This document shows positions 1-64,000 of a stretch of 64,000 bases of DNA, piece by piece. The position numbers were made by a program, and so were the translations under genes. Numbering within the stretch: the first letter of the stretch is position 1; each line of letters opens with the position of its first letter. The stretch covers positions 42,284,001 through 42,348,000 of the forward strand of contig OZ024757.1 in NCBI GenBank assembly GCA_964016885.1. Direction: 5' to 3'. Under the pieces are notes generated by a model. That model ran no database searches. It worked only from the letters and a program-made list of their open reading frames with translations, and had not been told where the DNA came from. Origin of the DNA: Eledone cirrhosa (taxonomy: Eukaryota).

Positions 1-1645
1 AGCGACAGTAGCTATAACCCCAAGAAAAGATCAACACCATCAGTATCTATATACATACAAACTAACTTACTAAAGATCTTCTAAGATATATGTAATATAA
101 AAGTATAGATTTATATGTACTTCACTCTCGTACTGCGAGATAAAATGGTGGGGTGGTGGGATGGTGAGTGGATGGGTAGTGGTTGGGGTGGTGTGGAGGG
201 GGAAGTATATATTGCACTGAAGAGTTTAGCTAACACAACTAGTTGTAGTGGTGAAAATAGGGAAAACCACACAAAAACACATAAAAAAACAACATTATCT
301 TCGTTGAATTTAGCCAAATGTACCATCAGATGTGAGTAGTATAATGTTTGCATCTATAGTTATATATATTTATATTTTCTTATTATATACATAATTTATA
401 AATACATTAGCCTTTTGCTTGCTTTGGATTCTCTCTCTCTCTTTTTCTCTCTCTATATCTATCTATCAATCTATCTTTCCCTCTCTTTCTCCCTCTCTTT
501 GTCTGTGTGTCAAAAAAAAAACGTGATTCATAGAAAGATACACTACCCCTGCATACATTCACACATTTAAACACACACACACACCACACTCTTGCAGTGA
601 TTATAATCACACTTACATAATATGGTATACACACACACACTTACATAATATGGTCACACACACACTCACACACATACATTCACACATTTACACACACACA
701 CACATACAGAGATGTAGGAACACAGCCACAGCTTATTGAAGACTATTGGTAATGGAATCAAGTAAAATAGTAAATCAATGGAAACATTATTGTTCTTTGA
801 AATAAAGTCTCCAACAGCAGCAGTTGTTGTTGTTGCAACAGCAGTAGCACCTGCAGCAGTAGTTGCAGCAACAGTAGTTGTTACAACAGTAGCAGTAGCT
901 GCAACAAAGAACAAACACAACAATAACAAAAAAAATAATAAATACAAAAACAATAACAAAAATAGCAACAATAACAACAAAAACACAACAAAATAACAAA
1001 ACAATAATAACAACAACAAAACAATATAAAATATCTTTTAGAAAAAAATTAGGAAATTATTAACTGAATTAACAACGACTGGTTCTTTGTATTGGTTTTG
1101 GTTGGTACTGGGTTGTTTAGTGGTTGGTATAGTTTGGTAGAGGTTGGTAGAGGTTGGTATAGATACTAGCAGATCTCACTGTTGTCAGAAGTGGAAGATA
1201 GATATAGTATATCTGTAAAGTGGTTGGGGATAGGAAGGGCATCCTGTTGTAGAAATCTTGCTAATATATCTGTAAAGTGGTTGGTGTTAGGAAAGACATC
1301 TTGCTGTAGAAACCTTGCTAATATATGTTAAGTGGTTGGTGTTAGGAAGGGAATCCTACTGTAGAAACCTTGCTAACATATCTGTTCATTACTTAAGACA
1401 CCATTCATCAACCAAAACGTTTTGTTTGGAAAAAAAGAATTGTTTGTGAACCGATTTATTCGTGATGAGAGAAGCCATTCGTGAACTGAGGTTCCACTGT
1501 ATATATTCTAAAAATATACTAAACTTTTCTTTGGAAAAAAAAACAAATAATTTTTCGGCCACCTGAATACTTCATATCAAAATTATAATTAAAGAACTGG
1601 ATACTAGAAAAAAAAAAGATAAAAAAAATATCAAATTAACAAAAT

Positions 1646-1777
1646 AATTGTTTCTGCTTTTGGCACAAGGCCAGCAATTATCCCGGTGTATTACTGGTAC
1701 TTTATTTTATCGACCCCGTAAGGATGAAAGCAAAGTTAACTTCGGTGGGATTTGAATTCAGACCATAAAGGGCCGTA
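1646..1777 (-). mobile_element. tRNA-derived SINE family A, 5'-truncated
   Basis: Shared body CTTTCATCCTTACGGGGTCGATAAAATAAAGTACCAG and 3' end GCTGGCCTTGTGCC. Confidence 0.85.
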
Positions 1778-1887
1778 CATTTTTGATCTGAGTTCAATGA
1801 TACAAAATAATTGCAAAGAAAAAATTTGAAATGGAATTTTTTTATAGCCATAAAAATATAAAAATAATACAGGAAATATTTTCTTAC

Positions 1888-2025
1888 ATATATTGGTTCA
1901 GTTGGAGGAATATTTTGAAGTTGCCATTTTATTTCCGATATATCAGCCATGTTGTTCTTTATTGAAATTTCAGCTTTATTTATTTCTTTCTCTAAAACTG
2001 CAGCTTGGTTTCGGCACAGATTAAT
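1888..2025 (-). CDS. CNTRL: Centriolin coding exon 9 (coiled-coil; last exon seen, gene continues beyond window start)
   Basis: ttccag acceptor, gtaaga donor; 138 nt, phase 0/0; INLCRNQAAVLEKEINKAEISIKNNMADISEIKWQLQNIPPTEPIY; in frame with the previous exon. Confidence 0.85.
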
Positions 2026-2060
2026 CTGGAAAGAATCATTCATGTTTAGTTATTTATTAA

Positions 2061-2281
2061 CCCTGTAGCATTTACATTATTCTATATTTACTATTGTATT
2101 TTTGTGGTAAGGGCTTTATCTTACATAATTAACTCATATAATATCGAATCTATGAGATTTTGATATTATTTATTTTAAGAACAATACCTCAACATCAGTA
2201 TGAGTGACTGGTTACAGCTAGTTTGAACAGAAAGAGGTGAGAGAATTCTGGCCGGATATGGCTGGTTTAAATGCTAAAGGG
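2061..2281. mobile_element. piggyBac-type MITE family 1
   Basis: TTAA on both sides; TIR CCCTGTAGCATTTA / TAAATGCTAAAGGG. Confidence 0.85.
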
Positions 2282-2314
2282 TTAAAGAAGAACTACAAGA
2301 AATATTAATTTTCA

Positions 2315-2535
2315 AGGGTGGATTGGCAGTATCGGTAGAGTGTTGGACAATATGCTTTGTAGCATAGAGTTATGTCCCTTTACGTTCTGAGTTCAAATCT
2401 AGCCGAGGTTAGCTCTGCCTTTCATCCTTATGGAGTCGATAAAATAAAGTACCAGTAATGCACTGGGGTCAATTTAATCAACTTTCCCCCTTTGCTTCAA
2501 ATTGCTGGCCTTGTTGCCTAAAATAGAAACAATTA
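2315..2535 (+). mobile_element. tRNA-derived SINE family A, full length
   Basis: A-box-like TGGCAGTATCGG, B-box GAGTTCAAATC, central GCCTTTCATCCT..GTCGATAAAAT..GTACCAG (resembles the MetaSINE central domain, from memory). Confidence 0.88.
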
Positions 2536-2837
2536 CTACCACTACTGCTACTACCACTACTGCTACTACTACTACTACTGCTACTATTACTGCTACTAAT
2601 ACTACGACTAATACTACCACTACCACTACTACTACTACTACCACTACTACTACTACTGATACTACTAATACTACTACTACCACTACCACTACTACTACCA
2701 TCATCATTTATTTATTCATTGCTATTCTCAGCAACTTCAGAGAAGAAATAAGCAGTTTTTCTTTCCCTTCAAACAGAATAATAAATTAAGTTAAGGTATT
2801 TATTATTGTTTTCTACTAAAAATATACATTGTCTTAC

Positions 2838-3004
2838 AGATTTCATTTTATCCGCCAGGTTCTGTCGAATTGCCATTTTTACTTCATTATTTGGAGAATG
2901 TGGTACAACCAGGCCTGAGATTTCTTCAAGTTCTTGGTGAGCGTTCTCGACTTTGGTTTCTGTATCAAAAAGTTCTTCTTGCAGTTGTTTAAGGGACACA
3001 CTGG
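2838..3004 (-). CDS. CNTRL: Centriolin coding exon 8
   Basis: ttacag acceptor, gtaaga donor; 167 nt, phase 1/0; ASVSLKQLQEELFDTETKVENAHQELEE...DKMKS coiled coil. Confidence 0.87.
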
Positions 3005-3036
3005 CTGTAAAAATATACAAATATAATAACAATAAT

Positions 3037-3370
3037 AATTGTTTCTACCTTTGGCACTAGGCCAGCAATTATCCCAGTACATTACTGGTACTATATTTTA
3101 TCGACCCTGTAAGGATGAAAGGCAAAGTTAACCTCGGCGGGATTTGAACTCAGACCATAAAGGGCCGTAACTCTATGCTGCAAAGCATGGCGTCCGACCC
3201 TCTACCGATACTGTCATAATAACAATAATAATGGTTTCTGATTTAGGCACAAGGCCAGCAATTTTGGGGGAGGGGGAGTGGATTAAATCGGCCCCATTGT
3301 ATTACTGGTACTTTATTTTACTGACCCCGTAAGGATAAAATGTAAAGTTAACCTCGGTGGGATTTGAACT
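3037..3370 (-). mobile_element. SINE family A, two tandem copies (3037-3216, 3231-3370)
   Basis: Match to the 2315-2535 copy. Confidence 0.88.
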
Positions 3371-3705
3371 AAAAAACAACAAAAGTAATGGTTTTTAAAT
3401 TTTGGCAGAAGGCACCACCACCACCACCACTACCCCCACCACCACCACCAGTATCACTACCACCACCACTACTTACTACTACTCCCACTACCACTACTAC
3501 TACCATTATCACTACCACTACTACCACCACCACTACTACTACCACCACCACCACTACTACTACTACCACCACCACTACCATTATCACTACCACCACTACT
3601 TCTACCACCACCACCACTACCATTATTACTACTACTACCACTACTACCACTACTACAACTACTACCACAACTACTGCCACTACTACTACCACTACTACTA
3701 CTCAC

Positions 3706-3967
3706 CAGAATCTATCAGTTTCTGTTTCTCAGACAACAGAGCGTCCATTTCTGTTTTCTGCAGTTGTTGTTGTTGTAGTTGTTGTTGTAGTTGTTGTTGT
3801 TCTTCCTGCAGTAAGATATTTTGGGCAGCAATGTCCCTGTCATCTGAACCTATTTGGTCCCTTTCTTTTGGTCCTGATGCTTTCTGAGAGGTTTTCGAGT
3901 GTTGAGGTGTAAACAAGGCCTTACCAATATAAGGGCTCTCCAGTAAGGGTTCGTTGTCGTCAGTGTC
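3706..3967 (-). CDS. CNTRL: Centriolin coding exon 7
   Basis: tcaaag acceptor, gtgagt donor; 262 nt, phase 0/1; contains ESPYIGK, as in vertebrate centriolin. Confidence 0.9.
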
Positions 3968-4004
3968 CTTTGAAAAAAACATTTAAAAAAAACATATCAG
4001 TCGC

Positions 4005-4280
4005 CAGGATGAACTGGGTGCTTTTAGTCATGTCACCAGCACAACCATTTTACAGGGTGGACTGGGTACTTTTTGTCATGTCACCAGCACAACCATTTTA
4101 CAGGGTGGACTGGGTGCTTTTCGTCATGTCACCAGCATGACCACCATACAGGATGAGCTGGGTGCTTTTTGCCATGTCACCAGCACATCCATCTTATAGG
4201 GTTAGCTGGCTGCTTTTCGCCATGTCACCAGCATGACCACCTTGCAGGTGGGCCATGTGTTTTTGTTGTTGTTGTTGTTG
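4005..4280 (-). repeat. ~47-bp tandem repeat (about 6 units), related to 61085-61290 and to the RTE 3'UTR
   Basis: Unit GGGTGCTTTT..TCATGTCACCAGCACAACCATTTTACAGGGTGGACT. Confidence 0.8.
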
Positions 4281-4385
4281 TGGTGCCAGCACTACCATAT
4301 AAAGTAATATTCTAATTTAAAAAAAACACACAACAACAATGAAACATAAACAAAAGAAATTAATGAAGGAATATTTCAGACTCAC

Positions 4386-4517
4386 CAGAGTTTGGTCCGG
4401 CTGTGGTTCTTCTCCAAGACTGGCAAACTTGGCATCAATTTTATAAAAAGCTAATTCTTGCTCTAGCTGGTAATGTTTTTCACAGGCTCGATGTAATTCT
4501 TTTGTCTTCTTCTTGAG
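4386..4517 (-). CDS. CNTRL: Centriolin coding exon 6
   Basis: tttcag acceptor, gtgagt donor; 132 nt; LKKKTKELHRACEKHYQLEQELAFYKIDAKF matches the centriolin motif ELTRACQKQYELEQELAFYKIDAKF (recalled human sequence). Confidence 0.95.
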
Positions 4518-4792
4518 CTGAAAACATCTTATCATCATCATCATCATCATCATCATAATCCCCCCCTCCTCCTCATCATCACTAGTATCATCATTACCAT
4601 CATCATCATCGTTTAACGTCCATTTTTTCCACACTTGCATAGGTTAGACAGGTTGTCACATCATGAGACAAGTCAGGTCCAGAGACAACGTTTTGTTCAT
4701 ATGGATCATCTGGACTGGGTGCTTTTTTTTTCCTGTCACCAGCATGACCAGCTTACAGGAAGGACTGCATATATATATATTATATATATATA

Positions 4793-4961
4793 TAAGTATG
4801 TTTTGAAACAGCGAGCAAGTTTGAAATTAGAAAATAGAAGCTTTCACTGTATTTTTTTGACTAAAGAAATTTTGACTAGAGAAATTTCTTTAGTCAAAAA
4901 AATACGGTGAAAGCTTCTATTTTCTAATTTCAAACTTGCTCGCTGTTTCAAAACATACTTA
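4793..4961. repeat. Palindrome, 80-bp arms, 9-nt spacer (CNTRL intron)
   Basis: 4793-4872 is the reverse complement of 4882-4961 with one mismatch seen; third partial copy near 5145-5182. Confidence 0.95.
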
Positions 4962-5180
4962 CTTGTCATCATACTTGCTAAGAATGTAACTTCTAATTTG
5001 AATGGAAGGAGATGGGTAATGTGTTGGTGTAATGGCAGCACAGTGGTCTGGATAACCAAAGATGTGGGTTCGACTCCCATGTACGTCAATACTCATCTTT
5101 TTCCATTTATCTGAGGGTTCTAAACTCCACTATCAGGTTAAAATTTTTTTAGTCAAAAAAATACGGTGAAACCTATTTTC

Positions 5181-5216
<36 letters not shown>

Positions 5217-5538
5217 CATAATTACGTAAGTATCCACTGATTTTGTGTGATTTTCTTAACATTGCGGATGTAATATCTACGTTTGCGAAGTTATATTACA
5301 CAGTAATGACATCGTCCAGGAGCTGAGATATTTAGTTATGTCTCTACTTAAACACAGCCAATGTATCTGTTATTAACTAAACGTGTGCACTTTGAACAGT
5401 TGCATTAATGCAATTCACCAGATTCATTGAGTGAGCTAGACGCTGCATTAATACCACCGATCTTTGTTACTTTTATTATTTTTATATATATATTCTAGAA
5501 GAAACAGGGAGCTGTGTGGTTATCGGATAAAGTGCATT

Positions 5539-5665
5539 TAGAAATAAGAGGGAAGCACAAACGAGGGACATTTCCCATCATCAGTTGTCTGCTGTAATGT
5601 GTAGAAATGTCCGTGATCTCCAGCAGACAACTGATGATGGGAAATGTCCCCTGCTTGTGCTTTCC

Positions 5666-5676
<11 letters not shown>
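5539..5676. repeat. Inverted repeat, 56-bp arms, 26-nt spacer (CNTRL intron)
   Basis: 5539-5594 versus 5621-5676; each arm carries CTGATGA-TGGGA-aatg-TCCC. Confidence 0.9.
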
Positions 5677-5743
<67 letters not shown>

Positions 5744-5770
5744 CGAGAGAGCGAGAGACATTTTCCTTAC

Positions 5771-5964
5771 CAATTCATTCTTAATTCTTAATTCTTCTTC
5801 CACATCTTTATTTATTTCCATCGTTTCTTCTGTTTTCTTCTTTTCATTTTGAAAATTAGACTCCAGCCGTTTCAAATGTCCAACAGACTTATTGTGTTCT
5901 TCTTCTAGTTTCCGGTATTTTCCCTCTTGTTCTTCTAGAGTTTTCTCAAGTTTTATAATTTCCT
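5771..5964 (-). CDS. CNTRL: Centriolin coding exon 5
   Basis: ttttag acceptor, gtaagg donor; 194 nt, phase 1/0; EEIIKLEKTLEEQ...ELRIKNEL. Confidence 0.9.
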
Positions 5965-6310
5965 CTAAAAACAAAACATATTTTACTCTAATATATTTCT
6001 TGTAGATTTTTTTATACCAAACTACAGAGAGGGATCTATGCTATGAAACTGTTTGTTTTAACCCTTTCTGGTACCAAACTACCTGAAACTGCCCCTGGTT
6101 CTACAATACAAAGCTGTTTAATTGGAGATGGTTGCTTCTGACAGGACACCGCTGGAGGGAATGTTTGAGGACTCTGTTCCCCACGACTCTCTCAGGAAGA
6201 AGAAGAAACAGAAGAAGAAAAAGAAGAAGAAGGCAAAGAAGAAGAAGACGAAGAAGAAGTGATAGAAAGCAGTCCTTGAATAAATAATTAAAATAATTAT
6301 CAAATGAAAT

Positions 6311-6530
6311 AATGGTTTCTACTATAGACACAAGGCCATCAATTTTGGGGGAGGGGAAAGTCGATTAAATCGACCCCAGTGAGTGATTGCTACTTTATTT
6401 TATCGACCCCGTAAGGATGAAAGGTAAAGTTAACCTTGGTGGGATTTGAACTCAGATCATAAAGGGCCGTAACTTTATGCTGCAAAGCATGGCGTCTGAC
6501 CCTCTACCGATACTGCCAACCCACCGCCCT
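6311..6530 (-). mobile_element. SINE family A, full length
   Basis: Match to family consensus. Confidence 0.88.
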
Positions 6531-6570
6531 CAAATGAAATAATAAAACCAAATCAAAAACAGTTAGTCAC

Positions 6571-6757
6571 CCATTGAGAATCTGTCCTTGGCCTTTTGTC
6601 TGTCTTGTGTATTGATAGGTTGACCATCGAGGATGTCGAGAGTTCGGATGTGGAATATAACATAAAGACGAGAGTGGGGCAGCTCAGCCAATGGATTGTC
6701 AGCAATACTTAACTGGGCTAAGTCAGGTAACAGCTTCAGTCGGGAGAGTTCATTGAG
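6571..6757 (-). CDS. CNTRL: Centriolin coding exon 4 (LRR cap)
   Basis: ccacag acceptor, gtgact donor; 187 nt, phase 0/1; LNELSRLKLLPDLAQLSIADNPLAELPHSRLYVIFHIRTLDILDGQPINTQDRQKAKDRFS; not in the ORF track. Confidence 0.93.
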
Positions 6758-6799
6758 CTGTGGTAGGAAATATATACAGGTTAGATAGGTTGTTGTCTA

Positions 6800-7005
6800 T
6801 GTGTGTGTGAGTGTGGCTTTGTCTGAATGTGTGAGTGTGGCTTTGTCTGAATGTGTGAGTGTGGCTTCGTCTGAATGTGTGAGTGTGGCTTCGTCTGAAT
6901 GTGTGAGTGTGGCTTTGTCTGTGTGTGTGAGTGTGTCTTTGTCTGAATGTGTGAGTGTGTCTTTGTCTGAATGTGTGAGTGTGTGCGGTTGAATGTGTGT
7001 GAGTG
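6800..7005. repeat. 24-bp minisatellite
   Basis: Unit GTGTGAGTGTGGCTTTGTCTGAAT. Confidence 0.9.
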
Positions 7006-7139
7006 TGTGTTTGTGTGTGTGTGAGAGAGTATGTATCTGAACATGTGTGCATATGACCATGTGTGTTTTAAGATTTTTTTCCATTGCTTCATTGACGTCA
7101 AGAAATTTGTTAACCAAAACTTGGCACCAAAATACTTAC

Positions 7140-7412
7140 AGAACTGAGGTTATTCTTTGCAATCTTGAAAACTCTTAAAGTTTTCAACTTCTTCCCCAGC
7201 GATTGTGGAATATGTTCGATCTGGTTCCCAGTTAAGTTGAGGACTTGCAGACGACAGAGAGAGTCCAAACCTTCAATTCTTTGAATGAAGTTAAATGAAA
7301 GGTTTATCTCCAAAAGGTGGCTCAACTTGTCAAGTTTTTCTATTTTTTCAATGAGGTTTCCTCCGAGATTGAGGACTTGCAGGTTTTTTAGGGAATCCAA
7401 GTTTTCAATGTA
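7140..7412 (-). CDS. CNTRL: Centriolin coding exon 3 (SDS22-type leucine-rich repeats)
   Basis: ccacag acceptor, gtaagt donor; 273 nt; YIENLDSLKNLQVLNLGGNLIEKIEKLDKL...IEHIPQSLGKKLKTLRVFKIAKNNLSS. Confidence 0.95.
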
Positions 7413-7550
7413 CTGTGGATTAGATGAAGATTTGAGGCAGGTTTGACATGATGATGATGATGAAGATGATGACGATGGTAATGATGATGACGATGATGAC
7501 AATAGTGATGCCAATGATGATGATGATGATGATGACAATTAAATACGTAC

Positions 7551-7675
7551 TTTAATTTTCTTGCCACAGTCTTTCAACAATGTGAGGTTGAGTGTTGTGG
7601 TCAATGCCAGGCTCTCCTGTTTGGTTACCTTCTTGATCAGCTCCTCTGTCAGGTAACGTACCCCAACAGTGGACC
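7551..7675 (-). CDS. CNTRL: Centriolin coding exon 2
   Basis: ctacag acceptor, gtacgt donor; 125 nt, phase 1/0; GVRYLTEELIKKVTKQESLALTTTLNLTLLKDCGKKIK resembles human GVRYITEALIKKLTKQDNLALIKSLNLSLSKDGGKKFK. Confidence 0.93.
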
Positions 7676-7829
7676 CTGTAGAGAAGGAACAGGTATTGAT
7701 AAACTAACACTGTAATAGGGGACAGTAACAACAACAACAGCTAGTAGAGGTGAAAATACAATAGTAAATATAGAGTAATGTAAATGGTAAAGGGTTAAAT
7801 GGTAAGGGTTAAATAAACCTTAAGGTTAC

Positions 7830-8034
7830 CTTGACTGAGGGCCGGAGACATGGCTCTGCTGGGGGAGAAGTCTACGCTACCCGACACACTCAGCTGTACA
7901 CGACGAGGAATATCTTCTGCTGAACGAGCAATATTCGAAACTGGGGACTTTCTTGGGATTTTAACTGTGGCAGGGTCCAACTTGGAATTCTTTGGTATTG
8001 GTAACTGAGATGATAAACCCTTGGATTTCTTCAT
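7830..8034 (-). CDS. CNTRL: Centriolin first coding exon (exon starts at 8062, ATG at 8034)
   Basis: ttccag acceptor before 8062, gtaacc donor; 205 coding nt ending in phase 1, matching the next exon; MKKSKGLSSQLPIP... Ser/Pro-rich N-terminus. Confidence 0.8.
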
Positions 8035-8225
8035 CTTTCTTCCTTCTTCTAGAATCCTCCACCTGGAAATATCCAAATATCATCAGTTATGTTGCTAGTC
8101 ATTAAAATATACATGTTCAAACATTGGCTGTGTCAATCAATCTTGTATAACAATAGTAAAGGTCACATGTAGCTTCTTCCTTCACTGAACAACTTATATA
8201 CAGATAAAAAACAAACATACATAGC

Positions 8226-8272
<47 letters not shown>

Positions 8273-9032
8273 CCACAACAACAACAACCACAACAGCACC
8301 ACCACCAACAACAACAACCACAACAACAACAACAGCACCAACAACAACAACAACCACAGTAACAACCCCAACAACAACTATAGTAACAACAACACAAACA
8401 TCATCATCATCATCATCATTTTACGTCCGCTTTTCCCTGCAATGTTATTATTTATGTACATAAATCTTCTAAAGGAAGTTTGTGGACAAAGAAACACTCA
8501 AGTCTTTTCGTCTGCTAACAATGTTATCAGTGAGTGTTTGTGTGTGTGTGTGTGTGTGTGTACATATATGTGTGTGTTTGTGTGTATATATGCATATATT
8601 TATGTGTGTGTATGTTTATATATATGTGTTTGTGTGTATATATAAATGTATGTGTGAATGTGTATGTGACTGGAATGTCTGTACATATGTCTTTGTATGT
8701 GTGTGCGCGCGTATGTGTGAGATATGTATGTGTACCATAAATTCCTGCTCTCCATAGTTTAAAGATATGAGGCGTCCATTGAATAGAAACATTTCCACTG
8801 AAGAATTTAAGAGTCATTTTATGATGACTGCTATCATTAAATTAAATAAATATACAAACAAAAAACAGAACTCCTGTCAACTCTCCCGGCCCCACGGGGA
8901 GATCTCTCACCCACTTTGGGGGTGGAAACAAAGGAGTAAGAAGAAGGAAGATATCGTGTTAACAATGTGAGCCATTTAAATTAGTGCGGAGAGAAGAGAT
9001 AACACGTTCGTCAGTTTAGTAATGATACACTT

Positions 9033-9116
<84 letters not shown>

Positions 9117-9721
9117 TTAGACCTGCCAACCTCTAAAAACCTAAACCGGGAGTACCATGAAAAAAAGTGCCTCAAAACGGGGAGAAAATGAGGCAAATTG
9201 GGGAGATTTTACATAACGAAAGTTCAGCTAAATTCCCGCCGTTCTAATAATTGTTTCTACGTTAGGCACAAGGCCAGCAATTACCCAGTGTATTACTGTG
9301 GTGGCTTAATTTGGATCTAGTTGTCGAAACGGCCGGAGCTCAGCCGTCGGGGTTCTGATTCTTTTCGTATATATATATAAATAAAAGAAAAATTAAGGCC
9401 CATGACGGCTGAGCTCTTGCCGTTTCAACAGCTACGAATTTTTCTTATTACTCACTCTACTACCCCAAGTATTGAGTACTCTGGTGAATAATGGTCTAAC
9501 TGGTTTTTACTGCATCATTTCTGATATATATATATATATATTATATTATATTATATTATATATATATATATATATAATATTAACGAAAGAAATGTGGTAA
9601 GGAACCAGGTGGACCATAACGCACCAAAGTACTCAATACTTAGAGTGGGTAATAGGAACGAGTAGGACCCCGACGGCTGGGGTCCTACTCGTTCCTATAT
9701 ATTATATTATATATATTATAT

Positions 9722-9754
<33 letters not shown>

Positions 9755-9764
9755 ATATATATAT

Positions 9765-9827
<63 letters not shown>

Positions 9828-9881
9828 ATTATATATATATATTATATTATATATATATATATTATATATATATATTATATA

Positions 9882-9930
<49 letters not shown>

Positions 9931-9943
9931 ATTATATTATATA

Positions 9944-9986
<43 letters not shown>

Positions 9987-9988
9987 AT

Positions 9989-10021
<33 letters not shown>

Positions 10022-10120
10022 ATATTATATATATATATATTATATTATATCATGTTATATATATTATATTATATTATATCATGTTATATATATATATAAT
10101 ATTATATCATGTTATATATA

Positions 10121-10171
<51 letters not shown>

Positions 10172-10650
10172 TATATTATATATATATATATATATATAAT
10201 ATATATATATTATATATATATATTATATATATATATTATATATATACATATTATATATACATATATATATATTATATATACATATATATATATATATCAT
10301 ATATATATATAATATAAGAGTTTGAAGATTCAACGATTCTGATAGTTGAAAAATTTGGAAATGTTAAGATTAGGATTTAAGACGTTTCTCTTTCTAATAC
10401 AAACACAGGAACTCAGAACTAAGTGTCATACATACCTATATATATGTAGATATATCGATACCGTATATACATACCTATATATCGATTATATAGTAAACAC
10501 ACCCACCGCGTGTGTCGTGTTATGACCACATTAAAGAGTTTATAATATATATATTAAAATGTATACGCACTTCACTTTGATTACCTGTACAGGTAATATT
10601 TATTAGAATGCATTTTTTGTTTTTGGCGGTGAGTATCCATTGTTTTGGAC

Positions 10651-10722
<72 letters not shown>

Positions 10723-10820
10723 TGTGCTCATATATACTATGAATGAAGAAATCTATTAGCGACCAGCCGATGGTTGTGTGCAGGTAATACGAAACTTAAT
10801 TGTTATTGTTGTTAACTTAC

Positions 10821-10920
10821 CTGTTGACAGTTGTGAACACAATTAAGGTGTTAGGTGGTTGTGTTGGGACGAACTCATAGCAGCCCTATCTTCTCCGTTG
10901 CTGAATGGAAAGGTAGAACG
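10821..10920 (-). other. Candidate non-coding first exon of CNTRL (5' boundary unknown)
   Basis: Perfect CAG|GTAAGT donor at 10821/10820 in unique sequence upstream of the acceptor at 8062, which requires an upstream exon. Confidence 0.5.
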
Positions 10921-10921
10921 A

Positions 10922-10934
10922 GTTACCTGGCGAC
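10922..10934 (-). promoter_or_regulatory. RFX X-box motif
   Basis: GTCGCC-A-GGTAAC fits GTNRCC(N0-3)RGYAAC; about 100 bp upstream of the candidate first donor of a centriolar gene. Confidence 0.55.
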
Positions 10935-11739
10935 CTTGCAACTGCTTCGTCGCTCTGAAGGAGTCTAATGTAATGATGGTACAAACCTTTCTACCTTTCC
11001 AACACATGTCCTGACATGTTCCAGCCAGTTTCTCATTTTTCATTACATTCCACGAATAATAACAAAACCTTACAAGACGGCCGCTGGGTGGGGCTGAGGT
11101 GGACTGAGGTGATGTGAAGGGAGGAAATATTTACCCTAACCCTCCGTCCTAACACCAACACCAGCCGCTGGGGGGTGAACTGGGGTAGTTAGTAAGGCTG
11201 GAAGATATCTACCCCCTAACACCATAATAAACAAAAACTACAAGACGGCCACTGGAGGTGAGGGTAGGGAAGTATCTAGCCCAACCATCGTCGCATACCA
11301 ACCGCTGGGGGGGGGGGTATAGAAGGACAGGGAAACATCGACCACCAAACCCCAACTGTCAATGTACCACAGCAATAAAAACAACATATATAATGACAAT
11401 ATAACTGGAACAACTTCCACAACAACCAGCTTATCGTACAATTGTTTATATATATATTAGAAAAGTGAAGTAAAGTTCTATACCAAACTATCGTCTTCCT
11501 GTCTTCCTTCGGTTGTAACGTTTTTCGAAATATTTACTGCTGCGTTCACGGATTGACTTTGTTAGTTTCAGAAGATCCCGTTAAGGGTAAAAGCAGCGAT
11601 TCTTTGCTTAAACTTTAAACTGTTATTTTAATAAATATTTGCTCTACGGTTCTTATATATTTGATATATATTTATCCTTATCGAGCCCTCTTTGGAATTT
11701 AGTCTTCAAATTTATTATTATTATTACTATATATATATA

Positions 11740-12012
11740 TATACACACACCTGTAGATAACAACTAGACTGACTACACGTATGTATATATAGTATATACA
11801 CCTGTAAATAACTAGACTGACTACACGTATATATACAGTATATAAACCCCTGGAGAGTATTAGACTATACGTGTATATATACAGTATATACACCTGGAGA
11901 TTATGAGAGTATATATATACAGCATATACACACCTGGAGATTATTAGAGTATATATATATACAGTATATACACACATGGAGATTCACGCATCTGTATTGT
12001 TGAGGCTTCCAA

Positions 12013-12076
<64 letters not shown>

Positions 12077-12205
12077 TATATATTTATATATACACACCTG
12101 GAGATTATGAGAGTGTATATATATATATATACACAGTATATACACACCTGGAGATTATTAGGCTATATATATGTATGCATACAGTATATACACCCTTGGA
12201 GATAA
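11740..12205. repeat. ~40-50-bp degenerate minisatellite
   Basis: Unit CACACCTGGAGATTATTAGAGTATATATATACAGTATATA. Confidence 0.85.
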
Positions 12206-12634
12206 TTCTTTTACTATTTTATTGGTTTTAGCCATTCTGGAGCAGCTTCCCCGGTTACAATCTGATTGACCAATATCGACCCTCTCCCACCACCACACTT
12301 CTTTAGTCTCCTACTTATTCTATCGATCTCTCTGTTGCTGGTCAGAAAGGAACGCAAAATAAACACACAGACTCTGACATACACACTCACAGAGACACAC
12401 ATAGATTCTGACATACTCTCTCTCTCTCATACAGACTCTAACATATCTGGAACTAACTGTTGAAACGGCAAGAGCTCAGCTGTCGGGTCCCAACTCTTTA
12501 TAATATATATGTCATCATCATCACCATTTTATGTACTTGCCTTTCATCCTTACAGAGTCGATAAAATAAAGTACCAGTAATGTACTGAGTAATTGCTGGC
12601 CTTGTGCCAATAGTAGAAACAATTATTACATGCT

Positions 12635-12681
<47 letters not shown>

Positions 12682-13355
12682 GCATGTCAAACCATGTTCA
12701 TGTATATGCATATCCACACACATACAGACACACACACGTCTCCATTTGTTCCGTGCTAAAGAAAGAATTAAAGAATTAAATATGAAATTAGTCCTGTCAT
12801 GTCTTCCTCTAACTTTCCAGTAATTTACGGCCGTGTGTCTGTCGATAAAATCTTCTTTTGATAAATCTTTTGATTTTAATACATCTTGTATCAGTATGAT
12901 ATCACACAGCCCTTTCTTAGGCAAGTTCCTCTGATATTTCAATTCGTCAATCTACTACTACTACTACTACTACAACTGCTGCTACTTGAAACAAAATCTT
13001 TTGAAGTGTGTTGTTACCTCAGGGTGTTTTAAATTGCTTTATTCAATTCTCTGTTGCTTTACTTTGCTATAGTTAACACTACCTCTATTATCACCACCAT
13101 CACCATCACTACCATTATCACCTCCACCACCATCGCTACCATTATCACCTCCTTCACTTTCATTCCAGAAGACTGGGAATATATATATATATAGACACAC
13201 ATATATATATAATTATTATTTAAAACACCACATTCCAGTCAGTGTTATTTCATAACACTGACATATGTTTCTTTGTATGTGTTACATATCAGTCTAGGAT
13301 CGCTAATATTTGATTCCTTCAATCAAATTAAATTGAACCGAACTATATATATATA

Positions 13356-13401
<46 letters not shown>

Positions 13402-13405
<4 letters not shown>

Positions 13406-13605
13406 AAGTATGACCCCGACGGCAGAGCTCAAGCCGTTTCGACGTATTGAGTACTCTGGTGCGTTATGGTTTTAGCCGTCGAAACGGCTTGAGCTCTGCC
13501 GTCGGGGTCATACTTTTTCCTATTACCCACTCTACTACCCTAAGTATTGAGTACTCCGGTACATTATGGTCCATCTGGTTCCTTACCACAATTCCTTTGT
13601 TATAT
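13402..13605 (+). mobile_element. Solo pLTR-like element with 5' inverted duplication (43-bp arms, 13402-13519)
   Basis: Family recurs at 9315-9500, 9580-9698, 12455-12498, 24772-24830, 30672-30720 and 49840-49895; contains GAAACGGC..GCCGTC-GGGG. Confidence 0.7.
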
Positions 13606-14793
13606 ATATATATATATATATATATATCATTGTCATTTTAATATCCTGCTAGCAAGGGTTGGGAGAACTCTTGAGATCACATGACAACTTCTGTTTTGCT
13701 GGTATCATAACAGTGCACTTGGTAGAGTGCAGGAATGTAACACTATCACCATTGTAGGTAAGTGAAACAGATGGTATCACTGTCTGAGGCTATTGTCCCT
13801 CAAATACATAAGATTCTCTTTTTTTATTCTAGCAATATTTTTTTTTCGACATGCCACAGATCACAACTAATTCTCCCCCTCTCCCCTTTTTCTCTCTAAA
13901 TCTAACGTGTTTCTGCCTTTGAAAGAAATCAATATTGTTTCTGATGTAGCATTTTGGTTTGGTACCGTGTTAGTATGTTAGTCTTAATCTTCTCTTGCCT
14001 ATTGCCCATGTCCAAATCAATTAAACTTGATTGGTGAGAGGTGAGAAGTTGTAGCGTTGTAGTAAATCTTGCCTAGACTTGAAACTACACAGGAATGTTA
14101 TTTTTGCAGCGTTTCGTCAAAGCATGTTTCATAAAACTACAACTTTTCATAGTTTTTATTTTTTTATGTTTTTTTATTTTTATTTGATCCTCGTTGTCTT
14201 CAATTTATGATAAATAACGACCTTTTGTTTTTTGTTGTTGCTGTTGCTGTTGTTGCTGTTATGGTTGTTGTTGCTGTTGTTGTTGTTGCTGCTGCTATTG
14301 CTGCTGCTGGGATGAGGAATTTCTGAATATACATGATACAAGGTGTGGATGTTCTTGCTTGCATATATCTTCTTCTTCTTTTTCTTCTTCTTCTACCTTT
14401 TATTTTGGAACCCTAGACACTCCATTGCAGAACCCACTTTGGGAGCCACTGTTGTAGAGAGATACTAACACTAGACAGAGTGTACTGGGTGTATTTTTCA
14501 TGGCACTGGCACTAGAGAGGTTGCTGACCATTGCTTCAATGGAAGTACCCCCTCTACCATATTAGTTAGAGCATTGGGCTTGCAATCGAAAAGTTGTGAG
14601 TTCAATTCTCAGACCAGGTGATGTGTTGTTTCCTTGAGCGAGACACTTTATTTCACGTTGCTCCAGTTTATTCAGCTGTAGAAATGAGATGGTAGGGCTG
14701 GGGTCTCTATCATTAAATTACCCAAGACACCTCCAACGAGATATTCCTTAGAGGAGGCCAGTTAAACCTGCATAGGTGTGAGCTGTCACACAC

Positions 14794-14842
<49 letters not shown>

Positions 14843-15579
14843 CAATATAAGGCCTTGGTTGTAGTCAGAATAAACCAACATTGATTTCTTAATGTTGAAC
14901 ACTTTCAGAACAAATACTAAGCTCTCTCTCTTGCATACAAATTAGTCTTTGGCAACATGACAGAGCTTAATCATTATAATGATAATAAAGATGATGATGA
15001 TGGATCACTTTTACTATCTGGTTTCTTCATCATCACCATAATCGCCATCATCATCAACATCATCACCATAATCATCAGCATAATCGCCATCATCATCATC
15101 ATCATCATCTCCATAATCACCATCATCATCATCACCATCATCACCATAATCGCCATCACCATCATCACCATCACCATAATCAACATCACCATTATCGCCA
15201 TCATCATCATCACCATAATCACTACCACCATAATCACCATCATCATCATTATCCTCCTCCTCATTATTCGTCATTTGATGTCCATTTTCCCTGGAAGGGT
15301 TGGATGAGTCTTCACAGAATGTGTCAGTCAGTACCCAAGCATGACCAGCCAAGCTCATGTATGTTATCCAACCATCTGGCTCAGAATCTGCCCCTGAGTC
15401 TCCTGCCTGTTGGTTTTACCCATAAAATCTGTCCAGCGATTCTTTCCTGTGATTTTTAATTAATTTTGAAAATGATTCAGAATTTGGAGGGATTTACTAA
15501 TATAACAAAATTTTCTCACTATTTAAGCTGGGACATAACATATGTAAATTGTAACATAAAATCATGATGAATGGTTTAA

Positions 15580-15787
15580 CCCTGTAGCATTTACATTACT
15601 TTATATATACTATTGTATTTTTGTGGTAAAGGCTTTATCTCACATGATGTCAAATCTACAAGATTTTGATATTATTTATGTTGAGAACAATACCTTAAAA
15701 TCAGTATGACCAGCCGGTTCTGGTCAGTTTGAACAGAAAGAGGTGAGATAATTCTGGCCAGATATGACTAGTTTAAATGCTAAAGGG
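15580..15787. mobile_element. piggyBac-type MITE family 1 (inverted partial copy at about 15945-16105)
   Basis: TTAA target duplication; same TIRs and body. Confidence 0.85.
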
Positions 15788-16481
15788 TTAAATTTAAATA
15801 TGAACACTTTTAACAAACAGTTTTGTGTCATAAAACCATGGGTGATTTCAAGTAGTTTAGTGGTTTGGAATGGGTTAAAAACCCAGTTGAAAAGCCAGAG
15901 ACCATTGAAGTGTTTAACCCATTGGAATTTAAACTGGCTGTATGCAACAAAAATTCTCTCATCTCTTTCTATTCAAACCGGCTGTAACGAGTTGCTCATA
16001 CTGATATTCTATTGTTCTCAAAATAAATAATATCAAAATCTCATAGATTCGATACTATGCGAAGTAAAGAGTTTACTGTGAAAGTACAATAGTAAATATA
16101 GAGTAATGTGAATAGTAAAGAGTTAAAATACTCCTGACAACTGAGAAAGACAGTGGTTTCATTTCATACACTTTATTAATTGCATTGATAATTTGCCAAT
16201 ACATTACTTTGAAAATGTCTGACATGATGAAACTGAGATCTGGCCAAAAAAAATAAAAAAGAGACACACAAACACAGAGAGAGAGAGAGACATAGCTTAA
16301 TGAAACATCATAAGATAAGGAGGAAGCAGCCTGGTCATTTTATACAGGTGTTAAATGGTGAAATTGAGAGACAGAGTTAACTGTTTCAATATTTATATCG
16401 AACACCTCAATCATAGCATCTTCAAAACTGCTGAACAAAAGATTCACTTGAAAAGAAATGGAACATAATAATAATAATAAT

Positions 16482-16701
16482 AATGGTTTCTTACATAGGC
16501 ACAAGGCCAGCAATTTTGGGGGAGGAGAAAGTCGATTAAATCGACCCCAGTGCGTGACCGGTACTTTATTTTATCGACCCCATAAGGATGAAAGGCAAAG
16601 CTAACCTCGGCGGGAGTTGAACTGAAAAGGTAAAGGGACGTAACTTTATGCTGCATAGCATATTGTCCGACGCTCTACCGATTCTACAAATCCACAGCCC
16701 T
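16482..16701 (-). mobile_element. SINE family A, full length
   Basis: Match to family consensus; (ATT)n tail. Confidence 0.88.
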
Positions 16702-16960
16702 AAAAAAAAATAAGAATTTATAGATAATAATTAAAACACAACTTGCAGCAAAATCGTAGTAAAATATGTGAGATTGGCCATGTGGGAAAATGGAGTGAAA
16801 TTCTTCTGAATGTTGTCAAGTTTAACCTTAATCTTTAGCACGCTGAAGTTTTTATGAATTGCTTCCCTTGACACACTGAATTAAGGGAAGGTTACTCTAT
16901 CGGTGACATAAGGTGTCTTGAGTACCCAGAAAGTTAATCAATATATATATATATGTGTGC

Positions 16961-17004
<44 letters not shown>

Positions 17005-17005
17005 A

Positions 17006-17130
<125 letters not shown>

Positions 17131-17504
17131 GTAAGGATAATGGTGTGTATTCTGCAATGACCTATTCCCGCCCATTCTGCTAAGTTCTGATGATGAGGTC
17201 AGATATATGTGTGTGTGTGTATATATATATATGTGTTCGTTAGAGAGGTAGAACACTGGAAGGTAATAATATCCGTAGTGGTAGAGCACTCAGTTCATGT
17301 TTGTTATATATATATATGTTTGTTATATAAAAAGTGTTGGCATTAATTAATCTTGATTAGATTACAAACATACTTTCAAATTCTTTTCTATACGAAGCCG
17401 TATTTTGTTTTAGTCATAAAAATAACCACAGTGACATTCTTGTTCCTCTCTCAAGTTTTCTCTCTCGCAGAGCTTAACAAAATGTCACATTTGTTCATGT
17501 TTAA

Positions 17505-17724
17505 CTCTTAACCTCCTGTACTGCATGAAACCACATTTTCAAGATATTCTTAAAAAGTATATTATAGTAATATGGATGCCTTACATTTTAAAATTAATGT
17601 CTTTATTCTAATATTGCAAATTCCAACAATGATCTCATGTCCATTTGTAAAGATACTATAAACATTTGAGTTAACAAACCTGTTTTCAGATATTTTCTGC
17701 TTAATTATTACAGGATGTTAAGAG
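17505..17724. mobile_element. TTAA-flanked MITE family 2
   Basis: TTAA-CTCTTAACCTCCTGTA ... TACAGGATGTTAAGAG-TTAA. Confidence 0.7.
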
Positions 17725-18544
17725 TTAATACTGCAAATTTTCACAACAATGAAAGATGTGTCCATTTGTAAAGACACCATAATCATTTGAATTAACAAAC
17801 CCATTTTAACCCTTTATAATTTATATTACTCTATATTTACTATTGTATTTTCATAGTAAACACTTTATTTCACATAATATCGAATTTATGATATTTTGAT
17901 ATTATTTATTTTGAGAACAATACCTTAACATAAGTATGAGCAGCCAGTTATGGCCGGTTTGAACAGAAAGAGGTGAGAGAATTCTGGCTGCACACACACA
18001 CAAAGAAAAAAGTGGAAAAGCAAATGCTTAAAAGAAAATTAGCTTTATGTAAAGTTTGAAGAACTTATATAATAAGTAATATATAATAAATTAGCAGAGA
18101 CAAATTGTTTCAGGAATGGTTATGGCTGATAGGGAAATGTGCCAATCATTAGATCAGATTAAGGAATTCAGGTTTCCACTGGTCTTCCCATTGCTGATAG
18201 TATCTCTGATCTCTATCTACTGATCTTGACTTCTGGTAGGAGGTGGAATTTGAACTCAGAATATAAACTGAGTCAGAACAGGTACCACAAAGTATCCAAC
18301 CTTTCAGAAACCTTTTTAAATATTCCACAAATCCACAAATTGGTGGACTGGAATTTTATTTATCACCACCTCACTATGGGCATGTGGTTAGAATGTCACG
18401 GGAAAGAATGTGTAGCTCGGGGATCAGAGATTCACTCCAGGTAGAGCCACTACTTCTTTGAATTGAGAGATCACAGCTCCGATACTATGGGGCATGAAGT
18501 TAGAATGTCTCAGGAAAGAATCACTGGACAAATTTTACTTGCAA

Positions 18545-18740
18545 AACCAACCAGCAGGAGACCCAGGTGTAAACCCTGAGCAAGATCGTTGGATAACATC
18601 CATGAGCTAGGCTGGTCTCACTTGGGGAATCCAAGCAGATCAGTTGGAGACAGTTGCTTCTGACAACCTACTGGAAGGAGTGTTTGAGGACTCTTCCCTC
18701 ATGAGCCCCTCAAGAATAAGTGGGAGGAGAAGAAGACGAA
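18545..18740 (+). mobile_element. RTE-type LINE 3' fragment family (also about 6120-6200, 57295-57435 and 15340-15415 -)
   Basis: Recurrent CAGTTGGAGAYRGTTGCTTCTGACA..GTGTTTGAGGACTCT motif, ending in GAA repeats. Confidence 0.5.
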
Positions 18741-19038
18741 TAAAATCACCCCGCATCCTCCTCCCCTAAAAAAAAAAGAGGATGAAAGATAAAGCCCAAT
18801 TCTGGCAGGATATGAACTCATAGCACAGTATGTGAGGAGGGACAAATACTGAAGAATTTAATCTGGTCCCTTTAAGAACTCTGCTAATACATTGTTACTA
18901 AACATCGACTCCCTGCAAATATCTCAAATTTATGTTTTTTTTTTTTTTTTTGTTTTAATTTTTTCTCAAAAGTTTAAAGATTATTAAAAATAATTCCGGA
19001 AAAAAAAACAAGAAAATAATAATAATGATAATAATAAT

Positions 19039-19255
19039 AATTTCTACTATAGGCACAAGGCCAGCAATTTCGAGGGAAGGGAAAGAAGATTACATCGACC
19101 CCAGTGTATTACTGGTACTTTATTTTATCGACCCCGTAAGGATGAAAGGCAAAGCTAACCTCGGCGGCATTTGGACTCAGATCGTAAAGGGCCATAACTC
19201 TCTGCAACAAAGCATGTTGTCCGATACTCTACCGATTCTGCCAATCCACCGCCCT
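19039..19255 (-). mobile_element. SINE family A, full length
   Basis: Match to family consensus; flanked by (AAT)n on both sides. Confidence 0.88.
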
Positions 19256-19273
19256 AATAATAATAATAACAAC

Positions 19274-19307
<34 letters not shown>

Positions 19308-19652
19308 GGAAAATTTAAAATATATAAATATCGATAAAAAGAAAACAACAACAATGGTGGATGTTTTGTTTGTTGCTGTTGTTGTTGTTGTTGTTGTTTA
19401 GTTTTTGGTAGTGGGATTAGAGTAATAATTGTTTGATTTGTTGGCCACAAGGGCCAGAGGTTAGAGAAATGTTATGCAAGCAATGACTGACCCATACTAA
19501 CTTGATTATACTCTATAGGAAAGTAGCAATAGTAGACAATAGTCAATGAATAGGGCAGTATGTATGTGTGGCTATATATATATATATATATATATACATA
19601 CACACACATATACATACATATATATATAGACATACATACAGATATATAAATC

Positions 19653-20872
19653 ATGGAATAGCTTAGATAGGGCTAGACATAAGATAGGGAAGGCCACATC
19701 ATGGTACGACAACCAGAGATATCAGAGTGTCATGTTTGTGGACGCCACCCCTGGAGGGAAATTAGCTAACCAGTGTAGAAAGGCCCTGAGAAAGACCCAC
19801 TTAAAAATAAAGGTGGTAGAAAAGCCAAGAACCACCATAAAATCCCTGATCAGCAAAACCTACCCTTTTAAGAAAACCCACTGTACCAATAGGAAATGTA
19901 TCATATGTAAGGTGAACCCCCGGATAAACTGTAAAACTAGAAACGTAGTCTATAGCATAAGATGTACAGAGGGTACTTGCAGAAACATGACAACAACATA
20001 AATAGGCGAGACAGCTCGTAGCATAGGTGAAAGGATAGACCAACACTGGGGGGAACTAAAAGGACGAAAAAACGGGTCAGTACTATACGAACATGCTAGA
20101 CAACAACATGACGGTAACATAGACAACATAGAAATTAGAATAATATCTAAACATAGGAATGACCCAGCAGATAGGCAAATCAGAGAGGCCAGTGAAATAG
20201 AAATTAGAAGACCAAAGCTAAACAGAAAGAATGAGTGGAACAACAACAACACCCAAACAAACAACACTGACCTAAGAGAAGTATAAATAAGTAAATAAAA
20301 TAAAATAAAATAAAAGAAAATAAGATAAATAAATACATACAGAAGCACAATAACAACAAGCACATAAACACACACTAGTCACCCAACAGACACAACACTA
20401 TACACACTAGTCACACAGCACACATAACACTATACACACACGCAAACGCATGCGCAAAGAAGACAAAATAAAATAAACAAACAAGCAAATAAATAAATAA
20501 ATATATAGACAGACTGAATAAAAAATGGCATAGACATACAACACAACAGGAGGAAATATAACACCACTGACGATGTTGCAGATGTGCAACGAAAGATTTA
20601 TGTAAATTATGTAAACTATATATATATGTGTTTGTGTCTATATTGTATCTGTATTATTTTTGACCGTCGGTCAGTCAATGGCAACATTGAGGACCGAGTA
20701 AGTTAGATCGCAGATATAAAAGACAGCGAGAAGCGAAAACCAACCAAACAGTGAGTGTGTTCTGTTATTAATTCTGGCAATATTACGCAAATATGACCCT
20801 CCCCAAGTATAACAATATCTGTTTCGACACACGATTTCATATAAAAAACCTCGCTAAACTAATTCATTGCCG
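19653..20872 (+). mobile_element. Penelope-like element 3' remnant (GIY-YIG endonuclease + pseudo-LTR)
   Basis: SVMFVDATPGGKL, CxxxxCxxC linker, NVVYSIRC...[Y->stop]IGETARSIGERIDQH...RQIREA...PKLN; stop at 20284-20286; downstream pLTR recurs at 52580 and 58143-58605. Confidence 0.88.
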
Positions 20873-20907
<35 letters not shown>

Positions 20908-20974
20908 TATACATATACATATATATATATATACATACATCTATATACATACATATATATGTAAAAAATTCATA

Positions 20975-21052
<78 letters not shown>

Positions 21053-21063
21053 CATATATATAC

Positions 21064-21102
<39 letters not shown>

Positions 21103-21239
21103 CATATATATATATACATACATATATATATATACATATATATATATACATATATATATATACATACATATATACATATATATATACATACATATATATA
21201 TATACATATATATATATACATACATATATACATATATAT

Positions 21240-21292
<53 letters not shown>

Positions 21293-21381
21293 CATATATC
21301 TATATATACATACATATATATATATATATACATACAAATATATATATACATATATATATAGATAGATATATATATATATAT

Positions 21382-21453
<72 letters not shown>

Positions 21454-21599
21454 GTACATAAATTTTGAGTATATGTTGGTTGTTTACCGAGACCTCAGTA
21501 TGCAGATTGGAGCACTCGACGAAGTGCGAAGGTTACTCCGGAGTAATGTAAAATAATTAAGTCAAACATTTAAAATTTGGCTTCGTTTATTAAAGATGT

Positions 21600-21654
21600 A
21601 CTGTTATATATATTTCGGTGACAGCCACCATTGGCTGTGACCTCTTCAGACAGT
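21600..21654 (-). ncRNA. Minimal type I hammerhead ribozyme, complete core
   Basis: ACUGU-CUGAAGA-GGUCACAGCCA-augg-UGGCUGUCACC-GAAA-uauaua-UA^ACAGU: 5-bp stem I, long stem II, palindromic stem III. Confidence 0.8.
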
Positions 21655-21771
21655 CAGTATTGGTGTGGTAGAGACAGGTACACATGTTGTTGAAGTGTTT
21701 TACTCAGTCAATACTCTGATATGTCCAGCTCCTGGTTGGGTTGTTATTTCTCTGAGGAACTGGAATCATAT

Positions 21772-21844
<73 letters not shown>

Positions 21845-21893
21845 CATATATATATATATACATACATATATATATATATACATACATATATAT

Positions 21894-21924
<31 letters not shown>

Positions 21925-22247
21925 CATACATACATATATATATACATACATACATATATATATACATATATATATACATACATACATACATATATATATA
22001 CATATATATATACATACATACATATATATATACATATGTATGTATGTATATATATACATACATATATATATATATACATACATATATATATACATACATA
22101 CATATATACATACATACATATATATATACATACGTATGTATGTATATATATACATACATACATATATATATACATACATACATACATATATATATATATA
22201 TACATATATATATACATACATATATATATATATACATACATATATGT

Positions 22248-23762
22248 GCAAACCTTCTATCCCAGTCTGTTGTCCCAGTTTTCAAAAAAGGAAACAAATC
22301 CCTTGCCGTGAATTACCGTCCAATCTCACTCACCTCTCATATCATTAAGGTATTCGAGAGAGTGATGAGATCGCGAATGACCCACTTCCTTGAGAGTAAC
22401 AATATGCTGAACTCCAACCAGCATGGATTCCATAATGGAAGGGATTGCCTGACGCAGCTACTGCATCACTTTGATGACATTTTGAGAGCCTTGGGAGAGG
22501 GTTCCAACACTGATGTTATCTACCTTGATTTCAGCAAGGCCTTTGACAGGGTTGATCACAACATTCTACTGAGAAAACTGTCCAATATTGGTGTCACTGG
22601 AAAGCTACTGCAGTGGATCAAGAGCTTCCTGTCAAACAGAACCCAACATGTTGTAGTTGAAGGAGTCAAATCCAGCCCAGCCAAAGTCAGTAGTGGGGTC
22701 CCACAAGGCACTGTGTTGGGCCCACTTCTCTTCATCATCTATATTAATGACATCACTGACATCATCAAACACAGCAACATTAAAATTTTCGCTGATGATT
22801 CCAAGCTCCAAAAGGTTATCAATGGCGTGGATGACCGGATAAGCCTTCAGTCAGACCTACTGGCTGTTACCCAATGGGCGGAAAAGAACAACATGTTACT
22901 GAACGAAGACAAATTCGAACTGATCCACTTTGGAAAAGAGGATGCTCTGAAACTCCCGTACTCACTTCCCTCCGGTAAAACTCTCGTGGCATCTAACAAC
23001 ATCAGAGACTTGGGAGTAACCGTGGACAGCAACATAAGCTGGGCCACGCATATAAGCAGCAAAGTTGACATGGCCCGTAGAATGTGTTCCTGGATCCTCA
23101 GAACCTTCCAGTCGAGAGATTCCCACACCATTATCCTTCTCTTCTCTACTTTTGCCCGACCACACCTTGAATACTGTTGTCCACTGTGGTCTCCCCACAC
23201 GAAACAAAGTATCATGAAACTTGAAGTTCCTCAAAGGGCAATCACGAAAAAGATAGATGGCATCTCAGACCTTGACTACTGGGGTCGACTAGAAAAGCTG
23301 AAACTTTACTCACTCCAACGTCGCCGTGAGCGTTATATTATCTGCATGATGTGGAAAATGTTTCATCATCACTGCCCAAATGATGTTGGCATCACCTTCA
23401 AAATACACCCAAGGCTTGGGCCCCGTGCTATCCGTCCCAAACAAAAATCTAAATCGCAACTCATAACAACAATACGGCACAATTATTTCACCTCAATTGG
23501 CCCTGCTCTCTTCAACATCACACCAGGACACGTCAAAAAAGAAACTGACCACACAAAATTCAAGAAGTCTTTGGACAAATTCCTCCAAGTAATCCCGGAC
23601 AAACCACCCACACCCGGATATGTCTCCGCAAACAGTAATTCTCTTCTCGAATGGGCCATGGTGCCCAAATCCTGAATTGAAAGACTTCGCCAGGTGGTGC
23701 TATTAAGTTAGACATGGCCTGGGCCAATACTGGCCAAAACATTTCAAAGTTATTCAAAGTTA
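22248..23762 (+). mobile_element. 5'-truncated CR1-group LINE; uninterrupted RT-to-C-terminus frame 22248-23675
   Basis: [40 protein letters not shown] and RDLGV motifs; no APE domain; short 3'UTR ending in tandem TTCAAAGTTA; flanked by TA/TACA microsatellite. Confidence 0.93.
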
Positions 23763-23771
23763 TATATATAC

Positions 23772-23806
<35 letters not shown>

Positions 23807-23866
23807 CATACATACATACATATATACATATACATATATATATATAGATACATATATATACATACA

Positions 23867-23897
<31 letters not shown>

Positions 23898-23923
23898 ACA
23901 CATACATACATACATACACATAC

Positions 23924-23983
<60 letters not shown>

Positions 23984-23984
23984 G

Positions 23985-24250
23985 TGAAAGTGCATGGCTT
24001 AGTGGTTAGAGCAGTAGGCTTGCAATCGAAAGGTTGTGAGTTCAATTCTCCTTGAGCAAGACACTTAATTTCACGTTGGTCCGGTTTACTCAGCTGGAAA
24101 TGAGTACCAGTAATAGCTGGAGGTTTAACCCTGCGATGGACTGGCGTCCTGTCCAGGGGGGAGTCTTGTACTCTCAGTCGCTTCACGCCATGAAACTGGG
24201 ATAAGCACCGGCCAAATGAGTCTTCTGGCTTAAGACAGACTTTAGACTTA
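23985..24250 (+). mobile_element. tRNA-derived SINE family B (related copies at about 14560-14690 + and 49990-50290 -)
   Basis: A-box TGGCTTAGTGG, B-box GAGTTCAATTC, CCTTGAGCAAGACACTTAA, and V-SINE-like CCCTGCGATGGACTGGCGTCCTGTCCAGGG. Confidence 0.75.
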
Positions 24251-24622
24251 CAGCCTACCCGCCCAGCCAGTGGGATGGCGTCATCGTATGGCTAAAACAG
24301 CACGTGCTGTGACTGGTCGGTCAAGGTGATATATACATACATATACATATATATACATATATACATATATATATACATATATACATACATATATACATAT
24401 ATATATACATATATACATACATATATATACATATATACATATATATATACATACATATATATATATATACATATACATAAATGTATATATATATACATAT
24501 ACATAAATGTATATATATATACATATACATAAATGTATATATATATATACATAAATGTATATATATATATACATATATATATACATACATACATATATAT
24601 ATACATATATATATATACATAC

Positions 24623-24673
<51 letters not shown>

Positions 24674-24837
24674 CATACATATATATATATATACATATCT
24701 ATATATATACATATATATATATGTATATATATATTTAAAATGTATGTATATATATATATATACATACATACATTTTCCTATTACCCACTCTACTACCCTA
24801 AGTATTGAGTACTCTGGTTCCTTACCACACCACCTTC

Positions 24838-24887
<50 letters not shown>

Positions 24888-25485
24888 GCCACTGTAGTTA
24901 GTGGAGTACATTTGCAAAATAGGACTTTGCCAGGAAAAAACTAAATGCTACTTCTGGTGGGAATGGGTGAGGGGAAACCTGGGGTCTCAGGGACCTGTAT
25001 GTAGAACCTTATACACACTTTATCAAAATATTTACAAAATTTGTCACAATATTGAGCAACCCTCTAATTTCATTGATGAATGTAACCAACCACAGAAGAA
25101 TGTATCTAAGGGAGACCACTGATGAAGAACACATCGGAAGAGAGAGAGGGGGGGGGGTCTGTTAATAGTGAATTAGCATTCATTTTGTTGTTTAAATTTA
25201 AAGATACATCTATACATATACACATAAATACATTCGTATACGTACATACATTCATATACATAAATACATACATATACATAAGTTACTGTTTTTTGCTACA
25301 TATGTACATACATACTTATATATTCCATATATTTTGTGTAGATGTTTGTTAAAGTTAATTGTAAATCTATACATATACACATATGTATACATACATTCAG
25401 AAATAAATGGTTCTAATCACTTTTCGTTTGTTGTTGTTGCTGTTGTTGTTTCAATTTTGATGTACATATATATATATGCCTGTGC

Positions 25486-25520
<35 letters not shown>

Positions 25521-25552
25521 TTAGATAAATATATAGATATATATTAATATAT

Positions 25553-25591
<39 letters not shown>

Positions 25592-25598
25592 TATACAT

Positions 25599-25662
<64 letters not shown>

Positions 25663-25722
25663 GTGGAACACTGGAAGGTAATATCCGTAGTGGTAGAACA
25701 CTCAGTCCAAGGGACGAGTAAG

Positions 25723-25806
25723 ATAGAAGTGGTTACACAACAGTTAGTTCACCATACCGAGAACAATTGTTGTATGGTGAACTAACTGTTGTGTAACCAC
25801 TTCTAT
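25723..25806. repeat. Palindrome, 35-bp arms, 14-nt spacer
   Basis: 25723-25757 versus 25772-25806; the adjacent 25660-25708 segment recurs near 17247-17297. Confidence 0.9.
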
Positions 25807-25927
25807 ATATATATATATAGATATATATATGTTGATATGCAAGCAGGGAAAAGCTGACGTAAAATGAAATGGATACATGCACATATATATATATATGTAC
25901 ATATATCTGTATATACACATATGTATG

Positions 25928-25991
<64 letters not shown>

Positions 25992-26774
25992 AACTTATTT
26001 ACTCTTTTACCTGTTTCAGCCATCTGGCTGAGCCCATGCTGGGTCACCGCCCATGTTGCTACAGGTTCTATATCCAGCCTGCGTTGGCTGCCCATTGATG
26101 TAGAGTAGAGTTCATGGCTCCTGCTCTGAAGTTTCCCGCTGTGCGTTCATCTGGGTTCCTGGATAACAAAGTGTCAAGATGTTTCCTGAAAACATACACA
26201 TCCACACCATGCAGATCTCCCTAAATTCCTTGGCAGCTTATTAAACATGAAAATATATATATATATGTGTGTGTGTATATATATATATGTATAGACACAA
26301 ATATATTTATATAATATATATATATATTTGTCTATATATATATATATTCATATATATATATATATTCATCTATATATATATTCATATATATAGTCATGTA
26401 TATATATATGTATTCATGTATATAGTCATGTATATATATATATGTATTCATGTATATATATATATATATACATAGTCGTATATATATGTATATACACTCG
26501 TATATATATATATATATATACGAGTATATATATATATATACGAGTATATATATGTAATATATATATATATATATATATATTCATATATATATATGTATGT
26601 TCATCAGTTCAGCTTCCTGTTATCTTATAATAATTAACTCCGTACTTGCACCACCAACTAAACAAACGAAGACGGGTGAGTTGCATTTCATTGAGTGCTC
26701 TCCATAATTTTACATCGAGGTTGACCATACGGAATGACCAGGTCTATGCAGTTGCAAACCAACAAATCTAAATA

Positions 26775-31238
<4,464 letters not shown>

Positions 31239-31351
31239 TAAGAGGAATTCCAACTTTGTCTGATTTACTCGTTTTATTTACAATCCTTTAAAATTTATAA
31301 AGGTATTATAATGAAATAGTATGATGGAATATTAAATATTAAGTGTTAATT

Positions 31352-31388
31352 GAACAAGTACTTTCATGCTTTTGCAATCTTCAGGTTC
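31352..31388 (-). ncRNA. Minimal hammerhead ribozyme (left arm of palindrome)
   Basis: GAAC-CUGAAGA-uUGC-aaaa-GCAu-GAAA-GUAC-UU^GUUC. Confidence 0.65.
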
Positions 31389-31481
31389 ATAATGTGTGGT
31401 GACAGTCAAGTTTGCAATTTTCAACTGTCTATATTGAAAATATAGTTGAAAATTGCAAACTTGACTGTCACCACACATTAC

Positions 31482-31518
31482 GAACCTGAAGATTGTGAAA
31501 GCATGAAAGTACTTGTTC
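31482..31518 (+). ncRNA. Minimal hammerhead ribozyme (right arm of palindrome; weaker stem II)
   Basis: GAAC-CUGAAGA-uUGU-gaaa-GCAu-GAAA-GUAC-UU^GUUC. Confidence 0.6.
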
Positions 31519-31774
31519 AATTAACACTTAACATTTAATATTCTATCATACTATTTCATTATAATACCATTATAAATTTTAAAGGATTGTAAATAAAACG
31601 AGTAAATCAGACAAAGTTGGAATTCCTCTTATTAATATAATCTTCTATACCCAATCATACACACCCGTGTATATTTATCTATCTCTCTCTCTATATATAT
31701 ATAAACATATATATATATACATATATATATGTACATATATATATATACACATATATATATACATATATACATAT

Positions 31775-34700
31775 TTGCCTTTCAATATGATGGATGGACT
31801 AAGGAATTCTGGAGAGTCTGAAAAATCTGGACACTCAGTGACAATGCCAAAGATAAAGACAAATTCACCCAATGCTGCCGGACGAAAAGGCAAGGACTCC
31901 TCCTCTTTGTTTCGGCCGCGGATGGCCAACATAACCCCAACCCCATCCCCATCACCCCACTCTTGCCACCCACCAAACGCAATCCAAAACTTCAGAGTTG
32001 GTACCATGAATGTAGGCACCTTAAAAGGTCATTCTAACGAGGTTGTAGAAATGCTTGAACGTAAGGAGGTTGATGTTTGCTGTATCCAAGAGACCAGGTG
32101 GAGGGGTGGGTTTGCTAGATTCATTGTGGGTAAAAAACGATGCAATAAGCTTTTCTGAGTGGGAAATGATAATGGGCTGGGTGGGGTAGGAATAATGTTA
32201 GCAGAAAAATGGGTAGATAAGATAATAGACGTAAATAGAGTGAACGACAGAATAATTAAAATAAGACTTGTCCTAAATAGAACTACTGTGACAATAATAT
32301 CCACTTATGCACCCCAATCTGGACTGCCTGGCGCTATAAAAGACAGATTCTATGAGATATTGATGCTCACTACCTCCCAAGTAACTGTCAGTGACTACAT
32401 AATTATTGCTGGCGACCTAACTGGTCACGTGTGACGGCTATGACGGAATCCATGGAGGCTATGGGTTTGGTTCTAGAAAGGAGGAAGGCTTCAGAATCCT
32501 GGAATTCTGTGACGCAAATAACCTAACTATCTGTAACACTAACTTAAAAAAACAAGAGAATCACTTGATCACCTATAGATCAGGGGAACACGCCAGGCAG
32601 ATAGATTATATCCTTACCAGAAGACATGATAGAGTGTCTGTTGTATACACTAAATCCCTCCCCCATGAAGAATGCACCTCCCAACATAGACTCAGTCAGT
32701 GACCTCATAGTCAGGACAAGACGTACTCGACAACAGAGGGGGACTATCCTCAGGAGAAAAATATGGACCCCACAGCCAGAAATAAATTTAAAAGCATATT
32801 ACTTGATGCTTTTGACAGTAAGGAAGAGCAATTAGAGTCGTACAATATAGAGGAACAGTGGGTATTCCTGACAGCTAACCTGCTGAAGGCGGCAGATGAA
32901 GTCTGTGGCTGGAGCAGGCCTATAGGCAGGAGGAGAGTAACGTGGTGGTGGAACAGTAAGGTGGAGGAGTCAATTAAGGCCAAAAAGCAGGCTTGGAAAG
33001 TATGGCGGGAGAGGGGAAGTAGAGAAAACTATCAAGTGGCCAGGAGGGAAGCTAGGAGACAAGTGTACTTCGCAAGAAGGGAAGCAGAGGAAAGAAAGTT
33101 CAAGCATGTTCTACAACGCGAGGACCAAAAACGTGAGGTGTTAAGGATTGCTAGGCAATGTGTCAAGGAAAACTGTGATATTGTCGGGGAGAAGTGTGTC
33201 TTGAATGATGATGGTGTACTTGCCATCACTGACACTGGTAAGAAGGTAGCTTAGAAGTGTCACTACGAAAGGCTACTAAATGAGGAGAATAAATGGGAGA
33301 AAGACAGTCTCCCCCACATCGATCCAATAGAGGGACCAGCAGTGCGAGTTGAAGGTAGTATAATAAGTAAGGCAATCAAAGATATGAAGACGGGTAAGGC
33401 GGCCGGGCCTTCGGAAATAGTTGCTGAAATGCTGAAAGCATCTGGAACGGTGGGACACACTATGGTCACCCGGATAGTAAACCAAGTCATACAGAATGGG
33501 GCCGTTCCGATGGACTGGCGTAGCAGCATCATCATTAACTGCTACAAGGGTAAAGGAGATGCTCTTGATAGGAGTAACTATTGAGGCATTAAATTAATCG
33601 ATCAGGTCATGAAGGTCACAGAAAAAGTAATAGCGCAACTAATCAGAGAGTGAATTGATCTAGATGAAATTCAGTTCGGGTTTGTGTCAGGCAAAAGTAC
33701 CACAGACGCTCTTTTCATTGTGCGACAACTACAGGAGAAGTACCTAGCTAAAAGTAAACCCCTATACTTAGCTTTTGTTGACTTGGAGAAAGCCTTTGAC
33801 AGAGTCCCCCGCTCCATTATCTGGTGGGCTCTTAGAAAACTAGGTGTTGATGAATGGCTTGTGAGAGCTATACAAGCCATGGATAAAGAAACAGTCAGCA
33901 AGGTTAGAATTAACAACGAATATAGTGAAGAGTTTAGCGTAAAAGTTGGTGTGCATCAGGGCTCCGTTCTTAGCCCCCTACTATTTATTATTGCCGTTCA
34001 GGCTATAACAGAGGAGTTCAAGACCGGCTGCCCATGGGAACACCTATACGCAAATGATCTAATGCTCATAGCTGAATCAATGGCTGAACTAGAGAAGAAA
34101 TTCCAAACATGGAACCATGGCCTAGAATCAAAAGGCCTTAAAATTAACCTATCTAAGACTAAAGTTCTAGTTTATAGGAAGGAAAATAGGGCACCGGTCC
34201 CATCTGGGAAATGGCCATGCTCAGTGTGTAGGAAAGGAGTTAGCAGAAACTCCATTTTATGTCCCAAATGCAAAGTATGGATGCATAAAAGATATAGTGG
34301 GATCACAGGTAAGCTAATTAAGAATATAGATTTTATATGTGGACGGTGCTCAGGTACAATAATTAGCAGCAAGTGCCCACAGAATACTAGCTCATTCCAT
34401 TGCACAGATGGTTCTATAGAAATAGTGGACACCTTCCGTTACCTGGGTGACAAAATCAGCAGTAGTGGAGGGTGCTCTGAAAGTACAGTAGCTAGAGTCA
34501 GAACGGGATGGAAAAAGTTCAGAGAGCTTATACCACTATTGGCCGCTAAAGGGTTCTCTCTAAAAATGAAAGGCAGGCTGTATGATGCCTGCATACGAAC
34601 AGCAATGTTGCATGGCAGTGAGACATGGGCATTGTGTGCAGAGGATATACGCAGACTGGAGAGGAACGAAGCTTGCATGCTCCGCTGGATGTGTAATAGT

Positions 34701-35335
34701 AATATACGTGAACGGCAAAGCATAAACGAACTAAGGGAAAAATTAGAAATAAGAGGGATCAGATGTTGTCTATTCGAGAGAAGACTACGTTGGTATGGTC
34801 ACGTGATGCGCATGTAAGACGACAGCTGTATAAAAAAGTGCAGGGCAATAAAAATAGACGGTAGCCTCGGAGTAGGCAGACCCAGAAAAACGTGGGACGA
34901 CTTGATAAATTTCGACCTCACACACTTACACCTCTCCAAGACAATGTCACTGGACCGAGATCTTTGGCGCTACACAGTAATAGAGAAGACCCGCCTTACC
35001 TAAGTGCAAAGTGAAACCTACTACAGTCAGTAGGCACCTCTAACAAAATACACCCCCGTCCCACTACCCCCACCCCATCCACACCACCCCTTTCAATGTA
35101 AAGTTACGTTGGTACCACAACATCCAGCCCAAAACAAATGAGGTCGTGTAGGTGTCACGACAAAAACACACACAGTCCACGCTGTAATGTGGCTGGTGGT
35201 AGGAAGGGCATCCAGCTGTAGAAAACCCGCCAGACAGTCCTATGCGAGCAAGTCAACCACTCTTGCCTCAAGTGGGAAAACTCCCGTCCAAACCCATGCA
35301 AGCGTGAAAGATGGACGTTAAATGATGATGATGAT
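31775..35335 (+). mobile_element. Near-full-length decayed RTE-clade LINE (APE + RT, (TGA)n tail)
   Basis: APE motifs TMNVGTL, IQETRW, YAPQ, AGDLTGHV; RT motifs FVDLEKAFDRV, GVHQGSVLSPLLF, YAND (mutated YADD); stops at 32156, 33252, 33582 and 34815 plus frameshifts; ends GGACGTTAAATGATGATGATGAT. Confidence 0.93.
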
Positions 35336-35443
35336 ATATATATATATGTATATATATATATGTATATATATGTATATATATATATGTATATATACATATA
35401 TATGTATATATACATATATATATATGTATATATACATATATAC

Positions 35444-35559
<116 letters not shown>

Positions 35560-35560
35560 G

Positions 35561-35608
<48 letters not shown>

Positions 35609-35627
35609 CATATATGTATATATATAT

Positions 35628-37156
35628 ATAAACGTTTGTATTTGTAAAGCCAAGAGAATGCAGGTATGGACATAGAATAAAGAATGCAAATGCAAAAGAT
35701 ATTGTTGACAATTCGTCTTTTACCTTAGATTTATTTAAATGTCCTTAATTTTCGAGATAATATCTCTTCTTCGGAGAGAAGTAAAACGGTTAAACCAGTG
35801 TTCTAAACAGCTTGCCAAGTCATACTGACAGGAAATGGTATAGTGTATCTGTTTTATCTCTAATGTCAAAGAGTTAAGGTTAGGTGGATAAAGAGTAGTC
35901 TCCCTTTAAAAGGGTTTTTTTTTTTGTACATGCCTGTTTAAGTGTGTGGGAGAATGTGTGAAGGTGTATGTGTGTTCGTGTGTGAGTGTGAGAGGTATGT
36001 CTATACGTAAATGTGGAGGATAGATTTTCTCTCGCGCTAGAACTGGTATTGTGTGTGTGTGAGAGAGATTAAGTGGAGGTGTAAGCGTGTGTGTGGGGTG
36101 TGTGTAAATATGGGGCTAGAAGCTCTAGCAAGTTATAAATTGGGTGTTGAGTTCTAGTCTATTATTGATTGGTGGTTGTGTTTTGTCTATAATTAATGCT
36201 TCCTTAATTCTAAGATTGCCGAGGTTTTTTCCTTAGTTTCTATCCTAACTGTTATGGTTTTGTCGGTGTTTTTGCATTTCCCTCGGTGTTTCGTAAATGA
36301 GGAAGCGTTAGTATTGAGGTGTTCTTTTATTCTTATCTGGAGTGGTCTGGTGCTGCTACCTACGTAGAAGTTGGTGCATTTGTCGCACTCTAGTCTGTAT
36401 ACGACGTAAGCCTGGTGGCATAGGTCTGTGTCGTTGATGAGGCAGTTGGCTAGCCTGCAGCGGTTGTCATGTCTGGTGGAGTGTCTTTTGGTTAGTTGTC
36501 CGCGTAGAGAAGGACCTGAGTGGGCCAGTTGGATATCTAGTCCCTCTAGTCGGATAGCTCTGCGGATGACAGTTGTTGTTTCGTCACTGAGGTGTGGGAG
36601 CTTCAGGAAGCAAGTGTTAGTGCCTCAGGTGTGGTGTCCTCTGTTCTTTCTGGCACGGTTTGTGGTGGATGTCGTGTATCCGTTCAGTTTGAGAACTTCC
36701 AGGAAATGTGTGGTGTGTGTGTCTCGGTCTCTAGCGTCAGTGCATTTGTTCCGGATATGTGTTAGTTCGTTCCTTATGTATCCGAACTTAGCGCCGGCTG
36801 GGAGGGCTGATCTGAAATGTACGAACAGGTCCCTGCTGGTGGCTTTTTTATAGAAACAGGTGTGGATGTTGCCTTCCTCTGTTACCCTGAGTTGGAAGTC
36901 CAGTAAGGAAAGGGGTCCGCGGTCATCGGGGTGTTCCATGCTATTTAGAACACTGGTTTAACCGCTTTACTTCCCTTCGAAGAAGAGATATTATCTCGAA
37001 AATTAAGGACATTTAAATAAATCTAAGGTAAAAGACTAATTGTCAACAATATCATTTGCATTCTTTATTCTATGTCCATACCTGCATTGTCTTGGCTTTA
37101 CAAATACAAACGTTTATACTTCATTACACAATGCTTCAAGTGAACTATAACTTCCT

Positions 37157-37160
<4 letters not shown>
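35628..37160 (-). mobile_element. Penelope-like element remnant (RT thumb + GIY-YIG, 36125-36940) bracketed by inverted pseudo-LTRs
   Basis: LLDFQLRV..FYKK..HFRSALP; VVYRLECDKCTNFYVGSSTRPLQIRIKEH..LRIKEALII..PPINN; one in-frame TGA at 36625 and one frameshift; 35628-35811 is the reverse complement of 36940-37118. Confidence 0.9.
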
Positions 37161-37234
<74 letters not shown>

Positions 37235-37360
37235 GTATATATGTGTATATATATATGTATATATATGTATATATATATATGTATATATATGTATATATAT
37301 ATATATGTATATATATATATGTATATATATATATGTATATATATGTATATATATATATAT

Positions 37361-37801
37361 AAAATATAATATGTTGAAAAGGTAACACACCAGAGAGAGA
37401 TATACAGTGCGCTATCAATAAAACAGGGAAAAAAACCACCAGTGTATGGAATCTATAACCTATGAAAGGCAGACTATAGACACGATAATTAAAAATATAA
37501 ATTAAAGCGTAAATAAATACCTCTATAAATATATAACACACGTACAAATCCAAAGATATGTTTCACCAGTAATTTGTTGATTCAACAAATTACTGGTGAA
37601 ACATATCTTTGGATTTGTACGTGTGTTATATAGTTATAGAGGTATTTATTTACGCTTTAATTTATATTTTTAATTATTGTGTCTATAGTCTGCCTTTCAT
37701 AGGTTATAGATTCCATACACTGGTGGTTTTTTTGCTCGTTTTATTGATAGCGCACTGTATATCTCTCTCTGGTGTGTTACCTTTTCAACATATTGTATTT
37801 T
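37361..37801. repeat. Palindrome, 220-bp arms, 1-nt spacer
   Basis: Centre AATTTGTTGA-T-TCAACAAATT at 37581; arms match with a few substitutions. Confidence 0.97.
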
Positions 37802-37881
37802 AAAGAGCTCAGGATTTCTTCTCCTTTGAGCACATTATTTACAGGGAATAGCGAGGGCTTATGCCTCCGTTAATTTATCGT

Positions 37882-37882
37882 G

Positions 37883-37913
<31 letters not shown>

Positions 37914-37963
37914 TGTGTATATATATATATATTTTTTTACATATATATATATATATTTTTTTT

Positions 37964-38015
<52 letters not shown>

Positions 38016-38171
38016 TGTATATATATGTATGTATATATATATATATGTATGTATATATATATATATATATGTATGTATATATATATATATGTATATATAT
38101 ATATGTATGTATATATATATATATGTATATATATATATGTATGTATATATATATATGTATATATATATATG

Positions 38172-38258
<87 letters not shown>

Positions 38259-38299
38259 ATATATATATATATATGTGTATGTATATATATATATATATG

Positions 38300-38360
<61 letters not shown>

Positions 38361-38593
38361 ATATATATATGTATGTATATATATATATATATATGTATGT
38401 ATATATATATATATATATGTATGTATATATATATATATATATATGTATGTATATATATATATATATGTATGTATATATATATGTATGTATATATATATAT
38501 ATGTATGTATATATATATATATGTATGTATATATATATATATATATGTATGTGTATATATATATATATACATGTATATATATACATGTATGTG

Positions 38594-38641
<48 letters not shown>

Positions 38642-38720
38642 ACAGCCACCATATAAATATATATATATATACGTATATACATATATATACATACATGTGT
38701 GTATATATATATATACATAC

Positions 38721-38783
<63 letters not shown>

Positions 38784-39008
38784 GATACATGTGTGTATGT
38801 ATATATATATATACATACATCTGTGTGTATATATATATGTGTATATATATATATATATATACATGTGTGTATATATATGTATATATGTTTGTATATATAT
38901 ATATCTATGTATGTATATATATATAAGCATATATCTATGTATGTATATATATAAGCATATATATATATATAAGCATATATATATATATAAGCATATATAT
39001 ATATAAGC

Positions 39009-39039
<31 letters not shown>

Positions 39040-39225
39040 AGCATATATATATATACATATATATAACAATATATATGTATATATGTATACATATATATAA
39101 GCATATATATATATACATATATATAACAATATATATGTATATATGTATACACATATATATATACATATATATACACACACATATATATATATACATATAT
39201 ATACTCACACACATATATATATATG
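37882..39225. repeat. (TA)n / TATG compound array
   Basis: Direct inspection. Confidence 0.95.
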
Positions 39226-40273
39226 CAAAAATTAAATGGAATCAACAAAGCGAACAACAGTGAAATGAAGCAGGCAGGCAAACAGGAAACATTGAAATTT
39301 TCTTTTCTTTTAACACACACCGACACACACACACCGACACACACACACACCGACACACACACACACACCGACTTTTTTGAATTCTTTCAACATTCAACAA
39401 AAGATGAGAAAAATTACGATAAAAAAGCTGTCAATTATTATTATTATTGTTGTTGTGCTTATTATGTATGAGGACCAACTAAAAGGAAATTGTTAGTCCT
39501 TGTGGGGGTGCTAAAGCTCAATTCTTTTTTCACTTGGCAGAAAAACACACAAACTACAGTCAGTAATTTGGAAAAAACTGTTTGGTTTTTTTTTATGTTT
39601 TGTTTGTTTGTTAATTATTTTTTTCTTTATCTTTTTCTGTTTTTTTTTTATGTCTTTTGATCAATGAGAATAAATAATTTTAGTGTGGAAAAATTTCTCA
39701 CAGCCAACAAAGAGAGGATCTTCGTAAAAATGTTAAAACAATTTATAATTTGCTTTTATTATCTGTCTTTTATGGTTTTGGTTTTTGATTAATTTTTTGT
39801 TTTGTTTTTCGAAAAAAAAAAAAATGAACTTTTTTTTCTTCTTTTTTTTCTTTTCTTTTCTTTTTTTTTGTTTGGTCTCATATAATTGTTTATGTTGCAG
39901 TTCTGCAACTAGTTGCACCATGCAGTCTGCTGTTTCCATAGTTACAACCATCTCCTATACTAGAAAGATAATTTAAGGAGTCAAAAAAACAGACAAATTA
40001 TATCAGAATTTCTCAACAGTTTTTCTTCATATCTTTTTTTTTGGAAGTGGTGGATGGTATTTTTTTTTTTTTTTTTTCTCATAGCTGAAAACCTCAACAA
40101 TATTATGTCAGTTCCTGAAGAATGGTGTCTTCTTCGAGGAGCAGTCTTTTGACAACACACTAAAGGTTTTTTGGGTGATATTGATATGAAGTTTTAAGTA
40201 TATTTCGAATCAAATGAAGGAACTATGTTGTAGCACAAGTTATTGTTTTGATACATACATATACATACATACA

Positions 40274-40348
<75 letters not shown>

Positions 40349-40442
40349 ATATATATATCTTTTCTTTTTAATTTAAAATTTTTTTTTAGTTTTGAATAAT
40401 TTTTAATTCCAAAGGAAAATTTTTGCAAAGTTCCAATATGTA

Positions 40443-40534
<92 letters not shown>

Positions 40535-40622
40535 CAGTCATATGAAGAAGTCTGCTGCGATGTGACAATGTTAAAAGATGATTTGATACTTTATTTAGCC
40601 TGAAGAATGACAGAAGAGAGAG

Positions 40623-40714
<92 letters not shown>

Positions 40715-40974
40715 AGGAGGGGAAATGTGATGAGAACCATAAAAAAAATGGTTGATTTACCCTCAAATGTTTAAAAAAAGAATTTAAAAAAACATTAAAA
40801 AACAACGTTTTTAATTAGTGTTAATTGGCCAAAATAGTCACATGACTAACAAAACATAGTGTTGTTGTTGGCACAAAGAAATGATTGGTTCTTCAATAGT
40901 TTTTGTTGTTATTTTTTTTTGTATTTGAAGTAACAAATTTATGTAATAATAATTATTATTACTATTATTATTTG

Positions 40975-41190
40975 ATCTCAGTCATTGATGTTATAATTGC
41001 CCTAATTAATATCAAGCTGCTACCCACAGCCTCAGATATTCAGGACGTATCAGAGGGTCCTTGCCATTCCAAGTAGGCATGCCTTTTTGAAGTGTTTACA
41101 AACAGGGGGTTGTGGGCTGATGGTCTTTAGCCAGTCTTGGAAACTCTTTGAGATAGTACCCAGTGCTCCCATTACAATGGGGACATTATT
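40975..41190 (-). mobile_element. R4/Dong-type LINE 3' fragment
   Basis: VPIVMGALGTI ... (frameshift) LQKACLLGMARTL; followed by (AAT)n. Confidence 0.65.
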
Positions 41191-41635
41191 ATTATTATCA
41201 TTATTAAATTAATGCTGAAAGGGAAGGGCAATAGGGAGGAGCTAGATAAAGTGATGGAAGGTGTTTTGGCAGTCTGTCTTCCATATTCTTAGTTGTAAAA
41301 TGTAATTTGGTTTCAATAAATATTTGGTTAGCAGCCATTGGAAGCATTTGAACTCCATTTAAGTGGCCAATAAGGTTTCAAAGTTTCAAATGCCGAAGGA
41401 GAGGAGGAAGAGAGAGAGAGAGAGAGAGAGGGAGGGGGGGGGGATTTCTTTGTAATTGCTCCTAAATGACCCCTGCCCTCCACACACACACACACTACAC
41501 ACATTACATGCACTACATACACTATACACACTACACATACATACACAATGACCTGGGTTGATACAATACAACTATTTATTCATCTTCCAAGGAAGGAATG
41601 TAAAAACTTATAAAATAAAATATAATAATAATAAT

Positions 41636-41848
41636 AATTGTTTCTACTTTAGGCACAAGGCCAGTAATTTGGGGGAGGAGAAGGGAAAGTCGATTCAATC
41701 GACCCCAGTGCATGACTGGTATTTTATCTTATCGACCCCGTAAGGATAAAAGGCAAAGCTAACCTCGTTGGGATTTGAAATCAGAACGTAAAATAAAGAG
41801 CCGTAACTCTATGCCGCAAAGCAGAGTGTCCGATGCTCTACTGATTGT
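41636..41848 (-). mobile_element. SINE family A
   Basis: Match to family consensus. Confidence 0.85.
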
Positions 41849-42559
41849 AACTTTTAAGTCTTTTAGCTGCTGTTGCTTGGAACTGGAAATTAAAAAAACC
41901 AAAGAATTCATTCAACAATCAAATAACTGACATTATAAACAAAATATATGGAGCTCCCTAAATTGTAAAAAGTATTTAATAAATTAATACATCGAGTTTG
42001 GTTGGTTTTTTTTTTTGTTGATTTTTTTTTTGTTTTGTTTTCTGATTGGAGAGAGTTCCTCCTCCAGGTTCAGTAAAATCTCACCTCTTTTCAACAAGCT
42101 CTATATAGTCCAGTAAAAATAAACCGAGATTTCGGAATTAAAAAAATTTTTTTTAAATAAAAAAAAAACATAATAAAAATAAATAAATAAATAAATAAAT
42201 AAAAAACACAGAATAAAGTAAAATAAAAACAAAGTTGTACATTGAATACATTTTGTTTGATGCTCCCCACCCCCATTGCCTTTATTTGTTTTGTTTTGTT
42301 TGTTTTTTTCTTAGATGTGATTGTTTTTTTTTTATTTTGATTTTTGAATTTTTCAAGTTTTAGTTGAAATATCAAACACAGTCTTTGTGACATTCTGACA
42401 TAACTATTTCAGTTTCTGCAGATACATAACATATAACATATATATAACATATATATACAACATATATATAACATATTTGTGGGCAGCAAGTGTAAAATGA
42501 AAGCTATATATATATATATATTTATTGTATATTACATATATATGTGTGTGATATATTAT

Positions 42560-45140
<2,581 letters not shown>

Positions 45141-45372
45141 GTAATCACGTAAAGAGAGTGAAAGAGAGAGAGAGAGAGAATTGGAGAGAGAAAAGAGAAG
45201 TTATATATAAATAAGAAAGAAATGCACAGCGGCAAGTTGAGGCAGAAAAACACTAAAATAGCAGGAATTACTGAGCAAATAAAAACAAAACAATTGAGAT
45301 AACAGAATGTTTTGTTTGTTTGTATTTAATGGGAGGTTGTGAACTGTAAACACTGAAATAACAGACAAAAGA

Positions 45373-45646
45373 TTGACCATTAAAATATTTTTATTTTAAC
45401 GGCCAACACAATAATTGTGGCCATTAAAATATTTTTTATTTTAACAGCCAATATTAATATTATGTTATTGGCCATTAAAATATGTTTAACAGCTAACATT
45501 AATATTATATTATTGGTCATTAAAATATTTTTATTTTAACAGTCAACATTAATATTATATTATTGACCATTAAAATATTTTTATTTTAACAGCCAATATT
45601 AATATTATATTATTGGTCATTAAAATATTTTTATTTTAACAGCCAA
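45373..45646. repeat. ~50-bp minisatellite (about 5.5 units)
   Basis: Unit TTGRCCATTAAAATATTTTTATTTTAACAGCCAAYATTAATATTATATTA. Confidence 0.9.
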
Positions 45647-46036
45647 AAGTTATATCTAGATCTTTAGAAAAAAAAAGGTCTTTGTGTTACTTCATAATCA
45701 AAACCTACAGCTATTTTAGGAAGCTGTCAATTTAATTTGATAAACTTTGTAGAAATTTAATGAATAAAATTGTTTCATTATTGAAATTCACAATGAATAA
45801 CGTTTTTTTGTTTTGTTTTGTGTGTGTGTTTTGTTTTTTGTTTTTTTTTGTTTGTTTATTTAATTTATTTTCAGAGGCAAACCCTGAAAAATGATTTGAA
45901 GTTCAATTAATACAACAAATCCTAACGGCTGTATATATATATATAGTTACAACAGTGACATATACAGGGACTTAAGTTTCGTTGGGTTCTGCACCCCAAC
46001 TCATTCAGATATATATACATGTGTGTGTGTGTGTCC

Positions 46037-46075
<39 letters not shown>

Positions 46076-46494
46076 AATTCCCCCATATTTTTATCTGTAG
46101 TATATGAATGTCAAAACCTGTTGTTGTTATTATCAGCTAAATCAGAAGAAGCAAATGAAACCTCAATAAAACCACAGAGAAAAATTCAACGAGATGAAGC
46201 TAAAATAGTTTGATTTTTAGACATTTAAAGAGCAATATGGTAGAAGGAGAAGAAGAAGAAGAAGAAGAAGAAGAAGAAGAAGAAGAAGAAGAAGAAGAAG
46301 AAGAAGATGAAAAAAAAAAGAGTGGCATTTGTGTTTGTTACTAGAACTTGGCCACATGATGGCTTCATTTTAATTAATAAACCTTAACACTATTTTCTCA
46401 GGTAACTAAACACCTGAGTAACGAGAACCATCTTTGTTGTGATATCTACACTTATATCAGGTAAAATATCATACATAATAATAATAATAATAAT

Positions 46495-46894
46495 AATTGC
46501 TTCTACTTTTGGCACAAGGCCAGCAATTACCCAGTGCATTACTGGTACTTTATTTTATCGACCCTGTAAGGATGAAAGGCAAAGTTAACCTCGGTGGGAT
46601 CTGAACTCAAACCGTAAAGGGGCGTAACTCTATACTGAAAAGCATGGCGTCCGAACCTCTACCGATAATGCCAATCCACCACCCTATAATAATAATAATA
46701 ATAATAATTGTTTCTACTTTAGGCACAAGGCCAGCAATTACCCAGTGTATTACTGGTACTTTATTTTATCAACCCCGTAAGGATGAAAGGCAAAGTTGAC
46801 CTCAGCAGGATTTGAACTCAAAACTTAAAGAGTTGTAACAAATACTGCTAAGAACTTGTCTGATGCTCTACCAGCTCAGTAAATCCACTGTCCT
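46495..46894 (-). mobile_element. SINE family A, two tandem copies (46495-46685, 46706-46894)
   Basis: Match to family consensus; copies separated by (AAT)n. Confidence 0.88.
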
Positions 46895-47111
46895 CACATA
46901 GGTGAATAGCTGCAACTGGTGGGGATTAAAACCAGGTTCATAGTATACCTGAGTCTACCTGTAGTTTACGGTATTTACCTGACACAATCTGAACAGTTTG
47001 TTTTTTACCCACTTAGTCAGACAGCCATATATTTAGAAGGGAAACAAAATTGTAACTGTGTGATGATCATGTGGCCCCTTTTTTTCTCTCGTGAGTGTAT
47101 TAGTGGCTTAA

Positions 47112-47312
47112 CCCTTTTATATTTACATTACTCTCTATATACTATTATATTTTCATAATTAAGGATTTAACTCACATAATATCAAATCTATGAGATTTTG
47201 ATGTTATTTATTTTGAGAACAATACCTTAACATCAGTATGAGTGACCGGTTACAGCCGGTTTAAACAGAAGGAGGTGAGAGAATTCTGGCTGGATGCAGC
47301 TAGTTTAAAGGG
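47112..47312. mobile_element. piggyBac-type MITE family 1 (other copies at about 17805-17990, 50642-50835, 63303-63510; fragment 7755-7812)
   Basis: TTAA target duplication, CCC...GGG ends, shared body. Confidence 0.82.
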
Positions 47313-47502
47313 TTAAGTGAATTGAATCAGATTCAACAGGGAGTTGAAACTGGGTCACAGGATCTGGTTTGCTGAGAGCTTTCCTTTTAGTCTCTAGTGG
47401 TTTCCTGTCACTGTTTATAATTATTACACCAATACCAAAACTTATTAGCAGCACCAGTATTGGTGATATAACCATTTATGATTGATTTTCCACATGTACA
47501 AT

Positions 47503-47818
47503 CAGGGCCGGATTTAATGGGAGGGCAATTGCCCCATGCACCCTCCAGTTGAGGGCCCCATTATTGAAGGCCGTAGCAATTTATTTGTGCCCTCAGCTGG
47601 GCTTTTTAGTTTTAGGATGGTTAGAATTTTTGAATTTAATACATGTATATATAACTTTTCAATTCAAATTACTTGTACCAAGCTAACGTTGATATGTAAA
47701 ATTGGGGTGGGTTGCTGTGTATTCTAATTTCTTTGTATATGAGCGGGTCTCCCAAACCTGAAGTGCTCCGGGCTCCCCCAAACCTGAAGTACCCTCCTAA
47801 GATCTAAATCCAACCATC
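47503..47818. mobile_element. hAT-type MITE
   Basis: 8-bp direct repeat TGTACAAT at 47495-47502 and 47819-47826; left TIR CAGGGCCGGATTTA, decayed right TIR TAAATCC. Confidence 0.7.
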
Positions 47819-48479
47819 TGTACAATCATAACTCTTCACACTGGACACAACCATAGAAACATTGTCAGTACCAGTAGGAGCTAAATTCGGTCTCGTCTAA
47901 CAAGAGAGTCTTCTTTGTTTTTGTTTTGGTTTTTATTTTTTTGTGAAAAAGTGAAAAATATGTAAATCTTGTTCCATTTAAATCTTCATATTTTCCTACT
48001 TTCAGAATCTTCCAGAATCAAAACATTAAAAAAAAAGCTTTAAAAATACTACATCAACTATAAAGATTTCTGTACACCAAAAGATATCATTATCATCATT
48101 ATCATTATTATTATTATTAGCAGTGATTTTACTAAAAGACTGGCTGCGAGTTTTTCAGTATATTTACGCTAGATTCATGACAATAACATATTAACTCTAC
48201 AAAGACCTTATTTTAGCCACAGTTTGTGCACCAAAGGCCTTATTTTAGTCACAGTTCGGGCACCAAAGATTTTATTTTAGTCACAGTTTGGACACCAAGG
48301 GCCTTATTTTAACCATGGTTTGGGCACTAAAAGCCTTAGATTATTCACAGTTTGGCATCAAACAATAAAAACAAGGGTTTTTGTTTTTGTCTTTTGGAAT
48401 ATGTAGAAGACATTGCAAATTAGAGCTTTTAGCCAATAATAATAATAACAACAACAACAACAACAACAACAACAGTACA

Positions 48480-48655
48480 TTAAATAGATAGAAATTGCAG
48501 TACGGATGGAACACTTACAAAAAACAGCATTGCTTGGAACAGCTCGAATACTCCAGAGGGTACTCGAAAAATAAGGGTTGTTACCTCAGTTCACTGGTAG
48601 TGAACAGCTAACACTATAATACATCTCCAGTGTTAGAAGCTGACCGAAGAAACAA
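48480..48655 (+). mobile_element. R4/Dong-type LINE 3' end
   Basis: MEHLQKTALLGTARILQRVLEK then stop; flanked by (AAT/AAC)n. Confidence 0.7.
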
Positions 48656-49061
48656 TAATAACAACAACAACAACAACAACAACAATTATGATTTCTAATT
48701 TAGACACAAGGCCAGCAATTTCAGGGGATGGAAAAGTGATTAAAATCAACCCCAGTAGTTAGCTGGTACTTAATTTTATCAAACCTGGAAGAATGAAAGG
48801 CAATATTGACCTTGGCAGGATTTGAAATCAGAACATAAAGATTTGGAACAAATACTGCAAAGCATTTTGTATGATGTTCAGGCACAAGGCCAGCTCAATG
48901 CCCTCATGATAATTCTAACACAGGCTCAAGCCCAGCTCACCACCCTAATGATAACTAGTCACAAGGCCAGCTCAACACCCTAATAATAATTATTTCTAAC
49001 ACAGGCTCAAGCCCAGTTCACCACCACTGATGATAATTATTTCTAACACAGGCTCAAGGCA

Positions 49062-49310
49062 TGTATTTGGGATATTGCTTCACCGTGGGACCACGGGATG
49101 AAGGAGACGGAAAGTGAGAAAGTTGAGAAATACCAGGAGCTGAAGAGAGAAATCAGGAAACTGTGGAGAATCAGACACATAGAAGTGGTACCGATTGTAG
49201 TTGGTACACTAGTAGTTAGTAGGTTAGACATGTAGTAGTGGTACCAATTGTGGTTGGTACACTGGGAGTAGTTAGTAGAAGTTTTGCTGCATGGCTTAAG
49301 AAGCTAGGAA
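49062..49310 (+). mobile_element. R4/Dong-type REL endonuclease fragment
   Basis: WDIASPWD...EKVEKYQELKREIRKLW..IEVVPIVVGTL, with a small internal duplication. Confidence 0.7.
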
Positions 49311-49791
49311 TGTGTGCAGAAAAATTAAACAGATTAGACAGACTTATAAAATAAAATTCTCCGTCATGTTAATATTATTGGGAGCAGTCTTAAGTATTAG
49401 CTGCCAATCTTTGATGAGGTTTACTATATGCAACAAAATAGCTCAAGAAATTAATAAAGTTACTCATACCTTCAAGCCCGTTACAACAAGTGAAAGGAGA
49501 TCTGTGGAAGTGGGTTATTCTAGAAACTTCTGGCATTCACGAGTCCTGACATGATTACTTCATAACAGAAATATTTTAATTTTGTAAATAAACTTCATGG
49601 ACAATTACTTGAATCTGTTTCAATCTTTCTCTGTGTGTAAACAGAGGAAGACAGAATTACACACACTTATGGCAAATATTATTTATCAAATTTCCTCACA
49701 AGTATATGTATATAGAGACACACAAACAAACACATATATATATATATACACACATATATAAGTGATTGCAATACTCTTGGCAGAGTTTGCA

Positions 49792-49828
<37 letters not shown>

Positions 49829-50317
49829 TATATACAACATTAGGATCTAGCTGTTGAAACGGCAGGAGTTCAGCCGTTGGGGTCCCGAATCCTTCATATA
49901 TATGGGGGGGGGGGTGTTAGCTGTCTCCGGAGTAAATCAAAAGAACATCAATGAAAAACATCACAACAATTCAGAGGGTATAGACTTGACTTAATGGCAA
50001 TCTCCTTCTCCCGTGTCTGGAGGTTCATTAGGCCAGTGTGTATCTTAGTTTCCTCGGTATTAAGTGACTAAGAGGATAAGACTTTCTCCTGGACAGGACA
50101 CCAGTCCATCACAGGGTTAATCCCCAGCCCCACTGCTGGTACACATTTTCAGCTGAGTAGCAGCTGTAGCAACATGAAATGAAGTGTTTTGCTCAAGAAT
50201 ACAATGCTCCACCGGTCCAAGAATCAGATCCATGACCCCAGGATATTATGACCCTAAAGCCAACACCTTTACCACTAGGCCACATGCCCCAATGGCAATG
50301 ATGTTCAGATATTTATT

Positions 50318-50480
50318 GGTGCAGGCCGAGCAGTTAAGAAGTTTGCTTCTCACTCACGAGCAACCCAGTTCAATTCCAGTGTGTGGCATCATAAGTAAAT
50401 ATTTTTTATCATAGCCTCAAATCAATCCAAGCCTTGTGAATGAAATTGGTGGACAGAAACTGTGTGGAAGCCCATTCTAT
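50318..50480 (+). mobile_element. Diverged tRNA-derived SINE family C
   Basis: B-box-like CAGTTCAATTCC followed by AAGCCTTGTGAATGAAATTGGTGGACAGAAACTG; resembles common octopus SINEs (from memory). Confidence 0.5.
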
Positions 50481-51084
50481 GAATTTGTACTTGTAATTCG
50501 AAGACATAATCCTATCATACACTGTGTTGTGCAGATTTGGAATAAGAATTACATGAGGGGTACACGTGTCTGTGGAATACTCAGCCACTTATTAGGCCAT
50601 CAATTCTCAGATATTTTCAAATGAGAAGTTGGGTAGTGTTTCAACCCTTTTACATTACTCTATATTTACTATTGTATTTTCATGTTAAAGGCTTTACCTC
50701 ACATAATATCGAATCTATGGGATTTTGATATTATTTATTTTGAGAACAATACCTTAACATTAGTATGGGTGGCCAGTTATGGCCAGTGTTAACAGAAAGA
50801 GGTGAGAGAATTCTGACCAAATATGGCCAGTTTGAAACAAAAATGAAAAAAAAAATGAAAGAAAGAATGGCAAAATATAGGTGATAGATGTGAATCATTC
50901 TCATCAACTTCATCAATTTCTAGAATAATCAAATTTGTTGTTAAATTTGGTTATTTTTTATTGCATTTAAAGAGTTGTTTCACGGTTAAGACTAAAACTT
51001 CACAACACATTCATCCAAAAATTGGAAGGAAACTTTACATGTGGAAAAAAGCCCTGAAAACATTGAAAGAATGTTATCCTACAA

Positions 51085-51286
51085 CAGACCTGTCAACTCT
51101 CCCTGCCCCACGGAGACATCTCTCACCCACTTTGGGGTGGGTCAGAGATGTATTCTCTTGTGAAAATAAATGGGTATAGCTTTCATTATATAAAATCTCC
51201 CCATTTTGCCTCGTTTATCCCCAAATTTAGGGCACTTTTTTTTTCCTGGTTCTCCCCATTTGGGTTTTTAGAGGTTGGCAGGCCTA
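51085..51286. mobile_element. MITE with TIR YAGRCCTGYCAAC
   Basis: CAGACCTGTCAAC ... GTTGGCAGGCCTA; rearranged halves of the same family at 8870-8925 and 9118-9225. Confidence 0.65.
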
Positions 51287-52456
51287 TCTACATGATATGA
51301 AATATTGGAGGTTTTATAGGAAAATGTCATTGAAATGAGTGATTGATCCATTGAGATCAAAATAAAGGGAATTCAGGAATGAAAAATTGTGTGAAATGAA
51401 ACAAGATAAATAAATAAAGAAATAAAAATAATATGTTGGTGTTTTTTATGTTGTGTTGCAGCTTAGAAATGGAACAGGAAGTTGTACACACACACATGCA
51501 TATATATATATCATCATCATCATCATCATCATCATCACCGTTTAACGTCTATCTTCCACGCTAGCATGGGTTTAGACGGATATATATATATATATAAACA
51601 TACATATGCACACACAGATATATACACACACATATAAATAACACAGATAAATACACACATACATATACATTGCATGATGTAATAGAGAATAGTAAAGTTA
51701 TACATACATATGTTGTATAGTGGAAAGGTTAGTAGTAATAGAAAGTTAGTTATATACACACATTGTATGGTGTAATAGAGTTTAGTAAAAGAAGTTATAT
51801 ACACACATACATGTATGGTGTAACAAAGTTTAGTAAAAGAAGTTATATATACACACACTGTATGGTGCAGTAGACTGTAGTAATTAGAAGTTATATACAC
51901 CCATATATAAATTGTATGGTGTACTGGAAAGTAGATATAAATAGCCATTTATTCTTAAATGAATCTCTTAGGGACCTAGAGGGCTGCTGCTTAATAATAT
52001 ATTCTCCTAGATAGAGTGCTATCTCAATTGCATGCCATGCTGAATTATCACAGAAAAAAGCCTGGCACCAATTCCTGTAGCATGACCCATGACTGTTTGT
52101 AATAAGGACATGTTGAGGAATTAAGTGTACAGCTTAAAGAGAGAGAGAGGGAGAGTGGGGGGGGGGGGGAAACATCTTCTGTGAGATATGAACTCATGAC
52201 TGTGAGTTTGGTAGTGCCAATAGTCTATCATCCACTTAACTATTTCAACTTATATTCAGTGTGTCTGTATGTGAGCTGTGGCCTTGTCATAGATATCACT
52301 TTCATTCTTAGTGTTAGTCACATCCAAACGTTATTTTAAACAATACTATATATATAACCTTATTAAATATCAAAGTCTTTCACCAGAGTACATCTACAGC
52401 CTCGGTCATGGATATTTCCATCCCACTGTGTCTTTGAGATGTATATATACATACAT

Positions 52457-52487
<31 letters not shown>

Positions 52488-52489
52488 TA

Positions 52490-52582
<93 letters not shown>

Positions 52583-52685
52583 TGTTATTAATTCTGGCAA
52601 TACTATTACACAAATATGATCCTCCCCAAGTATATATATATATATATATATATACATATCGACAGTCGATCGCGTTTCATCAAAT

Positions 52686-52716
<31 letters not shown>

Positions 52717-52739
52717 CATATCTCTGTACATGTATATAC

Positions 52740-52782
<43 letters not shown>

Positions 52783-53607
52783 CATACATACATAAACACA
52801 CACACATATATATATATGTAAATCTGACTTGACAGACATACACAACAGGCATGTACCTGCAGAAAAGACTAGAATCACATTCCAGGTGGGAATTTAACAA
52901 ACATGGAGACAAGAACAGTTGGATCATGTCGATGATAAGTCAATTACAACGCTGATTTCACAAAGACCGAATTCCATGGAGAAACATTCACCATCTTTAT
53001 AATTATCATCATCATCATCATCATAATCATCTTTATTATCTTCATCATAATCATCATCTTCATAATCACAATCACCATCATCATCATCATCATAATCACC
53101 ATTATAATTATAATCATCATAATCATCATCATAATAATCATCATTATAATTGGTCTGGTTGGTCTTTATTTATTTATTATAATTATTATTATTATTTGTG
53201 TGTGTGTGTACATGTGTGTGTTTGTGTATATGTGTGTTTGTGTATATATGTGTATGTGTGTGTATGTGTATATGTGTGTTTGTGTATATATGTGTATGTG
53301 TGTGTATGTGTATATGTGTGTTTGTGTATATATGTGTATGTGTGTGTGTGTGTATGTGTGTTTGTGTATATATGCGTATGTGTGTATGTGTGTTTGTGTA
53401 TATATGTGTATGTGTGTGTATGTGTGTTTGTGTATATATGTGTATGTGCGTATGTGTTTATGTGTGTATGTGTATATATGTGTATGTGTGTGTATGTGTA
53501 TATGTGTGTATGTGTATATATGTGTATGTGTGTATGTGTGTATGTGTATATGTGTATATGCGTGTATGTGTATATGTGTGTTTGTGTATGCGTGTGTATG
53601 TGTATAT

Positions 53608-53641
<34 letters not shown>

Positions 53642-53916
53642 GTGTATGTGTGTGTATGTGTATGTATGTGTATGTGTGTGTGTTCGGTCTTTTCAATTGC
53701 ATTTGTTCCCAGTTGGTTTAATGTTGGGTGTGAGTGATGTCACTTGAGAAAACACGAGGGGGGTGGGACCAATGGTGGTGTGTTGGGGTTCGGGTAGGTA
53801 TAGTGTGTGTGGGTGGGGATGAGGAAATGCAGGCAATTTATCCAATGTCAAAGGTCACAGAGCTAGCGCCTGTTATATAAAGAACTTCTGGTAGAGTGTG
53901 TATGTATTTGTATGCA

Positions 53917-54039
<123 letters not shown>

Positions 54040-54050
54040 GTATATATATG

Positions 54051-54083
<33 letters not shown>

Positions 54084-55402
54084 GTATATATATTATTGGG
54101 TCTGAATCGAAGTTGTAGCTGCCATACAACAGGTACTAATCGAGTTGTATATATATATATATATATATATAATTATATATGTGTGTGTGTGTGTGTGTGT
54201 AACGGATTGATTGATATGTAAGATGTAGTTGAGTTCCATAGAGTGGCACCTAAGCTCCCTGCTAGCCGAATCTTCTGCCACCCTAGTTTCAATATTCAGA
54301 TGAGTCATTCTAACTCCACTTATGCCTCGGATCTGCGAGATCTTTATATATTTTCCGGCCACAGTGAAACGACGAGGGAGGGGGTTTCACGACTAATTTA
54401 GTTGTTCAAACTGACTTGTTTTCAACTTACTACGTGAAGAGGTGAAGACAGAAACTTCAGTTCGGAGGGAGGGGGGGGGGGGTGTCATCACCAACAACAA
54501 CAGCAATAACAACAACAACAGCAACAACAAACAACAACTACTACTTTGTCGATGGCTTGTTGGTAATACTGACATGATGGTCTTTTTCATATTTATTCAT
54601 ACATATATTTATATGGATCATCATCATCACCATCATCATATATGTATATATATATATACATAGATATATGTATATATGTATATATGTATATATGTATGTA
54701 TGGATATGGTTTTCCAACCCATGCAAACATCGAAAGCAGATGAAACATGCTGATATATATATATATGTGTGTGTGTGTGCATGTATATATATGCATATAT
54801 ATACACACAACATACAAATAATCAACACACAGGGGAACAGTGTGGGATATGGGGATGTGTGTGGGGGGGGGGGGTCTAAATTGATTATTTAAGATTGGCA
54901 CAAGGCCACAAATCAACAGGAGGGGGTCATAAAGGATTGATTCAACCCTAGTATATGACTGGTATCAAAGTTATCAACCCTGGAGGGATGAAAGGCAGAC
55001 ATCTCAATCCAAGAATGATTTGAACTTGGAACGTAGATGAATAGAACTAAATACCTTGTGGTGTTTAGTCTTGAACCTTTACTGCTTCTGCCAATCAATC
55101 CCTTTTTGTGGAGGGCTTTTGGATTAAATATGTTTAGGGATCAGGGAAAGAGAGGGGAGAGTGAGGGAGACGGTGAGAGAGGGAGAGGGTGAGTAATGGC
55201 AATAGAGAGAGGGACGGGGTGAGGTAGGGGGAAGAGGAGATAGAGAGAGGTGGTGGGGTGGGAGTGGTGGTGGAGGAGAAGGGATTATCAGAGGGACTGG
55301 ATATGAAAGAAAAGGGGCCGGGCAGGAATATGGGAATAAGTTGGGTGTTGTGTCTCCTTTCCCCCTCCCCCAGCTCTCACAGTTGTTTAGTAGTAATCAT
55401 AA

Positions 55403-55433
<31 letters not shown>

Positions 55434-55677
55434 TGTTGTTGTTGTTGCAGCATTTTCGGTAATATCATTATTATTGTTATCATCATCATCATCATTATTA
55501 TTATTATTATTATTATCAGTGTCGGTGGTAATAGTAGTAGTAGTGGTAGTGGTGGTGGTATTAACAGCAGAGTAGTAACAGTAGGTTGCAGTATTGTGGC
55601 GGAAATTTGAACATGACTGTGTCAACCTACTGTGTGGCTGGTGACAGGGCGTAACTACTCTAACTGATCCACTGATG

Positions 55678-55830
55678 TCAGTTGGACGTGTCGCCATCTC
55701 CTGGTTCAGCAAACAGACCACGTACGTCCAGAGTGTTGGCTAGATCCAGCATGCTTTTGTAGAGCAAAGGATGTTCGAGGATTTCATCTGTTGGTAACGA
55801 GGGGTGAGAGGTAGGGAAATAGCTGGGACC
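55678..55830 (-). CDS. SCAI: SCAI terminal coding exon
   Basis: ttccag acceptor; GPSYFPTSHPSLPTDEILEHPLLYKSMLDLANTLDVRGLFAEPGDGDTSN then TGA; resembles the SCAI C-terminus. Confidence 0.92.
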   Translation of the reverse strand, partial: GPSYFPTSHPSLPTDEILEHPLLYKSMLDLANTLDVRGLFAEPGDGDTSN

Positions 55831-56100
55831 CTGGAAAATACAACAAAAAAGAAAAAAAGAAAATTGAGAAAAAAAAAATTTAAGAAAATATTATTACGCT
55901 TTCACTCCTCCTCCTCATCAACATCAAGGTGGTTACACAGTCTACCAGCATAGCCTCAGTCTACCAGCATAGCCTCAGTCTACCCGCATAGCCACAGTCT
56001 ACCAGCATAGTCACAGTCTTACCAACTGAAACAAGTAAAAGACTAAATCAAAGCAATGCCCCAGCATGACCAGAGCTTAATGACTGAAAAGAATAGTAAT

Positions 56101-56290
56101 AATTGTTTCTACTTTTTGGCACAAGGCCAGCAATTACCCCAGTGTATTACTGGTACTTTATTTTATCGACCCCGTAAGGATGAAAGGCAAAGTTAACCTC
56201 AGCGGGATTCAAACTCAGATCATAAAGGTCCATAACTCTATGCATCAAAGCATGGCGTCCGACCCTCTACCGATTCTGCCAATCAACCAA
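56101..56290 (-). mobile_element. SINE family A (further diverged copies at about 48688-48880, 54890-55100 and 56908-57058)
   Basis: Match to family consensus. Confidence 0.85.
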
Positions 56291-56440
56291 AGAAAAGAAT
56301 AATAATAATGCTTTCTTTATTAACCACAAGGGTTGACACAAAGTATAACATTAAGGACAGTACAGGACGGTACAAATGGCCATAATAATAATAATGCTTT
56401 CTTTATTATCCACAATAATAATAATAAAAGAATTGTTCAC

Positions 56441-56541
56441 CTTGAAGCCACGATGTAGAATTAAGACTATGTAACAGAAAACAAAACGTAGCAGCAAAAG
56501 ACGGAGAAAGTCATCACCAAAAAACTGCATAAAGGAATGAT
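56441..56541 (-). CDS. SCAI: SCAI exon
   Basis: ctccag acceptor, gtgaac donor; 101 nt, phase 1/0; DHSFMQFFGDDFLRLLLLRFVFC. Confidence 0.94.
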
Positions 56542-56608
56542 CTGGAGAGAAAAACAGAGAAATATGTCAGATTCTATGAAAGGATTATTAGTTTTATAGA
56601 ATTCAAAT

Positions 56609-56781
56609 GACATGGCATGGTGTCGTAGAGGCATTATATTGACATATGGCATGGTGTCGTAGAGGCATTATATTGACATATGGCATGGTGTCGTAGAGGC
56701 ATTATATTGACATATGGCATGGTGTCGTAGAGGCATTATATTGACATATGGCATGCTGTCGTAGAGGCATTATATTGACAT
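56609..56781. repeat. 34-bp minisatellite (5 units) in a SCAI intron
   Basis: Unit GACATATGGCATGGTGTCGTAGAGGCATTATATT, head-to-tail with no spacers. Confidence 0.95.
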
Positions 56782-57526
56782 ACAATGTTTATAGGGTATT
56801 TTTAAACTTGGTGGAGCCCATCTCCTCTCCAGGTCTGAATACAGCAGATTTCTTCCAGAGAAAGATAGATAGTGAAAGAGAGGAAATGACAAAGATATAG
56901 AGGAAGAATTGACCCCAGTACTTTACTGGTACTTTTTTTATTGACCTCGAAGGATCAAAGGCAAAGTTGACCTCGGCAGGATTTGAACTCAGAGAGCCAG
57001 AACAAATACCACAAAGCATTCTATCCAACGTTCTAATAACTCTGCCAATTCACCGCCTTAGAACAGATATAAACACGAGAGAACTCATTGCTAGAACAGC
57101 TGTTAAAACAGCTAAATGTTGTCAATGACAGCGATGGGCAAAAATGCCTCAGAGATCAGAGACCAGCGGCCAGTGGTCAACAGAGAGACAATCCACAAGG
57201 TGGGTGAGAGGCAGATGATATATATAATGCCTCAGAGGTCAGAGACTAACAGCCAGTGGTCAACAGAGAGACAATCCACATGATGGGTGACGGGCAAATA
57301 GTTCTGCTTGGCTGGTCAGGTTTGGGAATCCAGCCGGATCAGTTGGAGATGGTTGCTTCTGACAAGACCCGATGTAAGGAGTGTTTGAGGACTCTGTCCC
57401 CACGACCCTCTCAGGAGTATGTGGGCAAAGAAGAAGGTTTTGTATTATACAGAATCAGGGATTGGCTTTAAGTAGTTTAGTACAAAAAAGGGTTTAGCAA
57501 AGGATAAAGGGCAGAGGTATGATTAC

Positions 57527-57700
57527 CTAATTTCCTTGAACGAGTAAATAACTTGGATGCTTCTGACATAAACTTATCTACATGGCTCTGGCACTTGTCC
57601 CAGGTAGTTATAGGAATGTCCCCTATGTTGCATACATAGCAAAATGCCATTAGGGGACAGTGTAAGAAGAGAGTAAACAGGTTGCCCTTCAGATGTTGGT
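57527..57700 (-). CDS. SCAI: SCAI exon
   Basis: ttacag acceptor, gtaatc donor; 174 nt, phase 1/1; DQHLKGNLFTLFLHCPLMAF...WDKCQ. Confidence 0.94.
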
Positions 57701-57893
57701 CTGTAAAAGAAGAAACAAAATAAGTATACAATTAAGATATCATAGTTTGCTGGAAACTGTAGGAAATAGTGTTAATATAATCTATATATAAATTTGAGCA
57801 ACTTCCATCCGTCTGTCACTCAATGTGTGTATGTGTATATGAATGTAAGTGTGTGTTGTAAAAGGAAGGAAGGGGATGGTAAAAAAAACTAAC

Positions 57894-57966
57894 CTTGCAT
57901 TGTTGATGGTAACTGCTCAGGGGACAGAAGGCAGACAAGCGGTTGACCAAAAAGATTAGGAAAACA
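57894..57966 (-). CDS. SCAI: SCAI exon
   Basis: ttccag acceptor, gttagt donor; 73 nt, phase 0/1; CFPNLFGQPLVCLLSPEQLPSTMQ. Confidence 0.94.
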
Positions 57967-58142
57967 CTGGAAAATAGATATAAACACATCACATAATTAA
58001 ATTTTGTTTTCGAATGTCTTCTAAATATAACATATTTCATTGGTATATATATATAAATTTATATATATATATAAATTTATATATAATAACCCTTGCGAGC
58101 AGGGAAGAACGGACGATGATGATGATGAATGACGGCGAAGAA

Positions 58143-58603
58143 TTTGTTTTGCAAGGTTTTTGATATGAAATCGTGTGTCGAAACAAATATTGTTATACTT
58201 GGGGAGGGTCATATTGTTGTAATAATATTGCCAGAATTAATAACAGAACACACTCACTGTTTGGTTGGTTTTCACTTCTGTATCTTTTATGTCAGTTAAT
58301 TTATTCGGTCCTCAATGTTTACCATTGACTGACCAATGGTCAAAAATACAGATACGATATAGACACAAACACATATATAGTCTAACAAAGTTCTTTCGTT
58401 GCACATCTGCAACATCGTCAGTGGTGCTATTATGTTTCCTCCTGTTGTATTGTATATCTACGCCATCTTTATGTGAAAACCAACCAAACAGTGAGTGTGT
58501 TCTGTTATTAATTCTGGCAATATTATGACAACAATATGACCCTCTCCAAGTATAACAATATTTGTTTTGACACACGATTTCATATAAAAAACCTCGCAAA
58601 ACA

Positions 58604-58605
<2 letters not shown>
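58143..58605 (-). mobile_element. Solo Penelope pLTR with inverted partial copy (arms about 133 bp) in a SCAI intron
   Basis: Reverse complement of about 20520-20865; 58143-58275 versus 58473-58605 inverted. Confidence 0.85.
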
Positions 58606-58657
<52 letters not shown>

Positions 58658-59111
58658 CATAATATATATATATATATATTATGTATGTATATAAATATAC
58701 ATATATTAGAAAATGAGTTGTTTTTTTTTAAATGAAAAAAAAAAAAGATATCCTACACGAGTGAAAGTATAAGGAAAAAAGATGAAATCGAAAATGCAAC
58801 TGGAGTCTTTTTAAGAATATTTATTTGGTTCCTTTACCGGTTTCGCAGTTCTTGTGCTTTTCAAAAGTAGAATTGAGATGGAGGGTCTGTGGTTTTTCTC
58901 GCATATAATGTTATATATATAGCATTAAGAAAGATGGTGTTTACATAAAGCATTTAAGAAGAAGAAGATGATGATGATGATGATGATGGTAATGATAGTG
59001 GTGGTAGTAATTGTAGCAATGGTGATGGTAGTAGTGGTGGTAATGGTAGTAGTGGTGGTAGTAGTGGTGGTAGTAGTGGTAGTAGTAGTGGTGGTAATGG
59101 TGTATACATAC

Positions 59112-59193
59112 CTGAAATGCGGAACTATTATCACTATCGCAGATGAGGAATAATGGCTTTCTTGTGTAAGGATACAGATCACCTGGATGTAGA
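59112..59193 (-). CDS. SCAI: SCAI exon
   Basis: ttccag acceptor, gtatgt donor; 82 nt, phase 2/0; LHPGDLYPYTRKPLFLICDSDNSSAFQ. Confidence 0.95.
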
Positions 59194-59245
59194 CTGGAAT
59201 TAAAATGGTAAAACAGGTAATTAGTATCAGGTAACATATGTAATT

Positions 59246-59430
59246 AATTGTTTCCACTTTAGGCACAAGGCCAGCAATTACCCAGTGCATTACTGGTACT
59301 TTATTTTATCGACCCCGTAAGGATGAAAGGCAAAGTCAACCTCGGCGGGATTTGAACTCAGATCGTAAAGGGACGTAACTATGCTGGAAAGCATGGCGTC
59401 CGACCCTCTACCGATACTGCCAATCCACCG
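59246..59430 (-). mobile_element. SINE family A, full length
   Basis: Match to family consensus. Confidence 0.88.
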
Positions 59431-60400
59431 TTTGTAATTAATATGTAATTAATGAACATAATTAATATGTAATTAATGAACATAAGACATGTATTTAGAA
59501 TAAAATGGCCAGATTTCTTATAACTGAAAGGATATCAGGACACTATCCTTCAAAACTTCCATGCTTCCCAAAATTTGCCAACACTACACCTGATATTCCC
59601 CTTCCATACACACACATGTATGTGTATATGTGTGTGTCTGAGTGTCTGTGTGTGTCTGCGTGTCTGTGTGTATCATGATTCATACAATTTAAAGATGTTT
59701 TTTTAGGAACTTTCAATGTTTTCAAGTTTTTATAGGTTTTTGCCGTCTGAAGAGCTCAGGCTGTCTTAACTGATAGTCCTCACTGAAATATGTATAACAG
59801 AGTTTTAAATAAACCTGAGTCAACTGAATATGGCCTCAGATCTTTTAATAATATATCTATATATATATATCTATATATCTCTATATCTATATCTATATAT
59901 CTATATATATATAGTAATAATAATAAATGTGAAGACTAAAATCCAAAGAGGCTTGATAAGGATAATATATATCAAATATATAAAAACCATAGAGCAAATA
60001 TTTATTAAAATAACAGATTAAAGTTTAAGCAAAGAATCACTGCTTTTACCCTTAATACATATATAACCCATGCTAGCGTGGAAGATAGACGTTAATCGAT
60101 GATGATTATCATTATCATTATCATCATTTAATGGCTATTTTTCCCTGCTGGCATGGGATAGACGAGTTATCCTGTTGTGAGCAATGCCAGGTCAGGTGAC
60201 CATGTCCTGCTCATCCTTGTATTATTGATGGATTGAGAAAGAGTACTCAATACCGAAATAGGATTTAAACATTCATTTATTATGGCTAAGTGGTGAGCCT
60301 TGTTACTCTAGATTTTCACCTGAGCATTCACAAAGACAATGAGAGAAGTGTAGGACAAAATATTCTAATTTATGGTGTAAGAAAAACCACGGTGCCTTAC

Positions 60401-60497
60401 CAATGCATTTCTTTCAAACTACCAGGTCTTTTATTTTTATTTAAAATGTCCCCTTCTCGCCGACTGTTGGTAACCACACCTCCAAGGTCATAGGCAG
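60401..60497 (-). CDS. SCAI: SCAI exon
   Basis: tttcag acceptor, gtaagg donor; 97 nt, phase 1/2; AYDLGGVVTNSRREGDILNKNKRPGSLKEMHC. Confidence 0.93.
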
Positions 60498-60553
60498 CTG
60501 AAATATAGGGAAAAGAGTCTTGTGAAGATTGTCTGGGTTAGTCCCTTTTATTT

Positions 60554-60591
60554 TCCTCGGAAGAAGAGATTTTAATCTCGAAATATCAGGA
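60554..60591 (+). ncRNA. Minimal hammerhead-like motif with core variant CGGAAGA in a solo pLTR (SCAI intron, antisense to the gene)
   Basis: UCCU-CGGAAGA-aGAGAU-uuua-AUCUC-GAAA-ua-UC^AGGA; related copies at 35743-35777 (-) and 36974-37008 (+). Confidence 0.5.
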
Positions 60592-61363
60592 CATATAAAT
60601 ATATTAAGGTCAAACACTTAACACCTTGTTTCACCCTTTGTTTATTTCACATTGTTGTGGCTTTCAAACTTCAAACTTTATCATTGTGATAGTTGTAGGA
60701 GCCTAAATGTTCAAACTAGCAATGTATATATTAATTGAAGAAACTCTGCAGAAATTTATAAATCATCAACATTATTTAGAGTTGTTTCATTGCCATATTT
60801 TTAATGAAAGAAAAATAACTGTGTTTAATAAATTTTGAAAATAACCCAAAATCTGGAGGAATTTCTTTATTAAGCTGATATTTAAAACATCACAAAATTT
60901 CTAAAATAAACTTTTGATAGAAGGTTTTAATATAAGGATAAACATTTTAAAACGATCAGTTTTGTATCATAAATCTAGGGCATTTTCAGGTGGTTTTCTA
61001 TCAAAAGTCCACTTTCAATACTAACCAGGGTTTACAAACACATTTTTTTAAATGATGCCACAACAAAATGCACTTGGCCTACACTGTAAAGTGGTAGTAC
61101 TGAAGCACATATCATAGCACCTTGTAAAGTGGTTGTGCTGGTGCCATGATAAATGCACCCAGTTCACCCTGTAAAGTGGTTGTGCTGGTGCCATGATAAA
61201 TGCACCCAGTTCACCCTGTAAAGTGGTAGTACTTGTGCCACTATAAATAAAACACTCAGTCCATTCTGTAAAGAAGCGGTGCTGATGCCATGAATGAACA
61301 CACATACACAGAGAAAAAACCCAACAACAACAACAACAGCAACAGTAGTAGAGTAAAACTTAC

Positions 61364-61544
61364 CATCATCTGTGTGTTTGGAATTTCCATAGCAACCGTC
61401 AGCAGATATATACAAGAGAAGGGCTCCGTTTGGAGGAAGTTCTTTAAAACCTGAAGCTAAAAATGTATTCAGTTGACTGAACGTAGGTTTGTAGAGCAGG
61501 TACTTGTGTGGGTTATCTCTTCGTATAGAACGGTCACCATTTTC
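61364..61544 (-). CDS. SCAI: SCAI exon
   Basis: tttaag acceptor, gtaagt donor; 181 nt, phase 0/1; RRDNPHKYLLYKPTFSQLNTFLASGFKELPPNGALLLYISADG. Confidence 0.96.
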
Positions 61545-62687
61545 CTTAAAAGATAAATAAGAAACACCAATAATTAACCTTTCAATCATCATCATCACTG
61601 TTTAATGTCCATTTTTCCATGCTTGCATGGGTCAGACAGGTCGTCCGTGTTAGGAGACAAATCCGACGAGGACTGTAAATTTGGCCAGGGATCTTACAGC
61701 TGGATGCCCTTCCTAACACACACACATGGACTTTATATAAGGAAAATACACAGAGACAATCAACTGACGAGATATTAATTTAGACAATGAAAATAACGAA
61801 CTCAGTAATTCTATAAAATAGATTGATTACTCAGAAATGCTAACGATATGAAAAACTATAGTTAAGCTACTGTTGACATTTAATGCAAGGGACATCAAAA
61901 AGCTGATTAGAAATAATTATGTGGTGAGGAAAAGACAACATCAGCTGAATTCCTAAAATTCATTTTCATAATTTTGGCAAATAGGGGAGATAATTCCAGA
62001 CCTTTCTGTCTTATTATACTTCCTTAGCGAAGTATAGACTTCACTGTTCTTATTTGAAGTAGAGATGAGAGAATTTCTAAGTAGATATAACAATATTGTA
62101 CATTGATAGATGTGGAAAATGTTCCAACAACTTATAATTCATAAAATTCTATTTGTTTTCTATTAATTAAATAAATGGCAGCAAAATTATCAGAAAATAA
62201 TGTTGTTACATGTTTAATGGGTGACATAGTCAATATTTAATTTGATGTTTGTTTGCATTAAAACTGGAATGTGTGTGTGTGATGGCAGTCACTACAGAAT
62301 GTTGTACATGATAAAGTTATTTCCCTTACATATCACACAACACTCTTTTAAAGAGAAGTTAAAATATAAAGATCAAAAACAAAAATAACAACATTTAAAA
62401 GAATTATACAGCTAGATGTCAAATACAGCTAGATGTCATTCCTAATACCTTCCACTTTATAGTGTATTTGGTGCATATTATTATGATTCCAATACTAGAG
62501 AGGTTGTTATGCCATTGACAAGACTAAACAACCCTCTCCAGCCAACATTGTCTCTATTCCACATCACAAACTAACTCTTGTACTTTATTTTATACATGTA
62601 CTTATGATAGTATAGAAATTTATTTCTATAAGTTAAAAAATGCAGCTTAACCCTTAAAGAAGAAAAATAAAGTGATGTGCTACTCAC

Positions 62688-62810
62688 AAATGGTTGTCTC
62701 CCTGGGGCAGGTGACGTGTCATATAGTTGTGTTGTTAAATCTTCCTGTGGCTCTCTCTCTAATGTTTGTAGCATTCGAAACATATCGAGAGTTAATTCAC
62801 TAAATTTCAC
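62688..62810 (-). CDS. SCAI: SCAI exon
   Basis: tttcag acceptor, gtgagt donor; 123 nt; VKFSELTLDMFRMLQTLEREP. Confidence 0.96.
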
Positions 62811-62964
62811 CTGAAAATACAAAACAATACAGAATTTGTCACATTTAATTCAATTCAAGTTTATTGTTATTTTTATAGTTATGTGAACATTCTCCTTACA
62901 ACATCAACATCAACATCCTCATCCTCATAATAATAATAATCCTCATAATAATAATAATAATAAT

Positions 62965-63075
62965 AATTGTTTCTACTTTAGGCACAAGGCCAGCAATTAC
63001 CCAGTGCATTACTGGTACTTTATTTTATCGACCCCGTAAGGATGAAAGGCAAAGTCAACCTCGGCGGGATTTGAA
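62965..63075 (-). mobile_element. SINE family A, 5'-truncated
   Basis: Match to family consensus. Confidence 0.85.
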
Positions 63076-63102
63076 TAATAATAACAGAAACAATGTACTT
63101 AC

Positions 63103-63255
63103 TTGTTCGTTACAATTTCCTACAATTAGAATCTCTTGGAGCGTTAAATATACTGGGGTACCTTTATCGAGAGGAGGGGTGTTGAGAGGGGTCAGACGAT
63201 GGGACAAGACAATAGAAGAAGAGTCAACATCCACGACACTTATTATATTATCAGC
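63103..63255 (-). CDS. SCAI: SCAI exon
   Basis: ttacag acceptor, gtaagt donor; 153 nt; ADNIISVVDV...LTLQEILIVGNCNEQ. Confidence 0.94.
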
Positions 63256-63524
63256 CTGTAAAGAAACACAAGAAAACCAATAAGTACTCAATAGGGGCTT
63301 AACCCTTTAGTATTTACATTACTCTATATTTACTATTAGATTTTTACAGTAAAGGCTTTACCTTACATAATATCGAAACTATGGGATTTTGATATTATTT
63401 ATTTTGAGAAAAATATTATAACATAAGCATGAGCAGCCAGTTATGGCGAGTTTGAACAGAAGGTGGTGAGAGAATTCTGGCTGGATATGACTGGTTTGAA
63501 CAGAAAGGGGTTGGCCATTGATAC

Positions 63525-63715
63525 GAAAGGGGGTGTGTTGCTGCTGCTCTTATTTGTGCTTCACCTCTTGCTGTGGGTTCATCTGGGATCTTGGTCAGTA
63601 GAATGTAGAGATGTCTCTTGAAAACATCTACATGCACACCATGTAGATCTCTCAGATTTTTTTGGCAGCTTATTAAAAAGCTAGGGTCCATTAAACCCCA
63701 GACTATTGCAGTATG
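63525..63715 (-). mobile_element. CR1-group LINE 3' fragment (related fragment at about 26090-26250 -)
   Basis: LRDLHGVHVDVFKRHL..LLTKIPDEPT resembles the C-terminus of the 22-23 kb LINE ([16 protein letters not shown]). Confidence 0.6.
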
Positions 63716-63722
63716 TGGTCTT

Positions 63723-63785
<63 letters not shown>

Positions 63786-63862
63786 TTGACAATATGATTT
63801 GGTAAATAAAATTTAGTAAGATTGAATGAAAAATTTTTTTTTTTAAATACTAAAGTTTTTAC

Positions 63863-63961
63863 CTCAATAAAGGATTTGATTTCCCCTAAAACTAGATTCC
63901 ATTCCATCTGATCATCTGGTTCATAAGTGGTGGTATAGTCATCTATTTGTTTGGCTAATTC
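63863..63961 (-). CDS. SCAI: SCAI exon (upstream exons lie beyond window end)
   Basis: tttcag acceptor, gtaaaa donor; 99 nt; ELAKQIDDYTTTYEPDDQMEWNLVLGEIKSFIE. Confidence 0.94.
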
Positions 63962-64000
63962 CTGAAATGAAACAACAGACAATAAATATTGGACTCATTG

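What the first reader, a model, noticed from the sequence alone, without database searches (positions are those of the whole stretch)
31231..31639. 409-bp palindrome encoding a minimal hammerhead on each strand
Seen: 196-bp arms. Each reads outward as GAAC-CUGAAGA-stem II-GAAA-GUAC-UU^GUUC, with a 4-bp stem I and a palindromic AGUACU stem III. Known: this is the dimer-dependent minimal architecture of PLE ribozymes. Inference: a transcript from either strand would hold one ribozyme plus its own antisense, so cleavage would compete with a ~200-bp duplex. Substitutions between the arms argue against a read artefact. Stem II opens with a U-U pair, so activity is uncertain.
Basis: partly seen in the sequence, partly recalled or inferred. 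Interest (0 to 1): 0.75.

Follow-up and report, generated by a model that had tools for sequence, protein, structure and literature searches.

The report
Mirror-image Penelope insertion with hammerhead ribozyme
This DNA palindrome is two back-to-back copies of the front end of an abundant Penelope-type jumping gene, likely written into both sides of one DNA cut; sister copies that stop at the ribozyme's predicted cut site suggest that this self-cutting RNA likely does cut in living cells.

Summary
The palindrome and both hammerhead motifs are real. The feature extends to about 31686, because one arm carries a 45-base tail. Each arm is the first 200-250 bases of the likely transcript of an autonomous Penelope-like element (PLE). 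I found the full-length parent in the same genome: TATA box 31 bases upstream, ORF1, then RT plus GIY-YIG. The junction differs between loci, so the palindrome is likely built anew at each insertion into (TA)n. Of 152 classed head-to-head pairs, 131 join one short end to one tailed end. Either arm can reach further 5' (23 vs 23), which argues for priming from both target ends rather than fold-back. This architecture is in print, and this scan has noted the double-priming reading on other DNA. Not found in the papers searched: a second class of 141 shorter palindromes. In 34 of 50 examined, the longer arm starts within 2-3 bases of the predicted ribozyme cut, a likely fossil of in-vivo cleavage despite the family-wide U-U pair. 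The window's copy is a promoterless stub whose ribozymes would be locked in the hairpin.

The parts
31231..31428 (-). Short arm: PLE 5' leader from position +1 (likely transcription start, window 31428) to the short 3' end, which runs into (TA)n
31429..31443 (.). Copy-specific junction filler; holds an 8-base piece of the leader's own 5' end, as templated insertions do
   Evidence: sequence; junctions of other copies differ
31444..31639 (+). Long arm, part shared with the short arm (leader positions +3 to about +200)
31640..31686 (+). About 45-base tail, on this arm only; in the parent it continues through a short TA/TC run into ORF1
31482..31518 (+). Minimal type I hammerhead motif; predicted cut 31514/31515; U-U at the base of stem II; palindromic 6-base stem III
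31352..31388 (-). Mirror-image hammerhead motif; predicted cut 31356/31355
27507..31230 (.). TA-rich array on the left: target side of the short arm
31687..31774 (.). (CT)n then (TA)n on the right: target side of the tailed arm; an unrelated LINE follows

Best explanation
The palindrome is two head-to-head DNA copies of the 5' leader of an autonomous Penelope-like retrotransposon, likely made in one insertion event by priming reverse transcription from both ends of a cut (TA)n target and then likely joined by microhomology-type end joining. Shown: the arms equal the parent's leader; they start at one fixed position 31 bases behind a TATA box; they end at two fixed points, short and tailed; pairs are nearly always short plus tailed; junctions are locus-specific. 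Inferred: +1 is the transcription start; the two 3' ends are two RT start sites near the front of the RNA; each cDNA runs to the RNA's 5' end; both usually come from one RNA, or from two RNAs of one source held in one particle. When the hammerhead (cut between leader +73 and +74) has likely cut the template first, both cDNAs stop there and give the shorter palindrome class. The window's copy came from an uncut template, has no promoter, and would give only a ~196-bp RNA hairpin if read through.
For: Parent: full-length copy L126 has pLTR-ORF1-ORF2-pLTR-tail, and ORF2 hits GIY-YIG and RT. Fixed start: 3,593 exact 24-base matches at the leader start, 1,747 of them with a non-parental base in front. 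In the first 30 loci of each class, 29, 5 and 30 stop at +1, about 57% overall by my arithmetic. TATA lies at -31 in two subfamilies. Ends: 131 of 152 classed pairs are short+tailed, 16 tailed+tailed, 5 short+short, 7 more unclassed; in loci picked only by pattern, 63 of 68, p 4e-14. Built anew: 51 different junction strings among 94. Not fold-back: in 131 short+tailed pairs the short arm reaches further 5' in 23, the tailed arm in 23, and they are equal in 85. One source: arms of a pair disagree at 73 of 965 subfamily sites against 49% expected if independent. Cut class: 141 palindromes; the further arm starts at +72 to +77 in 34 of 50, against 12.5% under a uniform null. In 14 of the first 30 matches there is a true break at exactly +74, 9 of them with no inverted partner at the joint, against 3 of 30 true truncations at control +82. 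Only 2 of 64 arms that start at +1 have a partner starting at +63 to +82. In vitro, the Anolis PLE protein nicks and extends both strands, starts at two sites that bound the tail, and is predicted to be a dimer (PMC11167929).
Against: No transcript start, cleavage or insertion intermediate was observed; all steps are read from genomic copies. For the 85 equal-length pairs, including the window's, fold-back cannot be excluded copy by copy. Nine of 64 arms carry only a 17-33-base inverted stub, which looks like local snap-back. A cap-derived G at +1 was not supported. Raw genome counts show no excess at the cut site (79 vs 103 at the control); the excess appears only after classing 30 loci of each. 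The bases right after the cut form a short imperfect inverted repeat (+73 to +85) that explains about 22 of the 50 exact joins and could draw junctions there. The uniform null is crude. The U-U pair departs from the G10.1-C11.1 pair called highly conserved in PMC4209133. PMC11167929 found no reads ending at the Anolis cut site and no need for cleavage in vitro. About 8-12% of pairs (my arithmetic) look copied from two different templates, so 'one RNA' is not universal.
Confidence: 0.8

Rival explanations
1. Self-priming (fold-back): one cDNA starts at the tailed end, reaches the RNA end, folds back and copies itself to the short end. Arkhipova et al. 2013 read PLE palindromes as self-priming, on an antisense template.
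For: It explains short+tailed pairing and shared variants in one step. Inverted stubs of 17-33 bases exist. It is proposed in PMC3846280 (passages).
Against: It requires the short arm to lie within the tailed arm, yet the short arm reaches further in 23 of 46 unequal pairs, by up to 2.8 kb. Six of 161 pairs differ at 3 or more subfamily sites. The commonest junctions would need a 1-base loop. Arms stop at a sense-strand start behind a TATA box.
Confidence: 0.12
2. The palindrome is a non-autonomous element (MITE-like or hairpin retroposon) that moves as a unit.
For: Many full-length look-alikes at 91-96% identity; a few junction strings recur (21 and 14 of 94).
Against: Junctions are mostly unique (42 of 94 seen once). 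The recurring ones follow from a 4-of-5 microhomology at the leader's first bases, and loci sharing a 3-base junction fall on more than one subfamily haplotype. Arm lengths form a continuum up to full-length elements. There is no promoter inside.
Confidence: 0.04
3. For the short class only: arms stop near +74 because RT stalls at the folded or protein-bound hammerhead, because a second start site lies there, or because the local inverted repeat attracts end joining; no RNA cleavage occurs.
For: Imperfect inverted repeat at +73 to +85; starts spread from +72 to +78; U-U pair; very weak fold; raw counts 79 vs 103.
Against: The perfect 8-base palindrome just upstream of the cut centres only 1 of 50 junctions. 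Twelve of 18 junctions with filler also start at +72 to +77. Nine breaks at exactly +74 have no inverted partner. Most copies read straight through the ribozyme to +1.
Confidence: 0.3
4. The palindrome is a functional switch in which ribozyme cleavage competes with a long duplex.
For: Run X4 shows A>G and T>C differences on the arm that the genomic-type run lacks, a hint that family hairpins are transcribed and edited.
Against: The antisense arm always comes first; -295 vs -4 kcal/mol; no partner ribozyme in the same sense; the copy has drifted neutrally (CpG decay in both stems II).
Confidence: 0.03

Closest known systems
Insertions of endonuclease-bearing Penelope-like elements with an inverted 5'-truncated pLTR and a one-sided tail (PMC3846280 passages; PMC8557442 passages; PMC2377424 passages)
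   Same: Head-to-head inverted copy, partial tandem pLTRs, tail at one end, (TA)n targets, C-terminal GIY-YIG; promoter in the upstream 3' part of the pLTR
   Different: Here more than half of the arms stop at one TATA-linked start, giving ORF-less palindromes by the hundreds. The tail is about 45-50 bases. The data favour two-ended priming on a sense RNA over the self-priming on an antisense template proposed in PMC3846280.
Minimal hammerheads of metazoan PLEs (Cervera and de la Pena 2014, PMC4209133; results and discussion read)
   Same: Type I core, 4-5 bp stem I, palindromic stem III; the paper already reports dual motifs 100-700 bp apart on opposite strands in Schistosoma
   Different: Short stem II (3 pairs plus tetraloop) with U-U in place of G10.1-C11.1; genomic copies that end at the predicted cut
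Anolis Poseidon element PAc in vitro (Frangieh et al. 2024, PMC11167929; main text read)
   Same: Two internal RT start sites bounding the tail; both strands cut and extended; AT-rich target; mostly uncut template
   Different: Here the start sites lie upstream of ORF1 in TA-like sequence that resembles the target. The parent has a linker zinc finger (Neptune/Nematis type) and two overlapping ORFs. A cut-site class of insertions exists, whereas PAc RNA reads showed no ends at the cut.
Animal non-LTR retrozymes (PMC7229834 passages; bioRxiv 10.64898/2026.07.22.740005 first part and passages)
   Same: ORF-less hammerhead-bearing PLE derivatives
   Different: Retrozymes are head-to-tail tandem units; this is a head-to-head pair of leaders with no tandem unit

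Membership tests
Endonuclease-bearing Penelope-like element (parent) | RT followed by a C-terminal GIY-YIG endonuclease | tested here: met
   ORF2 of L126, 775 aa: GIY-YIG 27.9 bits (cut-off 22.6); RVT_1 E 2.9e-6, 27.6 bits, just under its cut-off of 29.6
Endonuclease-bearing Penelope-like element (parent) | CCHH motif with two cysteines between GIY and YIG | tested here: met
   Read by eye in the translation against the description in PMC8557442
Endonuclease-bearing Penelope-like element (parent) | Partial tandem forming pLTRs, inverted 5'-truncated copy, one-sided tail | tested here: met
Neptune/Nematis clades | CX2-5CxxC linker upstream of GIY-YIG | tested here: met
   C-x4-C-x2-C in ORF2; motif as defined in PMC8557442
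Neptune/Nematis clades | Placement in an RT phylogeny | not tested
   No named reference sequences were at hand; no tree was built
Minimal PLE hammerhead | CUGAnGA and GAAA core, NUH site, stem I of 4-5 bp | tested here: met
Minimal PLE hammerhead | Palindromic stem III or loop 3 for dimer formation | tested here: met
   Six-base palindrome; two-molecule fold pairs through it for the minus arm and the young copy, not for the plus arm
Minimal PLE hammerhead | G10.1-C11.1 pair | tested here: not met
   U-U in 262 of 269 motifs; no subfamily with the canonical pair among 70 variants
Minimal PLE hammerhead | Stem covariation | tested here: inconclusive
   Family too uniform
Minimal PLE hammerhead | Self-cleavage | not testable with these tools
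   Indirect only: arm starts pile up at the predicted cut
MITE or other unit-mobile palindrome | Same internal sequence and ends in dispersed copies | tested here: not met
   51 junction strings among 94; asymmetric ends
MITE or other unit-mobile palindrome | Target-site duplication | tested here: inconclusive
   Flanks are (TA)n, so a duplication cannot be read
Non-LTR retrozyme | Head-to-tail tandem units, each with a hammerhead | tested here: not met

The most novel reading that the evidence does not exclude
The genome holds a fossil record of in-vivo cleavage by a PLE hammerhead with a non-canonical U-U pair. A minority of template RNAs are cut before reverse transcription and both cDNAs of an insertion then stop at the cut. 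Because mixed pairs are rare yet about one pair in ten comes from two templates, the palindromic stem III may hold two RNAs together in one insertion particle, as a dimerisation signal, and cut both at once.
Probability: 0.45. Interest if true: 0.7.

Novelty: new member of a known kind. Interest (0 to 1): 0.5.

Why it matters
The locus itself is an ordinary dead PLE stub. The family bears on two open points. First, how PLEs make head-to-head repeats and one-sided tails: the copies favour two-ended priming at two start sites on a sense RNA over the published self-priming reading. Second, whether PLE hammerheads cut in vivo: PMC4209133 notes the lack of in vivo evidence, and PMC11167929 found no reads at the cut site. 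The short palindrome class names an exact base to test. Hundreds of such hairpins would also be a source of double-stranded RNA for editing.

Tried and rejected
Cap-derived G at +1: rejected; G precedes only 358 of 1,747 non-T starts and mostly comes from the other arm. Rfam: no match for the arm at E up to 10; the whole-window scan was swamped by microsatellite hits and 113 of 263 rows were not listed. Whole-window repeat search was swamped by TA arrays. Expression: no RNA holder listed; the kinds of runs X1-X6 are not on record. Runs X5 and X6 (other organisms) gave 1 and 4 contigs only, too few for covariation. Fused ORF1-RT proteins: none among longer proteins, weak evidence. No solved structure matches ORF2. 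Target-site duplications are unreadable in (TA)n. Literature searches that found nothing relevant: Penelope + twin priming (3 listings); Penelope + retrotranspos + ribosomal frameshift (3 listings); Penelope-like + retrotransposition + mechanism + cryo-EM from 2024 (0); Penelope + hammerhead + cleavage site + truncated copies (0). Not held and not read: Lunse et al. 2016 (PMC5785218) and Arkhipova et al. 2017 (PMC5850863); either could already describe U-U variants or ends at the cut. No supplements were read; those of PMC4209133 and PMC11167929 may bear on these points. Whether the locus is intronic was not settled: the last SCAI coding exon found ends at window 56447 and an LRR exon lies at 7110-7445, both on the minus strand.

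Full report
Observation. The arms 31231-31426 and 31444-31639 are complementary at 190 of 196 positions around a 17-base spacer, and each carries the hammerhead boxes reading outward. The motif is not chance: 0 of 20,000 shuffles of the arm match a minimal-hammerhead descriptor, which finds 3 places in the whole window. The fold alone is weak, -3 to -4 kcal/mol and no better than shuffles, while the full hairpin folds at about -295 kcal/mol on either strand. Rfam has no match for the arm. The window lies in a 3.0-Gb animal genome; no call named the organism.

It is a dispersed family with an asymmetric unit. A search of the genome gave 1,602 candidates, and all 40 scored loci match the whole 409 bases on both strands. 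Their flanks show that one arm nearly always continues into a conserved tail of about 45 bases, while the other runs directly into (TA)n. In the window the tail is 31640-~31686. Below I number the leader from +1, the base at which arms start. The short end is near +200 and the tailed end near +250.

The parent is an autonomous Penelope-like element. Some copies continue upstream of +1 into RT and GIY-YIG sequence, and others continue downstream of the tail into a long ORF. Locus L126 holds a full copy: pLTR, ORF1 of 449 aa starting at +283, an overlapping ORF2 frame of 775 aa, then pLTR with tail and (TA)n. ORF2 hits GIY-YIG above its cut-off and RVT_1 just below it. By eye it has the CCHH motif and the CX4CxxC linker that PMC8557442 gives for Neptune and Nematis elements; no tree was built. 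A TATA box lies 31 bases upstream of +1 in both the younger and older subfamily, with CCAAT-type boxes further up. Exact 24-base matches at the leader start number 3,593: 358 after G, 1,846 after the parental T, 1,389 after A or C. Of the first 30 loci of each class, 29, 5 and 30 stop at +1. Scaled by hand, this is about 57% of arms. I infer that +1 is the transcription start. A cap-derived G was looked for and not supported.

Each palindrome is likely built at its own insertion. Among 94 leader-start junctions there are 51 different strings, 42 seen once. The commonest (21) is what a 4-of-5 microhomology between two leader starts would give. Many fillers are short copies of the leader's own first bases, which is typical of polymerase-theta end joining (recalled, not from a call). 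Head-to-head pairs range from stubs to two full-length elements, often with 1-7 overlapping bases. Of 159 distinct pairs, 131 are short+tailed, 16 tailed+tailed, 5 short+short and 7 unclassed. Among loci picked only by pattern it is 63 of 68 classed, against 34 expected (p 4e-14); some of the other loci were picked by similarity or by hand. In short+tailed pairs the short arm reaches more than 20 bases further 5' in 23, the tailed arm in 23, and they are about equal in 85. Fold-back of a single cDNA cannot give a short arm that holds sequence missing from the tailed arm. The two arms nevertheless share their source: over 161 pairs they disagree at 73 of 965 subfamily-diagnostic sites (7.6%), against 49% if independent and a 2.0% background at invariant sites. 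Six pairs differ at three or more such sites. By my arithmetic about 8-12% of pairs come from two templates.

Mechanism. Shown: identity with the parent leader, fixed start, two fixed ends, the pairing rule, variable junctions, (TA)n flanks. Inferred: the element's protein cuts both strands of (TA)n, primes one cDNA at the short site and one at the tailed site near the front of the RNA, both run to the RNA's 5' end, and end joining fuses them. This matches the Anolis PLE in vitro, which cuts and extends both strands, starts at two sites bounding the tail and is predicted to be dimeric (PMC11167929). PMC3846280 instead read such palindromes as self-priming on an antisense template. The inverted copy and one-sided tail are standard PLE features (PMC8557442), and opposite-strand hammerhead pairs 100-700 bp apart were reported in Schistosoma (PMC4209133). 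Earlier notes of this scan reached the double-priming reading on other DNA; my reading was written down before I looked.

The ribozyme. The U-U at the base of stem II is a family trait, present in 262 of 269 motifs in the fetched loci (overlapping loci may be counted twice). The 70 genomic copies with another base at 11.1 are scattered point changes in the same family. The family majority has a 5-bp stem I and a GAAA loop. The window's arms have each lost the CpG in stem II in a different way. Covariation cannot be tested in so uniform a family.

A likely footprint of cleavage. The predicted cut lies between +73 and +74. Raw counts of a non-parental base before +74 and before a control position +82 are 79 and 103, so there is no raw excess. 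Among the first 30 of each, the script flagged 15 and 11 as breaks. On inspection, 14 of the first set are true breaks at +74 (13 loci; one flag was a point change); 9 have no inverted partner at the joint and 5 have a partner starting at +72 to +75. Of the 11 control breaks, 5 are joins to a partner that starts at the cut, 3 are internal deletions and 3 are true truncations. A search for palindromes with at most 60 bases between anchors at +93 found 141. In the 50 listed, the further-reaching arm starts at +72 to +77 in 34 and at +78 in 6. It starts upstream of +72 in 4 by the script, plus 2 that the script mis-read because of small deletions. A uniform null expects 12.5% and 73%. These short palindromes are also short+tailed in 42 of 45 classed. 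Mixed pairs are rare: of 64 arms starting at +1 (a few are the two arms of one locus), 45 have a partner from +12 or earlier, 2 from +63 to +82, 7 from elsewhere and 10 none. Against a cleavage reading: an imperfect inverted repeat at +73 to +85 explains about 22 of the 50 exact joins, and a stall at the ribozyme or a second start site would look similar. But the perfect 8-base palindrome just upstream of the cut centres only 1 of the 50 junctions, and 12 of 18 junctions with filler also start at +72 to +77. I put cleavage at about 0.65. I found no such report in the searches; two key papers were not held. One earlier scan note on another genome found stubs starting at the ribozyme's front edge instead.

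What the window's copy does. It has no promoter. From either direction the antisense arm is made first, so the ribozyme would emerge into its complement and has no same-sense partner for a dimer. It is likely inert except as a hairpin in read-through RNA. A hint of such RNA: in run X4 (kind not on record, another sample of the same organism label), 12 differences reach 2% while staying under 0.5% in run X2. Eleven of them are A>G or T>C, against 24% among rare genomic changes (p 1e-6). This resembles A-to-I editing on both strands of the family, but there is no matched DNA, the data are contigs, and it cannot be tied to this locus.

Verdict. A new member of a known kind: an ordinary PLE insertion stub, whose family gives a clear test of how PLE palindromes form and a likely genomic record of hammerhead cleavage in vivo. 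Interest 0.5.

Noticed in passing
L126:3356-3446 (G000:C3, parent element): ORF1 and ORF2 overlap by 91 bases with ORF2 in the -1 frame. A U-UUU-UUA heptamer in the ORF1 frame sits near the start of the overlap in 29 of 30 copies that span it (2 further matches were truncated). No strong hairpin follows (-3.4 kcal/mol). A frameshift after ORF1 in some PLEs is already in the Fig. 1 legend of PMC8557442.
   Followed up: partly
L302/L303, L286, L293: An arm starting at exactly +74 is preceded, in the same orientation, by an internal ORF piece; in L302/L303 this repeats as a tandem. It looks like RT leaving a cut 5' end and jumping back onto the same RNA.
   Followed up: no
L141, L145, L150, L196, L199, L201, L218, L219, L221: An inverted stub of only 17-33 bases precedes an arm starting at +1; several end near an internal inverted repeat at +21 to +27. 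Unexplained; possibly local snap-back.
   Followed up: no
window 20567 (+) and 58421 (-): Two copies of another hammerhead-like family (CUGACGA core, longer stem II with a G-C first pair after a bulged U). The 20567 copy lies downstream of a PLE-like ORF remnant at 19630-20001. The 58421 copy is joined head to head with a piece of its own 3' part.
   Followed up: partly
window 21649 (-): A third match to the minimal hammerhead descriptor.
   Followed up: no
window 36193-36624 (-): GIY-YIG remnant of another PLE family.
   Followed up: no
window 56447-63964 (-) and 7110-7445 (-): SCAI exons and a leucine-rich-repeat exon that resembles centriolin from memory. The palindrome lies about 24 kb from each.
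   Followed up: partly
window 31775-34817 (+): A broken LINE with RT directly right of the tail's TA run.
   Followed up: no
window 31508 (run X4): One of the A>G differences (7% in X4, about 0.01% in X2) falls on the last A of the ribozyme's GAAA box.
   Followed up: no
window 30676-30722: A short non-TA island inside the left TA array; a similar string appears at TA flanks of other loci, probably the end of another TA-targeting repeat.
   Followed up: no
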